A stretch of 64,000 nt of DNA from a virus: positions 62,742 to 126,741 of the IMG/VR virus record IMGVR_UViG_3300049988_000245; one strand, written 5' to 3'. The notes below the pieces were generated by a model. It saw only the letters and a program-made list of their open reading frames with translations. It was not told the DNA's origin and made no database searches. The position numbers and the translations under genes were made by a program. The stretch's first letter is position 1. Every line of letters starts with the position of its first letter. This document shows, in pieces, positions 1-64,000 of this stretch.

Positions 1-78
1 CTCATCAACATACAATAATTGGCTTAAGCGTTTACGGACAATATTTATCTAAATAAAAGCATTGTTTAGGAGAACACA

Positions 79-735
79 ATGCATTCGATGCGAGAAATCA
101 TGACGCTCATGGAGGCACCTCGTAAGAAGGCCGCTGCCTTCCCGACCGTCAATCCTGACGAGCTTCTTGGACGCGTGATGAATCTCATGGCCGTCCTCCA
201 GGGCATGAACTTCCAGTTTACCGCCGATTGGGTCTTCGCCATGGTAGAGCAGGCCAAGCAGCAGAAGCTCGCGTTCGAGCGCCAAGCGGCGGAGGATCAC
301 GAGCGCTACGGGGACGAGCACGACCCGGCAGATTGGACCTTCGACGTGAAGGATGCCTATCGGGACCTCGCCGAGCCGTTCTACCGTAAGGCCACCCACG
401 CGTTCAACATTCTGGCGGACGCCCAGGTGGCCCAGCGGGTCTATCAGGACTCCATGGTAACCAACCCGGACGACCCCATGGATATGGTCGAAGATTCCGA
501 TTACCTGCGTTGTCTCCAGGCTCAGCGGAATCTCGGACAGGCGATCGAGGCGATCAATCCGTCTCGCCCCTCGACGTTTGTTGCCGTGCTCGACGGCATC
601 GAGAGCGTCCTCCAGACGTTCAAAAGCGCAATGAGCGGGGGCGAGCAGCGTATTCCACCGGAATGGCTTGATAGTGTGGAAAAGGAACTGGAACATCTTC
701 TCCCACTAATGCGTTTTACTCTTAAGAACCTTTGA
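79..735 (+). CDS. hypothetical late protein with M-R-x-x-x-x-L-x-E N-terminus (possible virion internal protein)
   Basis: AGGAG RBS; TAAATA motif at ~50; MREIMTLMEA near the start; downstream terminator. Confidence 0.7.
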   Translation: MHSMREIMTLMEAPRKKAAAFPTVNPDELLGRVMNLMAVLQGMNFQFTADWVFAMVEQAKQQKLAFERQAAEDHERYGDEHDPADWTFDVKDAYRDLAEPFYRKATHAFNILADAQVAQRVYQDSMVTNPDDPMDMVEDSDYLRCLQAQRNLGQAIEAINPSRPSTFVAVLDGIESVLQTFKSAMSGGEQRIPPEWLDSVEKELEHLLPLMRFTLKNL

Positions 736-761
736 GGCTTTAGGTTTGACGAATTCCAAGT

Positions 762-790
762 AAAAAGGGCGCCCGGCGGGGCGCCCTTTT
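762..790. terminator. bidirectional intrinsic terminator
   Basis: aaaaagggcgccc-ggc-gggcgcccttt hairpin between convergent genes. Confidence 0.8.
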
Positions 791-838
791 CGTTATACGG
801 GAATGCGTATATTTGGGTTTTATACGGATTTGCGTATA

Positions 839-1333
839 TCAGTTGGATTCGTTCAGCCAGGGCGCAACGACGTGGACCACGTTGCCGTACTTGCTCAGGT
901 GTCGCTCCATGGGTCCGCCGATCTTCCCGTCCGTGAGGATGAACGAGAGCGTGTGGTCGAACTCCAACATGCCACGGTGATCGAAGAAGCCGTCCGTGAA
1001 CACGAACACCTTCCGAACCCCCTGGGGACCGTCATGATTCCGAACAAAGGTTAGCGGAGCAGCGATGTTGGTCCCACCCCCACACTGGAGACCCTTGACG
1101 CGCGTCAGCACATGGAAGTTGCCGGTCACGTCGAACACCTCCAGCACGGATGCGTCGAACGTGCACACAACGACACGCTTCACTCCGTGGGCGATGCAGG
1201 CCAGGGCGATGTTCTTGAACTGTGCGGCCACGTCGTCGAAGCGCGTGGCACCAGAAACATCGCAGGCCACATAGATGGTTTCACCCTCTGCAACTCCCGC
1301 GAGGTCGAACGCCTTCTTGATCGGTGTGTCCAT
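839..1333 (-). CDS. vWA-like domain protein
   Basis: Degenerate MIDAS DVSGA, GGGT and VFTDG motifs. Confidence 0.75.
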   Translation of the reverse strand: MDTPIKKAFDLAGVAEGETIYVACDVSGATRFDDVAAQFKNIALACIAHGVKRVVVCTFDASVLEVFDVTGNFHVLTRVKGLQCGGGTNIAAPLTFVRNHDGPQGVRKVFVFTDGFFDHRGMLEFDHTLSFILTDGKIGGPMERHLSKYGNVVHVVAPWLNESN

Positions 1334-1671
1334 GGTATCCTCAGTGTTGGGGCGGTAATTTCGTCGTCGCTTCCATGTAAAATCGCATTAGGTTAAAGGC
1401 GGAACCGCTGCATCATGGCAACGCGAATCTGACGGGCCTGCTCGGCGGCGGCGATCTCGGCCGCACTCACGGGGGCCTTTTGGGGCGCGGCCGGGACAAT
1501 GATCTGGGTTGCGGTCGAGTTGAGCGTGACGGTGACGATCATGGCTGGGCTCCCGTTGCTGATTCCCCTAATATACACCTATCCGTCAGAACGTCAACTA
1601 GGGTTGGTGTGAAAGAATCTCTCCTGAATCGTATTAACCAAAAAAATATTGGAAATCCCACGATCTCAAGA

Positions 1672-1679
1672 TATAAATA
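1672..1679 (+). promoter_or_regulatory. T4-type late promoter TATAAATA
   Basis: Exact TATAAATA upstream of the vWA operon; TAAATA recurs before other late-type genes. Confidence 0.65.
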
Positions 1680-1764
1680 CCCCCGTGATCAGATTCACTG
1701 GTCACCTGTAGGCAGTAAAGACCTCGCAAGTCGGTGAGGCAGTTGAGACCTACTAAGGAGAATC

Positions 1765-2406
1765 ATGACTAGAAAGCGTTCTGCGCAGCGCGTTGCTGTG
1801 CCCACAACCGTACCAACAATCATCGAGTTCATCATCGACGAATCCGGCTCCATGGGGTCCGTGGTCGATGAGACGATCTCAGGATTCCGATCCTTTCTCG
1901 ATGAACAAAAGGCCGCTCAAGGTAGCGCCCTCCTCTCCCTGACAAAATTCGAGAGCAATAATCTCGTCACGCCTTACGTCGATCTTGACGTAAACCTCGT
2001 ACTGCCGCTGACCCGTGAGACGTTCGTCCCGGCCGGTGGCACCAATCTTCGTGATGCACTCGGAAGCCGAGTCCGGAACGTCGAAGAGCGGATCAAGAGT
2101 TGGACGAGCCCGCCTCAGGTGCTCGTCGTCCTCCTAACAGATGGACAGGACAACCAGAGCCGCCAGTACAGCACCCCTCAGGTTCGCGACATGATCGCCG
2201 CCCACGAGGCTCAAGGCTGGACCTTCGTCTACCTGGGATCGGATTCACGCGCGCTGGAAGCCGCCCAGGCCATGGGATTCCAGCCCGGCAATTCGAAGAA
2301 GTTCGAGATCAACGAGATGCACAAGACGATGGAGACACTGTCCCGCGCGACAACCGCGTACCGGGCCACCTCCACCGCTGCTGCTTCAACCTCATTTTTT
2401 GCCTAA
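1765..2406 (+). CDS. von Willebrand factor A domain protein
   Basis: DESGSM MIDAS motif, GGTNLRDA, LLTDGQDN; AAGGAG RBS. Confidence 0.9.
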   Translation: MTRKRSAQRVAVPTTVPTIIEFIIDESGSMGSVVDETISGFRSFLDEQKAAQGSALLSLTKFESNNLVTPYVDLDVNLVLPLTRETFVPAGGTNLRDALGSRVRNVEERIKSWTSPPQVLVVLLTDGQDNQSRQYSTPQVRDMIAAHEAQGWTFVYLGSDSRALEAAQAMGFQPGNSKKFEINEMHKTMETLSRATTAYRATSTAAASTSFFA

Positions 2407-2420
2407 GGGAGTCATTAATC

Positions 2421-3458
2421 ATGCGTACGAATAACGTCGAACTCCGCGTCGTGGTCAAGAACAAGGCCATCACCGAATACGCCCACAACGGCCAGACCTT
2501 CATTGAGGGCCGCGAGGGTTCCAACTTCAACATCACCGTGACCAACCACAACCCGTTCCGGGTCGAGGCGGTCGTCGCGGTGGACGGCCTGTCCGTGCTC
2601 GACGGCAAGGATGCGGGTCCGCAGAGCGACGGCTACCTGCTCGGTCCAAACGAGACCATCGCGATCCCCGGCTGGAAGCTCAACGAGGCCCAGGTCGCGG
2701 CATTCGAGTTCTCTGGGAAGGGCGGCTCCTACTCCGCGCTCAGCACGGGCTCGGCCCGCAATACCGGAGTGATCGGCCTGCTCGTCTACCGGGAGCGCTA
2801 CGTTGCCCCGAACTACGTCCCTCGGACGTTCGTCAGCAGCCCGCTCGGACAGTTCTCCACCGGAACCATCACGGCTACCCCTCCGGGATGGATGATGAAC
2901 AACATCACCGAAACCGATCTCAATACTCTGATCGGTGGGGGTGCACCACTGAACTACCACAATACGGTCCCGACTGACGCTCGTATGATGGGCGCGCTTA
3001 ACGTCGGCGCGGTACAGTCGGCCATGGCGGTCAACCACACCGTGGCCAGTGTTGGTGCCAGCGTCATGCGGGGAGCCAAGGGTCCCCAGGGGCCGCAGGG
3101 TCCCAAGGGCGATGTCGGTGCACAGGGTTCTCAGGGCTCGCCGGGCGTTTCCACCATGGAGATGGACCAGAGCTTCAACATCTCCCGTGGTTACGAGGGG
3201 ATTCAGCCACAGGCGCTCGCCGCTTCGGTGCAGAATCTCGGCACCGCCTTCGGTGAAGCCCAGACGTTCGCCACCACCACGGTGTCGTTCGCCCGTGGCG
3301 ACATGCAGGCGATGCTCGTGCTCTACTACGACAACGCCCGTGGTCTGAAAGCCCGAGGAATCGTCCTAACGCGTACGAAGAAGGACGCGGTACTGGCGAC
3401 TCCCAACGCGTTTCCCGGCATGAGCGGTTGCACGCCCCCGAAGGGCTGGAACGGCTAA
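2421..3458 (+). CDS. conserved hypothetical protein downstream of vWA gene, with a short collagen-like G-x-y tract
   Basis: AAGGGAG RBS before ATG 2421; beta-rich N-terminus (VAVDGLSVLDGK, IPGW, NTGVIG); GPQGPQGPKGDVGAQGSQGSPG. Confidence 0.75.
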   Translation: MRTNNVELRVVVKNKAITEYAHNGQTFIEGREGSNFNITVTNHNPFRVEAVVAVDGLSVLDGKDAGPQSDGYLLGPNETIAIPGWKLNEAQVAAFEFSGKGGSYSALSTGSARNTGVIGLLVYRERYVAPNYVPRTFVSSPLGQFSTGTITATPPGWMMNNITETDLNTLIGGGAPLNYHNTVPTDARMMGALNVGAVQSAMAVNHTVASVGASVMRGAKGPQGPQGPKGDVGAQGSQGSPGVSTMEMDQSFNISRGYEGIQPQALAASVQNLGTAFGEAQTFATTTVSFARGDMQAMLVLYYDNARGLKARGIVLTRTKKDAVLATPNAFPGMSGCTPPKGWNG

Positions 3459-4585
3459 CCCAGCCGCATCCTCTCGATCTCGACCTCCTCATAGGTCATC
3501 GGCGTCCCATTCGTGGGTGCCGGTGACCCACCCTGGACCAAATGAGCCAACCGCGCGAGCGCCCCCATCAGATTGGGATCATTCACGGTCGGCTTCGTCA
3601 ATACCGGGCTGGGCTTGAAGAACTTCGGTGGCTTGCGCTCGAACTTCTTGTGGTTCGGAGGCGGCAGGGCTGGCGAGTTCGGATCGAAGTTCTGGAACCC
3701 CGCTCCGTTGACGGCTAGATACGTGCCGTCATCGACCTTCTGCCAAATCTCAGCATGCTTGGATCGCGGCGCCGTCTTCAGGTCGCGGCGGATGTCCCGC
3801 ATGACCTTGTCGGCCATCCCAAACTGCGACGGCGACAGCTTATGATCGTGGAACGACAACGCGTCCCCATCACCATCGACCTCGACGATGAAGAAGTTGC
3901 GCTTCAACACCTGCCGGATGAGCCCGGCGAACAGCGACGCCTCCTGAATGCTGAAGGTGTCCTCCTGTAAGGCTAGCGACATCCCACGAACGGCAAACCC
4001 CAGCAGGTACTGCTCCGCTGTGCCCTCCCACTCCTCTGGCTCCTCCGCCGACGACGCCTTACGCTGCTCAGCGATAAAGCCTTCCTTGTGGATGATCGGG
4101 TAGTGGTGCCACCGACCACCGAACGACTCGCCATAGTAAACGCCCGGCATGAAGCAGGCGAACACCCCCACCTGCCTGGGAAAGGTTTCCAACCACGAGA
4201 CGCGGTTGTGCTGAAATTCGCAGACCGCTCCGGCGCCGCAGTTCGAGTCCGGTAGGGACGGTGCTCCGAAGGCGAAACGGTCCGCCCGGCCGTTCAGCAG
4301 CTTGTCCGCACCGTACGCGTTGATCCGGCGAGCCACCTCGGCATCCGCCAGCGCAGACGTGCGGTAGCAGCCCACGATGTGCGGCGCGAGCGCCGCCACA
4401 GGCATCTCCGCCTCGATCATCTCCCTGAGATACCAGTGCAATCCCTCATGACGCTTGGGCGGACGACCGCGCACGGCCAATTCAGCCGACCACCACGCCT
4501 CCATCTTTTTCCCACTGGATACGAACACGGTCCGCTTCGTCCGAGGGTCGCGGTACTCGTAGACGTACGCACAGTCCTGCATCAC
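3455..4585 (-). CDS. hypothetical protein with degenerate GIY-YIG-like N-terminus
   Basis: YVYEYRDPRT..VFV start; coupled to the upstream gene. Confidence 0.55.
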   Translation of the reverse strand: MMQDCAYVYEYRDPRTKRTVFVSSGKKMEAWWSAELAVRGRPPKRHEGLHWYLREMIEAEMPVAALAPHIVGCYRTSALADAEVARRINAYGADKLLNGRADRFAFGAPSLPDSNCGAGAVCEFQHNRVSWLETFPRQVGVFACFMPGVYYGESFGGRWHHYPIIHKEGFIAEQRKASSAEEPEEWEGTAEQYLLGFAVRGMSLALQEDTFSIQEASLFAGLIRQVLKRNFFIVEVDGDGDALSFHDHKLSPSQFGMADKVMRDIRRDLKTAPRSKHAEIWQKVDDGTYLAVNGAGFQNFDPNSPALPPPNHKKFERKPPKFFKPSPVLTKPTVNDPNLMGALARLAHLVQGGSPAPTNGTPMTYEEVEIERMRLG

Positions 4586-5202
4586 CGAATCTCCTCGTTC
4601 GCACGGCTGAGGAGCAAACCAGCCACCGATCGTATGGCCGACCCGGTCGCTCGCAGCTTCTCCCCCAAAGGTACGGTAGGTTTAAACTCTTTCTTTTTAG
4701 AATAGAACTCTGCGTTAACAGGAGAGTTAATTTTATATCCCTTACCTTTGGGGGAGGTCATCCGGGCGAGGCATTTTGCAGCAATCCAGGCGAACGTCGC
4801 CATGAAGTCGAGGCCGAACGTGAAGCGGATGGGGCGGCGCTTGATCCCATTGGGCATCGTCGGGGTGCGGGCGATGCGCTCGTACTGACCGGCCGGGTCA
4901 GGAACACGGTCGAGGAAGCCAATCGCCTCCAGCGTCTTCAGGGCGCCACGGATGCGGTCCTCGGACAGACCCAGGGTGGCGTTCCCCATGAGGGCACGAC
5001 GATCGACCGGGAATGGGCGTTTATGCTTGGACGGGACCGCGTTCATGCGAGCGAGGAACACCGCCAGGATGTGGGCGGCCTCGCGGTTCTTGAAGCCTCG
5101 GAGTCGGACTTCGAGAAGTTGGAAGAGCTTGCCGGGCAGCTTATAGTTGCCCGATTCCCGAGCAGGATAGAATCGCAGGCCGTCGCGGGTGATCGGTAGC
5201 AT
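4582..5202 (-). CDS. winged-helix DNA-binding / replication-initiator-like protein
   Basis: LGLSEDRIRGALKTLEAIGFLDR wHTH-like segment; AAGGGAG RBS; adjacent to the iteron-like cluster. Confidence 0.55.
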   Translation of the reverse strand: MLPITRDGLRFYPARESGNYKLPGKLFQLLEVRLRGFKNREAAHILAVFLARMNAVPSKHKRPFPVDRRALMGNATLGLSEDRIRGALKTLEAIGFLDRVPDPAGQYERIARTPTMPNGIKRRPIRFTFGLDFMATFAWIAAKCLARMTSPKGKGYKINSPVNAEFYSKKKEFKPTVPLGEKLRATGSAIRSVAGLLLSRANEEIR

Positions 5203-5284
5203 AGGCGAAGATGGCTCCCTTGGATGAAGGCAGCCGTCTACAGAATGCACTTTTCCGGGCCTGTCAAAATAGCCTGTGCGCGGA

Positions 5285-5444
5285 CTAGGTTATTCGTCGC
5301 GAGGTATGAGTCAATTGTCGCGTTGAGCTAGGCGTTTTGTCGCGAGGTATGCGTGATTTGTCGCGCAATGCCCGAATCGTGTCTTTCCCGTCACACTGCG
5401 CGACGAATGACTCATACTTGGTATAGGGGATTTGGCGCGCAATC
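5285..5444. repeat. iteron-like repeat cluster 1
   Basis: GTCGCG cores at 5296, 5317, 5339, 5360 (21/22/21-bp spacing), inverted copy at 5399, variant at 5434. Confidence 0.8.
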
Positions 5445-5526
5445 AGATTCTCGAAGTCTCCGATAGTCATCGTAGGCGACGGGGCGGTCTAAATATTCTC
5501 TGAGCCAATCATCAGAGGATAAAACC

Positions 5527-5946
5527 ATGTACCAGCTTAGCGCCGACTCTATCGGTAAACTCAAGGGTGTTCACCCTGATCTTGTGAAAGTCGTCATGCT
5601 CGCGATCCAGAAGACCGACATAGACTTCAAGGTCGGCGAGGGTGTACGTACGCTCGCCCGTCAAAAGAAGCTTGTCGCCGAAGGCAAGTCGAAGACCCTG
5701 AACTCCCGCCACATCCCCGGCAAGGACGGGTACGCCAAGGCCGTGGACCTCTGGACGATGCCGAACGGCACGGTCACCTGGGTCCAGGCTGATTACGTCA
5801 AGCTGTCCAAGCACGTTCTTGCGGCGGCCAAGGAACTCGGTGTAGCGATCCGCTGGGGCGGCGATTGGGATGGAGACGGAAACTGGCGCGAGGAAGCTTT
5901 CTTCGACGGCCCTCATTTCGAGTTACTGACTAAGGTTTACCCATAA
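5527..5946 (+). CDS. endolysin, M15 family (L-Ala-D-Glu peptidase-like)
   Basis: GVHPDL, R..ARQ, SRH...AVD, WGGDW and DGPHFEL motifs; TAAATA upstream. Confidence 0.9.
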   Translation: MYQLSADSIGKLKGVHPDLVKVVMLAIQKTDIDFKVGEGVRTLARQKKLVAEGKSKTLNSRHIPGKDGYAKAVDLWTMPNGTVTWVQADYVKLSKHVLAAAKELGVAIRWGGDWDGDGNWREEAFFDGPHFELLTKVYP

Positions 5947-6544
5947 TCCTTGAATCTTTAACAAGACGAATCGCTTCTCCTAGAATCTTCATCTCTTCAC
6001 AGGTGAAGCGATTCCCCCTAGTAACGTTACAACTACGGCATGCCGGTACGACATTGTCCACGGTGTGACCGCGATCATTATCGATCCGATCGCAGCCGAC
6101 GAAGTCATCCTCCGATCCACAATAATAACAAGGCTTCCCATCGATATTTTGGTCAAACCAGATTACGTCGATATTGTTTTCAAAGCCTTTCAGCTTGTCA
6201 CGCCTAACATAGCTTCGGACAAGGAATTTCGATCGATCGCGTTCGTATTGTGAATCACTGACGATCTTACCCTTTGCCGAGCGGGAATATCGAAGAGCCC
6301 GCGCCTTAAGTTTGGCATGCTGTTCCGGCGTTAGATTCTCAACCAGTTCCTTTGAACGATCTCGACCCTTCTTCCTCTTGGAATGACATGCCAAGCATTC
6401 ATACCCGACGCCGTACTTTCGCGAAGAGTCGGTAACGAAGAATTCTGGCGTCGCCGCCATCTCTTGTTCGCACATATTGCAGATTCGGTTTCCCTCAGTC
6501 TTGCAGCGGCGGTGCGCCCGCTTTTTTTTGATTTCCATCCACAC
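5930..6544 (-). CDS. HNH-like homing endonuclease
   Basis: CYYCG...GCDRIDNDRGHTVDNVVPACRSCN; lower GC. Confidence 0.85.
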   Translation of the reverse strand: MWMEIKKKRAHRRCKTEGNRICNMCEQEMAATPEFFVTDSSRKYGVGYECLACHSKRKKGRDRSKELVENLTPEQHAKLKARALRYSRSAKGKIVSDSQYERDRSKFLVRSYVRRDKLKGFENNIDVIWFDQNIDGKPCYYCGSEDDFVGCDRIDNDRGHTVDNVVPACRSCNVTRGNRFTCEEMKILGEAIRLVKDSRIMGKP

Positions 6545-6611
6545 ATTTTAATATCGACGGGACGTATTGTCGAAATGTAAATCCGGTCTATTGCCTAGAC
6601 GGATTATTTTA

Positions 6612-7133
6612 ATGTCCTCGATTCCAGATTACGACCATATTTTGCGCGGTCTCTATGCGAATTTCTTCGACAGCAAGGAACTGTTCGTCCTATTTGCGAC
6701 AACGACTGTCCGTGACACGATGAAGAATATTCTCGGTTACGAGAGTTCGGTCGCCGACCTTGAGGCGTGCGAGAAAGCCGTGTTCGGCGTGAGATTCGAG
6801 AAGAGCTTTATCAAGGTCGGGGGCTATCCCCGGAAGGTCCAGAAGAAGCGTAAGGGCACGGACGACCTGTTCCTTGACACGGTGATCGGCGGACTTCCCC
6901 TGGACATCAAGACCACCTTGGGCGGCCAGACTTGGATGATTCCGCACGAATGCGTTGGTCACTGGTGCCTTTTGGTCAAAGTAGACTGGAAGGTCGAGCG
7001 GTTCTCGATCGGGATTCTTAAGGCTGATTCACGGATGCTTACGAAAGGTACGAATCAAGACCTGAAGCACTCCGTATCGAAGGAGGGGCGAGAGAACATC
7101 CGGTGGATCGACGAGGGGGTGAGCTACGCCTGA
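6612..7133 (+). CDS. NaeI-family PD-(D/E)XK endonuclease domain protein
   Basis: LDIKTT...WMIPHECVGHWCLLV...FSIGI resembles the NaeI catalytic domain. Confidence 0.65.
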   Translation: MSSIPDYDHILRGLYANFFDSKELFVLFATTTVRDTMKNILGYESSVADLEACEKAVFGVRFEKSFIKVGGYPRKVQKKRKGTDDLFLDTVIGGLPLDIKTTLGGQTWMIPHECVGHWCLLVKVDWKVERFSIGILKADSRMLTKGTNQDLKHSVSKEGRENIRWIDEGVSYA

Positions 7134-7327
7134 CTAGGCGTTTCGTCGCGCAATCGAGCCGTTCGACGGAACGATTCAAATCGCCTCATTTTGCAGGGCG
7201 ATTCGATCACTAAACCACTGAGAAATAATTACTTTTATGGCTACGCTTCGATTGCGCGACGAATTGCCTACAGCCAGTCTAAATGGTTAACCAAGATCGA
7301 AAATCGATTGGGCGACAAATGACCTAC
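7133..7327. repeat. iteron-like repeat cluster 2 upstream of rep
   Basis: ctaggcgtttcgtcgcgcaatcga at 7134; inverted copies with cores at 7255 and 7311. Confidence 0.75.
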
Positions 7328-7433
7328 ACGACTCCGAGGCTGCATTTCGGTTCCATGATAAAAATTTTGGTCAACCAAATTTAGCCTTTGACATTAGGCC
7401 GATGACTCGGCATCCCAAAGGCGGGAGAAAAAC

Positions 7434-8579
7434 ATGTCGCAGGTCGTCCGCCTACCTCTGTCGAATGGCCACGTTGGTGCCCAGGCGTTCCAGCTTCCCT
7501 TCCTGAGGCCCGAGAGCGACACGTCCTCGAACAGCATCGGAATCTGGGACCTCACCCCGTGGCCGGTCCTCTACACGCCTTCGGCCAACCGGCTGGGCGG
7601 GAAGTTCTTGGACAGCATCACCCGGACGTTCGACGCGCGCGGGCATTCCTACACGCTCACCCTTCGCCCGGCCCGGATCAAGTACCCAGACGGCACCGAG
7701 GCGGACGAGTTTCCGGGCGAGCGCGAGGCGCTAGTCGAGATGGCCGTGCGCAAGATCGCGGCACAGCGGCAGACCCTGGAGATCGAGCGGAACACCGTCT
7801 CGGTCACGATCGGCCTGTACGAACTGTTCAACGAGTTGAAGGCCACCGGCCATTCGATGCGGTACGTCCATATCGAGGAGGCTCTTCGCATCCTCAACGG
7901 GACCCAGGTGGAGATCAAGCGGACCGATATCGACGGCGATGGTGATCAGGTGGAGACGATCCTGTCCTCGGCGATCTTCATCACGATGGTTCTGAAAAAG
8001 TACCGAAAGAAGGAAGATTCGAACGGCGCGTTCATCCAGTTCAACAGTCTGATCACGGATGCGATTCGCGGCCTCGACTTCCACGAGATCAACTACGCCC
8101 TTCTGATGAAGATGCGCCCGGTCCCCCGGTGGGTGTACAAGCGGCTGCTGCACGAGATCATGTTCGGGTCGAGCCCCGATCGACGCGAGCACGTCCTACG
8201 GGCGTCGTCGATCCTCGAATCCTCCGGCATGAACGGGTACAAGCGTCTGCGCGACGCGTTTGACAAGATCACCGGCTTCGTGACCGAGCTTCACCAGCAG
8301 GGTGGGGTGATCGACTCGTTCACGATCGAGAAGGAAGAGGTTGGGTCGGGCCGTGAGCGCAAGACCGCCGACATTCTTTACCGAATTCGGGTGACCGACG
8401 AATTCTATGCCCAGGCTGAATCTGCCATCCGTGGGCAGGTCCATCGGATCGAGGATTTCGAGGCCCTGACGCAGCGCAAGCCCTCCGAGGGCTGGGTGCC
8501 GGAGACGACCGCGCTTAAGGCGGGTCTGAAGAAGCGGGTTACGGCGCGGAAGAAGGCCGAACAACTCAACCTTATCTGA
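7434..8579 (+). CDS. plasmid-type replication initiator protein
   Basis: LRPARI...FPGEREALVE.A.RKIA...LYELFNELK.TGHS..Y..I.EAL.IL resembles plasmid Rep proteins; TTGACA at 7388 and GGGAG RBS. Confidence 0.7.
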   Translation: MSQVVRLPLSNGHVGAQAFQLPFLRPESDTSSNSIGIWDLTPWPVLYTPSANRLGGKFLDSITRTFDARGHSYTLTLRPARIKYPDGTEADEFPGEREALVEMAVRKIAAQRQTLEIERNTVSVTIGLYELFNELKATGHSMRYVHIEEALRILNGTQVEIKRTDIDGDGDQVETILSSAIFITMVLKKYRKKEDSNGAFIQFNSLITDAIRGLDFHEINYALLMKMRPVPRWVYKRLLHEIMFGSSPDRREHVLRASSILESSGMNGYKRLRDAFDKITGFVTELHQQGGVIDSFTIEKEEVGSGRERKTADILYRIRVTDEFYAQAESAIRGQVHRIEDFEALTQRKPSEGWVPETTALKAGLKKRVTARKKAEQLNLI

Positions 8580-8632
8580 CTTGCATTCCTGCGGTTTTGA
8601 TGTACATTGATGACATCAGCCGGGGGATTCGC

Positions 8633-9040
8633 ATGGACGTTGCCAACCTGATCGACCGAGCCGGTCTCGACGAGTACGATCGGGATATTGGCACTGCTGG
8701 TCTGTGTGGCGTATTCGCGCTGGCCCTTTACCGGGAACTTCTCCGCCGGGGCGTCTCGTCGCAGATCGTGTTTCTGTCGCTAGGCGACTGCGGTGACGTT
8801 CGCGACCTTGAATGGCGCCACGTTATGATCCGGATCGAGGATCGCTACTACGACGTGGATGGCGAAGTCCTGCTCGAACATGCAATCGAGAATTACTGCT
8901 GGGGAAATCCGCATCGGAAGACCGCCACAGCGGTGCCCGTGACCTTCAAACAGGCCACGGACATCCTTCGTGAGTTGCGTCCGTCCGCATACGACCACCG
9001 TTACCGGATGATCTGGGGCCGGAAGCTCCGGGCCGCCTAA
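8633..9040 (+). CDS. hypothetical protein, possible papain/transglutaminase-like fold
   Basis: GLCGVFALAL, HVMI and YYDVDG (C-H-D order). Confidence 0.55.
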   Translation: MDVANLIDRAGLDEYDRDIGTAGLCGVFALALYRELLRRGVSSQIVFLSLGDCGDVRDLEWRHVMIRIEDRYYDVDGEVLLEHAIENYCWGNPHRKTATAVPVTFKQATDILRELRPSAYDHRYRMIWGRKLRAA

Positions 9041-9826
9041 CTACTTCCAGGCCGTCACGGGGAGACGACGCTTCCAGCCCTGGCCGGGTTTTAGGATGAT
9101 CGCCGCGACCTCGCGAGGCATCTCGCGGGCATCCTTGAGGTACCTCGGGTAGTTCCAGGCATTGTAGAGGATTCTCGGTTCCGGATGACGGGCGCGAGAC
9201 CTCGGAAGTCGATGAATCAGTCGATCGAGGCTTGCGGTCTGCACCGGGGCATGAACGGGCTCGGGCATCGGCGGAGGTGTGAACTCGAATGCCGCCTGGG
9301 CGCGCAAACGAGTGCCCGTGGACTGGCGCGACGATGGCGGGCGGACCAGACGTGGTTCGCGGACCGGACGGGCCTCACGGGGCTTCCTGGCGCGACTCTG
9401 GCGGCGCTCCTCTTCCTCGCGCAGGCGCTGTTCCACCGGATCGACCCAGGTAACGCTCTGGAGAATTCGGCGCGGCGCTTCGGCGACGGGTTCCGGCTGA
9501 GATTCCGGCTTGGCCTCGACCTTTCGCATGGGCGGGAAGATGTCGAGGGAATCGATCGGTAGGGCTTCCGGCTCGGACTGCTTCTGGAACAGCTTCTCCG
9601 CATCGTCGCGGTACCGATTGGAGGAGAAGCTGGGCTCAAATAGCCTACGTTCGGCTTCTTGGACTGCATCGTACGAGTCGGCATGGATGTCGCGGGCTGG
9701 CACGTCATCGAGCGAGGGTTCGTCGATCATCGGGCCGTGATCGTCGTTACCTGCAAAAGCGGGTCGCGCGGTGGACCGACGTGCAGTGCGCCTCTCCACT
9801 TTGAAGTTGGGAGGGGGGCGTCTCAT
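9041..9826 (-). CDS. hypothetical Pro/Arg-rich protein
   Basis: ORF from MRRPPPNFKVERR to GWKRRLPVTAWK; GAGG RBS. Confidence 0.6.
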   Translation of the reverse strand: MRRPPPNFKVERRTARRSTARPAFAGNDDHGPMIDEPSLDDVPARDIHADSYDAVQEAERRLFEPSFSSNRYRDDAEKLFQKQSEPEALPIDSLDIFPPMRKVEAKPESQPEPVAEAPRRILQSVTWVDPVEQRLREEEERRQSRARKPREARPVREPRLVRPPSSRQSTGTRLRAQAAFEFTPPPMPEPVHAPVQTASLDRLIHRLPRSRARHPEPRILYNAWNYPRYLKDAREMPREVAAIILKPGQGWKRRLPVTAWK

Positions 9827-9926
9827 ATGACCTCGTGAAGGGTTAACTTTGCTGACCGCTCCTGGCGGTAGATCAGCATATAAGACGCCTTTCTGGTTCT
9901 GTGAAGAGGCTTCTCGGAATGCCTGT

Positions 9927-10496
9927 TTACAACCACTTGATAATTGGTTGATCCAAATTTCCTGTTTCCCAAACGAACCATGCGAAAGCCAACATGCTGG
10001 ACGATTTCGGCTTGTTCTCGCCATCGCGGTTCATTTTTAACCTGTACGTAAACACGTAAACGGTTTTGGGAGGGAATTTTTCGAAGAACGCCTTTCGCTT
10101 CTTCCCTTCTAAGAACTGGAGCTTCAGCAGCATCGCCACCTTACCATCAGCCTGCGCGAGCGAATGCCGGACGAAACGCTCGGCATACTTGTAAGGAGGA
10201 TTGGTGATGATGTGGTTGACCCGTCGAGACTCGTTGAAGAAGTCGAGCCCGCCTTGGCCGTATCCTCGGTCGATTAGGTCGGTCGCCAGAACGATGTGCC
10301 CGGTTTCTTCCAGAACCTTGCAGATCGCTCCATCACCACACGCTGGCTCCCACACAAGACCTGGGAATTCCTCGACCGCGAGCAGCGCTTCCACGGCGTT
10401 CCGGGGCGTGGGGTAGAAGTCGTTCTCGGGGCGGCCTTTGGATGTGCCGGAAATGCTCTGCGCGCGACGCAGACGGATCGCTGAAGTGTCTTCCAT
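9927..10496 (-). CDS. amino (N6-A/N4-C) DNA methyltransferase-like protein
   Basis: DFYPTP, WEPACGDG SAM-binding and ITNPPY catalytic motifs; TAAATA upstream. Confidence 0.85.
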   Translation of the reverse strand: MEDTSAIRLRRAQSISGTSKGRPENDFYPTPRNAVEALLAVEEFPGLVWEPACGDGAICKVLEETGHIVLATDLIDRGYGQGGLDFFNESRRVNHIITNPPYKYAERFVRHSLAQADGKVAMLLKLQFLEGKKRKAFFEKFPPKTVYVFTYRLKMNRDGENKPKSSSMLAFAWFVWETGNLDQPIIKWL

Positions 10497-10580
10497 TATA
10501 GCGGTATTTATTCCACCGCCTCAGGAGCAACCGATTATTAACCATTTTTCGGTAGACCAATTTTCGTTCGACCATACCGC

Positions 10581-10608
10581 TTGACGTTCTCTCAAAACCG
10601 CGTATATT
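10581..10608 (+). promoter_or_regulatory. early sigma70-type promoter (representative copy)
   Basis: TTGACG-16-TATATT; similar elements at 8581(+), 13206(+), ~1597(-), ~25870(-), ~26766(-), ~42209(-). Confidence 0.7.
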
Positions 10609-10658
10609 CAACTCATCAGCCGCATAGAGACGGCGCCAACACAGGAACGGATCACACC

Positions 10659-11588
10659 ATGAACACCGCTTTCACCGCCACCTCCGAGATCGCTCTCTCC
10701 CTCGCCGCTTCCGCTGCTGAGCGCGCCGCCCAGGCCACCCAGAAGGGCATCAAGGGGATCATGACCGGCCGGTCGGACACCTTCCGGGTCAACCCGTTCG
10801 ACATCGATGTGGTCGCTGGTTTCAACCTTCGCGGCTTCGACTCCGAGGAGGTTCAGGCCGACCTCGTCCACCTCGCTCAGGACATCAAGACCCGTGGCGT
10901 CCAGCAGAGCCTGAAGGTTCGTCTCGACAGCCGTGACAACCGCCTGAAGCTGGTCGATGGCGAGCGTCGTCTCCGGGCCACCATCTACGCGATCAACTTC
11001 CTCGACGCCTCCGACATCACCGAGGTCCCGGTCGTGCTGGTTCGCGGCAAGTCGGACGCCGACCTGATCGCCGAGCAGTTCGCCTCGAACACCGACGATC
11101 TGCGCAAGGACTTCAACGAGGTCGAGCAGGCCAACGGCATCCAGCGTCTGATCGGCTTCGGCTGGGATGACACGAAGATCGCCGCCCAGACCGGCCTCAA
11201 GATGGCCCGTGTGAAGCGTCTCGTGGCGATCCTCGAACTCCCCACGGTGGTGTCCGATCTGGTTCGTGCGGACAAGGTCTCGGCCACCTACGCCCTGGAG
11301 GTGGTGAAGAACTCGGCCAACACCGAGGCTGCTGTCGAGACCCTGGAGAAGGGCCTTGCGGTTGCTGCGGAGAAGGGCGGCACCAAGGTGATGCGCAAGC
11401 ACGTCACCCGCGCCGAGACCCCGGCTCTCCCCGGCAAGGCGTCCCCCCGCACGGTCCTCAAGAGCGTTGCGGAGGACTTCAAGACGGGTGAGGAAGTCGA
11501 GTCCACCAACGATGGTGTGACCACGGTGGCCTTCCACTTCACCCCCGAGGTCGCGGCCCGGATCAAGGCGGCCCTCGCCGGTCTCTGA
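10659..11588 (+). CDS. ParB/Srx-like N-terminal domain protein with HTH
   Basis: LVDGERRLRA arginine patch, EQANGIQRL..GW...IAAQTG; strong codon bias; own promoter and terminator. Confidence 0.85.
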   Translation: MNTAFTATSEIALSLAASAAERAAQATQKGIKGIMTGRSDTFRVNPFDIDVVAGFNLRGFDSEEVQADLVHLAQDIKTRGVQQSLKVRLDSRDNRLKLVDGERRLRATIYAINFLDASDITEVPVVLVRGKSDADLIAEQFASNTDDLRKDFNEVEQANGIQRLIGFGWDDTKIAAQTGLKMARVKRLVAILELPTVVSDLVRADKVSATYALEVVKNSANTEAAVETLEKGLAVAAEKGGTKVMRKHVTRAETPALPGKASPRTVLKSVAEDFKTGEEVESTNDGVTTVAFHFTPEVAARIKAALAGL

Positions 11589-11654
11589 TACGAGACCTTG
11601 GCGAACACCCCCGGCAATCGTGCCGGGGGTTACTCTGTTGAAAGGGGACCTGTG

Positions 11655-11762
11655 ATGACGAAGAGCGATTTCATGTGGGAGTTCGGTCCTGCCCTGTATG
11701 GAAGCACCCTGGGTCTCGCTGTCGGTTCGATCCTGCTCGCCGGGTTTTATTTCTTCCCATGA
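11655..11762 (+). CDS. 35-aa single-TM membrane peptide (absent from ORF track)
   Basis: MTKSDFMWEFGPALYGSTLGLAVGSILLAGFYFFP; AAGGGG RBS; ATGA-coupled to the next gene. Confidence 0.55.
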   Translation: MTKSDFMWEFGPALYGSTLGLAVGSILLAGFYFFP

Positions 11763-12019
11763 AGTGGGTCCAGACCGACTTGAAGCGGAACTCCGATCGG
11801 TGGGTTGCGCGGTTCAAGCTACCACTCCCGCACGGTCAGCGGGGGCTGGACTACACTTTTGCTTCTCTGTTTGCTCGCAGGTCACAAGCATGGTGTCTGG
11901 AGAATTTTGGCAAGCCCCATGCGAGCCATTCGACGAAGTATCGGTGGCACATGGACGGGTGGACGGCTCACTTCCGGCATGAGGACGATGCCTTCGCGTT
12001 CAAGATGCGGTGGTGCTGA
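11759..12019 (+). CDS. FKMRW-family mini-protein
   Basis: WCLENFG...EDDAFAFKMRWC. Confidence 0.8.
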   Translation: MKWVQTDLKRNSDRWVARFKLPLPHGQRGLDYTFASLFARRSQAWCLENFGKPHASHSTKYRWHMDGWTAHFRHEDDAFAFKMRWC

Positions 12020-12053
12020 GGTGGTGTGGATCATTCGAGACGGAGGAACCAAG

Positions 12054-12353
12054 ATGGCTCGGTACTACCAGTACACCGACATCGTCGTCCCCGGCGTGCG
12101 CCGATTGATCGAGACCGACTTCACCGTGTTCCTGATGAAGGATTGCGATGACACCGTGATGGGCGATCTCGAAGTGGTCGAGTGGGCCGCCACCCAAGGG
12201 GCACCAATCCACGTGGATAACCATTTCTGGAACCACCCGGTACGCCTCGGCAAGGACCATAATCATGCGGCGATCGTCGATGCGTTCGACTCAGCCGTTC
12301 TCATGATCCGCGACCCCGATCTGGCCATGGCGTTCAAGCTGAAATTCTGTTGA
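12054..12353 (+). CDS. FKMRW-family mini-protein
   Basis: GGAGG RBS; ends DPDLAMAFKLKFC. Confidence 0.75.
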   Translation: MARYYQYTDIVVPGVRRLIETDFTVFLMKDCDDTVMGDLEVVEWAATQGAPIHVDNHFWNHPVRLGKDHNHAAIVDAFDSAVLMIRDPDLAMAFKLKFC

Positions 12354-12804
12354 GCTTGACGCGACCGGGCGATCCGTGTTCGAGAGTTTCGTCGGGCGCT
12401 AGTGCCCTGGGGAGCCAGTCATGGTGATGGACAACGACCCGGACGAGAAGCTGATCGGGCATTTCACGTCGCGATCTTATCATTTGCATCTGTTGCGTGT
12501 GAGTACGGGGTACCGGATGGACTCGTTCGATAAGGATGATGTCTCTGGTACGATTTCGCAGGCACATTATTCCGATCTGCAAAACGCTCAGGTGGCATTC
12601 TGTATGAAGCTGCAAGAACTGCTCGCCACGGCTTAACCATTCTCACGAATTCGGCTTGCATTCTTTTCGTTTTAAATCACATTGAGGAACCCGCCAGCTA
12701 ACCACTGGCTAGTCGGATCACGCTGACCGACGAAGTGAAGCCGATTGGTCTCGGCAAACTCAGGCGCCGGTCCCCGGAGGGGACGCGATGGTGGTAGCGA
12801 AAGG

Positions 12805-13209
12805 ATGGATAGCGTGGAGCCGAAAGCTAGGAAGCGCCCCGTCCCCACCAAGTATTTCACTGAACTGGACGGTGGAATTCCGAAGCAATTCGTCCTCCCC
12901 ATGACGATCAGGCAGAGGCGCCGAATCATGGGGGATTTTGCTGATTCTCAGAGCTTTAATCAGCACTGTTGTGACCTCGAAGAGTGGGGCCGCGAGAACC
13001 AGATCGAGTTTCAGTTCGGTCTCCTCTACGACGTTCGTGAACGCTATTCTGCGGAGTACGATCGCGTCATGACGGCGAACGATATTCCCGACCACGATCG
13101 AGAACGAATCCTCAAGGGCCTTCAGGACCGCGAGGAGTACCTGTTCAACGCGTTCTTCTTCGATAACCGTACCCACGCGTTCATGTTCAAGCTTCGCTGG
13201 TTCGGTTGA
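12805..13209 (+). CDS. FKMRW-family protein
   Basis: Ends NRTHAFMFKLRWFG. Confidence 0.75.
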   Translation: MDSVEPKARKRPVPTKYFTELDGGIPKQFVLPMTIRQRRRIMGDFADSQSFNQHCCDLEEWGRENQIEFQFGLLYDVRERYSAEYDRVMTANDIPDHDRERILKGLQDREEYLFNAFFFDNRTHAFMFKLRWFG

Positions 13210-13256
13210 CATCCTACTGAATCCACGTATATTAGGGGAATCAGCAGGAGAGATTC

Positions 13257-13523
13257 ATGGCCGCGCTCAAGATCGAGATCAACCCGGATATGGACTCGGT
13301 TCGGCGCCGCGCCGCGAAGTCGAACAACGACTGGCTGGTCTGGCGCAACCGCGACGGCGCCACCTGCGCGGCCCGCCGGTCGCTTCCCGCGATCAAGCAG
13401 GCGATGCTGGACTGCGGCACCGGCCGGAAGTTCACCATGTACTGTGCCCGGTCGGTCATGCCGATGCTGATCGACTGGCGCCTCGGTCTGATCCTCCGGA
13501 ACAACACCCGTCGCGGGTACTGA
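13257..13523 (+). CDS. hypothetical early protein
   Basis: Promoter at 13206, AGGAG RBS, TGATG coupling to next gene. Confidence 0.7.
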   Translation: MAALKIEINPDMDSVRRRAAKSNNDWLVWRNRDGATCAARRSLPAIKQAMLDCGTGRKFTMYCARSVMPMLIDWRLGLILRNNTRRGY

Positions 13524-13780
13524 TGAGCGAACGGACCTTCCTTCCGGCTGGGGAATCGTACCTCACCAGCGTACTTTATCGGGCTCCCGTGGATATGGGC
13601 AGTCTGTCCCCGGATTGTAGTGCGATTATAGACTGGCTCGAAGAGGACGGCTTTGAAGGATACTACTTCCTAGATAGTCACTCCTCGTACAATACGATTG
13701 GCAAACGCGTCTACGTAGATGTCAGCGTACTATTCAGTAACCCCGCTGCGGCATTCAATTTCCGCATGAGATGGACTTGA
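13523..13780 (+). CDS. FKMRW-family mini-protein
   Basis: Ends NPAAAFNFRMRWT. Confidence 0.75.
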   Translation: MSERTFLPAGESYLTSVLYRAPVDMGSLSPDCSAIIDWLEEDGFEGYYFLDSHSSYNTIGKRVYVDVSVLFSNPAAAFNFRMRWT

Positions 13781-13795
13781 AATCAGGAGATACCC

Positions 13796-14491
13796 ATGGG
13801 TGGTTCGATCAAAATCGTGACGCGGTTCTCCAACGGTGAGGTGCAGGGCGACGTTCGCCACACCAACAACTTCCCGTTCTGGATTCGCCACCCCCGGTTC
13901 ATCGAAGGGGACGAGGCGTTCTTCCGCAAGTACGTGGAGATGCCCTCCGAGTACAAGGAAGGCGACGCCACACTGGCTCCGGACGAGTACGGAGTCGTCG
14001 TGATCGACTTCAAGTATCGCACTGTCCACGTGTGCAACAACTACTCTCACCTCGTCAGAATTTCGGTTTTCGAACGCGTTCACATGCAGAACAACCAGTT
14101 CGGCATCGGCGAGTCCGAGCAGGACGACGAGGCGACGTTCCGTGAGATGCTGGAGAAGGGTTATCTTTGCTTGGTCGAGCAGAACAGCCTGGGTGATCGA
14201 CGGGAGATTGAACTCTCCGACGTGACCATGGAAAACTGGAACAACAAGATCGATGCGAAGTACGGGTTCCAGGCCACCATGAATTCCGACACGAGCTACT
14301 CCATCGGAATCAAATACCCCGGCTGGACGATCAAGCAGTACCGGGCGGACGATATCGCGTCGCACGACGAGCTTCGTCAGAATCTCCGCAACGCGGGCTT
14401 CACGATCACTGAAGCGGACGAGCGCAAGTACGTGGCTTGGCGGGACGAGCAGATCGCCATGCTGGCGGAGGACGAAGCTCCCCAGGTTTAA
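13796..14491 (+). CDS. hypothetical protein
   Basis: AGGAG RBS; 231-aa ORF with typical codon usage. Confidence 0.7.
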   Translation: MGGSIKIVTRFSNGEVQGDVRHTNNFPFWIRHPRFIEGDEAFFRKYVEMPSEYKEGDATLAPDEYGVVVIDFKYRTVHVCNNYSHLVRISVFERVHMQNNQFGIGESEQDDEATFREMLEKGYLCLVEQNSLGDRREIELSDVTMENWNNKIDAKYGFQATMNSDTSYSIGIKYPGWTIKQYRADDIASHDELRQNLRNAGFTITEADERKYVAWRDEQIAMLAEDEAPQV

Positions 14492-14565
14492 CCACGATGC
14501 GTTATGCTCATTTCGCGAAATGGGCATAACTGGTATTTTGCGCCATCCATATTGAAGGGTATACG

Positions 14566-16611
14566 ATGACGATCGAGCGCACCGACCTGATCCCCGGCGT
14601 AACCAAGGTTCGTCTGATCGGATACAGCGAATTTCAAAAGTCGCTGCTCACCTTCTGTGTTGAACCAGCTTCGTTGCGTTTCCGAAACGCGATACCGGCG
14701 ATCGGTACGGTTGGGGTGGTCGGCGCGTCTTATAATCTGCGGGAAAACTCCATCCCTGTGCTGTTCGGTGAAGATACCCCGCTGGGCGACAACGAGGTGG
14801 ACTGCGACCTCAATACGCTGGAAATCATCGAGAACCCGCCCCGGATGGAGCCGTTTCCGCTCGGTACCAAGGTGAAGCTGGTCAAGGCCGATCCCCGTCA
14901 TCGGGGCGTGGGTTCGGCCATCCCCACGGTCGGCCTGATCGGCACGATCGATGCGCAGACGGCCCCCGCATGGTGCCAGACCGTTCGGTTTAAGGCGACC
15001 GATCTCGGCTACGGCTCGCGTGATGATGACGACGATACGATCTGCCTGTACATCCTGCGCAACTGCCTGGAGCAGTACGTCCCGGTGGATGATGCGCTCC
15101 GACAGATCGTCGCCACCCTGAAAGAGGGACCGAAGGAATTCGATCCCGACACGTACCGGCCCAAGGTCGATCCCGACGCGCTGATCGACGCCCGTGGACA
15201 TTGGATGAAGACCGAGCCGTTCCTGCGTAGCAGCATGGAGATGTGGTCGGGCAAACACTTTGACGACAATGTCAGCAGGTCGATGCTGTTCGAGAAAATC
15301 GATCTGGAAGAGCATGGCGCGGTCCGGGAGGAAACAAAGCAACTGTTCTTCCTCAGCAGCGAGTGCTTCGTCTGCCAGAGCAGGTTCGGCTACACCCCCT
15401 CGGAGGGTGGCAAGCGCTTCACCGCGTCCACCGAATGCCCGTATCCGGGCGGCATCCCCGATTACGATGTGCTGCTCGGCGTCCCCTCGGGGCGGATCGT
15501 GTTTGCGAACGACCTGCGTGCCCTGGTGGAGATCGAGGAGCCCCGTGGGACCAGCGTGAATTCAATGATCGGCCAGCGCCGTAATACGGAGGCACACGCG
15601 GCGGCTGGACTGATCATGATCGCCACCGGCAACACCTGTCCGGGTATCTGGCGGCGGCCCGATGGGACGATCAGTATCGCCAACTTCCGGGGGAATGATC
15701 CGCAGGACGATGACGACCACGAGGTCGAGGGCGTGCACACCCCGGTGGAGGAGCGCGGCGAGGACTTGGGCAGCATCTGCACGGACCTGTGGGACTTCTG
15801 CGCGATGGACTACGGGTACTTCGTGAACCGCTGCGCCGCGCTCAACGAGGACCCGAAGGATTTCGACATCACGATCGTCGATGTGAAGGCCGGGACCTGG
15901 GCGTTCACGGTCCCGAAGAGCACCGGTCGGGACACTGCGACGGAAATCTACTCCACTGGTCGCTGGACCGATCAGGCGGCGCCGGAGATTCGCCTCCCCG
16001 ACACAACCCTGTCGGAGACCCTGGCGGAGAGCCAAGCCTGGAAGGGCCTGAAGGATATCTGGTCGAGCCCGATCTCCTCGAACGGCTACAAGGGCGTCGA
16101 ATTCGTGCTGATCTGCTTCGGCACCGGCTACGACTGGACCGATGGGCTGCTCCGCACGGGCACTCGCCGGGAGGACGAGCCGTTCCGGAATCTCACCGAC
16201 GCCATGCTGGAGCAGCCCCAGGCGGTGCACCCGCTGGACCAGCACGTGCCGGTGTGGCCGAACTTCGCCTATCCAATGGGGGAAGCCTTCCTCGGTCAGG
16301 AGCCGGGCATCTCGCCGATGTTCCCGCTTTCCATGGGCTACGCGAAGGTCTCGAAAATCCCGCAGAATGTCGATCCGTGGTGGCTCGCGCTCTCGGTCAT
16401 GTACGTGAAGGCGATGAAGGATCGAACGGACCTATTCATGACCCGCCATGGCTACACGGCGGAGAAGCAGCAGGCCGGGATGAATCTGATCTATTCGATG
16501 CTGCTCGATCTGGTGGAGGTTCGTGGAGGGATCGACTGGATGCGCCCGTACTTCCGGGAGTGGCTGGCCGTGGATCAGGAACTTCTTCTGAAGAATCCGC
16601 CCCATGCGTGA
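14566..16611 (+). CDS. large hypothetical protein
   Basis: 681-aa ORF; CxxC and PSGRIVFANDLR...GNTCPGIW...ICTDLW blocks. Confidence 0.75.
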   Translation: MTIERTDLIPGVTKVRLIGYSEFQKSLLTFCVEPASLRFRNAIPAIGTVGVVGASYNLRENSIPVLFGEDTPLGDNEVDCDLNTLEIIENPPRMEPFPLGTKVKLVKADPRHRGVGSAIPTVGLIGTIDAQTAPAWCQTVRFKATDLGYGSRDDDDDTICLYILRNCLEQYVPVDDALRQIVATLKEGPKEFDPDTYRPKVDPDALIDARGHWMKTEPFLRSSMEMWSGKHFDDNVSRSMLFEKIDLEEHGAVREETKQLFFLSSECFVCQSRFGYTPSEGGKRFTASTECPYPGGIPDYDVLLGVPSGRIVFANDLRALVEIEEPRGTSVNSMIGQRRNTEAHAAAGLIMIATGNTCPGIWRRPDGTISIANFRGNDPQDDDDHEVEGVHTPVEERGEDLGSICTDLWDFCAMDYGYFVNRCAALNEDPKDFDITIVDVKAGTWAFTVPKSTGRDTATEIYSTGRWTDQAAPEIRLPDTTLSETLAESQAWKGLKDIWSSPISSNGYKGVEFVLICFGTGYDWTDGLLRTGTRREDEPFRNLTDAMLEQPQAVHPLDQHVPVWPNFAYPMGEAFLGQEPGISPMFPLSMGYAKVSKIPQNVDPWWLALSVMYVKAMKDRTDLFMTRHGYTAEKQQAGMNLIYSMLLDLVEVRGGIDWMRPYFREWLAVDQELLLKNPPHA

Positions 16612-16846
16612 GCCTCGATACGACTTCATCCCTCTCAGTCGAGAGGGATACCACTACGACCATAAGTTCGTGATTCGGGAAGACGGCGAATTCTTCAGGA
16701 GTAAGTACGACCCGATTCCAAGCGAGGTTGTTGCTTGGCTAGAAGAGCACGTCGGTACGTACGGCTACGACTACACGAATATCGACGGAGATGTTTGGAT
16801 ATCCGGATCGAAGAAAGCGTTCGAATTTCGTATGCGCTGGTGCTGA
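16604..16846 (+). CDS. FKMRW-family mini-protein
   Basis: WLEEHVG...KAFEFRMRWC. Confidence 0.8.
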   Translation: MREPRYDFIPLSREGYHYDHKFVIREDGEFFRSKYDPIPSEVVAWLEEHVGTYGYDYTNIDGDVWISGSKKAFEFRMRWC

Positions 16847-16861
16847 ATTGAGGGGCATAAA

Positions 16862-17110
16862 ATGAGCGAGAACGGAATCGGTATAAGGTCGGACCATTAC
16901 GTTCGGACCTGGGGCCTTGGCTTTGGTTTCGGTGGCAAGACCGTTCGCTTGACCAACGAACAGTTCTGGTTTGCCATGCTGGACGGAAGAATTCGGTACA
17001 GCCTGGGCGAGATTGCGCGGCGAACGGTGTGGAATATGACGGTGGAGCAGTACGAGAGCCAGCGCCATCCCGGCGCAGATGCCGCCTGCATCTCGTTCGA
17101 CGACGCGTGA
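16862..17110 (+). CDS. hypothetical protein
   Basis: GAGGGG RBS; GTGA-coupled to the next gene. Confidence 0.6.
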   Translation: MSENGIGIRSDHYVRTWGLGFGFGGKTVRLTNEQFWFAMLDGRIRYSLGEIARRTVWNMTVEQYESQRHPGADAACISFDDA

Positions 17111-17325
17111 GCGGCTGCAAGTATATCCCGGAGGGGAATGGCTATGGCGTTCGCTTTATGCTTCCGGACAGGGATGACTGGAAAGTCGAAGCCCTACGGG
17201 AACTCACCAACTGGCTCACCGATGAATTCGGTGAGCCTCATATGATGCGATGGTATCAAATGCAGTGGATCATCTATATCCCTGACCCGACCATCGCAAT
17301 GGCGTTTCGGCTACGTTGGTGCTGA
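17107..17325 (+). CDS. FKMRW-family mini-protein
   Basis: WLTDEFGEP...DPTIAMAFRLRWC. Confidence 0.8.
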   Translation: MSGCKYIPEGNGYGVRFMLPDRDDWKVEALRELTNWLTDEFGEPHMMRWYQMQWIIYIPDPTIAMAFRLRWC

Positions 17326-17695
17326 CTCGCCGTGGATCGCCCGGAAAGCCTCGCGATCGACCGGGAAGATGTTCTCGGTCTCTGAGGTGTCGAACATCTG
17401 CTCGTACCGCTCCGGACCGAGAAGCGTCTTGGTCTGTCTCATGAAGCCGGAGAAGTTCGTTTCGGCCGCGTCGAGGAAACCTTCCGAGGTGAGTTCGCCC
17501 CGATCCATTGCCTGACCCAGGCGCTCATGCTCGCCGCGCATCTTGCGTTGGATGGTCAGGACGTGTTCGAACTCCTCGGGCGTCACCGACACCTTGGTCT
17601 GCTCGAACATCGAGTGAAGCTCTTCGCGATCCGTTTGAACGTGACTGTGCATATGCTGCCCCTGATGAAAGAGGCAGCATATCTGGTTCGTCGGC

Positions 17696-19573
17696 TTAGA
17701 TCGATACCTGTCTGCCCAATTCGACGGCACGCTCCGTGGGTATCCGGAAGTGCGCCGAGGCGTCGGCCTGAGCGGTGGACATCCGGACGAAGAGTGCGTC
17801 CTGCCACCAGGGCATCTTAGACGCGCTGGAAACCTTCAGGGTGCGCTTGGACAAGAAGAAGCTCGTCTTCATCACCTCGAACTTCCAGCCCGCCCTACGA
17901 CACTGCTTGAGCGCCAGGGGAACGTTCGGGACTTCCATGAACCCGAACCGTAGGCGGACCCGCAGGAAGCCGTCGTTCAGGGTCTCGATCCGAACGCGGT
18001 CTACTTCTTCCACGCGAGGTTCGTCCACCGTGTCTACGGCGAGAATCACGGTGTTCTGGTGGAGCACCCGGTTGTGCTTCAGGTTATGCAGGAGCGCCGG
18101 GGGCACCTCGTCCGGACGAGGCGTAAAGAACACTGCCGTCCCATCGACGCGATTCTTGATTGATTTGGCCAGCGTCGGGATATAGTCGAGCAGGTCAAGA
18201 GCTTCCTTGCTCTGCTTGGTCGAGAGTAGTTCCGAACCCTTCCGCCACGTGATCATCGCGACCATCAGGAGAGCGCCGAACAGCACCGGGAGCCAGCCGC
18301 CGTCGAACACCTTCAGTGAGTTGGCCGACAGGAACACCATGTCGAGGGCCAGGAACGGCGTCATCAGCATGACAGCGAGCGGCATCGGGACCCGCCAGAC
18401 CTTCCAGGCGACGAAGAACGCCAGCAGCGCGGTCATCACCATGGTCCCGGACACCGCGATCCCGTATGCGGAGATCAGCGCCTCGGAGGACCGGAACGAC
18501 AGCACCACCATGACGACTCCGGTGAGCAGCATCCAGTTGATCTGAGGAACGTAGATTTGCCCCCGCTCGGTCTCCGAGGTCGGTCGAATCACCATTCGGG
18601 GGAGCAGCTTCAACTGGATCGCCTGCTGGGTGAGCGAGAACGCCCCGGTGATCGCGGCCTGCGCGGCGATGATCGTCGCCAGCGTGGCGAGCAGCACCAT
18701 CGGGATCAGCGCCCATTCCGGAAACATCAGGAAGAACGGATTCTCCGCATGCTCCGGGTGAGCCATCAGGAATGCGCCCTGGCCCAAATAATTCAGACCC
18801 AGACAGGGGAAGATGAAGCCGATCCACGCGACTTGAATCGGAGTCCGGCCGAAGTGACCCATGTCCGCGTATAGCGCCTCCGCTCCGGTAACTGCGAGGA
18901 ACACCGAACCGAGCACCAGCATAGAGGCGAGGCCGTGGTGGAGTAGGAAGTCGAGCGCGTGGAGCGGGTTCAGGGCCGCCAGGATAGCCGTGTTCTCCCA
19001 GATGTAGGGAAGACCAACCAGGGCCATCAGACCGAACCACAGGGCCATCACGGGGCCAAAGAACGTGGCAACTCGCGCCGTACCCCGGCTCTGCACCACG
19101 AACAGGCTGATCAGGATGACCAGGGCGAGCGAAACCACGTAGGGTTTGAACGCGGAGGAGACCAGATTCAGCCCCTCGACCGCTGACAGAACCGAGACCG
19201 CCGGAGTCAGCACGGCGTCTCCATAGAACAGGGCGGCGCCGATCATCCCAAGTATCACGACGTACTTGGCTCCGCCCATGGCCTTAAACGCCAGTGCGGT
19301 GAGTGCAAGAATCCCGCCCTCACGGTCATTGTCCGCCCACATAATGAGGCCGACATATTTCACCGTGACGGTCAGGAACAACGTCCAGAGGACCAGGGAG
19401 ACCAGGGAGACGATCAGGTCGGGGGAATGTGCTCCGGCGCCGGAGGCGACCTTCAGGGTCTCCTTGAGCGCATACAAGGGGGAGGTGCCGATATCCCCAT
19501 AGACGACACCGGTCGAGCCGAGAGCCAGTGTGAACAGGCCCGCCTTATGCGGGACCGTGGTGGTGGATGACAT
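17696..19573 (-). CDS. kup: KUP/HAK/KT family potassium transporter
   Basis: GVVYGDIGTSPLYA, GDAVLTPAVSVLSAVEGL, GAEALYADMGHFG, GQIYVP signatures; many TM segments plus a C-terminal soluble domain. Confidence 0.95.
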   Translation of the reverse strand: MSSTTTVPHKAGLFTLALGSTGVVYGDIGTSPLYALKETLKVASGAGAHSPDLIVSLVSLVLWTLFLTVTVKYVGLIMWADNDREGGILALTALAFKAMGGAKYVVILGMIGAALFYGDAVLTPAVSVLSAVEGLNLVSSAFKPYVVSLALVILISLFVVQSRGTARVATFFGPVMALWFGLMALVGLPYIWENTAILAALNPLHALDFLLHHGLASMLVLGSVFLAVTGAEALYADMGHFGRTPIQVAWIGFIFPCLGLNYLGQGAFLMAHPEHAENPFFLMFPEWALIPMVLLATLATIIAAQAAITGAFSLTQQAIQLKLLPRMVIRPTSETERGQIYVPQINWMLLTGVVMVVLSFRSSEALISAYGIAVSGTMVMTALLAFFVAWKVWRVPMPLAVMLMTPFLALDMVFLSANSLKVFDGGWLPVLFGALLMVAMITWRKGSELLSTKQSKEALDLLDYIPTLAKSIKNRVDGTAVFFTPRPDEVPPALLHNLKHNRVLHQNTVILAVDTVDEPRVEEVDRVRIETLNDGFLRVRLRFGFMEVPNVPLALKQCRRAGWKFEVMKTSFFLSKRTLKVSSASKMPWWQDALFVRMSTAQADASAHFRIPTERAVELGRQVSI

Positions 19574-19637
19574 GTGGGTGATCCATTGGAGGAGGCGACG
19601 TTCTACACCTCTCTCATTGGTTCGACCAAATTGAATT

Positions 19638-20246
19638 TCAGGCAGATTCCTCCTCGGGCGGGGCAATTTTGTACCACCGCATTTTGAACTCCATCGCCTC
19701 GTTCGGGTCCTTAATCACCGCGACAACGTTCCGAAGCTGGTTCGACCATCCACCGGTCACGACATGCGGACCTCGAATTCGTTCATTCACCCAGACTTCC
19801 ATCTCCGTGTGTTGGTCCGAGGTCATAGTAGTCTCGATTCTGTAATTCTTGACCAGCGACCTGAACCAATCTCGAACCTCTACAAGAGATCGTGGATCAG
19901 AGAATGCCAAACGCCATCCGTTAACATTGGACGACATGTCACCTTCGCGTTGCAGTAGAACATTTCCATTCACACCATCGACGAATTTTCTGAATTCGGT
20001 GTAGTCCCAAAGTTTATTATTGATGTCCAAATCAGTTACTCGAAACTCTTCCCCGAAGGAGGCTCCGAAATACCACATCCGATAGTCATTGAACGGGTCT
20101 GGTAAGCCATGCGAGGGAATCTTCGCCACTCCCTGGAGCGTATTAGCAATTGGCTGAAACTCCATGACTCGGGAGTTCATATTGGTGATCTGCGAGTATA
20201 CCTCTGGGGTGAAGGACACGCGCGGAACCATTATAACGGTACTCAT
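19638..20246 (-). CDS. extended FKMRW-family protein
   Basis: C-terminal WVNERIRG...DPNEAMEFKMRWY. Confidence 0.75.
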   Translation of the reverse strand: MSTVIMVPRVSFTPEVYSQITNMNSRVMEFQPIANTLQGVAKIPSHGLPDPFNDYRMWYFGASFGEEFRVTDLDINNKLWDYTEFRKFVDGVNGNVLLQREGDMSSNVNGWRLAFSDPRSLVEVRDWFRSLVKNYRIETTMTSDQHTEMEVWVNERIRGPHVVTGGWSNQLRNVVAVIKDPNEAMEFKMRWYKIAPPEEESA

Positions 20247-20276
20247 ATATATACCCCAAAGCCCCTAAATATGCGT

Positions 20277-20654
20277 ATGAAGAAGCCGCAGAGACCTCTG
20301 GTTCAGAGGTTCTTCCACGACATGTTTACCGGACGTGACAACCATACATTCGATATGGGTCGTATCCTGTGGTTTCAGTCGATTCAAGCCTTCATCGGCC
20401 TGTCCGTGTATGCACTGTACAAGGGCGGCACCTTCGATCCCGTTCTCTGGGGCGCAGGTCTCGCCGCGCTCATGGCATCTGGTGGCGCCGCCCTCGGGTT
20501 GAAGTCTGGCACCGAGCCGGAATTTCGTGAGAAGACCCCGATGGGTGATTTCTCCGGCCGGATCGATGCAGTTCGAACCGAAGTCACCTCGGTTCGTCAG
20601 TCGGCCACCTCCATGGCGGCTTCGAAGCCAGACGAGCCAGACGACGGGGTTTGA
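20277..20654 (+). CDS. small 2-TM membrane protein (holin candidate)
   Basis: TAAATA immediately upstream; two hydrophobic segments; charged tail. Confidence 0.55.
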   Translation: MKKPQRPLVQRFFHDMFTGRDNHTFDMGRILWFQSIQAFIGLSVYALYKGGTFDPVLWGAGLAALMASGGAALGLKSGTEPEFREKTPMGDFSGRIDAVRTEVTSVRQSATSMAASKPDEPDDGV

Positions 20655-21697
20655 TTCGGCTTCTTTCGTCTCGGACCCGTATTGGTCCCGCGCCGAATCG
20701 CCTTTATGTGCATAGGTACGCCACCGGGAAGCTCTTTGTAGGCTTCTCCGCGAATCACCTTATAAACGGCATCGCCGATACCAAGCTCGCGGGCGATCTG
20801 CTTCCCGAACACGTATCGGGTCCGATACATCCGCCGGGCCTGGATGACTTGCTCTTCAGTCAGTCTGCGACGGAATCCAGACGGTCGAAGTGTTGTTGCT
20901 CCCGGAACGTCTGCATAGTACCTTCCCGTAACGATATTGTTGATTGTCGCCGGATCAGTACCTCCATAGGCGTCACCAAGCTTCTTAAGTGAAATACCAG
21001 ACGTATACTGAAGCCGAATGAACAGGACTTGCTCGTCCGTAAACTTGCGCGCCTGATTGCGTTTTACTAGGGCGCCCGGCAGATGTGCGTACAAGCGTCC
21101 GGCCAGGATCGCATTAGTAAGATTTCGGGAGAGACCAAACTTGGCGGCGATCTCCGCTTGAGTGATGTCCTTTTTTGCGTAAAGGCTACGCATCCGCAGG
21201 ACGTCCTTTTCCGGAATACTTCCGAGGGGCTTCTTTACCGCCCCGTGGATGTCCTTGTAGGAACGACCGGAGACGATCGCGCTGATCACAGTAGTTGGAG
21301 CCTCGAAGTATGCGGCTAACGCAGACTGTGCCCAATTCTTCTCACGGTAAAGATACCGCATAAAAACGACTTGATATTTCTTAAACGTCCGGGGATTCTT
21401 CTTTATTGCTCCCGGAAGGTATGCGTATGACCGTCCTGAGATGCAATTGGCAACGCGCTTTTCGGCCTCGCCCATATAGGCAGCGATCTGACTATGCGTC
21501 CATCCGGATCGGGCGAGTTCCCGCATGTGCAAGACTTCGCTTGGCGTGAAAGCCTCGCGACCAATCCGCACTTGTCCTTCGAACTCGAACTCCAGATACG
21601 CACTGATCGCTGCGTCAGACCACTTTTCGTCGGTCAAACGGCGAATCGTAAGAACCTGCTGGTCAGTGTAATGGATTGTGGAAGGAGGAGTCGGCAT
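20597..21697 (-). CDS. tandem HTH-repeat DNA-binding protein
   Basis: About six ~55-aa repeats ending I..GRxY..LPG. Confidence 0.75.
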   Translation of the reverse strand: MPTPPSTIHYTDQQVLTIRRLTDEKWSDAAISAYLEFEFEGQVRIGREAFTPSEVLHMRELARSGWTHSQIAAYMGEAEKRVANCISGRSYAYLPGAIKKNPRTFKKYQVVFMRYLYREKNWAQSALAAYFEAPTTVISAIVSGRSYKDIHGAVKKPLGSIPEKDVLRMRSLYAKKDITQAEIAAKFGLSRNLTNAILAGRLYAHLPGALVKRNQARKFTDEQVLFIRLQYTSGISLKKLGDAYGGTDPATINNIVTGRYYADVPGATTLRPSGFRRRLTEEQVIQARRMYRTRYVFGKQIARELGIGDAVYKVIRGEAYKELPGGVPMHIKAIRRGTNTGPRRKKPNQTPSSGSSGFEAAMEVAD

Positions 21698-22099
21698 GAA
21701 ATCCCCGTTTGTGAGCGGAGAAACTACCGGGGCTGGCCTTTTTGGTCAACCGAATCTGGGCGAACAAAATCGATTTTCAAGGGGACAGGCGGGCTGATGA
21801 GGCCGAGGTCCCTTCTGCGTAATCAACGCAGTGGCCTGTTGATGGGCCATATCCGGCGAACCGGATTCTCTGACATGGTTAGCCTGCCCCCATGGAAATC
21901 GATCACTTATCGTTGAGTAGGGAGTTTCGATACCGATTTTCGGCGATCACTTTGTCCATCTCGTCGGCGCGCCGCCGTCTATAGGCAGCGATATCGCAAT
22001 CAAGGGCCGCCGTTCGACGATTCGATCTAACCCAAAGCATCAGGCAGAAAACGATCGCAGCCAGCGGCGGCCCAAACAAATATACGAGAGATGGGGATA

Positions 22100-22582
22100 T
22101 CATTGGTGTGACGAGTGAACCTCTGGGAGGCCCGTATTGTGCATGGTCTCACTTGGGGAAGTCAATTTTTCCCAATCGCCATCCACGGGTTCTAGCACGT
22201 TGACGGCAAATCGGCTGTCGTCGAGCACCTGAAGCCAGCCGATCACGTCTTCGCGCGTCCCTCGGAAGCCGAACTCTCGCATGATCTCGTCCACGATCAT
22301 CGGATGGGGTCCGGATTCGGCCTCGCCGATCACGGAGATGCTGAGGTGACGGCAGGGTACGCCCGGAGCGTGCTCCTCGATCGCGTATGTGGCCTCGTAG
22401 CAGGTAGGAAGCTGTACGGTCTGGTCTCGGTCCATAGTGAGCGGCAGGGCGGCTGTGCCGTTCTCCAACGCTTCCGCGCGGGACTGAATGGTCGAGTACG
22501 GAATGATGTTTCGGTGCGCATCCTGAAGGGCGACCGACATGAGGGCACGGGCTTGATTGTCGATGATGAGGGGGAGCGACAT
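22100..22582 (-). CDS. hypothetical protein
   Basis: ORF in a minus-strand gene run; CRHLSISV motif. Confidence 0.6.
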   Translation of the reverse strand: MSLPLIIDNQARALMSVALQDAHRNIIPYSTIQSRAEALENGTAALPLTMDRDQTVQLPTCYEATYAIEEHAPGVPCRHLSISVIGEAESGPHPMIVDEIMREFGFRGTREDVIGWLQVLDDSRFAVNVLEPVDGDWEKLTSPSETMHNTGLPEVHSSHQ

Positions 22583-23229
22583 CGTGTTTCCACCGTGAGA
22601 GCGCGCCTGTCCCGGCGCTCCCATGACATTCTCACCCGGCCGTGACGAAGGCAAGTCCGTCGCTTTAGACCAACCAATTAGTCAAGTGCCTCTACGGTCA
22701 CCCGAACGCGTTTTCCACGAAGAGAGTTAAACAGGGTGTGGGAATCCTCTCGCCCATTTTCAGACCATGAGCGGAGTTCGACCGAGAACATCCCGTCCGA
22801 GTGGGTCTCCTGTGGGGTCATGACGACGACAATCAGGGCCTGCGCGCCGTCGTCCACCTCGATATGGTCGTGGTCAACAACACCCTTGCGGGATTCGGTT
22901 GGGAACACAAACTCGGTTGCGTATCGAATCATCATTCAACCCATCGGTAAGCGGTAAATCGACCTTCTTTATGAGATTCCTCGACCCAACCGGCGTCACG
23001 GCAGTCTCGGGCGATTCGTTCGGCCAGCATCACGGCGGCTGTCACAGGACCCCCATGAGCGCGTAGTGCATGTACGCAGTACTCGGCTACGTCCTTCACC
23101 CGGAAGGGTCGCTGGCGCATATCCACGTAGACCTGTTCGACCACCTCCCAGGCGACCGATGTGCCCGCAACAACGTAGCGGTGGTCCTTGAAACAATAAT
23201 CCCGCGCCAACGACCCGTTCTCCAGTGAG

Positions 23230-24120
23230 TTATCGGATTCCCGTATACCCGCCGTCGAACACCTTGGCCATAACCCGATCGGTTAAAGATTCCACGAAAT
23301 CGTCCATCATGGAATCAGCGCCGAATAGACGCTTCAGAGAGAAGCCACGCTTCACCTCGGTGGTGACGCGGAACAGCGGTATGTTCGAGGCAAACGCATG
23401 CAGGATCGCGGAATTGCTGTCGCCGAGTTCGTCAACCAGGGTGCCGACATGGTCCTTGGCCATGAAGTAGTCGCCGTCCATGGTGGCTTCGGTCACCTGG
23501 GGGCGAAACCCCTGGACGTGCTGCTTGAACGCCGTGTGTAGCCCCTGGAGCTTGTCGTTGACCGCATCCTTGTCCTCGTCCGTTGGTGTCTTGAACGGCA
23601 CCACGGTGCGTTTCATTTTACCGGCGGTGAAGAGTTCGAAGTGCACTCCGATTCGCTTCAGCGCGTCCTCGAAGATTGGAATTTGACCAACCACGCCGAT
23701 CGAGCCGACGAACGCCATCGGGTTTGCCACCAGCTTGGTGGCGACGCAGGCCATCATGTAGCCGCCGGATGCCGCGATCTCATCCACGAACACCGTGACA
23801 GGAATCTTCGCGTTGATCAGCCGCTCCACCTGGGCCGCCGCATTGGCGTACGCGGTTACGGGGCCGCCGGGGGAATACACCGACAAGTACACCTGGGTGC
23901 CCTTGGCACCAGCGTTGACGATCACCGCGTTCACGTCGTGTTCGAGCTTCCGGAAGGCGTCTTCCTTCGGAATGCGGGTGTCGAACGTGATCAGGAAGAT
24001 CGGGCCGCTGCTGGTGTTCTTGTTAGCTTCCATAAACACCTTTTGCGTATTCTTGGTGCCGATCTGTTTGGCCAGCACCTTGGTCTCGTTCTCGATCTTG
24101 GTCTTGTACTTCTTCTTCAT
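23230..24120 (-). CDS. S49 family serine peptidase (SohB/SppA-like)
   Basis: SPGG, VDEIAASGGYMMAC, VGSIGV and TAGKMKR motifs. Confidence 0.9.
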   Translation of the reverse strand: MKKKYKTKIENETKVLAKQIGTKNTQKVFMEANKNTSSGPIFLITFDTRIPKEDAFRKLEHDVNAVIVNAGAKGTQVYLSVYSPGGPVTAYANAAAQVERLINAKIPVTVFVDEIAASGGYMMACVATKLVANPMAFVGSIGVVGQIPIFEDALKRIGVHFELFTAGKMKRTVVPFKTPTDEDKDAVNDKLQGLHTAFKQHVQGFRPQVTEATMDGDYFMAKDHVGTLVDELGDSNSAILHAFASNIPLFRVTTEVKRGFSLKRLFGADSMMDDFVESLTDRVMAKVFDGGYTGIR

Positions 24121-24175
24121 AGAAAATCTCCGGGTACACATGAAAAGGGCGCCCCGTAGGGCGCCCCAGATCGGT

Positions 24176-24778
24176 TCAGGCTACCTGACGCTGTGCGTCC
24201 GGCGCTGGGAGCTTGCCCCGGTAGTGGTTGGCGATGCCGTAGGTGAGGAAAGCACCACCTGCGATGGCGAGGAACACCAGGGCGATCAGGATCGGGGCCA
24301 TGCCGCTATCTTCCTTGTCGTCCGACTTGAAGAAGTCGGTGACCTTGTCGAAGGCGTCGCCGATACCCGAAGAGGCGTGGTAGATGTTCGAGCCCATCGC
24401 ATAGGTGTTGTATGCGGTGGTCGCCATGTTGGCGAAGCTCTTCTCCCGGAACATCTCGATCCACGAATGGATAGTGATGATCAGGCCGGTGCCGAGCGCA
24501 GGGACGATGATCGTCAGGTACCACATCCCCATGAGGGCGTTGTTGAACTTTGCCGACATCGGGTGGACCAGATTCAGCACCACCGCTTCGAGGATGATGA
24601 GGAGCATCGAGAAGCCGATCGCCGACTGGATCGCGGCCGACCAGATGACGAGGAACATGAAGGGTCCGTGGGACTCACGCTCCGCCCAGGTCATGCCGAC
24701 GACGCGGGCATTCATGAACGAGATGAAGGTGTTCCAGAGAACCAGAGCAACGGCGAACAAAATGTACCAACCAGACAT
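24176..24778 (-). CDS. multi-pass membrane protein
   Basis: About four hydrophobic segments; terminator at ~24143-24167. Confidence 0.75.
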   Translation of the reverse strand: MSGWYILFAVALVLWNTFISFMNARVVGMTWAERESHGPFMFLVIWSAAIQSAIGFSMLLIILEAVVLNLVHPMSAKFNNALMGMWYLTIIVPALGTGLIITIHSWIEMFREKSFANMATTAYNTYAMGSNIYHASSGIGDAFDKVTDFFKSDDKEDSGMAPILIALVFLAIAGGAFLTYGIANHYRGKLPAPDAQRQVA

Positions 24779-24855
24779 GGCTAAAATCCTTGTAGAGAGA
24801 TGCCTATATTGTGTTTCATGAGGACCAAGCGGTCAATTAAAACCGCTTGGAATGA

Positions 24856-25113
24856 TTAATGCTCACCCACCCAGCGCATCTTGAATTCGAATGTTTGTTC
24901 TGCATTGGGCATAGTAAACGTTCTGTGGTTGGAAACGTACCACCGAGTATCGTCATCGATCGATGGCTCGCCAAACCTCTCCTGACACCACTCAGTGATC
25001 TCTTGAGTAAGTTTGTCGGCCTCGTTCACGTTCTGAAGACCGATTGGATCGACGAGGAATAACCACCAACCGCTCAATGGGTCGAAACCACCCTCCTCGA
25101 CGATGACTTTCAT
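24856..25113 (-). CDS. FKMRW-family mini-protein
   Basis: WCQERFGEP...QTFEFKMRWVG. Confidence 0.8.
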   Translation of the reverse strand: MKVIVEEGGFDPLSGWWLFLVDPIGLQNVNEADKLTQEITEWCQERFGEPSIDDDTRWYVSNHRTFTMPNAEQTFEFKMRWVGEH

Positions 25114-25962
25114 CGGTTCAGCGCGATCCCGCCGAGGCAGATGGCTGAGGCCCATCCGCCGCCGCCCAGGATGACGAACCCACCGATCGTCTTGTAAGTA
25201 TCGGAGGCGTTCAGGCCAGTGTGGATCATCCATCCACCGAGTCCCATTGCGGCTAGACCCAAGAGGCCAACCCCCAGGACCATGTATGCGAGTTTCTCCA
25301 TCGCTTTTGCCTCAGGTTGGATGTGGTGATACGGGCGAGCTTACAAAAAGGGGTCTACGTAGTTTTAAGCGTAGGCGAACCCGAGCAGCAGCAATTCGTC
25401 TCGACGGATCGGCTTCGGTAGGCCATCCGCGATGATCACGGCAAGTTCGAACGGCATGATCTCGATCGGGAAGTCTTTCTGCATACCGAAGTCGTCCCCG
25501 CCCCAAAGGGCGATCCGAACTGTGGTGAGATCACCACTGACGCCGCCGCCATGGATTTCACCAACGAAGCAGCGAAGCTCGCCATTGGTGGTCGGATACC
25601 AGTCCTCGTTCGTCGGAGCGGTGAATTCGTAACGCTGAGGGATCACGCCGTTCATCCGGGTATTCCGGTACGGAGGATTCGGAGCGACCTTCGGTGCTTT
25701 GCGTCCCATGAATCTCTCCTCAGCGCGAGTAGCGGCGACCGCGTTTGACCGAGCCGTCAGCGGTGGAGCGGATCGTCCATTCCTTGCCCTTGTCGTGGGT
25801 CTCGACAGTCAGCTTGACCTTGCCCCGCTGCTGATGTCATCAATATACATCAAAACGCGAGAGATACAAGAGTATAGAATCGATCTGGTTAACGCTCACC
25901 AAACCTCATCCGCAGGCCGATGCCGCGAAGCGTGATGAGTGGGGAAGCCATACGTGTCTCCG

Positions 25963-26226
25963 CTATCCGAAACAAAGTTTGAACGCGACCGCGTCTACCT
26001 CACGATAAAACAAGAGATCGACGGAATCTGAGAACTTAGGAGTGTACTTGTATAAAATGTTGTTTTCGTCCAGCCAAGCCTTAGCTTGGTCGCTGAGGCA
26101 CGTCTGGACGTGATGACCGAGGACGCTTTTGGCGTTCCGAAGCGCACGATGATCCGAGGCGCCGTTTATGAACACCTTGACCAGACGAACACTCCCGTCC
26201 GGATTAAGAATCGGTGTGAGAATCAT
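25963..26226 (-). CDS. FKMRW-family mini-protein (divergent)
   Basis: WLDEN...EVDAVAFKLCFG. Confidence 0.7.
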   Translation of the reverse strand: MILTPILNPDGSVRLVKVFINGASDHRALRNAKSVLGHHVQTCLSDQAKAWLDENNILYKYTPKFSDSVDLLFYREVDAVAFKLCFG

Positions 26227-26767
26227 GATTCGGGGTCCGCAGGATAAACCTGCCAGTGCGTGCCGATGACGTAGTCCTTGTAGGGATTCGCCGTAACAGT
26301 CTTGAAGCCACCGAGGTAGTCGTAATTCTCCGACTCGTAGTCAACGGTAAGTTCGGATTCCCACACGCAGACGTGCCAGGATTTCTCCGGACTATGGTTG
26401 TTCAGGCTCTCCCATCCGGCGGTCCCGTAGACGAGGAGCTTGCGACCATCCCGTGGAGTGTTCTGGTCGATCGGGTAGGTGACGCCGGGGACAAACATTT
26501 CCTTAACCCTCGATGTCCGCTTTCAGCTTAGTCAGGCTAGAGAAGATTTCCCCGCCCTTTTTCTGTCCCTGCGGGATATACTGAAACCCCGCTTCGGTTC
26601 GCTGGATGACACCTGATTTTCGATCGTTCAAGTGCACCACGATCTGCGTATCGCTGATCCGCGTGTAGCGAATCGCGAGACCACCGCCGTACTTGATCTT
26701 TTCGTAAGACATGTGGGCCTCCCGTTCCGATGTGATCTAATATACATCGAATTAGGAGGATGTCAAC

Positions 26768-27790
26768 TTAGGTGACGACGACGCCCTGCGGACCGGCCTT
26801 CACACGGGTGCCGCCCTTCTGCTGGGCCGAGGTGGCGACGAACAGGGCAAGCTCCGGCACGCGCGCGCGGATCATCGAGACCAGATCGTGCGACGGGTCA
26901 GGGTTTGCCGAGCCCGCACCCGCAGCGGGAGAGCGTCCGGTCACGACGCCGTCGATGTACGCCTGGACTTCCTTCTGCTGCTCCGGGTTGAGACCCTTTA
27001 GCTGATTCCAGAGATCGAACTTCACGCCTGTGGCGGAATCCTGATACTGGCCGTTCTCGACCGTCGCGGAAATCTGCGCCAGGGTGATTTTACCATCTGC
27101 GGTCTTCAGCGTGATGTTCTCGACGTACTTCGTCTCGGTGTGCTCGATCGTCCCTTCGAGGGAAATCTGCGTGAAGAAATCGCGACTCGACGAGACAGCG
27201 CCGCCCTGCTTGAACTCGTACTCGGAGATCGCCTTCAGCGCCGCCGCAGCCTTCTTCGCGGCCTCACCAAGCTCCGGGCTGAGCCCTTCGATCCCGGCGG
27301 TGGTCATGTCCACGTTGATTCCGCTTGCCTGTAGCTGCTGAATCACGTGGTCCATGTCGCCGTTGAACACCTGATCCATCTGCGAGGACGCCTGCTGGGC
27401 CGCCGCAGGGTTCGAAGCCAGACCCACCAGGGTGCCGACCATGCCGACGAGGATCGCGATGAGCGCACGATTCTGCATGGCGATCTTGCCCACCTTGAGC
27501 ACCTTTTGGAGCGTGCCTGAGACCTGGGGGTTTTCAGCGAACACGTTCAACGCTTTGTTCGTGGTCGCTGCGAGGAAGTCATACTGGATATCCCGGTACT
27601 TCTGCTGCGCTGCCTTGGCTGTCGCCTTGATCTTGTCCGCCAGCGGGCCTTCCATGAGCAGGCGAGAGCGGGCGCTTTCCCGTAGGGGGCGGAGAAGGGG
27701 GTTCGCGGCGTGGCATTCGAGGAAAAACGAGATCGTCTCGTCTTCGTTCTCGATCAGATGCAGATAGGTACGAAACAGGGAAGCGGTCAT
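26768..27790 (-). CDS. hypothetical late protein, one TM segment
   Basis: CATAAATA upstream; N-terminus FRTYLHLIENE. Confidence 0.65.
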   Translation of the reverse strand: MTASLFRTYLHLIENEDETISFFLECHAANPLLRPLRESARSRLLMEGPLADKIKATAKAAQQKYRDIQYDFLAATTNKALNVFAENPQVSGTLQKVLKVGKIAMQNRALIAILVGMVGTLVGLASNPAAAQQASSQMDQVFNGDMDHVIQQLQASGINVDMTTAGIEGLSPELGEAAKKAAAALKAISEYEFKQGGAVSSSRDFFTQISLEGTIEHTETKYVENITLKTADGKITLAQISATVENGQYQDSATGVKFDLWNQLKGLNPEQQKEVQAYIDGVVTGRSPAAGAGSANPDPSHDLVSMIRARVPELALFVATSAQQKGGTRVKAGPQGVVVT

Positions 27791-28429
27791 CCGATATTTA
27801 TGTTCAAATGTCCGGACTAAATGGTATGCCCATTTCATTACACAGCATAGAGATTTGAAATGGCTATTCCAGAATCCAATATCTACAAGATGGACATGAG
27901 CAGCCCGCTGAACGAGCCGTTCTATCACTACACCTACGGAGGACGCGGAATGCACGAGGGTCTGTTCGAGGGAGACCGTTACGTGATCGTGACGAAGATT
28001 ACCGGACAGGACAACTACGTGTTCGCGAACATCAATACGGGTAGGTTAGTTTCAGGGGTGCACCCGCTCTCGCGCTTTGTTGCGATCTGATAAAATCGTC
28101 GGACGATTCCTCGCGTCCGACAACATGCCGGAGCTTGTCCCAAATCTCCTCGGTGAGGACCATCGTCGTGCCATCGACGCGGTCGTAGAGTTCCGGGGCG
28201 ATCTCGCAGAAAATCTCGACGAGAGGATTCCCGCGCATCCGGTCGATGGGGAGAAATCGATTCTTCACCGCCCGGAACAGCATCTCGCCGGGATCGCGCT
28301 TGATTATCACGTGCGCGCGGAACGATATCGTCGTGCGAATCCGGTCTGCGCCGACGATTTGTCGGCCCTGACGATTCGGGATCAGCGCGATGATCTGAGG
28401 GGGCATGAATCCATGGTCCAAACATGGGT

Positions 28430-28755
28430 CCGGGGGCCGAAGCCCCCGGTTCTGTTTCTACGGTTACCCTACCGCACGAAGATCACGCCGCGAGGCGGAC
28501 TTCCATGGCAACGTTGTCGTTGACAGATATGTGTTTGAACAGTGCACGCAAACAGTTTCCTGCGTACGCAAGCCGTGTCTCAGCTTATGTCGCCTCGTGC
28601 TCCCCGAAGGAAGTCGATCTCTCTTGCCCCTTCACGCGCAATCGATCCCAAGTCGCCCCCATCAGGAGAACACTTCATGAAAGTGTGCTCATGGTGGAGG
28701 CGTGCGGATTCGAACCGCAGTGTTGCCGCGCTATCTCACAAGGTCTTCAACAGTG
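28430..28755 (-). ncRNA. ssrA: circularly permuted (two-piece) tmRNA
   Basis: Acceptor piece ends with T-arm GCGGTTCGAATCCGC and CGCCTCC-ACCA (CCA end 28692); coding piece starts GGGGGCG at 28660 and gives a G3-U pair; tag ORF 28524-28483 reads VNDNVAMEVRLAA*; 3' hairpin 28430-28449. Confidence 0.92.
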
Positions 28756-28758
28756 GGG

Positions 28759-28789
28759 TATTTATAGCTGAGCGTCGGTGGAGTGTCAA
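28759..28789 (-). promoter_or_regulatory. tmRNA promoter
   Basis: TTGACA-17-TATAAA, with the -10 element overlapping an exact TATAAATA late motif. Confidence 0.75.
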
Positions 28790-28822
28790 GAATGGTGGAG
28801 GCGGCGATATAATAAATAATAG

Positions 28823-29386
28823 ATGAAAACACCGCGTAGTATCTCCACCGTTTGTGCAAATTGTTCCGTAGATTTTCTAAAAGCAAAAAAAGAGTACGAT
28901 CGACAAATTCGGGAGGGAAGATCGTATTTCTTCTGTAGTCGATCTTGTAATACATCCCACTCTAACAAGATGGCTTCACCGGAACGAGTGGAGGCAAGCC
29001 GTAAAAGGCTTACTCAGGCCCGCCTGGACGGTCTTATCCCGCCTCGAACAAGAGATGAGTCTTCTCCATATCGTTATTACATCAGAAAATCGAAATGTCG
29101 CGGTGTTGAAAGCAACCTCACAATATCCTACTTAAAATCTCTGTGGGAATATCAAGAAGGAAGATGCGTTTACTCGCACGTCGATTTGATACTTAATGAG
29201 TATGTTTCCACCAAGCGGCAGGATATACGATTCCTGGCCTCGTTGGACCGAATCGATTCGACCAAAGGCTACATCGAAGGAAACGTTCAATTCATTTCTG
29301 CTTGCATGAATTACGGCAAAAGCACTTTGACAGACTCGCAGTTTCGAGAGCTACTTGAAATATTGAGGTCTTCAAACCGTAAGTAA
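28823..29386 (+). CDS. HNH-like homing endonuclease
   Basis: CANC/FCSRSC zinc motif; QEGRCVYS...SLDRIDSTKGYIEGNVQFI; low GC. Confidence 0.85.
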   Translation: MKTPRSISTVCANCSVDFLKAKKEYDRQIREGRSYFFCSRSCNTSHSNKMASPERVEASRKRLTQARLDGLIPPRTRDESSPYRYYIRKSKCRGVESNLTISYLKSLWEYQEGRCVYSHVDLILNEYVSTKRQDIRFLASLDRIDSTKGYIEGNVQFISACMNYGKSTLTDSQFRELLEILRSSNRK

Positions 29387-29749
29387 AGGATTTTCCGAAT
29401 ACGGCCTCCTTTGGTCCAGGCAGACCTCTGGTAGGGTTTTCACACGTGCCTGCGCGCTACTTATCTGCTGACCGCATCCGGGAAAGTCTCTGTTGTGCGC
29501 GCTTCGTATCACCCTCCCTGGTGACAGCAGCCTTGCGGTAGTCCCCCTGTGGGGTCCGGGCGCGGACAACGATTCTGATATTAACCGAAACGTATCTTGA
29601 ACTCAAATGCTAAGTTTGGGTGATCCAAGCGAAAGCTACGCCTTCGTACCGTAGCGGGCTACTCCTCGGATTCGATATGCTATCCGTCGCTTCTGCTGTC
29701 AAAAAACAAGGGATTAATCTTGATAGAAGGACTTGATTGATCGATTCAA

Positions 29750-31966
29750 GTGATTCATGATATTGGTTGTACGAATCTGTCCAACCACGAGATGAGGCTT
29801 TTTATGATTCCGTTTCGTTACGCCATTGTTCTGAAGAATCTCACTAAGGCGCAGGTCGCAGCGCTTTGTATCCATGTCGCGGGTAAAAGATTGAATATGC
29901 CTCAGATTTTTAAGATCGCGTTTGATAACGATCTAATGTCGTTGATTGACGTTCGAGTCGGAGAAGAGCTTAATTCTCCGACTTGGAAGAACTCGTATCA
30001 AGGTTCTCTTGCAAACGAGGCCAAGCTTCCCAATTCGATAATTTCTCGATTTGAGAACGATGGTCTCATGGAATATGACGTGACCGAGTATTTCGACATC
30101 GATTTGAAGAGAATTTTTGGTCCCAATTCATGGAAGGATTATGAGAACGCTTTGAACCGCGATCCGGAGATTCAAGAAGAAATACAGACTAAGTCGATGC
30201 ATGTCGCAAAAATGGATTTCTTCATCAAAAATACTCTCGACACTGCGCCGGTTGGTGTGATGTTTCGAGAGCTTGTGATGAACGGGATTGAGGCTCCCGC
30301 GCCTGAGAGCACTACAGAGAACTATCTCCGGAGAATCCGGATTATGAGCTACGACCACTTTGGCACACCGAAGGCTATGATCGTCAACAACGGGCGTGGA
30401 CTAGACCGGTTCGAGATGGACCGGATGATGGCGCTTGCCTATTCCGGTGGAAAGGAAATGGGTACCGAGGGTCGGTTGAATCGTGGTGAGGGCGCGAAAA
30501 TCGCAGCAATGCGATTTAACAGGAACGGACTGGTATGGCAGTCCCGTAAGGGCGTAGGCCCGGTTTACCAGTGTGGTCTGATGTTCAATGAGGATACGGA
30601 TTCCTACGGGCGCATCTTGGCTGAGAACGGACAAACCGTATGGCCTGCACCCGAAGACGACGCAAACCCTTTTCCTTCTGGCGACTTTGTTCGTGTCATC
30701 CTTCTTGGAAATGATGCGAAGCAAGATACTGTTTCAAATCCGTATGGGCAGAGGGACTCGGCACATACGATCACGCGAGAAATCTGGAACCGCTGGTACA
30801 AGTATCCGTCCGTCAAAGACGGCTACCGCCTCATTGTAGAAACCTCCGACAAGGTGAACAACCGGTCCGGAAAGGCTTTCCGCCGAGCCCTGTGCCAGCA
30901 CGACTTTCATCAAAATGCCGCTGCGCACAATATCACCATCGATGTTGTCACCACTTCCGGAGACGTGAAGATCGAGTTCGTCCGCGCTGAACCCCTTAGC
31001 GAAACGTTCGGCAAGACCGCCTATAGTCGGGAGTCAACCGGCGAGAACGGTTCTCGCATGGCAATCGTTTGGCGGAACGAGATGTACGACGTTCATGCTC
31101 CCGCCAAGTGGTACCTCGAAGCCTCATCATTTGGTTTGGGACCGCTGGCGGCATCTGTCGGCGTGTTTATCCATCTCCCAGACTCTTTTGACGCTAAGGA
31201 TGACAGATTCCGGAGCACGCTGGAGTCGGGGGGGCATACCGTTGTGTGCAAAGACTTTCGCGAAGTCATCTTCAACGCGCGTCCGGAATGGATCAAGAAG
31301 GCTGTTGACAAGGCCCTGAAGCAGAAGTTTGATCTCAGCGACGTTAACCAATACCTTCAGGAGCTTGCAAATTCTCTTCGCCCTCAGGCTCCGGGCGCAG
31401 AGGATAATGTCATCGATCTTCGAACCAAGCGAGGCGGCAGCGGGGGTGGGGATTCGGCGGCTAAACGTCGTACCGGTCTTTTCTCAACGCGCGGGTCCGG
31501 TGCCAAGACGGGTACACCGATTGTGGCCCCTAGCGTTCACTGGTCTACGCCGTCCGAGGAGCCTAACCTGAAGGATCGCGGTGCCTACTTCAACCGGGCG
31601 ACCAATGCACTCTTTTTGAACGAGAACTATGGCCCGATCAAATCGATCGGTAATCGTATCGAGGGGCAAATCTACCCCCCTCGCATCCAGTTGACCGACG
31701 AAGGTGTCGTCGAGCTTCGTGAGCTTGCGAAGTACGAGATTTATCGACGGTTGGGAAAGGCTGTCGGCGAACTGGTGGTACGAGGAATCGCCAAGGCTGG
31801 CGAGCAGAACTGGACCGAGGAGCAGATCGATCAGAGTGTTGGTGCTGACGCTTTGACGATCAACACTGAGACCAACCGTGATGCCGAAATCGTCGCGGCC
31901 ATCAAGGCTTCTCCGCAGTACAAGCACATCATGACCAAGGTGTCTGCGGGGCAGGCAACGGCATGA
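29750..31966 (+). CDS. GHKL (MORC/Hsp90-like) ATPase-domain protein
   Basis: FRELVMNGIEA (N box), NNGRGL (G1), NRGEGAKIAA (G2); start uncertain. Confidence 0.7.
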   Translation: MIHDIGCTNLSNHEMRLFMIPFRYAIVLKNLTKAQVAALCIHVAGKRLNMPQIFKIAFDNDLMSLIDVRVGEELNSPTWKNSYQGSLANEAKLPNSIISRFENDGLMEYDVTEYFDIDLKRIFGPNSWKDYENALNRDPEIQEEIQTKSMHVAKMDFFIKNTLDTAPVGVMFRELVMNGIEAPAPESTTENYLRRIRIMSYDHFGTPKAMIVNNGRGLDRFEMDRMMALAYSGGKEMGTEGRLNRGEGAKIAAMRFNRNGLVWQSRKGVGPVYQCGLMFNEDTDSYGRILAENGQTVWPAPEDDANPFPSGDFVRVILLGNDAKQDTVSNPYGQRDSAHTITREIWNRWYKYPSVKDGYRLIVETSDKVNNRSGKAFRRALCQHDFHQNAAAHNITIDVVTTSGDVKIEFVRAEPLSETFGKTAYSRESTGENGSRMAIVWRNEMYDVHAPAKWYLEASSFGLGPLAASVGVFIHLPDSFDAKDDRFRSTLESGGHTVVCKDFREVIFNARPEWIKKAVDKALKQKFDLSDVNQYLQELANSLRPQAPGAEDNVIDLRTKRGGSGGGDSAAKRRTGLFSTRGSGAKTGTPIVAPSVHWSTPSEEPNLKDRGAYFNRATNALFLNENYGPIKSIGNRIEGQIYPPRIQLTDEGVVELRELAKYEIYRRLGKAVGELVVRGIAKAGEQNWTEEQIDQSVGADALTINTETNRDAEIVAAIKASPQYKHIMTKVSAGQATA

Positions 31967-32652
31967 CGGTCAGCGTAACCCTCAAACGGGAAGACGAGAT
32001 TCGAATCGTTTCCCTACACGTCGAGGCTGAGTGGCCTCTGCGGAAAATCGCAGAGACTTACAGCACCAGCAATCATCGCGTTAAACGCATCTTGGAGCGC
32101 CACGGCGCTCCAATTCGAACCGAAGGCTGGAAGTTGGAGCCACTTTCCGAAGAACGAAAGAAACAGATTAGTAGTCAACAAAAAGGGCTTCCTTGCTGGA
32201 TGCGAGGAAGAAAAATGACCGATGAACATCTTCGAAAGATGATGGCAAGTAAGTTGAAAACAAAACGGTCTTTATCAGAATATAAAGACCTCGAACGATT
32301 GAAAATCCTTACGGGTATAACGTCCAGGCATCGAAAGATGCTGAGCTTTACCGATGAATCGCGATTCGCGTTCATTGACAAGTTCTATTTCGATGAAGCA
32401 TTCAACGCAATATATGATGCTTGGTTAGTAAACGACAAAAATAAGTGGTGGTACCCTTCGATTGATCATAAAATCCCGAAATCGTTGGGAGGATGTTTCT
32501 CCCTCGACAATCTTCAATTCTTAACTTGGTTTGAGAATCGGGCAAAGGCTGATATCCCCCAGGATCAATGGGAGGAGCTTAAGAGATTCACGAACACAAA
32601 GTCGAACCTTTTCATAGAATCCATTCTTGAATCGCGGCGACGATCTAATTGA
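31963..32652 (+). CDS. HNH homing endonuclease with NUMOD3-like repeats
   Basis: SEERKKQIS, PSIDHKIPKSLGG...NLQFLTWFENRAK; low GC. Confidence 0.8.
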   Translation: MTVSVTLKREDEIRIVSLHVEAEWPLRKIAETYSTSNHRVKRILERHGAPIRTEGWKLEPLSEERKKQISSQQKGLPCWMRGRKMTDEHLRKMMASKLKTKRSLSEYKDLERLKILTGITSRHRKMLSFTDESRFAFIDKFYFDEAFNAIYDAWLVNDKNKWWYPSIDHKIPKSLGGCFSLDNLQFLTWFENRAKADIPQDQWEELKRFTNTKSNLFIESILESRRRSN

Positions 32653-33022
32653 CGTAATCTCCGTCAGCGATACCTGACACTTCCATACGGGCGCGCCATC
32701 CTTCATCGAGCGGGCGCGCATCCGTATGAAGTCGGGCTTCCAGTGCATCGTTGTCCGAATACACATGCAATACGATTGTATCATAAACCGTATACTTGGT
32801 ATACCAGCTATCCGGTTTCGTATCGACAACGAATCGAATGAATTCCCAATGATATGGAATCTCGCGGTGATCGAGATAGTTCACAAGGCGGTCTGATTCC
32901 TCCGCGTGATACCAGTAGGTAGCTCGGAGAGATCGAATCAGACATCCGTCATGGATGTGGCCGGGCGGGAACGGGTTGAAGTCGGTTCCAAATTCGTGCC
33001 AGAAAATCATGAAGCTACGCAC
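32645..33022 (-). CDS. divergent FKMRW-family protein
   Basis: Last gene of the array; degenerate SDNDALEARL motif. Confidence 0.55.
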   Translation of the reverse strand: MRSFMIFWHEFGTDFNPFPPGHIHDGCLIRSLRATYWYHAEESDRLVNYLDHREIPYHWEFIRFVVDTKPDSWYTKYTVYDTIVLHVYSDNDALEARLHTDARPLDEGWRARMEVSGIADGDYVN

Positions 33023-33299
33023 GGCAGGTCGCTCCCCAGGTGAGTCGAAATTCGAAAGCCTGCTCAGGCGTTACGCTGGCGATCAATTCCTTGCGGCTTT
33101 CCCAATTCGGAACAGGCTCGGTCAGAACGATTCCCCGCGCTACACACCAATCCACGATGGGTTGGCCCAGGCGTTCAAAATCCTCGCGTGGCTGAACGAA
33201 AAAGTCGATCACCCAACCCTCGTCCTGCCAATCCCACTGGTTTCCGTCCCAGGACCATCCGTGGTCGAACCAGTGGACGCCCGCCTTAAGTCCATTCAT
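33015..33299 (-). CDS. FKMRW-family mini-protein
   Basis: DWCVARG...PEQAFEFRLTWG. Confidence 0.75.
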   Translation of the reverse strand: MNGLKAGVHWFDHGWSWDGNQWDWQDEGWVIDFFVQPREDFERLGQPIVDWCVARGIVLTEPVPNWESRKELIASVTPEQAFEFRLTWGATCRA

Positions 33300-33591
33300 C
33301 GTCGGTGACGACCGCTCCATGCCATCTGAGCTTAAACGCGACCGCCGTGGCGTAGTCTTGAAAGACGATCGCCGGAACGGAGGCCGAAGTCTTGACCGGG
33401 CAGAGCCGGTATCGATCCTGCGCGTGTTCGTCCAGCCAGCGCGCCACAGGGTTGATCGGGGAGGTCGTCGTGCAGAACGGGTATACGAGCGGGCTATCCT
33501 CGGAGAAGATCGCGCTGACCGTCCCTGCATCTCGCATCGTCCAGGGCACGCGGGGATCACCGCCCGGATGCTCGACCAATTTGAAGCTCAT
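33286..33591 (-). CDS. FKMRW-family mini-protein
   Basis: WLDEH...DYATAVAFKLRWHG. Confidence 0.8.
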   Translation of the reverse strand: MSFKLVEHPGGDPRVPWTMRDAGTVSAIFSEDSPLVYPFCTTTSPINPVARWLDEHAQDRYRLCPVKTSASVPAIVFQDYATAVAFKLRWHGAVVTDDEWT

Positions 33592-33827
33592 TGCCAGCGC
33601 ATCCGGTAGGCGAACGCATCTGCGGGATCGGCGAATAGAAACACGAACAGGCCCGCCGGATCGTAATGAGGAGCGAAGTCGCCCTTACAGAACTCTTTGC
33701 ACCAATCCGACTGAGCGGAGATGAACGCAAGAATTTCACCTTCCTCACGCATTTCGATGATCATCCGCGTTAGGTTGAGGTGTCCGTCATTCTCTTCGAG
33801 GAGCATTTCGTTGGCGTTCCGTCGCAT
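33588..33827 (-). CDS. FKMRW-family mini-protein
   Basis: WCKEF...DPADAFAYRMRWQ. Confidence 0.8.
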   Translation of the reverse strand: MRRNANEMLLEENDGHLNLTRMIIEMREEGEILAFISAQSDWCKEFCKGDFAPHYDPAGLFVFLFADPADAFAYRMRWQ

Positions 33828-34087
33828 TAGCACCATCTCATCTTAAACGCGAACGCATCGTCTTCGTAACGGAACAGGAATCCCGAGCCCTGTCGGACCC
33901 ACCGGCCATTGAACCAATCGTCATGAGGGATCGGGAAATTCTCGACGCACCATGCGGCAACCACATCGACCTGTCTCGTTCGATCCTTGATCTTTGCCAA
34001 AGATTCCTGTGAACCTCGCAGGACCATAATGAATCGATACGGGTAGATCGAGCCGTCATTCCGATCGACTTGCCGCCAGCGCATCAT
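33827..34087 (-). CDS. FKMRW-family mini-protein
   Basis: WCVENF...EDDAFAFKMRWC. Confidence 0.8.
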   Translation of the reverse strand: MMRWRQVDRNDGSIYPYRFIMVLRGSQESLAKIKDRTRQVDVVAAWCVENFPIPHDDWFNGRWVRQGSGFLFRYEDDAFAFKMRWC

Positions 34088-34260
34088 CCCCACCGCATCT
34101 TGAATTCGAACGCCGTGTCCGGGTCGGAGAATGTCACACCAACGCGCCCAATGGGGAACGTGAATCGGCCCGGCCTGGATGGTTCTTGCAGCCATTTCGT
34201 CAGATCGGGCGCGTGAGCATCGTCGAACGCTTTGCTCTTCGACATATCCACGAAGATCAC
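34084..34260 (-). CDS. FKMRW-family mini-protein, absent from ORF track (possibly frameshifted 5' end)
   Basis: Hand translation: VIFVDMSKSK...KWLQE...FSDPDTAFEFKMRWG*. Confidence 0.65.
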   Translation of the reverse strand: MIFVDMSKSKAFDDAHAPDLTKWLQEPSRPGRFTFPIGRVGVTFSDPDTAFEFKMRWG

Positions 34261-34296
34261 GCACTCGACGAGGTGGGTACTTCTCCCAGGTTGCCA

Positions 34297-34593
34297 TCAG
34301 CCCCATCGCATCTTGAATTCGAACGCGTCCTGCTCGAACCGGAATTTGAACGAGGTCCCCTCGGAGGTCCAGCGCCATAGGTTGAGCGCACGGGCCGCCA
34401 GACGGTCATCGGTGCCGAACTGGAGACGACACCACTCGCTGGTCTCGTAGGCCGCTCTACGGCGATCCTTGATGGTCTGGCGACGGAGGGCGATCTGCGC
34501 GGGCAGTGCGGCGAGCGCGGAGGTGTCGAGCGCGAACACGTACGGATAGCGCTCCTGTCCGACATTCGGTGGTGGGCTCATCTGCCAGCGCAT
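34297..34593 (-). CDS. FKMRW-family mini-protein
   Basis: WCRLQFG...EQDAFEFKMRWG. Confidence 0.8.
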   Translation of the reverse strand: MRWQMSPPPNVGQERYPYVFALDTSALAALPAQIALRRQTIKDRRRAAYETSEWCRLQFGTDDRLAARALNLWRWTSEGTSFKFRFEQDAFEFKMRWG

Positions 34594-34853
34594 TACCCGA
34601 ACCTCATCTGAAGAGCAAAGGCGTCTTCGATACGCGCGAACAGGATGGTCGAACCATGAACGGCCCAAACAGTATTCGTCTCCGGCCCGTACTGTTCACG
34701 GCACCACTCGATCATGTCGTCTCGAAACTTGGCGCGGTCTTCCCATCCGGGAGACGCCGCCGTTCCGAAATGAGAACCCGGCGGTAGCCATATCCCATGC
34801 TGGAGTTCGGCGCCTAAACCTTCGTAGCTGAGATATTCCAGCCGGGCAGTCAT
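34593..34853 (-). CDS. FKMRW-family mini-protein
   Basis: WCREQYG...IEDAFALQMRFG. Confidence 0.8.
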   Translation of the reverse strand: MTARLEYLSYEGLGAELQHGIWLPPGSHFGTAASPGWEDRAKFRDDMIEWCREQYGPETNTVWAVHGSTILFARIEDAFALQMRFG

Positions 34854-35092
34854 CAGCACCACCTCAGTTTGAACGCCGTGGCATCCGATTCCAGCCGGAA
34901 AAGGAATTCGCGCTGAGTCACCGTATAGGTCCAGCGATTTGGAATGGACCCGTCAAACTGTTCACCGCACCACGAAATCACTTTGGTGAACCGCCTGATA
35001 TCGAGATCATGCCGATCGCGTTGATCCCGGAGCACGAACACGTACGGAAACGTGTAGTCCTGTTGATCCAGAATGAAGCGAAGCTCGTCCAT
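34853..35092 (-). CDS. FKMRW-family mini-protein
   Basis: WCGEQF...ESDATAFKLRWC. Confidence 0.8.
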   Translation of the reverse strand: MDELRFILDQQDYTFPYVFVLRDQRDRHDLDIRRFTKVISWCGEQFDGSIPNRWTYTVTQREFLFRLESDATAFKLRWC

Positions 35093-35503
35093 ATCAGGCC
35101 AGGACGCCGGGGGCGCCTTCTCTCAGCTTGAGATGGATGATCGTGGCGGTTCCGGGAATCCGGTTGGTCATTCCATCGAGCCGGGGTGCCCAGACGGCGA
35201 GCGCGGACTTCGACATCTCGTACACCACCGTGGGAGTTCCGTTCTGAACCCCATAGTCACCCTTGGAGGCGGTGTGGCCGACAGATGGTCCGGATGCCAT
35301 GCCGATGTAGTTGACCTCGGATAGGAACGTCGCGCGCTCGTCCTCGGAGAGACGGTTGAGTAGACCGTCGTGGATGCACTGCTGAGCCTTTACGATTGCC
35401 TCGTAGTCCATGGAATCCTCCTGATGGATTCCAATCATATACCTCAAAACGAAAAAAGGGCAACCAGAAGGCCGCCCTTTCCTCTCGACGATTCAGTTAT
35501 GGT

Positions 35504-36565
35504 TTACGCGTAGGTGAAGCACACCAGGGCGGAACCGACCGTTGCCGTGCCAGTGACGGAGAGAACGAGGTTCGTCTCGGACGTGGTCGGGAAGCGGTAG
35601 GTTGGGGTCACAACGTAGGTACCCGGAACGCTGAGATCGATGGCATTGCCGTCGAGCAGGCGAGAGAGGTTCGCGTTGTCACCAACCGTGATGTCCAGGG
35701 TTCCGTCGAACGCCGTGGTGACTTCGACGGAAATCTCGACTACGCGGGCGCCGTTGCCGATCGAACCGAGGACGGTCGAAGCAGCGGTTGCCGGGGTCAG
35801 GATGACCGAGGAGGTCAGGGCGTCGGAGCGAGCCGAGTCCTGGGTCGCCGTGCAGACGAAGGCTGAACCGGTCCACGTGTAGGTGGCCCACTCGCCAGAC
35901 GCTGCGTCGGTTGCGATGCCGGAGGCGTCGGTGACGAACACGGTGTCACCCGCGTTGAGGCCGGTGAGGGCGTCACGTGCGGCGATGGTCGGGACGATGT
36001 TGTTCTTCGAGGCTGCACCGTTCGCGGCAACGCCCTTGGCGCCGACGTAGCGGTAAGCTTCGACGTAGATGCCATCGGCCGCGACCGTGACGTTGCCGCC
36101 CGGCGAGGTCTTTGTTCCCGGAATGCCACCGATGAACGTGAGCACGCCAGCGACGGAGTCGAACACCCACTCCTCGCCGGTTTGATCCGGGAAGATACGC
36201 GCGGACTTGGTCGTATTCGGATCGCCGATGTACGCCTTGACCGCGTAGGACGAACCGAAGGTCGCCGGGATGAAGTCACCGAGGCCCGCGAGCCATGTAA
36301 GGTTCAGGGTCGAGGTGCCATCGACGGACAGCTTGACGCGGTTCGCACCGGTCAGCTTCGAAACGACCGAGGTGGACGCCGCAGGAGCGACGGCCGGGAT
36401 ATCGGTGGTCTTGGTCTGGGTCCAGATGTTGTCCGCGAAGATGGTGATCGGCGAGGCAATCGTCTCGTTCGAACCGGCCTTCTTAGCGGTGGTATCCGAC
36501 TTGGATACGCCGAAGGCAACCTTCTTCCAGAGTAGGTCGAGCTTTTCGGAATCAGAAATAGCCAT
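35504..36565 (-). CDS. putative virion structural protein
   Basis: AGGAGG RBS; Ala/Thr/Gly-rich beta-type composition; strong codon bias; late operon. Confidence 0.7.
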   Translation of the reverse strand: MAISDSEKLDLLWKKVAFGVSKSDTTAKKAGSNETIASPITIFADNIWTQTKTTDIPAVAPAASTSVVSKLTGANRVKLSVDGTSTLNLTWLAGLGDFIPATFGSSYAVKAYIGDPNTTKSARIFPDQTGEEWVFDSVAGVLTFIGGIPGTKTSPGGNVTVAADGIYVEAYRYVGAKGVAANGAASKNNIVPTIAARDALTGLNAGDTVFVTDASGIATDAASGEWATYTWTGSAFVCTATQDSARSDALTSSVILTPATAASTVLGSIGNGARVVEISVEVTTAFDGTLDITVGDNANLSRLLDGNAIDLSVPGTYVVTPTYRFPTTSETNLVLSVTGTATVGSALVCFTYA

Positions 36566-36581
36566 GTGTCAATTCCTCCTA

Positions 36582-38405
36582 TTAGTTCGTGAACGAAAGC
36601 GAGGTGATTGACTGACCTGCGTTCAGCTTGAAGCGAACGAGAATCTGGTTACCCGTCGAGTTCGTCGAGGACTGAGTACCGAAGGTACCAACGAAGGTGC
36701 CACCGTTACCAGACATAACCGTACCCAGGGCGCAGCCCGTGGTCGGATCGCCTGCTTCACCGGGGACGCCCGCGCCGTCGTACGGCAGGTACATGTTCCA
36801 CCAACCGTTCGCGTCAGAGCCGGACGGGGAGATGGAGGAGTTGTCCGAGACGCCCGGAAGCTTGATCTGGCAACCGGCGTAGTTACCGGCAACGACGATC
36901 GAGAACTTGGAGACGGCCGAACGGTTGAACGAGAACGTCACGTACTGGACGCCAGCCTGCGTGGACAGGTTCGGACCAGCCGGGAGGTAACCGACCGAGT
37001 AGTTGGTCTGATCGGCGCGGAGGACACCAGCGACGACAGCGGCTTCGTACGTGGCAAGAGCGACGGACGGGTCGAAGGTCGTCGCGGCAGCGGCCGGGGT
37101 ATCGCCGTTCGCGGTGTTGACGCGAACCGCATTGTTGTTGTTCGGGAGAGCGCCGAGTCCGGAGACAGGTACGTTCATCTCGTAGACCTTGCCAGCCTGG
37201 GTACCAGCCATGACGAGGACGTTCGTGGCAAGACCAGCAGCGCCGGAGCCGTTGACGTTCTTAGCAGTGGCCGAGAGCGTACCGACAGCGAACACGTTCG
37301 AGCCGTTAACGTTGACGGTCACCGGGGTGATCGCCGTGGCAGCGGTGGTGTTGCGTGCGATCGGGGTGGTGATACCCTGAGCGCCGTAGGTGTAGCTCTG
37401 AGCGCCGATGATGCCGTTTGAGCCCGAGACGACGAGCGGATCAGAACCACCGTAGTAGGTCTCGCCGGAAAGGTTGGCGACCGAGAGACCGAGCGTCAGG
37501 GTTCCGCCAGCGTTGTAGTGAGGAACACCCGAGGAGTACGAAACCGTGCCGAGGGTGCTCTGAGCCACAGTAGCCAGCGTCACAGCCGGAACCGCAGTCA
37601 TACCGTCCTTGACGAAGTAGATTTCGTTGGATGCCGAAGCAGCCGTATCAGTGAGCTTGATCTTGTTGACACCGTTCGAGGAGGTCGGACCAGCCACGGC
37701 AACATCGATCGACTTCCAGAATCCAGGGGTGGAAACCGGGTAGTCCTTCTGGTCGCTGATCTGGAGACCGCCGAACGTACCAGCGTCGCCCGAACCGGTG
37801 AGCGTCTTAGAACCGACAACTGCGCCGTTTAGAAGGAGCGAGATGGTGCCGGAATCCCCCGGACCAACGTCATTGAGTGTGTTGGTGGTCGGATTGTTGA
37901 CGATACGAGTAACCGACTGGCCAGCCGCATACGGCGAGGTGGTCGAGTTGTCCGGAACGCCGCCAGCGGCGAGGAGCGGGGTGTTACCGGTAGCGTTGTT
38001 GATCGAGATCGCGCCGTTCGGGAACTGCGGGGGCTGTGACGGGATGAGCTTCGCCAGAACTTCGTTCAGCGAATCCACGGCGTCAGACACCTTGGTCGTA
38101 TTGGTCAGTGCGATCGCGCCGGGTTGCCAGGAGCCGTCACCTTTGGAGGAAACGTCGCCTAGATTGAGATCAAATCCATCGACGTTGCCGATCGCCGTAG
38201 AGGCGTTAGACTGCACCTGCTGAAGCTGGGAGAGCGTCACGAGATCGTTCAGCGCCACGGCGTCCTTACCCTTGACGTTCGTCAGGGAGCCGGTTGCAGT
38301 GACGGCTTCGAAATGTCCCGAGTTAGCGACGAACTTAGGTCCAGCCTTACCGAACTGAACCTGCGTACCAACGCCAACAAGGCCGAAATTCTTTGTATCA
38401 GCCAT
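36582..38405 (-). CDS. putative virion structural protein (fibre/decoration-like)
   Basis: MADTKNFGLVGVG..VQFGK; Gly/Thr/Ser/Asn-rich; TAAATA at ~38463-38468. Confidence 0.7.
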   Translation of the reverse strand: MADTKNFGLVGVGTQVQFGKAGPKFVANSGHFEAVTATGSLTNVKGKDAVALNDLVTLSQLQQVQSNASTAIGNVDGFDLNLGDVSSKGDGSWQPGAIALTNTTKVSDAVDSLNEVLAKLIPSQPPQFPNGAISINNATGNTPLLAAGGVPDNSTTSPYAAGQSVTRIVNNPTTNTLNDVGPGDSGTISLLLNGAVVGSKTLTGSGDAGTFGGLQISDQKDYPVSTPGFWKSIDVAVAGPTSSNGVNKIKLTDTAASASNEIYFVKDGMTAVPAVTLATVAQSTLGTVSYSSGVPHYNAGGTLTLGLSVANLSGETYYGGSDPLVVSGSNGIIGAQSYTYGAQGITTPIARNTTAATAITPVTVNVNGSNVFAVGTLSATAKNVNGSGAAGLATNVLVMAGTQAGKVYEMNVPVSGLGALPNNNNAVRVNTANGDTPAAAATTFDPSVALATYEAAVVAGVLRADQTNYSVGYLPAGPNLSTQAGVQYVTFSFNRSAVSKFSIVVAGNYAGCQIKLPGVSDNSSISPSGSDANGWWNMYLPYDGAGVPGEAGDPTTGCALGTVMSGNGGTFVGTFGTQSSTNSTGNQILVRFKLNAGQSITSLSFTN

Positions 38406-38742
38406 TCAAATATCTCCTAATGTATTGGAGGGTTGGCCCCGTTAATAGGCGGGGCGTAAGTGTATTTAGGGTGTGATAAGAACTACAAAGCAGAACAGTT
38501 AATAATTTTTAATACATTTGGCTCAAAAATAATAAATGATTCAGTATAAAGCTTGTCGGAGTAGTGCGTGAAGATTCGTTATAAAAAGATGCGTCGCAAG
38601 CTCCTAGCTGAACTCATCGTCCTCCGGGGCATCGTGACGATCGCCCAGGCCCAACGTCAAACGGACACCGTGATGGTGTCCGGAATGAAGTTATGGGAGG
38701 TCCAGATGGAGCTTGTCCGGCTAAGGCATTCGCGCGTGAAAA

Positions 38743-41274
38743 CTACTCGTGTAGTTTCCCCGTCGTCGGCTGAGTAAAGGGAACGAAAGGTGTCGCAGCA
38801 AGTCTGTCATATTCCTGCTTGGACACGACTTCGCCATTCACCGTGTATCTCTCGTTTGTATTGAACTTCGTCAAACTTTCGGAAGCCGTAACTGGAACCT
38901 GAGGGATTGTCCGCTGGTCCGTATTTGATTGATTCAGCGCGCTGACCTGCTCCGATGTGAAACCGGATTCGTCATTTCCCGAGAGGGAGCGGGTTGCTTC
39001 CTTGTTAATCTCGTTCACCTGAGCGGATGTGAATCCGGTCTCATCGTTTCCGTACAATGGGGGCGTGCTGACCTGATCGATGTACTGCTGGTTCAGCGCC
39101 GTGCTGGCACCGCCGATTCCATCACCGGAGCCGTTCGTATTGGTGAACGCGCTGGCGCTCTGCGACTCCACCGGCCTGATGATGTCCGCACCATTCCCGT
39201 CGAGAGAGAAATCGCTGCTCGTCGAGGTGTCAAGAGAGCCGTTGGACAGGTCATTGTCTTCGATCTTACTGCTGGTGCCGTCGTAGAGCGACGCGTTGGG
39301 GCCGCCAAATAAATCGTCCTTACCGCCTAGCTCGAACTCGCTCGAACCCGTACCAGTAGATGTGCCCATATCACTCGAAGACGTCCCTCCGGAGCTACCT
39401 CCTTGGGCGGACTTCAGTGCGTCCGAACCGACATTCCCAAGTACGCTTCCCGCGCAGGCGTTGTTCTTGAGCGCCTTCAGGTTGAAAGAGCCAGCGATGA
39501 TCTTAAGCGCGTTCGTAGCCGCTCCGAGCATGCCCTTCTCGCCGCCGATCATACCGCCAACACCGCCCATGATCCCACCGAGGCCGCCCCCTCCCATAAG
39601 GCTGCTCAACTGACCAGAAATACCGCCCAGGCCGCCGGGAAGCATCCTGAGCATCCCAGAGATGTTGCCCATGCCGAGGCCGCCCATGAGCCCGCTTAGT
39701 TGACCAGTGAGGCCGCCAAGATTTCCGATGACGCCGGAGATGTTACCGTTCAGGAGGCTTCCAAACGAGCCCATCATCCCCTGCATGTTACCAACAAGGG
39801 AACCCACGATGGGAAGCTGCGACAGGCCAGGGATGGAGCCAAGGCCGCCCAGACGCGAGAGAATGCCCTGACCCATGCCGATGATCGAGGCGACGTTGCC
39901 GAATCCCGTGGTCCCGCCGTAATCCCCCAGAGTGGTCCCTAGGGTACCCATCTGGGTAACCAGGGACTGCATGTTGTTGATCTGTACCAAGTAAGACAGA
40001 ACCTTAACCATACGAGCAAGGATATCGGTCTTCTCGGACGAGGCTGGCACGTAGGTGTCGATCGAAGTTTTGAACACCGTGAGGTCGGTGATGATCGGGG
40101 TGATGTCGCCAACCTGCGAGATGTTGCCGGGCACGCGCAGATAGTCGGACAGCCCGTAAAGCTGACCGGTCAGAACCGTGACGTTGCCGACCGCTGCGGT
40201 GGATTTTGTCTGCGAGAGAGACCCACCAGAGAGCGCCAGGGGCACCGAGGTGGTCTCGGCGATGTTGAGCAGTGCGGTAAGCTTGTCGGCCAACGCGATG
40301 ATCTCGTTGACCAGATCGGACACGTCGTAGGTCGCCAGCGTGTTGACGACACCGTTTAGCTGGGTTTGGACCGCGTAGGGGCTTTGGGCAGAGATCAGCG
40401 GAACCCCACCGATCGACTGTGACTGGTTTACGAACCCGCCCATTGCCGAGATGATGCCACCGAGCTTGGTCAGATTCCCGAGTGCACTTCCGGCGCCGCC
40501 CATGATGTTGGTCAACTGCGAGCCGAGCGCCGCAACATTTCCAAAGCTACCGATCGAGGAAATCATCGATCCGATCTGGCCGATGTTCCCGATGTTGCCA
40601 AGATTCCCAACGAGCCCGGAGATATTACCGATACCGGGAATCGCGCCAAGCCCGCCGAGGTTGCCAAATCTACCCAGCATGTTGAGAACACCCCCGCCCA
40701 TAAGGTTGCCCATCATGCCCTGGACTTGCCCGAGAACGCCCATGGCCTGCCCCATGAACTGAGAGGCTTTACCCATGATGGAGCCAAACGCATTACCCAT
40801 GGACGAGCACTGCCCACCGGTAACCGACGCCGCGCCGCTGCCCGACCCGGTTTCGGCAGCGAAGTTGATCATCAGGGCCATCGGGGAAACCTGCGACTGG
40901 CGCATATAAGCGCCTGACGCGACAGATTTTGAGGCCGGAGCCGATGCATCATTGAAGCCGGGCAGACGCTGAAGCGCGGCGAGGTCACTGATGTATCCGG
41001 AGACAAGACCGAGATTCGTCGTAAGATTGTCGAACTGATCATTCAGGTGGATGACGAGGTCGTTCATAACGCCCTGCTGAAAATATCCAAGCTGGGTCGA
41101 ATGCGGGTTCAGGTCGGGCAGATCGAGATCGGACATGAGCTTGGACAATGAGCCGATGCCGTCGCGCACACCCGAGGCGTGGCCGACGCAATCCTTATTG
41201 AAAGCCTTGTCGTTCTGGAGCAGGTCATAGACCGCAAGAATCTCTGCGGTATCCGGATCGATCGCGTCTGCCAT
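38743..41274 (-). CDS. large Gly/Met/Leu-rich protein downstream of PAAR (baseplate or ejected protein candidate)
   Basis: Start MADAIDP; long G-x-x-G low-complexity tracts. Confidence 0.65.
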   Translation of the reverse strand: MADAIDPDTAEILAVYDLLQNDKAFNKDCVGHASGVRDGIGSLSKLMSDLDLPDLNPHSTQLGYFQQGVMNDLVIHLNDQFDNLTTNLGLVSGYISDLAALQRLPGFNDASAPASKSVASGAYMRQSQVSPMALMINFAAETGSGSGAASVTGGQCSSMGNAFGSIMGKASQFMGQAMGVLGQVQGMMGNLMGGGVLNMLGRFGNLGGLGAIPGIGNISGLVGNLGNIGNIGQIGSMISSIGSFGNVAALGSQLTNIMGGAGSALGNLTKLGGIISAMGGFVNQSQSIGGVPLISAQSPYAVQTQLNGVVNTLATYDVSDLVNEIIALADKLTALLNIAETTSVPLALSGGSLSQTKSTAAVGNVTVLTGQLYGLSDYLRVPGNISQVGDITPIITDLTVFKTSIDTYVPASSEKTDILARMVKVLSYLVQINNMQSLVTQMGTLGTTLGDYGGTTGFGNVASIIGMGQGILSRLGGLGSIPGLSQLPIVGSLVGNMQGMMGSFGSLLNGNISGVIGNLGGLTGQLSGLMGGLGMGNISGMLRMLPGGLGGISGQLSSLMGGGGLGGIMGGVGGMIGGEKGMLGAATNALKIIAGSFNLKALKNNACAGSVLGNVGSDALKSAQGGSSGGTSSSDMGTSTGTGSSEFELGGKDDLFGGPNASLYDGTSSKIEDNDLSNGSLDTSTSSDFSLDGNGADIIRPVESQSASAFTNTNGSGDGIGGASTALNQQYIDQVSTPPLYGNDETGFTSAQVNEINKEATRSLSGNDESGFTSEQVSALNQSNTDQRTIPQVPVTASESLTKFNTNERYTVNGEVVSKQEYDRLAATPFVPFTQPTTGKLHE

Positions 41275-41281
41275 AGCGCCT

Positions 41282-41548
41282 TTACTTGTCGAGGTAGGTG
41301 AGGTCTGAGCCGGTGATGAGAATCGCTCCACAGGCCGCCCTGGAGGCAAGGTGAGCGGTCTCCGGACCGGTGGTCTTCACGGGGTTTGAGATCGTGCTGA
41401 TGATCGGCTGAACCCCGTGGAGGGGGCACGAAACGAGGTCGCCACGGCGGGCGACCTTTTTGCCTTCGACCGTACGGATGCTCTCTCCCGTGATGACCAC
41501 CGCACCATGAGAGAGATTGTCGCCGATTCGCGTGATCTTGAACGACAT
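41282..41548 (-). CDS. PAAR-domain spike-tip protein
   Basis: RIGD..SHG, VARRGD.VSCPLHG, ACGA motifs. Confidence 0.9.
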   Translation of the reverse strand: MSFKITRIGDNLSHGAVVITGESIRTVEGKKVARRGDLVSCPLHGVQPIISTISNPVKTTGPETAHLASRAACGAILITGSDLTYLDK

Positions 41549-41555
41549 GCCGTCC

Positions 41556-41903
41556 TTACGGGATCAGCAGGCCGGGAGACTTCGGCTGCACGATCTCGGA
41601 GGTTGCTGCGCGATAGCTCGCGGCCACGTCGGTGTTCGACTTAATCGGGGCGAGGGACAGCTTGGTGTGGCTGAACTCAAACGACGATGATTCGGCAACC
41701 GAGTACATGAACGGGGCAAACTGAATCTGGGCACCAACCGCACCATCGTCGCCCTGAACCATGCGGGCGAGAACGTGGACGGGCTTCGTCAGGGTGATCG
41801 AGTCATCACGCAGCACGGTGACGCGACCGACGATCTCTTCACCCGAGGTGAGACGAACCGTTGCAATGTCGTTGACAGAAAGAGACTTGTTTTCGATAAG
41901 CAT
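41556..41903 (-). CDS. Sm-like fold phage protein
   Basis: VRLTSGEEIVGR...TLTKP...FAPFM pattern seen in T4-like phages. Confidence 0.6.
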   Translation of the reverse strand: MLIENKSLSVNDIATVRLTSGEEIVGRVTVLRDDSITLTKPVHVLARMVQGDDGAVGAQIQFAPFMYSVAESSSFEFSHTKLSLAPIKSNTDVAASYRAATSEIVQPKSPGLLIP

Positions 41904-42335
41904 TGATAAAATCCAAAAAGGGTAATAACCAAATATACCCTTAATGCTACTTATCGTTCCATAAAAACCGTATAGAACTACTTCTTATTCAGGTAATCGA
42001 GCGCGATCTGAACCTTGTTGATGCTTTCGAGCTTGTCTTTCATGAGTAAACGGACCACGGCGGTGGGCGAAAGCCTCTTCCCGGAAATGCTCTCGTAGTG
42101 CTCTTTCAGCGCCTTGAGGTGGATTTCGTCGGCTGACTGCAAATTGATGCTCATCATGTGGAGTACTCCTCTGATGCCCAAAATGTACACCGAATAGAAA
42201 AGATGTCAAGTTGACGGGAATCTTAAACCGCGCCAAGGTGGGGTGTCAGCGGGCTCCCCCAACCTGCCCGTTGGCGAAGAAGGCTCGTGTGGACCCACCG
42301 ATCGTTCGCACGAGCCTTCTGCATAAGGGTATTGC

Positions 42336-42629
42336 GTGACTTATCCCCCGCTCGTTCGCGCTATCTGTAAGAAACATCCAGATCGCATTTTGGTCCTAAA
42401 AATTATCGGGGCAACGATCAGCGATCAGACCGAGGTAAGCAAGGCTTATTTTCGTCTTGGAAGGGCATGTGAGCGCGTTGGCGCCCGAATATCATTCAAG
42501 ACCTTGCCACCATACAACGGACGATACTTCATTGTTATTTTGTCAAAGACGCCCGAGGAAGCGGTTGCGCTTCGCGTCGCATCAAAGGACCTATTGGTCC
42601 CGGCTAGCAACATCCTCAATAGCGAATAG
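42336..42629 (+). CDS. hypothetical protein, possible divergent FKMRW-family member
   Basis: KTPEEAVALRV. Confidence 0.45.
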   Translation: MTYPPLVRAICKKHPDRILVLKIIGATISDQTEVSKAYFRLGRACERVGARISFKTLPPYNGRYFIVILSKTPEEAVALRVASKDLLVPASNILNSE

Positions 42630-42921
42630 ACTCTTCCCCGTTCGGATCGCGACGACGACCACTCAGCGGGTGGCGATGCCATCCCTCAGGCTCACCCTTG
42701 CCATCCCAGGCTTCGAGAGCCGCACGGGCCGCATCCTCGTCGTGATAGCACCAACGATCTGAATAGGTATTGCGGTCGCCCATCTCGCCCACAATGATTG
42801 CCCAGGTGAACATCAGCCGGAGCAAGCCGGTCCAGCGTCCATCGCCGATCGGGCGCGGGTCGATGTAGCCGCCATCGGTTTTCAAGTAGTGGAGGAAAGA
42901 GAGTTCTTCGAGTCGAGTCAT
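42616..42921 (-). CDS. hypothetical phage protein
   Basis: RWCY...AALEAWDGKGEPEGWHRH; ATGA-coupled. Confidence 0.65.
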   Translation of the reverse strand: MTRLEELSFLHYLKTDGGYIDPRPIGDGRWTGLLRLMFTWAIIVGEMGDRNTYSDRWCYHDEDAARAALEAWDGKGEPEGWHRHPLSGRRRDPNGEESIRY

Positions 42922-43217
42922 AGCATGATCCTGAATAGGAGAGCGGCGTCCGGATCGGAGAAATACGCGACGCAGCGCTCGACCGTCGCCCATTTCTCCT
43001 CTTGCCCTTCATTGAGGTGCGTCGTCCAGCGCCGGATATGGACGCGGCCCACGTCACGCTCTCTGATGAATTCCCGAGGATAGCGAACCAGGGCGGCAGA
43101 GCCGGAGAGCGTCCGGATCATCCGCTGGAAATCCTGCTTGGTCAGCGGCACGAGCAATTCCACCGGGGTGTACCCGGCGTAGTACTCCGCGTTGTTCCAT
43201 TTAATAAAGGTCGCCAT
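42918..43217 (-). CDS. FKMRW-family protein (divergent)
   Basis: Ends FSDPDAALLFRIML. Confidence 0.65.
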   Translation of the reverse strand: MATFIKWNNAEYYAGYTPVELLVPLTKQDFQRMIRTLSGSAALVRYPREFIRERDVGRVHIRRWTTHLNEGQEEKWATVERCVAYFSDPDAALLFRIML

Positions 43218-43247
43218 ACCCGGAATATACCCGGATATGGCGAAAAA

Positions 43248-43508
43248 TCAATCCCTAAGAATCCGATCTACCTCATCCGTGACCTGCTCAGGGCGAAGCT
43301 GCTGGAGCGCGGCATTACCGCCCTCGACGAGAATCTTGCTACCCACGTAAAGCTGAGGCACGGTCTTGTGACCACGATCCTTAATGAACGCCAGAGCTTC
43401 TGGATTCGTCGTCACATCGACGGTCTCGAAATAAATCTCGTTTCGGGTCAGATATTCCTTCGCCTGGACACAATGTGGGCAGTTCGGCTTCGAGTATAAA
43501 GTAATCAC
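43248..43508 (-). CDS. glutaredoxin / NrdH-like redoxin
   Basis: YSKPNCPHCVQAK, TVPQ, GG motifs; GTG start with GAGG RBS. Confidence 0.9.
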   Translation of the reverse strand: MITLYSKPNCPHCVQAKEYLTRNEIYFETVDVTTNPEALAFIKDRGHKTVPQLYVGSKILVEGGNAALQQLRPEQVTDEVDRILRD

Positions 43509-43946
43509 AATGAACCTCAAAAAATGAGGCTCTATAATATCTTAAAGTAAAAGCCGTCAGCAATATTGCTAACGGCTTTTGGTTCAGAAGCTTATTTCGA
43601 TTATTATCTTAGGAGTAACATCCTGTGTTTCCCGAACGCCTGGATCGAAGAAGATCGTCTTGGCGATGACCTCTCCGGACAAAGAGTCTTCGATCAGCGG
43701 TAGAACGAAGTACTCACCCAATTCGGGAGCATGGAAATTCTCGTATGGACCGTACTCGAACCGCTTTTCCGATTCCACGTGGTTGACGTGGAAGTGATAC
43801 TCGATCTTCTGCATTGTGATTCCTTATGTAGGAATTAGATCGGTATAACGGTCGATAATGACCAGCCATCCAGCAACAAGAGCCAATAGAAGTACTATGA
43901 TGGCAGCAAATGATTTGGTATGATTCTTACTTGACATTAGAATCCC

Positions 43947-44207
43947 TTAATAGCGCGGACCATTGGTCGTGTTACCAAGCTGCTGCTGGTAGCCTTCCTG
44001 ATGAGGGTTGCGCGAATTTGGATTCCCGTAATGATGGGTTTGCGTCCGGCGATGCTGGCGCTCCTCCTTCGTCGTGTCCGGACGCCCATAATGGTAATGA
44101 TGGGGATGAGCGATTCCCGCACTGGACGGATGAGGATGATACGGGGAAGCCACGGCGACGTTCGTCGCAGCAACAAGGGATAGAACGAGAGCAGACATAA
44201 ACTTCAT
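43947..44207 (-). CDS. small His-rich secreted peptide
   Basis: Sec-type signal MKFMSALVLSLVAATNVAVA followed by a His/Pro-rich tail. Confidence 0.45.
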   Translation of the reverse strand: MKFMSALVLSLVAATNVAVASPYHPHPSSAGIAHPHHYHYGRPDTTKEERQHRRTQTHHYGNPNSRNPHQEGYQQQLGNTTNGPRY

Positions 44208-44393
44208 AACGTAGATAATCTCACTTCTAATAGAGTTTGGTTATTAACCCATATTAGACTGAAATGTTTCTCAGTTGTATTATTATAAGTGCTTCAACTG
44301 TGCGTAATCACACAGTGCTCTCAATGACGATCGACGAATCTCGCTTATCCATCTCCACGTCAATGACGCGGAGATGGTATTCGATCTTCTATA

Positions 44394-45521
44394 TCAGAGC
44401 TTGAAATCCGAGAAAGTACCTGAATCCACGTCCTGCTTGGTCTGACCGATCGTGTATTGCGTGATCTCGGTCTCCTGCGGTGCCACCTGCACCTCAGCAC
44501 CGGAAATCCACTTGGCCGTCCACGGGAGAGGATTAGCCTTCTGCGGGTAGATCGGCGACAGGCCGACCGCGACCAGACGCTTGTTGGCGATCCATTCGAC
44601 ATAGTCGGACAGGAGCGCATAGTTGAGGCCGATCATGCTCCCGTCCTTGAACAGGTACTCGGCCCACTCCTTCTCCTGGGTGACCGCGTCGGAGAACAGC
44701 TTGGTGCATTCCTCCTTGGTCTCCTCGGCGATCTTGGCGAAGTCCGGATCGTCCTGTGGTAGAATCTTGATCAGCGTCTGGGTGGCGGCGAGGTGAAGAT
44801 TCTCGTCGCGGCAGATCAGCTTGATGATCTTCGCGTTGCCTTCCATCCGCTTAACCTCGGCATACGCCCAGGAGCAGGCAAAGCTCACGTAGAACCGAAC
44901 ACCCTCAAGGATGTTCACGCTCATGATGGCCATCCACAGAGCCTTCTTAAGCTCGTATAGGTCCACCTTGACGGATTCGCCGTTGATCGTGTGCGTACCC
45001 TCGCCGAAGAGGTTGTACAGCCCCTCCAGGCGAATCAGGTTGTCATAGTGCTCGGAGATGTCCTTGGCGCAATCGACGATCTCGCCGATGTCCATCATCT
45101 CATCGAACACCTGGGATGGATTCGGGTAGACGTTCCTGATGATGTGGGTGTACGACCGGCTGTGAATCGTCTCCGAGAACGCCCACGTGGTGATGAACGC
45201 CTCTAGCTCGGGGAGCGAGACGATCGGCAGGAACGCGATGTTGGGGGACCGACCCTGAACGGAGTCCAGTAGAATCTGACGCTTCAGATTCGACGTGAAG
45301 ATGTGCCGTTCGTGATCAGTGAGTTCCTTGAAGTCTTTTGCGTCCTTCATCACGTCAACCTCCTGAGGTTGCCAGAAGAACGATAGTTGCTTCTCGGTTA
45401 GTTTGTCGAACTGACGATACTTCATCGTATCGAATCGCTGAACGGAGACGCCTCCATTGGGGTCCAAGAACGCAAGCGCCTGAGTATGGTCTTTACGAGA
45501 ATTTGCATCAAATACGGACAT
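44394..45521 (-). CDS. nrdB: class Ia ribonucleotide reductase beta subunit
   Basis: FFWQPQEV, LDSVQGR, ETIHSRSY, LEGVRFYVSF, RDENLH motifs. Confidence 0.97.
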   Translation of the reverse strand: MSVFDANSRKDHTQALAFLDPNGGVSVQRFDTMKYRQFDKLTEKQLSFFWQPQEVDVMKDAKDFKELTDHERHIFTSNLKRQILLDSVQGRSPNIAFLPIVSLPELEAFITTWAFSETIHSRSYTHIIRNVYPNPSQVFDEMMDIGEIVDCAKDISEHYDNLIRLEGLYNLFGEGTHTINGESVKVDLYELKKALWMAIMSVNILEGVRFYVSFACSWAYAEVKRMEGNAKIIKLICRDENLHLAATQTLIKILPQDDPDFAKIAEETKEECTKLFSDAVTQEKEWAEYLFKDGSMIGLNYALLSDYVEWIANKRLVAVGLSPIYPQKANPLPWTAKWISGAEVQVAPQETEITQYTIGQTKQDVDSGTFSDFKL

Positions 45522-46110
45522 AAGTAACACTCCAATCTTTGCAGTTGCCGCGTTTGGCGGGATAATCTTGTTTCTTCGTCAAGCGATCTCGAAAGGCTTG
45601 ATAAACTTTCGGCCACGCTACCTTAAATCTATGCTCGTTTTCTTGGCACCAAGATTTTAGGCAGTCGGACGCGAAAATCTCGCCCTCCGGTGACCGAATT
45701 TCAGAAGCTTTGCTGTTTGGATTGCTGCTTCCAGTCCGAGACACCCCATACATGCCATTGGCCTCGCCGTAGTGAGGACGGTGATTGGGATGAGTCTTCC
45801 CGTACATGCCATTCCGACACCCTGACACATCCCGTCCGTTGTTCCCTCCATATGCGCTGGGGCTTATGTTGTAGAAATCCGGACTTTTGGCTGCATCATA
45901 GGAATCAAGGTAGTGCTGCTCGCGCTCCTGAATTCGAGAATCATCAACGTATTCAAGAATGATTCGTTCAAATGAATCTCTACCATATTTTATGTAGGCT
46001 CGGCGGAAGTGCTTACCTGATCCGACGTACGAGCTAGAATCTAAGCCAGAATGTCGGCCAATATACTTCTTACCGTCAAGCTTATTAGTCCAAAGATATA
46101 TGAATCCCAT
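45508..46110 (-). CDS. Seg-like GIY-YIG homing endonuclease
   Basis: GFIYLWTN...KYIGRH...YVGSG; NGMYGK repeats; lower GC; overlaps nrdB start. Confidence 0.85.
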   Translation of the reverse strand: MGFIYLWTNKLDGKKYIGRHSGLDSSSYVGSGKHFRRAYIKYGRDSFERIILEYVDDSRIQEREQHYLDSYDAAKSPDFYNISPSAYGGNNGRDVSGCRNGMYGKTHPNHRPHYGEANGMYGVSRTGSSNPNSKASEIRSPEGEIFASDCLKSWCQENEHRFKVAWPKVYQAFRDRLTKKQDYPAKRGNCKDWSVTYVRI

Positions 46111-46163
46111 GAACGGATGATACCAAAGGGTATCACCCGTTCTCAACTTCGAAATGTCGAGAC

Positions 46164-46388
46164 TTAGAGGGTCTCGAACTCGAAGCGATTCTTGATCGAC
46201 TCGTTGAGGAACTTGGTCTTGCTGTCCGCCGACTCGAAGTTGCTTGCCGTCGAAGCATCGACGTTGTTGTACCGGTAGGTCTTGCCGCCGATGAAGGCGA
46301 CTTCGAGCGTCTGCGCGGACGAATCGTAGGCGATGCGGTCGATGTTACCGCTGTTGAAATCCGTGCCATTGGTCTTGGTGAAGGACAT
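46164..46388 (-). CDS. KTSC domain protein
   Basis: SGNIDRIAYD...TLEVAFIGGKTYRY.NV...F..ADSK.KF.N..IK. Confidence 0.85.
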   Translation of the reverse strand: MSFTKTNGTDFNSGNIDRIAYDSSAQTLEVAFIGGKTYRYNNVDASTASNFESADSKTKFLNESIKNRFEFETL

Positions 46389-46503
46389 CTGAATCTCTCT
46401 CGTATAAGGATTCGACGAACAAATTTGGTTCGACGAAAATACCAATTGCATGGTTAACGGGTGTTTGGCAAGGTGGACGTACGAAAATCAGAAAGGTTCT
46501 AAT

Positions 46504-47355
46504 ATGCCGTTTAACCGTCGCGGGATTCTCGCTGGCCTCCTGGGAACGCCCCTGGGGATCACCGCACTGAAGGCGATGCCGCTTCCGGCAGAGACCCAGA
46601 AGGCCATCGCGTTCACCCCCGAGGTGCAGAAGGCGGTCGAGAACATTCCCCCGCTCCCGACCCCGAAACGCAATCTGCATCCGTTATTCGGATTCCAGAC
46701 GATCGATGCCGAGCTTGGGTTCGCCTATACCCTGCGCAGCCGATACTCAGATGCGGTGACCCTTGCGAATCCTGAGCCGCGCATCTCGATCCAGATTAAC
46801 AAGGTGGTTGCTGGGGGTACATATTACCCGACGATGGACGCGGCCGAGGACGCGATCTTCAGTAAGTTCGCCATCACCCATCGCGAGGTGAGAAGCCCAG
46901 ACAACCCCGAGCATACCAAGTTTCACCTCGTGCGGGCGGCGAACCGGATCGCCCAGACGACCCGGCGCGGCATGGGTAACGTCATTCTCGTCCATCGGGA
47001 TGACCTGCATCTACTCGATACCCCGTGGGTGGCCAACGTGATCCCCGAGCGAATCGGGCGGTGGTCGAACGTCGGGTTCACCCACAACCGAGTCTCCCAG
47101 GTCTGGGTCACCGACCGCCGTGTTCCTGCGATCCCGCACGGGAACGCGCTTGTGGGTTATCGCGGATCGGAGTTAGACGCCCCTGCCGTTCTCACGTATC
47201 ATCCGGGCTTTGGATACAGCTACGCGATGAACGAGAAGCCGGAAACCTACATGCACGTAGTCGGACTGACTGTGAAAGCCCGAGCGCCCCATACGGACGA
47301 GGCTATATGGGCGGAAGAGAAGCGGGGTGCCGTACGCCCCGTTCGCGCCGCATGA
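46504..47355 (+). CDS. Tat-signal protein carrying T4-like major capsid (gp23) fragments
   Basis: N-terminus NRRGILAGLLG; GFQTI....GFAYTLRSRY; RAANRIAQTTRRGMGNVILV; LVGYRGSELDA. Confidence 0.75.
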   Translation: MPFNRRGILAGLLGTPLGITALKAMPLPAETQKAIAFTPEVQKAVENIPPLPTPKRNLHPLFGFQTIDAELGFAYTLRSRYSDAVTLANPEPRISIQINKVVAGGTYYPTMDAAEDAIFSKFAITHREVRSPDNPEHTKFHLVRAANRIAQTTRRGMGNVILVHRDDLHLLDTPWVANVIPERIGRWSNVGFTHNRVSQVWVTDRRVPAIPHGNALVGYRGSELDAPAVLTYHPGFGYSYAMNEKPETYMHVVGLTVKARAPHTDEAIWAEEKRGAVRPVRAA

Positions 47356-47546
47356 AGCGGCCTTCCTTAGAGAAGATCGCCCAGGCCCTTCCTCGCTCGC
47401 GTATCATGGCAGGCGAGTACACCTACCCGTACGCCGAGGGTGGGCCTCAGCGGCGGGTCTTCTACGCAGATGTGGGCACGCTTCCCCCGGAGGCGGCCAA
47501 CCGATTCATCAAATCGCTCATGGAGAAGTACGATGGAACGTCGTAG
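47352..47546 (+). CDS. 64-aa protein resembling a T4-like portal (gp20) clip segment
   Basis: PQRRVFYADVGTLPPEAANRFIKSLMEKY vs gp20-family PERRxFYIDVGNLP..KA..Y...M; ATGA-coupled. Confidence 0.7.
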   Translation: MKRPSLEKIAQALPRSRIMAGEYTYPYAEGGPQRRVFYADVGTLPPEAANRFIKSLMEKYDGTS

Positions 47547-48069
47547 CCTTCTCGCGGCCGGTGCTGCCGCGATCACCGGTCTGTTCGGCGCCAAGTCGGC
47601 TCAGGCGGCGCCCTCGGGCGCTCTCACTCTGGACGAAGCCACGCGGATCGTCGTCGGCAACGTTCGTAATCCGCCTGCCCCGGAGGAGATTCAGCGTCTC
47701 ATCGCGGGGATCAATATGCAGGTAATGAACCGGCTTACCCAAGCTGGCATCGTTGACCCGCAATACGTAATGACGAGCGCCGTGGTTCGCTTCCGGGGGC
47801 AGGTGGTCGAGGCCAAGACACGTAGGCTCTCTTCGCGTTACACGTTCGGAGAGAATGTCCCGCCGATCGTGCAGGCCGAGGTCGAAGCCACGTTGGTCGA
47901 GAGCATCGTGCAGGAGATCACCGCAGAGTTGGTCCGGCCCGAGAACAAGGGTATCCAGTATTGTCCATACGAGTTGGTCACCAGTTCCGGGGTCATCCTC
48001 GATCCGGAAACGCTCAACCCCACGATATTCTTTCTGACCCGTTTTGGGACCTTCGTGAAAGCCGCATAG
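47533..48069 (+). CDS. Tat-signal protein carrying complementary gp23 fragments
   Basis: MERRSLLAAGAAAITGLFGAKSAQA; QVVEAKTRRLSSRYTF; QEITAEL; YCPY..VTSSGVILDPETLNP...LTRFG. Confidence 0.8.
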   Translation: MERRSLLAAGAAAITGLFGAKSAQAAPSGALTLDEATRIVVGNVRNPPAPEEIQRLIAGINMQVMNRLTQAGIVDPQYVMTSAVVRFRGQVVEAKTRRLSSRYTFGENVPPIVQAEVEATLVESIVQEITAELVRPENKGIQYCPYELVTSSGVILDPETLNPTIFFLTRFGTFVKAA

Positions 48070-48101
48070 AGTCCTGGCATCCGACCACACATGAGGAAGC
48101 G

Positions 48102-48509
48102 TTGGGCGTTCTCTTGAAGAATGCCCAACGCGACAAGCCGCGTTCGCGCATCGAACAGGTCGTTGAATGTATCAACCGGCGTGTTTTCGAAAATGTTCGG
48201 GAGATCATCAACCCACGTCTGGTCATGGTCGAGCGCGTCATGATGCTCGATTGGGCCGTCGAGGCTCGGACTCGGAATCTTCGGACACACATGGACTGCG
48301 CCGATTTTCGCCAGAGCGGCTACGTCCCCGAGATGATCGAGGCGGCCATTGACGGTATCACGGGTGAAATTCTGGAGATGCAGGCCGGGACGAGTTTATC
48401 GTACTGTCCCTACGCGCTGGTGACCGGGCACGAGCAAATTGTCGATCCGACCACCTCTGGTGAATACGTCTATTTCCGTACCTGTTACGGATTGTACGAG
48501 CTACCTTAG
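48102..48509 (+). CDS. paralog of 47533..48069 without signal peptide
   Basis: VEARTRNLRT, ITGEI, YCPY...IVDP...FRTCYG; start uncertain (TTG 48102 with GAGG; similarity begins ~48066). Confidence 0.65.
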   Translation: MGVLLKNAQRDKPRSRIEQVVECINRRVFENVREIINPRLVMVERVMMLDWAVEARTRNLRTHMDCADFRQSGYVPEMIEAAIDGITGEILEMQAGTSLSYCPYALVTGHEQIVDPTTSGEYVYFRTCYGLYELP

Positions 48510-48766
48510 CTGTTGAGCGCGCGCAGCAGGCTGTCGAAGCCGTGGCCTCGTGCGCGCCCCTTCAGGAAGCGCCACTTGCCCGTGCTGGGCCAGTAATCGA
48601 CAGACTCGATAATGCGAAGGTGAGGCCCGTGGGGGCTCAACTCGCGAACCATGAAGCCCAAATGCTCCAGCTTCGCGATCTGCTCTGGCGCCTTGTCTGC
48701 GCGCTCCTGGCGCTGTTCCTTACGGTGCGCACGCAGGTCGTTGAAGATGTCTCCCATGTCGCCCAT
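48506..48766 (-). CDS. hypothetical phage protein
   Basis: MGDMGDIF...HLRI...VDYWPSTGKW. Confidence 0.65.
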   Translation of the reverse strand: MGDMGDIFNDLRAHRKEQRQERADKAPEQIAKLEHLGFMVRELSPHGPHLRIIESVDYWPSTGKWRFLKGRARGHGFDSLLRALNS

Positions 48767-48769
48767 GAT

Positions 48770-49108
48770 TCAGCCCTCGATCTCGCCAACCTCGTAGTGA
48801 TTCCCCACCTTACCACCATATTTGATTCGGAAGTGAAATGCATCGTTCGGATTCCCGAAAAAGAACACGTTGGTTAACGGGAGAACCTTGCCGTACTCGA
48901 TTGGCATCTGGGATCGGAACAGGCTCACCCGCATGTGCCAGAGCGAAGATACGTTCTCGATGATCCACTCGTGCATCTCGCGATCGTACGGATGCGCGTA
49001 CAGCGTCACCATATGGGGGAACGTTTCTTCCACCCAGGCCCAATACTGCTTGTTATTGGACGTGTTGAGTTCGTCCTTGGCGTGAACCCGTTTTGTTTCC
49101 GGGTCCAT
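48770..49108 (-). CDS. FKMRW-family protein
   Basis: EWIIENV...NPNDAFHFRIKYG; start uncertain. Confidence 0.7.
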   Translation of the reverse strand: MDPETKRVHAKDELNTSNNKQYWAWVEETFPHMVTLYAHPYDREMHEWIIENVSSLWHMRVSLFRSQMPIEYGKVLPLTNVFFFGNPNDAFHFRIKYGGKVGNHYEVGEIEG

Positions 49109-49209
49109 CACCGCCAGCGGATGGATATGGCCCTGGATGATGTAGAGACGGCGCAATAACTTACGTCGTAAAATTCTTGTTATTCGAAATAATCTTGCTA
49201 GTAGCACGT

Positions 49210-49419
49210 TTACCCCCATGACATTTTGAATTCCAGGGCTGTCGTATCGTTTTTGATCAAGACATTTCCACAAAGTGTAAGTTCCCAATCAAGAAATTCT
49301 ATTCCTACGTGCTCTTTCAACCACGAGCGAATATTATATCGATCAATCTCAGATTCTGAAGTGAACATGTGTGGTAAGTCAACGTTGTGATTTGCAATTT
49401 TGTGATATCGAAACCTCAT
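49210..49419 (-). CDS. FKMRW-family mini-protein
   Basis: WLKEHVG...DTTALEFKMSWG. Confidence 0.8.
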   Translation of the reverse strand: MRFRYHKIANHNVDLPHMFTSESEIDRYNIRSWLKEHVGIEFLDWELTLCGNVLIKNDTTALEFKMSWG

Positions 49420-49673
49420 CCCCACCTCACGCGAAACGCCGTGGCATCGACATCTGTCGAGATGTCGATGGTCGTCATGTCGGCGCGCCAGCGGGGTACG
49501 ACCGGCTTCACCCCGTAGGCGTAGTCGGGCGGGCCGAACTGCTCGCGGCACCAATGGATCGCCTCGATCATGTTGGCGTTCGTGGTGAAATAGGTTGGGG
49601 AAACAATCATCTCGAAACCGAACGGGTATTTGGTTCCCTTCAGCCGATAAAGCGGTTTGAACTTGATCTCCAT
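49416..49673 (-). CDS. FKMRW-family mini-protein
   Basis: WCREQFG...DVDATAFRVRWG. Confidence 0.8.
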   Translation of the reverse strand: MEIKFKPLYRLKGTKYPFGFEMIVSPTYFTTNANMIEAIHWCREQFGPPDYAYGVKPVVPRWRADMTTIDISTDVDATAFRVRWG

Positions 49674-49921
49674 CAGCACCACCGCATTTTGAAGGCGAGC
49701 GCATCGGGCTCATTTTGGAATACAATATGGAATCCGTTGCACCGGAACGCTTCGCTTTGGTATCCGATTTGATCCATGCACCAGCGTAAGGCGAGGTCGC
49801 GCGTCTCGTAGTAGCTATCTCCGTCGAAGACATGCTGTTTTAGAGAGAACTGATACGGGTAGGTTAGTTTCCGCCCTTTCCGGTCCTCGAATACAGTCGG
49901 CTCTTGAAACCAGTCCACCAT
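49673..49921 (-). CDS. FKMRW-family mini-protein
   Basis: WCMDQIG...EPDALAFKMRWC. Confidence 0.8.
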   Translation of the reverse strand: MVDWFQEPTVFEDRKGRKLTYPYQFSLKQHVFDGDSYYETRDLALRWCMDQIGYQSEAFRCNGFHIVFQNEPDALAFKMRWC

Positions 49922-50187
49922 CAGCAGTACCTCAACTTGAATTCGAGCGCCTGTGGGAGGTCTCGCATATAAATGGTTCCACGGTGTCCGACGCGCCAAT
50001 CCTTTCCGTGCGGGCCGACGTTCTCGACCAGCCATTCGGCGATGAAATCGGGTGTGTAATCGGCACCGGCCCCAATATCAGGATTGGTGGTTTCAACGCA
50101 GCCCGTTCCGAACACCAGCCGATGATGGCGTGGTTGGAACATGTGCTCGTTCGCGTTCACCACGTGATGGTATGAGATTCTGGTCAT
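49921..50187 (-). CDS. FKMRW-family mini-protein
   Basis: WLVENVG...LPQALEFKLRYC. Confidence 0.8.
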   Translation of the reverse strand: MTRISYHHVVNANEHMFQPRHHRLVFGTGCVETTNPDIGAGADYTPDFIAEWLVENVGPHGKDWRVGHRGTIYMRDLPQALEFKLRYC

Positions 50188-50217
50188 TTTACGAATATGA
50201 CCGGAATTGTTAGTTTG

Positions 50218-50664
50218 TCAATTCCCGTAGTACCAGAACAGGAACGAGCGCTTACCATCCTCGCCCTTGTCGATCTGGAAGCCGAAATCGTTGTCGATCA
50301 TCTCCTGAAGCATCGCTCCAAGAGCAGGTACGCCCGCGATTTTACAGAGGTCAATGAAATCCTTGTCCGATTCGTATCCACCGAAGTTGTGACCCCGCAT
50401 GGCTGTGGAGAAGGGTTCTTCGATGCCATCCGGTAGAGGAATCTTGTAGTACTCCATTTGCGTGATCGTACGATCTTCCATCATGATCGCCTCAAGGTTC
50501 TCCAGGGTGATCAGTTGGGCGAACTCCTCCAAAATGATACGGGATTCGACCGCTGCCAGGGCCTGCTTCTCTTTGGCTGCGCGGATAAGTCGATCGCGCT
50601 CCTCAAATTTGTTATGGGCGATCATGCTGGCGTAGGCCGAGCCGAGTTGCTTCAATTTGCTCAT
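50218..50664 (-). CDS. hypothetical protein
   Basis: 148-aa ORF downstream of the nrdA terminator. Confidence 0.65.
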   Translation of the reverse strand: MSKLKQLGSAYASMIAHNKFEERDRLIRAAKEKQALAAVESRIILEEFAQLITLENLEAIMMEDRTITQMEYYKIPLPDGIEEPFSTAMRGHNFGGYESDKDFIDLCKIAGVPALGAMLQEMIDNDFGFQIDKGEDGKRSFLFWYYGN

Positions 50665-50712
50665 CTCAAATGCTCATAAAAGAGGAGCGGGGTTTCCCCC
50701 GCTCCGGTCCAT

Positions 50713-53193
50713 TCAAATCCGGCAGGCGTCGCACTCTTCTTCGTCTGCGGAGATATTTTCGTCTTCGGCGACAGCTTCCTTCGCGTGAACGTCGATCTCA
50801 CCGGCGGAATCATTGGTGTTGTTGTAGTAGAGTGTCTTACCGCCCCACTTGTAGTGCAGCATGATGTGCTTTAGCAGTTCTGACATCGGCACGCGATCGT
50901 CTTCGTAGAACTTCGGGTTATACGAGGTGTTAACCGAAATGGCCTGATCGATGTACTTCTGAAGAATCGCGCAAAGCTGAAGGTAGCCGAGCGGGCTCTT
51001 CTGGTCCCAGAGGAGTTCGTAGTTCTTCTTGAGCTTGCGAATCTCAGGAACGACCTGCTTGAGCACGCCGTGCTTGGACTGCTTCACCGAGACGTACGAG
51101 CGCGGCGCTTCGATTCCGTTGGTCGCGTTGGCGATCTGGGCGGAGGTCTCGGCGGGCATCAGCGCCATCAGCGTGGCATTGCGGATTCCATACTTCTTCA
51201 GGTCGGCGCGGAGAGAATCCCAATCCAGGCGCTCTTCGTGGGCGATCAATTCGTCCACTTCGGCCTTGCGGGTGTCGATCGGGACGATGCCTCGATGATA
51301 TTTTGTATTTTTGGAGAGTAGGCAAGCGCCCTTCTCCTTGGCAAGCTCCACCGACGCCTTAATCAAATAGTACGACCATGCCTCGGCGTACTGATCGACC
51401 AGGGCGATACCCGAGCCATCCGTGTACTTGACGCCGTTCTTCGCGAGGAAATACGCGAAGTTGATGATGCCGATACCGAGCGGACGGTACTCCTGGGTGT
51501 GCTTCTGAGCGGCCAGAACAGGGTATTCCTGATGGTCGAGCAGGTTGTCGAGGGCGCGGACCGCAAGGCGGCAGATGCGCTCGAAATCGTGCGGCGACTT
51601 GATCACGCCCCAATTGATCGCGGAGAGCGTGCACAGGGCGATGCGGGACATGTCGTCCTCGCGCTCAACCTCGACCATGTTGGTCTTCGAGTACCAGGGC
51701 GTACCGGCCTCATCCAAACCGGATTCGGTTTTCACGGAGGAGCCGACCACATTGACGATCGCGTTGTTCGCGCGAGCCGCTTCCATGAAGGTCACGAGTT
51801 CGGCCACCGGGATCGAGAGGCGCTGCGTCTGCACGGTACCCATCGGGGTCGTGGTGAGGGTAATCTCGCAGCAGAGGTTCGACATATGGACGGGCGCCAC
51901 CTTCTCGTCGAACGACGAATGGGTGTTGGCGTTGTCCACGTTCATCAGGTAGATTCGGCCAGTGTCCTTGCGCTCGTTCACGAACGTGGTGAACAGTTCG
52001 AGGGCCTTGACCTTCTTCTTGCGCAGGCGGGTGTTGCGCTCGGCGGTCTCGTAAAGCTGCTTGAACTTGTCCTGATCGGCGAAGAACGCCTCGTACAGCC
52101 CAGGGACATCCGAAGGAGAGAACAGGGTGATCTCACCGCCAGTGATCAGTCGCTCATAGAAGAGCTTCGAGAACTGAACGCCGTAGTCCATGTGACGGAC
52201 GCGGTTCTCTTCGACGCCCTTGTTGTTCTTCAGAACGAGGAGGCTTTCCACCTCAAGGTGCCAGATCGGGTAGTAGAGAGTCGCCGAGCCCTTGCGGACG
52301 CCGCCCTGGTTGCAGGAATTCACAGCCGACTGGAAATGCTTGAAGAACGGCGTCAGACCGGTGTGAGAGGCGTCACCGTTCCGGATGGGCGAGCCGAGCG
52401 CGCGGATCGAGCCCGCGCCGATGCCGATACCGGCACGCTGAGATACGTAGTCGATGACGGCGGCCGAGGTCGCGTTGATCGACTTCAGGGAGTCGCCGCA
52501 CTCAATCAGGGTGCACGAGGAGTACTGACGCACAGCCGTACGCACGCCCGACATAATCGGCGTGGGGAGGGAGATTTCGTGCTTCGAGATGGACTCGTAG
52601 TAGTCCCGCACCCACTGGAGGCGGGTTTCCTTGGGGTATCGGGCGAACAGCACCGCCGCGACGAGGATGTAGAGAATCTGTGGGGTCTCAAGAATCTCGC
52701 CTGTGACGCGATTCTGGACTAGATACTTGCCGCGCATCTGCTCCATGGCGACGTAGGTCAGCGCCATGTCTCGCTCATGATTGACGAATCCGCCGATCTC
52801 GTCCCACTCGGACTCGGTGTAGTCGGTGAGCAGCGCGGGGTCGTAAAAACCCTTCTCGACGTTCGTCTTGATCACGTCGAACAGGCGAAGCGCCTGAAAG
52901 CGGCCATGGACCTGCTTGCGCAGATGATAGTTGACCAGACGACCAGCAACGTACTGGTAGTTGGGGTGATCTTCGGAGATCAGGTCGGCCGCAGCCTTGA
53001 TCAGAGTCTCTTGAATATCAGAGGTCTTCATACCATCGAAGAACTGAATCTGCGAACGCAGTTCGACTTCGGATGCGCTGACGCCGGACAAGCCCTCGGT
53101 CGCCCAGAAGACGACCTTGTGCAGCTTTTCCAGATTCAGGGGTTCTTTAGTGCCATCACGCTTCGTGACGTTGATCTTCATACCAATATCCAT
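50713..53193 (-). CDS. nrdA: class Ia ribonucleotide reductase alpha subunit with ATP cone
   Basis: VTKRDG ATP cone, YSSCTL, SNLCCEI, IALCTLSA, KTLYY, C-terminal CDAC. Confidence 0.97.
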   Translation of the reverse strand: MDIGMKINVTKRDGTKEPLNLEKLHKVVFWATEGLSGVSASEVELRSQIQFFDGMKTSDIQETLIKAAADLISEDHPNYQYVAGRLVNYHLRKQVHGRFQALRLFDVIKTNVEKGFYDPALLTDYTESEWDEIGGFVNHERDMALTYVAMEQMRGKYLVQNRVTGEILETPQILYILVAAVLFARYPKETRLQWVRDYYESISKHEISLPTPIMSGVRTAVRQYSSCTLIECGDSLKSINATSAAVIDYVSQRAGIGIGAGSIRALGSPIRNGDASHTGLTPFFKHFQSAVNSCNQGGVRKGSATLYYPIWHLEVESLLVLKNNKGVEENRVRHMDYGVQFSKLFYERLITGGEITLFSPSDVPGLYEAFFADQDKFKQLYETAERNTRLRKKKVKALELFTTFVNERKDTGRIYLMNVDNANTHSSFDEKVAPVHMSNLCCEITLTTTPMGTVQTQRLSIPVAELVTFMEAARANNAIVNVVGSSVKTESGLDEAGTPWYSKTNMVEVEREDDMSRIALCTLSAINWGVIKSPHDFERICRLAVRALDNLLDHQEYPVLAAQKHTQEYRPLGIGIINFAYFLAKNGVKYTDGSGIALVDQYAEAWSYYLIKASVELAKEKGACLLSKNTKYHRGIVPIDTRKAEVDELIAHEERLDWDSLRADLKKYGIRNATLMALMPAETSAQIANATNGIEAPRSYVSVKQSKHGVLKQVVPEIRKLKKNYELLWDQKSPLGYLQLCAILQKYIDQAISVNTSYNPKFYEDDRVPMSELLKHIMLHYKWGGKTLYYNNTNDSAGEIDVHAKEAVAEDENISADEEECDACRI

Positions 53194-53305
53194 CTGTAAA
53201 ATGCTCTCTCTAAATTTAAACGGGAGTTATTTACGCGAGTAAAAACCTGTTTAAAGTCACAGAGAATAAAGAAAAATCTGAGATAAAATGAGAGAGCAAA
53301 GCCTA

Positions 53306-53773
53306 CTAAGGCTTCAGTGGTTCTGCAATTTCTTTGTCGATGATGATGGGGAATTCTGGTACGGGCAGAGATTCCACATCGAATCCTTCACCCGCGTCGT
53401 ACGAGAACGAGATATGCGGGTTGTATTCTGGAAAGTCGTACGAGGCGCCACGGCTCATCGCGAGGTCGAATCGCGTCCGCAGGTACGAGGATTCCAGATG
53501 GAGCACCAGAACGGGCTTCTTCGTGTTGTGGTCTTCCCAGACCTCCCAACCGGTTGCTTTGGCTTCATGACCGATGTCGTGCTCGGCTCGCCAGAAGAGC
53601 GGCTTCTTGCTGTACACGATGGTGGTGTGATAGCGAGATGGGACGATTGGATTTTTGATCTTGAAGTCATCGACAAACTTTGAGAGGTCTTTGACCGTCT
53701 GTTTGTCAAACTTCACGCATACGTACAGGCCGTTTTTCGGCTCTGAGTCTTCCATAATTTCAGCAAAACGCAT
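53306..53773 (-). CDS. 2H phosphoesterase, T4 gp57B/Acb1-like (anti-CBASS candidate)
   Basis: GLYVCVKF, YHTTIVYS and YDFPEYNPHISFSY (two HxT/S motifs). Confidence 0.8.
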   Translation of the reverse strand: MRFAEIMEDSEPKNGLYVCVKFDKQTVKDLSKFVDDFKIKNPIVPSRYHTTIVYSKKPLFWRAEHDIGHEAKATGWEVWEDHNTKKPVLVLHLESSYLRTRFDLAMSRGASYDFPEYNPHISFSYDAGEGFDVESLPVPEFPIIIDKEIAEPLKP

Positions 53774-53835
53774 TGGGGGCTCACAAAATGATCCCCCAAT
53801 GATACTATTCTGACATTCGAATTAGCAATAATCTG

Positions 53836-54300
53836 TTAAGATTTGCAGTCGATGGCTTTGTAACCTCGACCAACATTCTGCCAGCAAACAAGAATTTCCT
53901 TACGAGTATTAGGAATTTCTACAACAGTATCAAACTCATAGTTGAGCCAGAATTTGTTATCTACTTGAACAACAAGCATCATATCGGAAAGATCATGATC
54001 CTTTACCAGTGCTAGCTTCAAACGAGAGCCGTCCCATCCGGATAGCCTTAGCGTTTGCTCCATTCCAATCGCTACACTATTGCGGCACCAATCGTTTTCC
54101 GCGATCATCTCCCAGATTGTCGGCCACGTCTTCGCATCTTCCGCGTCATAGGCAAAGCGTGAAAGTGGAGCTTTAGACCAGTGATTGGCGACCCGTGCAA
54201 GCTGTTCGTCCTCCGGCATACCCGAGAGGGAATTCCGGAGGTCTTTCCAATCTTTGAGACGTTCGCGTGGATTCAATAGAAAAGGATTCATAGTACGCAT
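53836..54300 (-). CDS. hypothetical protein
   Basis: RLKDWKDLR...WSKAP...WPTIWEMI; in a late operon. Confidence 0.65.
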   Translation of the reverse strand: MRTMNPFLLNPRERLKDWKDLRNSLSGMPEDEQLARVANHWSKAPLSRFAYDAEDAKTWPTIWEMIAENDWCRNSVAIGMEQTLRLSGWDGSRLKLALVKDHDLSDMMLVVQVDNKFWLNYEFDTVVEIPNTRKEILVCWQNVGRGYKAIDCKS

Positions 54301-54333
54301 AGTGTAGACCGGACTTTCTATGAAATCGATATA

Positions 54334-56652
54334 TTAGGTACCGAAAGCGCGGATAGTAAATTCGAGAGATCGTGGGTCGTACATGGTGCCATTCTGGTTC
54401 GGTGTCTTCATAGTGATGCGATTCACTGTGAAATCCTGACCTGTCTTTCTCATAAATTCCACACGCGTTGACCAGTTATCGTCGAACGTTCCATATTGAG
54501 CGCTGGCGGAGACATGTACCGCAGTATCAGGAAGCGGAGTGGTGAAATTGAAAGTAAACACTCCGGTATCCTGTCGAACAATACTGGCGATATTCAGCAG
54601 CTTCGACTTTGTATAGTCGATAGTTCCATTATCGTTCACGTAGATGTAACATGCCACCAATGGTGCGGTTCCCCCACCGCCCGATCCGCCGCCGGACGAC
54701 GATCCGGCCGGACCCTGGGGGCCAGCCGGACCTTGAGGACCAGCGGGACCGGCAGGGCCGGTGGGTCCCGCAGGACCCTGGGGGCCAGCCGGACCGGTCG
54801 CTCCAGAGCCCGATCCATCGGCAGACGTTGGGACGAGAAGCCACGCAGAATCTGCACCCGGTACCGAGGGCGTGTTAGCCTGTAGGCATAGGTATGTTTT
54901 GCAATTGTATGTGACTGTATCGGAGTAATAATAGGCTGAACCCGTGGGCACGGACGATGATGCAGGAACGTTAATCTGTGAGAAATAGACATTGTCAAAC
55001 CCACGGAACGAGCTACCGTCCTTACTGTACGAAAATCTAGCAGTATGCGAGCCAACGGCTAGGGCTCGGCTCGTATACGTTTTATAGTCCGAGTAAACTC
55101 CGCTATCTTGAAAATCTTCTACGCCGTCGATTAGGACGCGAAATTTGTCATAAACGTTCTCAGACTGAAGAAAGTAACGCGCCGTTAAATGGTTATCAAC
55201 GCCCTCTTCAACGACGAAATCGATGTCAAAGTATGTATTCTCGCTGTTACCGATTGTCTGCATACGCAAAGCGTTCGACGTTCCGATAGTCACATCCGGC
55301 TTAGATTCAACCACCCAATCAGTGTTTGAGAGTGAGAATCGGAAAGAAGACGGGACGGCGTTGCGATCGGCAAACTGAATGACGCCAGAGGCTAACACCG
55401 GAGGAGCGACCCATGCGCCACGGAAGCTGGCTACAGGCGCGGTTGTTCCACTGGACCCACCCGTGATCACCACGCTGGCCTTCCCATTGCCTCCATTGGT
55501 CACCGTCACGCCGGTACCAGAGAACGCAATCTCGCTCACCGTGCTGATCGAGGTTGCAGCGGATGAGACCTTGAGTGGAGATACAGGGGCGGCCCCGACC
55601 GCCGAGATGGTGATCTCGTTGGTCGTCGTGGCCATGTTAATACCCGTACCCGGACGCAGGGTGCGGAACTGAATCTCGCGCGACGGCGTGATGGTGGCGA
55701 ACAGGCCGAGGCCGGAGCCAACGTTCGAGACCGTGTAGTCAGTGCTCGACGTGTCGCCATCCTGAAGCACGTTGAAGTCAAGCTTACCCTGGGTGTCGTT
55801 ATAGGTGACCGAGATGCCAACCTGAACATCACGGGTGACCATTTCACCGACGATGTCTTCGATGTCCTCGCGCGAGAACTTCGACACGCCCTGGGTGGAG
55901 AATTCGCTCGACGTGCTGAAGCCGTTGTCGAATGGGCTCGCCGTGTTGGTGAGCGGTCGCTCCAGGCGGAACCACAGGTACACCGGGGCATCGAGCGAGG
56001 AGCAGTACTGAAGGCGGAAATAACGGTCGCCGATAGCGCCACCACGAATCACACGAAACTGCACGTTGTCGTAAGCCAGCGCAGGGTTAATGGCGTCTGG
56101 CATAGTTAGGTCGAGACGACGGGCGGTGAGGGCATCGTCCTTGATCAGGGCTTCTTCCGCATTGGGTTCAGACATGAAACGAAGATGACCCGTGCGCAGA
56201 GGGGTGCTGTCGCGGTCGTCTGCTACCACGTGATAGTCGAGTGCTGCGACGATCTCTTCCCCAGGTAGACGAAAGGCTGAGGCTGTACCGTAAGAGCGCT
56301 CGACACGCACGTCAGTCCAGTCATCCACACCCGTTGGTGAGAGGACAGCCTTGAAGAATCCACCGGAGCCGATATCACGCTGGAGAAAGCTGAAAATCCG
56401 CTGCAACGCGTCAGTGGACGCCTCGGTGAGAATTTCGAGGTTCTGGTACGGGAAAGCAGTGCGTTTGTAATTGGGTTGCCCATAGCTGGGCGTCTGGCCG
56501 ATGAAGAGACGGCCAGAATCGACGGTGAACGCGATCTCACCTGTTGCGAGCGCGTTCTCGAACACCAGGGGCGTGAGGCTCAGTGGCTTGCCGGGCAGGT
56601 CCAATTCTGCGCCACGACGGTACTGAAGCTTGCTAACTTGAAAAACTGGCAT
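54334..56652 (-). CDS. tail-fibre-like virion protein with collagen-like repeat
   Basis: LQYRRG...GEIAFTVDSGRLFIG N-terminal anchor; GPAGPQ repeats; lower-GC distal modules; TAAATA upstream. Confidence 0.75.
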   Translation of the reverse strand: MPVFQVSKLQYRRGAELDLPGKPLSLTPLVFENALATGEIAFTVDSGRLFIGQTPSYGQPNYKRTAFPYQNLEILTEASTDALQRIFSFLQRDIGSGGFFKAVLSPTGVDDWTDVRVERSYGTASAFRLPGEEIVAALDYHVVADDRDSTPLRTGHLRFMSEPNAEEALIKDDALTARRLDLTMPDAINPALAYDNVQFRVIRGGAIGDRYFRLQYCSSLDAPVYLWFRLERPLTNTASPFDNGFSTSSEFSTQGVSKFSREDIEDIVGEMVTRDVQVGISVTYNDTQGKLDFNVLQDGDTSSTDYTVSNVGSGLGLFATITPSREIQFRTLRPGTGINMATTTNEITISAVGAAPVSPLKVSSAATSISTVSEIAFSGTGVTVTNGGNGKASVVITGGSSGTTAPVASFRGAWVAPPVLASGVIQFADRNAVPSSFRFSLSNTDWVVESKPDVTIGTSNALRMQTIGNSENTYFDIDFVVEEGVDNHLTARYFLQSENVYDKFRVLIDGVEDFQDSGVYSDYKTYTSRALAVGSHTARFSYSKDGSSFRGFDNVYFSQINVPASSSVPTGSAYYYSDTVTYNCKTYLCLQANTPSVPGADSAWLLVPTSADGSGSGATGPAGPQGPAGPTGPAGPAGPQGPAGPQGPAGSSSGGGSGGGGTAPLVACYIYVNDNGTIDYTKSKLLNIASIVRQDTGVFTFNFTTPLPDTAVHVSASAQYGTFDDNWSTRVEFMRKTGQDFTVNRITMKTPNQNGTMYDPRSLEFTIRAFGT

Positions 56653-56764
56653 ATGTCAAAAAACCCCGTCGTTAACCATTTTGGTTATTTATTCGAAGCT
56701 TAAGGGGTTGAGATTTTTCGATTCTGATGTATCGTCGTTGGGCGAAGCTCCTTGCGAGGACCCC

Positions 56765-57352
56765 ATGGGCTATCAAAATCCACAAGAAGACATGATGAAG
56801 GAGGCGGAGGGTGTCGGTACTCTGCTCCAAAACCTTGAAGCGATGGGGATAAGCTGTCCCGAACTGATACAGGCTTCGATCGAGTCGGAAACGAATTTCG
56901 TCGAGGTGGTCGAAGCTCAGCTTAAGGCGGCTGGCGAAGTCCAGGCGATGATCGACGGCCTCGACGAATATACGAAGTCACTCGGCGAGCGGAAGGCGCG
57001 CTTCAAGAAGATGGTCGATCAGATTCGCGAGGGCATCGCGGAAGCACTCAGTCGGGCCGAGAAGAAGTCCCTGGTCACCGCATTCGGCACAGTCAGCGCC
57101 GGAAAGGCACCGGCCAGCCTTAAGGTTACCTCCGAGGCGCAGGTACCGGAGCATTACTTCGGCATGACCCTGAACACGGCCGATCTGAAGCGCGACATGG
57201 TTGCGTGGCAGAAGGCGTACGACGCGCTGGACAAGATCAAGGACGACGACGAGCGCACCAAGGCTCGCGCCGAATACGTGAAGAAGCACCCGCCCATTCC
57301 GGGTGCCGAACTGATCGAGGGTAAGCAGACCCTGACGATCCGGAGGAAGTGA
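56765..57352 (+). CDS. siphovirus Gp157-like protein
   Basis: SIESET, coiled coil, TVS...P, IPGAELIEGKQTLTIR. Confidence 0.65.
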   Translation: MGYQNPQEDMMKEAEGVGTLLQNLEAMGISCPELIQASIESETNFVEVVEAQLKAAGEVQAMIDGLDEYTKSLGERKARFKKMVDQIREGIAEALSRAEKKSLVTAFGTVSAGKAPASLKVTSEAQVPEHYFGMTLNTADLKRDMVAWQKAYDALDKIKDDDERTKARAEYVKKHPPIPGAELIEGKQTLTIRRK

Positions 57353-58383
57353 TGCCCAAGGCCGTTGTGACCCCCGAGGAGGGGGAGAACCTGAACTTCG
57401 CACTCGATCTGGAGCTTTGGGGTCCGGATCATATCAAGAGGTGCCGCGAGCGCTTCCGGGAAGCTACCCTGGAAACGTTCATCGACGTGATGCGCAGGGC
57501 CAAAAAGCTTGGGCGCGATCCGCTCACCGATATTTGGCAGGCGTCGGACGGCGCTTTCCTCATGCACGCCCATGCGATGTTCGATTATGCCAGTTCGACC
57601 GGCCGTTATGCGCCCGGAGATACCGTCCCTGTATACGAGACCACTGAGAAGGTGGATTCGACGAACCCGCACGGGCTCATTCGCTGCACCGTCACGATCA
57701 AGGTCAAGACGGACGACGGCAAATGGCATGACTGTCCGGGCGAGGCATTCTGGGACGATCTCGTTCCCCTGGTGAACACCCGGTTCGACAACGTCACGGG
57801 CCAATTCGTCGGCGGTGTGGTCTCGAACGCCTCCGGCTGGGCGTCGATGCCCCACATTCTGCTGCGCAAGTGCGCTTACGTGGACGCGCTGAAGCGCGCA
57901 TTCCCGGAGCTTGCCTCGTTCACCGTTCGCGAGGAGAACGAGCGCGGCGCCAGCATGGATCAGCAGCGCCCGGCCGCACCGAAGATGCCCTCGGCAGATG
58001 TGCCGGTGGCCGACCCCACCGGGGGCGAGCGGGTCGATCGGACCTACTACATCGACACGAACTGGCTCGACGGCGATTCCGAAATGGTCGCCGAGACCGA
58101 TTTCTTCGACCGGGTTACCGCGTTCCTGGCCGGTGAGATCGAAGAGGGTCGCCCCGCCAGGGCGGCCGAGTGGTTCCGCAAGAACGAGCCCGCCTTCGAT
58201 GAGTTCTGGCTGCGCGATCAGCGCCTCACCAAGCGTAAGAATGCCGTGGCGATCAAGAAGTACCTCTCGGCCGCCATAGACGCCGCTGCGGCCCAGGACG
58301 CGGCTCAGAGCAGCGAAGTGATCGGGGCCGCCCCAGCGACCATTGCAAGGCCCCGTAGGAGCCGTGTGAGCATCGTCGAATGA
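57352..58383 (+). CDS. Red-beta/RecT-like single-strand annealing protein
   Basis: LGRDPL...STGRY...W..MPHILLRKCAYVDALKRAFP. Confidence 0.7.
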   Translation: MPKAVVTPEEGENLNFALDLELWGPDHIKRCRERFREATLETFIDVMRRAKKLGRDPLTDIWQASDGAFLMHAHAMFDYASSTGRYAPGDTVPVYETTEKVDSTNPHGLIRCTVTIKVKTDDGKWHDCPGEAFWDDLVPLVNTRFDNVTGQFVGGVVSNASGWASMPHILLRKCAYVDALKRAFPELASFTVREENERGASMDQQRPAAPKMPSADVPVADPTGGERVDRTYYIDTNWLDGDSEMVAETDFFDRVTAFLAGEIEEGRPARAAEWFRKNEPAFDEFWLRDQRLTKRKNAVAIKKYLSAAIDAAAAQDAAQSSEVIGAAPATIARPRRSRVSIVE

Positions 58384-58712
58384 GATGGATGGTCAAGGTC
58401 GTTCGGGTTGATCTCGCCGATGTGGAAGCGGATTCGATTCCACGTCTGTGTGAGGACGCCCTGGAAAACGCGATGGACGGTATCGGGGACAAGACGGTGG
58501 TCTCGATCAGCCAGAGTCAGGTGCGGACCACGTACGATTCGTCGAGCGACTATCGCTCGAACATGGTCGGGGAGAATTCCCTCGTCTATACGATCGTCTA
58601 CAAGGCTTGAACGAATATGGCCCCGGTGAGTAATCACCGGGGCCATAATGTTTAATAAATATACACACATAACTGAATATATTATCAGTATATAACCATA
58701 CAAAGGAATACT

Positions 58713-59543
58713 ATGAGCGTTATTCTGAGAGGAAGATTCTCTTCCAATCTAAATGTCAGAATTAGACTTAAGAATGTTCTTCCAAAGATAGTAACAGGTA
58801 TTAGCTCATCTCTGATCACGTCAAGCTCTTTTACGTTGTCGTTTGTTCGAGAATTAGGAGTTACGTATCAGTACACTTTCAATAATGGCGCTACATGGCT
58901 TAATCTACCTTTGGACGGTTCAATAACAGGATTGATTAGTCAGACTTCGTATTCAGTTCGAGTTCGGGGTGTTAACCGGTATGGTGTCGGCCTAATTTCT
59001 GCTGCGACTGTTGTGACGACGCTTTCGGCGTTTGCCTCGTTTGACCCAGCTAGGCTTGGGTCGGGAGTGACACTCAGCAACAGTAACACTACGGTGACCA
59101 TGCCGGGCAGTTGGAAGAGTGCTTTGTGCACTCGGCCTAAGTTCCCAGGAACAGGGCGATACTATCTGGAATTTCAAGGCGGAACTAATGTGAGAATTGG
59201 TATCGTTGATGGCTCTGTAAATCTTGAGACTGAAATTCTTTCTCAGGGATACCCATGTATCTATCCATATGGTGGTATTTTATACAATAAGGGCAGCAAC
59301 CAAGAGACTTCAACGGAGGGAAGTATTATTGCAAATCCGCCTCAAGTTTACGGAATGCTATGGGATAGTTATTCAAGAAAAATAACATTCACTAGAGATG
59401 GTAGAATTCTTTTCGTGCATAGCACTTCTGACCAAATTTCTGGATCGCCGATTTATGCCGCTGTCTCGGCAATCAGTGATTCAATAACCTTGAATTTTGG
59501 TCCTACGTTTAAATACCTTCCGTCCGGGTATACAGCTTGGTAG
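58713..59543 (+). CDS. FN3 plus SPRY/B30.2-like domain virion-associated protein
   Basis: ITGL...TSYSVRVRGVN.YG; GRYYLEF, IGI, LNFG..FKYLPSGYTAW; low GC; TAAATA upstream. Confidence 0.7.
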   Translation: MSVILRGRFSSNLNVRIRLKNVLPKIVTGISSSLITSSSFTLSFVRELGVTYQYTFNNGATWLNLPLDGSITGLISQTSYSVRVRGVNRYGVGLISAATVVTTLSAFASFDPARLGSGVTLSNSNTTVTMPGSWKSALCTRPKFPGTGRYYLEFQGGTNVRIGIVDGSVNLETEILSQGYPCIYPYGGILYNKGSNQETSTEGSIIANPPQVYGMLWDSYSRKITFTRDGRILFVHSTSDQISGSPIYAAVSAISDSITLNFGPTFKYLPSGYTAW

Positions 59544-59624
59544 CGTTTGATTTTTGGCTATGATATGAATCGAAGACCCCTGATGAGATTATCAGGGGTT
59601 TTCAGCTTGTGGTGAGTTAATCTA

Positions 59625-60548
59625 GTGAGAATCTACGCTCTCCTAATACTAACTCTGGTCCCAATAAATGCTAATGCGCGTGGGTTCAATGATTCCCGGC
59701 GAACCTCAGAAGAGGCCATGCGTACGGGAATCCCACAGAGTGTCGAGTCGGTACCGACCGTACCCGGACTTGACGTGTTCGGTACCACCGCGCCGACCGA
59801 TCCTGGCGATCCCGGTGACCTCACGATCACGAACACCAACGACGGACGCATGGGCAAGAGTGGAGGAATCTTCCGCTCGGTCCAATCGAAGACCCAGCTT
59901 GGATACACGTTCGCACCAGATGCATGGATCGCGGTCGCGGCGTTTGATACCGGGACGCGCCTGCGAGGACTTCCAGACATCGGCCCGGACAAGGATCGGT
60001 TCAACTTCGACGGCGGTACCCTGGAATTTCAGTACCGGGTCCTGCATCGCTCCGAAACCAATCCGTTCGCCATCGCACTCGATGTGGAGCCCGCGTGGAA
60101 TCGAATGGACCCCTACTCGGGTCGGACCGAAAGCACGTTCTCGGTCACCCCTAAGATTTTCATCGACGCCGTGGTGATCCCACACGTGCTCTTCTGGGGG
60201 CTGAACCTCTCCTACACCCCGCAGGCCGAACGTGTCGCGGGTCGTTATGTTCGAAGCTCGGGTACGCTGACCTCTACCGCCCTGGTCGTCCAGATTAATT
60301 CGGACGTGTTTTTGGGTGCCGAAGCGCGATATTTCGACGGGTTTTCATCTCTCTCGATCTCGCGAATCTCCGATCAGGCCCTGTTCGTCGGCCCGACCGT
60401 GGTATGGCAGGTGAACGAGAAGCTTGCCGTCAACGCGGCGTTCTCCCCGCAGGTGTTCGGTCGCGCCAAAGGACAGCAGACGGGCAAGCTCGACACTCAA
60501 GCGTTCGAACGTCAAAACTTCCGGCTCAACATCAATTATCAGTTTTAG
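59625..60548 (+). CDS. putative outer-membrane beta-barrel protein
   Basis: Sec signal ending ANA; amphipathic beta strands; C-terminal LNINYQF beta-signal. Confidence 0.6.
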   Translation: MRIYALLILTLVPINANARGFNDSRRTSEEAMRTGIPQSVESVPTVPGLDVFGTTAPTDPGDPGDLTITNTNDGRMGKSGGIFRSVQSKTQLGYTFAPDAWIAVAAFDTGTRLRGLPDIGPDKDRFNFDGGTLEFQYRVLHRSETNPFAIALDVEPAWNRMDPYSGRTESTFSVTPKIFIDAVVIPHVLFWGLNLSYTPQAERVAGRYVRSSGTLTSTALVVQINSDVFLGAEARYFDGFSSLSISRISDQALFVGPTVVWQVNEKLAVNAAFSPQVFGRAKGQQTGKLDTQAFERQNFRLNINYQF

Positions 60549-60847
60549 AGCCAGCGCATCTTGAACGCGAACAGATATTCGGGCTTGCTGAATCCGATTG
60601 GCCAAAGGTCGCCATAGTTCTCGTAGATCGCCCATTCCGGATCGAGTTCGTCGCACCACGCCGCCATCTCATTAGTAAAGCCGCGAGTATAGTTATAGTC
60701 GATCCGACAATCTTCCGGGTACTTGACCCGGAAGTCATACAGGAATTGATTGCAATAGGCCGCATACATGGCACAGGCGTAATGCTCGTTCCGATCCAGA
60801 CCTTCCATGCAATAGTATACGTCAGGGGAAAGACGTTTGAGCCTCAT
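60545..60847 (-). CDS. FKMRW-family mini-protein
   Basis: AWCDEL...KPEYLFAFKMRWL. Confidence 0.8.
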   Translation of the reverse strand: MRLKRLSPDVYYCMEGLDRNEHYACAMYAAYCNQFLYDFRVKYPEDCRIDYNYTRGFTNEMAAWCDELDPEWAIYENYGDLWPIGFSKPEYLFAFKMRWL

Positions 60848-61530
60848 GCGGCGGCCTTTAGATACGCGTCAACGCGGTTCAAGAACGAGTCCATGTGTTT
60901 GTCGAATTCCAACCCCTCAAGGACGAATTCCTTGTAGTCGAGTTCGCGCGAAACCATGAAGATCACACCTCGTTTGATGTCAGTCCCGTACACCTCGTTG
61001 TGAGCGAGCGAGTACGCGCACATCTGATCGAAATAGTCCACGATCATGTCGCGGGTGCGCATCTTCTTCGCCGTCTTGTGATCCATGATCGACGGAATGC
61101 CCTCGTGGACGCCGACGAGATCGGTCATGCCCCCGTAGAGGCCGGGGAAGTACATCGCAACTTCCTGGCCCCAGACCTCGTCCACCTTGGGTAGGCCCTT
61201 GGTGATGATCTGGTCGGCCATCCTGGCGGCCTGGATACGCACGAGGTTGTTCCCGCCCGGCCGGGGAATCCCCATGACGTAGTTCTCGATATGCGTGTGC
61301 ATGAGCGTACCGAGACCGGTCGCTTCCTTGCGCACCCTGTCGGCTTTCTCCTTACCGACCCGCTCCTCCCAAAGCTTGATCTGGGTCTTGTCTGAGGTAC
61401 CCGATAGGATCGTCGTCACGCTCGGGAGCGGTGTTCCATCGGTCGGGTCCATATAGAACCGCGTACCGTCCTCATGGGTGATTCGGGAAATCTCCGGGTA
61501 TTCGAAAAGACGATTCAGTTTAACCGACAT
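60844..61530 (-). CDS. PD-(D/E)XK exonuclease (T4-like phage family)
   Basis: PSVTTIL, GTLMH, GMTDLVG, IMDHKT, QMCAY. Confidence 0.85.
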   Translation of the reverse strand: MSVKLNRLFEYPEISRITHEDGTRFYMDPTDGTPLPSVTTILSGTSDKTQIKLWEERVGKEKADRVRKEATGLGTLMHTHIENYVMGIPRPGGNNLVRIQAARMADQIITKGLPKVDEVWGQEVAMYFPGLYGGMTDLVGVHEGIPSIMDHKTAKKMRTRDMIVDYFDQMCAYSLAHNEVYGTDIKRGVIFMVSRELDYKEFVLEGLEFDKHMDSFLNRVDAYLKAAA

Positions 61531-62160
61531 TTGAAATGCTTTGCCAAAATCAAGAAGGATTTTAGCCTAACAAATCACGCAGTTAATGGTCATAAATATC
61601 TACATGGATACGATCAAGCACTACATCGGAAGGAATTGGTTCGAGCATAAGGAAGCCCTGGCGAAGCACGCGCACGCCAAGGGGTTGAGCACGAATCTCA
61701 AGGTCTACGGTGATCTGATCGAGGGTACGAACAAGCCGCTGAAGGATTTCGCGGATATCTGCACGGACGATCAGCGACTGACCATCACGATCTGCCCCAA
61801 GGGTCAGATTCTCAAGATCAAGATCGGCTAACGAACCACGGCGGTTGTTGGGTCGATTCGACCGGACCTCGCAAACTCTTCGACCTGATCACCCAAGATT
61901 CCCGATACGGGGTCGTACGATAGAACTTCGACCAAGCGCTCACGAGTGAGGGTGTTATTCCTTCTCTTCAAAGCGGTCCCAATCCTGCATCGCCTCGGGA
62001 AGCTCAGCCTCAAGCTCAGCCGACCACGGCTCGGGCTCGTCGCCCCAATTCCGGATGATGTAGTTCTCACGAGTGAACGGGATGGAGTCGCGCTTCATCC
62101 CATAGAGCACCGGATCGGACTCGATCTCTTCCTGCGAGAAGTGAATGACCTTGTCCGACA

Positions 62161-63492
62161 TCAGATATCCCTCTTCTTTGCCCAATCGGGTGTCTCAATA
62201 CCACCGGAGATGTCGTGTATTTGGTTGCGAACCTCGTCGCCACTAACCTTCCCGTCTTGATAAGAATGCCATAGACTCTTGATCGTATCAAGATGCTTGG
62301 CCTTTCCATTGCCATTACCGTTAAAAAGTCCCTTCGCGGCTTCCCAGGTAATCGACTGCATCTCGCGCGGCAGGATGTTACGCTCCTTCGCGGCGCGGCG
62401 GTAGGCATCCGCATAGAGCGGGTACGTCCCGTGGACGCCCGTGATGATCGAGCCCTTTGCCGGGGTGAACGGGGCGCCACCCTGGGCGGTCGCCGGGAGG
62501 GTGTTCTTGAAGTTGTGTGCGACCTCGGTGGTGTTGCCACCGAGGGGGTGCAGAAGGCCAGCGGCGACCGCGTGCGTGTCAATGGTCACGTCGCCGTGGT
62601 GGCCGTTGGGATCGACGATGTTGTTGTAGAAGTTTCGAACCTTGTGACGCTCACCCATGAGGCGAGAAATCTTGTCGATATCCGAATTCGCTTCGATCGC
62701 ACCGATGGCCTTGCTGATCTCCGCAACGGAGCCCCAGCGGAGCTTGGCGTGCTGGTCCGCGTTGTTCGCACCCGCCCCGTAGGCGTCACCGTTCGTGTAG
62801 GTGCGTCCCAGGCGGCCCTCAGGCTCCACCATGGGATAGTAGCTCGGATTGTGAGCCTCGTCGTACGTGCGAATCCAGGCGGCCTTGTGATCGATGTCCA
62901 CGAGCTTTTCCAGCGGTAGGCCACGGATGGCCTCATGGATCGGCTTGTTCCGATCGTTGTGCCAGATACGAAGGGCGGTCTCTTCCATTTCCGGAGTCCA
63001 CGGGGCGTCGCGACGGTTCAGATAGGCGTCGAGCACGCGGTCGCCGATAGAGGCGTTCTCGTGCCATGTCTTCTGCGGACTAAGCGCCGCGTAGACTGCC
63101 GCGACCGCCGCATGGGGGAGGCCGTACTCGTCCGCACGATCCTTGGTCAGCTTGTTCGCGCCGTCGTACCAAAGACGGGCACGGGCGCGCTGATCTTCCG
63201 GCATCTTGTCGTGAAGGAACAGGAGGTTGTCCTTGACGTGGTCGATGAACTTATTCGCCACACGCTCGGACTTGCCCCGGCGATCGTTATGCGGGAGCGC
63301 CGCGTACTTTTTCACCAAGCCGATGTTGTGGTCGAACGACTTCGGATCAGCCTTGGCCGAATCCAAGTCCACAGTCAGATCATGACGGATGTCATCGACC
63401 TTCTTCGAGGTCGGCATACGGGTGGAGATTCGATTAGGATTCTGGGTGACCGCTTCGATCAACCCTTCGATCAGCTTAATAAAATTGCGCAT
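62161..63492 (-). CDS. putative HhH-glycosylase-like protein with head-targeting-like N-terminus
   Basis: WY, AALSPQ, KVRNFYNNI, VTIDTHA, AYRRAA...MQSITW; starts MRNFIKLIE. Confidence 0.6.
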   Translation of the reverse strand: MRNFIKLIEGLIEAVTQNPNRISTRMPTSKKVDDIRHDLTVDLDSAKADPKSFDHNIGLVKKYAALPHNDRRGKSERVANKFIDHVKDNLLFLHDKMPEDQRARARLWYDGANKLTKDRADEYGLPHAAVAAVYAALSPQKTWHENASIGDRVLDAYLNRRDAPWTPEMEETALRIWHNDRNKPIHEAIRGLPLEKLVDIDHKAAWIRTYDEAHNPSYYPMVEPEGRLGRTYTNGDAYGAGANNADQHAKLRWGSVAEISKAIGAIEANSDIDKISRLMGERHKVRNFYNNIVDPNGHHGDVTIDTHAVAAGLLHPLGGNTTEVAHNFKNTLPATAQGGAPFTPAKGSIITGVHGTYPLYADAYRRAAKERNILPREMQSITWEAAKGLFNGNGNGKAKHLDTIKSLWHSYQDGKVSGDEVRNQIHDISGGIETPDWAKKRDI

Positions 63493-64000
63493 TACTTAGC
63501 CGCGAGAATCGTAAGAGTGGGGGCTTCGAACCGAACGACAAAGTAGGGCGCAAGAGCCTGATTGAGGCGTGCCCACTGTTCCGGCGTGACCTTATTGATC
63601 GGGCTGCGCTGGTCGATCTCACGAGAGAACGAGCGATCCTGCTCCAGGGCACGGGCCAGCTTGTTCATACCGGATTCGTGAATGTTCAGAGACGAGCAGA
63701 GGTTGTCAAAGGCCGCTTCCATACCCTGATCAGTACCATCGAAGGCGAGTTCATTAACGACTTGCTCGCGCACCTGGGGAGCTTCAGCGTGCTCAACCCA
63801 ATACTGATACTCTTTGATGTAGTGGGACTGCTTCACGTCGTTGTGGTCAAGGATATTGTGACCACCCGGATTTGCATGGTTCGCAACCAGATCAGCGTCA
63901 GCTTCTTCGTAGCTCTTGAATGGGCCGTAGCAATCGACCTCTTCATCGCGCCAGTTGTACTTTTCCTCGTCGCTAGTAAACCGCTCGAACGCGTAATACC
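63492..64000 (-). CDS. hypothetical protein, 5' end outside the window
   Basis: Frame stays open from 63836 to the window edge; TAATG-coupled to the next gene. Confidence 0.6.
   Translation of the reverse strand, partial: YYAFERFTSDEEKYNWRDEEVDCYGPFKSYEEADADLVANHANPGGHNILDHNDVKQSHYIKEYQYWVEHAEAPQVREQVVNELAFDGTDQGMEAAFDNLCSSLNIHESGMNKLARALEQDRSFSREIDQRSPINKVTPEQWARLNQALAPYFVVRFEAPTLTILAAK

Follow-up and report, generated by a model that had tools for sequence, protein, structure and literature searches.

Domain-deleted capsid and portal genes, two with predicted twin-arginine leaders, in an intact operon of a T4-like jumbo phage record

Why would a jumbo phage carry a compact set of genes that resemble parts of a T4-like head shell and portal, two of them headed by export-type leaders? 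We addressed this question for a four-gene cassette in a window of 64,000 nucleotides, the whole stretch of DNA analysed (positions 62,742 to 126,741 of IMG/VR record IMGVR_UViG_3300049988_000245). The record is that of a leaf-dwelling, T4-like jumbo phage (266 kb, 57% complete, with its own replication genes). Our tentative answer, which we hold at somewhat less than even confidence, is that the cassette is an intact accessory operon of domain-deleted head-shell and portal copies, two with predicted Tat leaders, that lures host immune sensors for capsid and portal instead of contributing virion parts. The data establish the origin of the pieces, their domain content and integrity and the breadth of the family, and show that leader, capsid piece and portal piece have been combined repeatedly.

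The cassette and its surroundings

The four genes all lie on the + strand, are coupled and have intact frames. ORF1 (46504..47355, +; 283 aa) encodes a twin-arginine leader, a low-complexity linker and a gp23 derivative, and an RBS-like AAAGG (46492..46496, +) stands 7 nt 5' of it. The start of ORF2 (47352..47546, +; 64 aa), a leaderless portal piece, overlaps the ORF1 stop. ORF3 (47533..48069, +; 178 aa) overlaps ORF2 by 14 nt and joins a twin-arginine leader to a mini-gp23 of N-arm helices and P-domain. ORF4 (48102..48509, +; 135 aa), a P-only paralogue of ORF3 that has diverged further and has no leader, starts with TTG 7 nt downstream of GAGGAAG. The neighbours are all on the - strand (KTSC and nrdB/GIY-YIG to the left, one small gene to the right), in agreement with the first-pass annotation, which had described four packed genes on the strand opposite their neighbours; the motifs it had quoted from ORF1-ORF4 are likewise all present where it had placed them. 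In-frame codon scores and GC3 of the four ORFs are like those of the genome's long genes, and codon scores are negative in the other two frames. A promoter scan found no sigma-70-type promoter upstream of ORF1 on the + strand, and no terminator excess was found at the cassette; among RNA data sets, none was listed as containing it.

The surroundings consist of nucleotide-metabolism and small accessory genes. The cassette had been placed far from any head module, and indeed none was found near it or elsewhere in the record. The proposed search for intact gp23 and gp20 elsewhere in the genome was run and found neither in the 57%-complete record. Since terminase is absent as well, the part of the genome that the record misses is the most likely place for the head module. 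A prohead-protease search gave no match anywhere, the controls likewise remaining without a match, which makes it uninformative.

Origin and domain content of the pieces

ORF1, ORF3 and ORF4 derive from gp23, as had been proposed. ORF1 matches the Pfam Gp23 family (E 7.7e-6, 26 bits against a curated cut-off of 24.4), and hhalign places its residues 54-260 on residues 85-405 of the clade's major capsid protein (98.6%, E 8.9e-16). It keeps the E-loop strands, the A-domain and the C-terminal strand, while the P-domain strand and the P hairpin are gone, together with most of the spine helix. Its Atlas model aligns with Gp23 at a TM of 0.51 over residues 53-261; our own structure model, built from a 3-sequence alignment, was uninformative (pLDDT 33). 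Orthologues share 63% and 73% identity with ORF1, and no match was found among cultured phages. ORF3 matches Gp23 more strongly (E 5.5e-10, 39.6 bits against 24.4; hhalign 99.8% with the clade's gp23), and among cultured phages matches full capsid proteins only. ORF4 scores below the same curated cut-off (E 0.046, 13.6 bits); its relationship to ORF3 (tblastn E 2e-11, 26%) and its lack of a leader bear out its description as a signal-less paralogue.

ORF3 and ORF4 retain the N-arm and the P-domain and lack the E-loop and the A-domain; in ORF3 a short turn stands in place of the former and a 5-residue link in place of the latter. This P-only unit is predicted to fold alone (ORF3 model: pLDDT 88, pTM 0.80). 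The best fold match of ORF3 is T4 gp24 (1yue; Z 7.5, rmsd 3.7, 128 aligned), and ranks 1-37 of the fold search are all HK97-fold shells. The proposed split of the capsid protein into an E-loop/A-domain piece and a P-domain piece stands, the retained segments being almost exactly complementary, with the correction that ORF3 also retains the N-arm helices. The idea that the two are halves of one protein working together is a conjecture: the P-only unit is predicted to fold by itself, occurs as 1-3 tandem units, and has no ORF1-like partner nearby in 3/3 other (partial) records. The gp23-derived pieces share sequence blocks and the HK97 fold with gp23/gp24 (PF07068; PDB 6uzc, 5vf3, 1yue). Those proteins, however, are whole shell-building subunits, whereas each of these cassette genes lacks a whole domain set and two bear twin-arginine leaders.

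ORF2 matches Pfam Portal_T4 (E 2.1e-5, 23.9 bits against a cut-off of 22.9) and a clip profile (32.8 bits; shuffles at most 9.0). It corresponds to about T4 gp20 249-308 (PF07230; PDB 3ja7, 6uzc), that is, the end of the stem helix, the first clip strand, the terminase-facing tip and the clip helix, the firm part of the match being ORF2 residues 32-60. The gp20 clip spans 279-358, with its tip at 291-296 (PMC4493910), and ORF2 covers the end of the stem and reaches about 30 residues into the 80-residue clip. Residues 6-60 share 36% identity with a phage portal, portals from other T4-like groups give the best matches, and a word-index search found no stand-alone relative. Earlier read as a stand-alone portal clip, ORF2 does come from gp20, as the Pfam and 36% matches indicate, but it is not the whole clip, only the terminase-facing tip: gp20 has ~520-580 residues, whereas ORF2 has 64, lacks the wing, the crown and the second stem helix, and holds ~1/3 of the clip.

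In a close strain the unit at 47457..47589 (+) is doubled, and an extra leader-plus-clip gene lies between ORF2 and ORF3, reading in frame through ORF3 codons 1-19, 13 further open codons and ORF2 from codon 36 onward; the window itself has no such gene. The joint and the inserted letters were found in run X3, and the same letters occur as loose ends in X4 and X6. Moreover, the shared leader contig is at doubled depth in the close strain, and the frames of the leader-clip joint were checked.

Leaders, relatives and selection

The predicted Tat-type leader of ORF1 (46504..46575, +) has N-R-R-G-I-L, 16 uncharged residues and a Lys before a possible cut after Ala24; that of ORF3 (47533..47607, +) has E-R-R-S-L-L, 16 uncharged residues, a Lys and an A-Q-A cut after Ala25. 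A TatFind-type rule was applied to all ATG starts of the 266-kb record and matched four times (ORF1, ORF3 and two 57-codon frames), and a looser rule matched 8/319 genes; on these counts the putative twin-arginine leaders of ORF1 and ORF3 are beyond chance. The ORF1 leader is kept in orthologue P0006 and missing from P0005 as annotated, and that of ORF3 is conserved in P0002, with R-R-S-F-I as a strain variant. The 16 leader-bearing proteins that we tabulated show n, h and c regions, 13/16 of them with an A-x-A-like cut, and no second transmembrane or hydrophobic segment was found after the leader. Pfam and NCBIfam Tat models do not match ORF1 or ORF3, and score homologues below cut-off (P0060, E 6.6e-4; P0013, E 0.015); Atlas feature neighbours with Tat signals at 0.78-0.82 are a lead only. 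The earlier call of Tat signals agrees with the motif rule and with conservation in relatives. Tat export of both proteins is a prediction from sequence. With bacterial Tat substrates (PF10518) the leaders share R-R-x-hydrophobic, an Ala/Gly-rich uncharged run, a basic residue and an A-x-A-like cut; unlike those, they score below the family cut-off, their passenger is a virion-derived piece, and their export is predicted.

ORF3 belongs to a divergent P-only family of 48 clusters (20-37% identity to ORF3; orthologue 58%), which matches gp23 252-307 and about 446-479. A twin-arginine leader occurs in 13/48 of these clusters, leaving 35/48 without one, compared with 1/53 matches that keep the A-domain. 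In another record, G001, a leader-bearing P-only gene lies ~25 kb from an intact gp23 and, with a dN/dS of ~0.26, this argues for an accessory gene and not a replacement. The last hairpin of the G001 protein resembles its own capsid type and that of ORF3 the Phosso type, which suggests that P-only genes had more than one origin. On a second contig, relatives of ORF1 and ORF3 lie next to each other under consecutive locus tags. Additionally, P0049 fuses the P-only unit to the clip tip (14.1 bits), as does P0104 at 9.9 bits, where 2180 shuffles reached 9.0 at best, the gp23-like P0087 carries a portal piece (37 bits), and P0025 has the leader on a nearly whole capsid fold. A P-only tree made by a quick method is poorly resolved and possibly kept leader columns; its median end branch is 1.23 changes per column. 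On this tree explaining the leader takes 9 label changes; shuffles average 11.6, and 29/500 are as low, a result compatible with one origin of the leader or with several.

The cassette is absent from four cultured relatives with complete genomes. No DNA relatives of it were found among viral contigs (queries ORF1, ORF3, P0089), in metagenomes (ORF1 alignment) or in GTDB genomes (P0005), and hits to degenerate junction patterns were nearly all chance (1/6 real; 1/74 real, on the same contig; 0/81 real). Full-length matches of a second gp23 fragment of the record (L001) in PA5oct and 121Q are intact capsid genes and were rejected as stand-alone relatives.

Between strains ORF1 is under purifying selection (pN/pS 0.22-0.25; 13 silent and 8 changing codons, P 0.0006). 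No purifying signal was seen in ORF3 (1 silent, 5 changing codons) or in ORF4 (8 synonymous and 15 non-synonymous codons, pN/pS 0.61, with two in-frame 3-nt deletions). The listed strain differences (8 runs) contain no stop or frameshift. Decay into pseudogenes had been named as an outcome that would undo the original reading; the ORF1 ratio, the P-only family dN/dS of ~0.26 and the absence of stops among the listed differences point away from it.

Possible roles of the cassette

We infer that no piece is able to form a shell, since P-only proteins lack the capsomer-forming A-domain, ORF1 lacks the P-domain and ORF2 is a sliver of a 12-mer. Each nonetheless appears to retain a conserved surface of the kind that sensors read. 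Folded proteins are what the Tat pathway transports, and a bound partner can travel with them; a leader-bearing bait would therefore be able to fold in the cytoplasm, bind a sensor and then either hold it at the membrane or remove it from the cytoplasm, while the leaderless ORF2 and ORF4 would compete for sensors within the cytoplasm. The surfaces kept in the pieces are those used by known sensors: the model for CapRel places it on the P-domain sheet and the spine helix (PMC9712102), Avs7 grips mainly the A-domain, with further P and E-loop contacts (10.64898/2026.01.04.697583), and portals are likewise sensed by defences (PMC13728456). The bait reading draws further on the clean, complementary deletions and the confident stand-alone fold of ORF3, and on portal and capsid pieces recurring together (P0049, P0104, P0087 and the strain gene). 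Fast change would fit a role in conflict, as seen in the long end branches and in the amino-acid changes that outnumber silent ones in ORF3 and ORF4; this excess (5/6 and 15/23) fits relaxed selection as well.

Other points weigh against baits. Known capsid and portal sensors are cytoplasmic, and export would also carry free bait away from the sensor it is meant for; a sensor might be triggered, not blocked, by a fragment; and work on the cited sensors used other phage groups. The missing Tat model match, the leaderless majority of P-only clusters and the ORF1 orthologue annotated without a leader count against it too. The more specific version, in which Tat-tagged sensor epitopes drag capsid and portal receptors (or rival head subunits) out of the cytoplasm as a new class of counter-defence, with ORF1 and ORF3 together displaying the whole subunit surface without polymerising, we regard as unlikely.

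Similarly improbable, in our estimate, is that the pieces are weapons against co-infecting T4-like phages, dominant-negative proteins that bind a rival's gp23, portal or terminase, tether or export it, and so poison assembly or packaging. T4 head assembly begins at the inner membrane, and terminase docks at the clip tip (PMC4493910); ORF2 retains exactly that tip, with its best matches in portals of other T4-like groups, and the Ccm capsid homologue (PMC8569155) is a precedent for redirecting a helper phage. Yet the pieces come from the phage's own capsid type, whose assembly would be poisoned first, and their divergence from any capsid weakens co-assembly. Slightly less probable still are exapted envelope proteins, HK97-derived folds serving in the periplasm or membrane in superinfection exclusion, lysis timing or receptor masking, where likeness to a capsid would not matter. 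The n/h/c leaders with their A-x-A-like cuts and the lack of a second hydrophobic segment are what soluble periplasmic proteins would show, but this leaves unexplained both the same leader on three unrelated head pieces (P, A and portal tip) and the persistence of the most conserved capsid motifs.

We doubt more strongly that the genes help assemble the phage's own head, with ORF1 and ORF3 re-forming an HK97 subunit that, together with the clip piece, anchors or sizes the prohead at the membrane. Complementarity at four junctions, adjacency in the second contig and the nearly whole fold behind the P0025 leader would suit such helpers; the four cultured relatives, however, do without the cassette, the operon sits among metabolic and accessory genes, other P-only genes lack a nearby partner, and deletions at natural domain borders yield complementarity without binding. 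Least probable, in our view, is near-neutral recombination debris, these jumbo phages spawning chimeric small genes from core motifs that are mostly weakly kept. In Phosso, as in XacN1, at least two unrelated small genes contain a short gp23 motif, a gp23 piece in the present record is joined to one gene of a 32-gene small family, and ORF3 and ORF4 without a purifying signal and ORF2 without a stand-alone relative (word-index search) would be expected of debris. This reading is already weakened by the purifying selection on ORF1, the P-only fold kept whole across 48 clusters, open frames with in-frame indels, and the leader recurring on three different pieces.

Among known systems, SaPIbov5 Ccm (PMC8569155; PDB 7rwz, rank 19 in the ORF3 fold search) is likewise an accessory HK97-fold homologue used in conflict. 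Ccm has a near-complete fold, is satellite-encoded and built into capsids, and comes without export leader or portal piece; the domain-deleted genes of a 266-kb jumbo phage record do not match this type. Sensors of capsid and portal (CapRel, Avs7 and other Avs families, Lit/Gol) read surfaces kept in the cassette pieces, and DSAD1 (PMC11087589) is a precedent for blocking the sensor of a structural protein with a competitor. The known inhibitors, within the literature searched, are neither domain-deleted copies of the trigger nor export-tagged. The earlier statement that no system like this had been described agrees with our literature search, which covered mostly open-access main texts and found no description of such genes there.

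If the leaders work as predicted, this would be, within the literature searched, a first use of Tat export for virion-derived proteins. Capsid and portal belong to the main triggers to which bacterial antiviral sensors respond, and mutating them is not easy for a phage; a modular kit of domain-deleted, export-tagged copies would offer a general escape from that constraint, or else a new form of phage-versus-phage interference. The cassette is a compact test case: a single operon contains P, A/E and clip pieces, both leader-bearing and leaderless, and a strain pair differs by one leader-plus-clip gene. The ORF3 family offers a natural minimal HK97 P-domain, predicted to fold without E-loop and A-domain, useful for work on capsid evolution and assembly. 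Genes of this type are now mislabelled 'major capsid protein' or 'hypothetical'.

Capsid and portal pieces in a four-gene cassette

ORF1 (46504-47355), ORF2 (47352-47546), ORF3 (47533-48069) and ORF4 (48102-48509) all lie on the plus strand, neighbours overlapping or standing 32 nt apart, with minus-strand genes on both sides, as the first-pass annotation had described. The gp23 and portal ancestry it proposed holds as well: Pfam and PHROGs assign ORF1, ORF3 and, weakly, ORF4 to gp23, and ORF2 to the portal. Codon scores of the four genes in frame (0.09-0.19) fall inside the range of the record's 30 longest ORFs and are negative in both other frames. ORF1, ORF3 and ORF4 are homologous to the gp23/gp24 family and ORF2 to the gp20 family, yet none is a member, since domains are missing. 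On the minus strand, a KTSC-domain gene (46164-46451; Pfam E 1e-18) diverges from ORF1 across a common short upstream spacer, and a GIY-YIG homing endonuclease (45508-46146), two genes from the cassette, overlaps the start of nrdB and could mobilise or amplify this region.

The two capsid pieces retain complementary segments (capsid positions are numbered on the 408-aa capsid protein of phage Phosso). The ORF3 family aligns to positions 34-386 (hhalign 99.8%) with two deletions: a short turn stands in for the E-loop (about 107-168), and the A-domain (about 219-346) is lost. ORF1 residues 54-260 are collinear with 85-405 (hhalign 98.6%, E 8.9e-16). They retain the A-domain, the two strands of the E-loop and the final strand; the stretch with P strand and spine helix (about 175-235) has shrunk by half, and no P hairpin (about 348-372) is left. 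The capsid alignment consisted of ORF3-profile matches plus Phosso and is therefore biased towards ORF3 and independent of ORF1, whose alignment blocks were also detected by BLASTP. The division into an E-loop/A-domain piece and a P-domain piece, first read from motifs, is thus recovered by profile comparison.

Modelling predicts an HK97 fold for ORF3 with high confidence (pLDDT 88, pTM 0.80, 36-sequence alignment). Against 48,161 solved chains, ranks 1-37 were all HK97-fold shells, the best being T4 gp24 (Z 7.5, rmsd 3.7, 128 aligned); the support lies in the consistency of this list, Z itself being modest. The Atlas model of ORF1 aligns to Gp23 with TM 0.51; our own model was uninformative, its alignment being too shallow. 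For ORF1 51-84 there is a weak alignment (E about 1) to T4 gp23 101-134, a stretch which we take to overlap the Gol peptide. ORF2 corresponds to about 249-308 of T4 gp20, in which PMC4493910 places the clip at 279-358 and a proposed terminase contact at its tip, 291-296.

P-only proteins, leaders and fusions

A word-index search returned one ORF3 orthologue (58% identity), two ORF1 orthologues (63% and 73%, the latter partial) and no stand-alone relative of ORF2, the sole candidate being ORF2 itself. A 7,412-base contig has one ORF1 and one ORF3 orthologue under successive locus tags; no ORF2 is called in between. A HMMER scan of 1.84 billion representatives, with ORF3, its orthologue P0002 and ORF4 as query, gave 104 matches, and 54 of the 105 proteins classed had no scored A-domain. 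Four C-terminal-only fragments were set aside, together with P0025 and P0077, which keep a degenerate A-domain. The remaining 48, counting the three queries, keep the P-domain without E-loop and A-domain (P-only): 36 are single units, 8 have two or three tandem units and 4 carry extensions. Because many of the 53 proteins that keep the A-domain are themselves shortened capsid paralogues, a graded series runs from whole capsid protein through E-loop-less forms to P-only.

Twin-arginine leaders occur in 13 of the 48 P-only proteins and, among the 53, in P0025 only. Their double Arg lies no further in than residue 12, the uncharged run is 14-30 residues long, and 13 of 16 have an A-x-A-like end. 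The Tat signals proposed earlier stand in part: the motif is present by a TatFind-type rule, but no leader reached the cut-off of curated Tat models. P0025 (319 aa), possibly an intermediate form, has a Cys at a lipoprotein-like position after its leader and a capsid fold minus the E-loop only. The tandem proteins (P0011, P0014, P0015, P0021, P0039, P0047, P0052 and P0063) are all leaderless. Of the P-only proteins P0016 and P0019, one bears a leader and the other does not; for each the longest contig measures 9,114 bases, and the two may be a second pair of the ORF3/ORF4 type.

Links among capsid pieces, portal pieces and leaders recur. P0049 and P0104 start with a clip tip joined to a P-only unit; against a clip profile built from five sequences they score 14.1 and 9.9 bits, where the highest of 2180 shuffles reached 9.0. 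The second score is marginal alone, though P0104 is a relative of P0049. P0087, a shortened gp23-like paralogue, ends in a portal channel-loop piece (residues 360-419, 37 bits). In a close strain (run X3) position 47589 is joined back to 47457 with 39 letters between, which recur as loose ends in X4 and X6 (three runs, one study); the shared leader contig has depth 14 against 6-7 around it. Both sides of the joint fall at codon borders. By hand translation the insert gives 13 open codons, which include A-Q-A and finish with P-R-R, a continuation of ORF2's motif. This strain therefore most likely has an extra putative gene, made of leader and clip tip, that lies between ORF2 and ORF3; the arrangement is pieced together from several contigs, and the second clip copy may be open throughout. 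As this copy differs at 12 of 91 letters, the duplication is not a fresh slip. Another shortened gp23 paralogue, P0065, has a weak portal match at residues 22-57 (4.9 bits).

Occurrence in phages and differences between strains

The record is linear, 265,895 bases long, 56% G+C and an estimated 57% complete. Long genes that we take to encode single-strand binding protein, RecA, UvsW, nrdA/B and topoisomerase, and the capsid type its fragments resemble, place it among the T4-like jumbo phages, which include Sinorhizobium phage Phosso and Xanthomonas phage XacN1. Intact gp23 and gp20, sought elsewhere in the genome, were not found in this 57%-complete record, nor was the large terminase; since gp23 and gp20 are both intact in each of the four complete relatives tested, the head module probably sits in the missing part. 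Phosso, XacN1, PA5oct and 121Q lack the cassette. Metagenomes from leaves and silage contain near-identical DNA (at least 20 runs).

DNA around a P-only gene comes from three further phages. In two of them the gene has a leader (L107/L108, the same gene in both; L109, 51-55%); in the third it has none and lies at a contig end (L057). The L109 gene lies between the two DNA-repair nuclease subunit genes of a T4-like phage (39% G+C), about 25 kb from an intact gp23; against L107, dN is 0.37 and dS 1.44, with silent sites close to saturation. No ORF1-like or portal piece appeared in any of these records, which are partial and 90, 20 and 14 kb long, so the P-only gene is an accessory and often occurs without ORF1. 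The earlier picture of one capsid split in two is thereby qualified, although the ORF1/ORF3 complementarity is real. The last hairpin of L109 resembles that of its own capsid and that of ORF3 the Phosso type, which suggests that P-only genes arose repeatedly.

Strains were compared in 8 runs, from 5 studies, of 20 listed, and codon counts cover the differences listed (40 of 65 in one comparison, 40 of 71 in the other). Among these, ORF1 in X10 shows at least 13 silent codon differences against at least 8 that change the amino acid (pN/pS 0.22, P 0.0006), and in a silage strain at least 7 against at least 5 (0.25); ORF1 is constrained. ORF2 has at least 1 silent and 0 changing, ORF3 at least 1 and at least 5, and ORF4 at least 8 and at least 15 (0.61), with two in-frame 3-nt deletions; the ORF3 and ORF4 counts fit either relaxed or driven change. 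No stops appear in the cassette ORFs among the differences listed. Decay into pseudogenes, which the first-pass annotation had named as a refuting outcome, thus finds no sign in ORF1; debris is a very improbable account of the cassette.

Possible functions

We tentatively favour the possibility that the pieces are baits for host capsid and portal sensors, because they would be unable to build a head, sit outside any head module, are absent in complete relatives and change fast, and because they retain conserved surfaces of two head proteins read by bacterial sensors. Proteins exported by Tat are folded and can take partners along; a leader with predicted export would hold or remove whatever the bait binds. 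The P-domain sheet and spine helix are read in the CapRel model (PMC9712102), the A-domain by Avs7 (10.64898/2026.01.04.697583) and portals by several systems (PMC13728456). The weak step of the bait reading is twofold: unbound bait would be exported too, and a fragment may switch the sensor on. Poisoning of head assembly or packaging in co-infecting phages is rather unlikely, and an envelope role with no link to mimicry a little more so. Help in the phage's own assembly, including a re-formed ORF1-ORF3 subunit, would draw on the real complementarity of the two pieces, but cuts at natural domain borders would give complementarity without binding, and we consider it distinctly unlikely.

The architecture of ORF1-ORF4 appears to match no described system, its function being predicted. 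The genes differ from Ccm as PMC8569155 presents it, and a literature search outside subscription journals and supplements turned up no account of accessory genes for capsid or portal that are export-tagged or domain-deleted. The locus adds a P-only family with a predicted fold, its exact complement in the next gene, clip fusions and a putative strain-level leader-plus-clip gene.

Small chimeric genes occur elsewhere. A fifth gp23-derived gene in the record (L001:1480-1941; G000:C1:175996-176457) has no leader. It is a fusion whose gp23 part (Pfam E 6e-13) consists of the N-terminal helix plus the first strand of the E-loop and whose C-terminal domain is that of a small-gene family. The common motif of this family, of type F..E.DA..FK.RW, closes at least 32 small genes of the record (in the window, the 35094-34297 region, 49416-49682 and 49921-50187); this greatly expanded paralogue family also takes capsid pieces (L001; L022 of Phosso). 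In the cultured phages XacN1 and Phosso, small genes (L019, L020, L021, L022 and L197) fuse isolated gp23 motifs to unrelated sequence. A 295-aa gene at G000:C1:160727-161614 (plus strand) has an R-R-containing lipoprotein-like leader and stands beside a gene that is presumably glutathionylspermidine-synthase-like.
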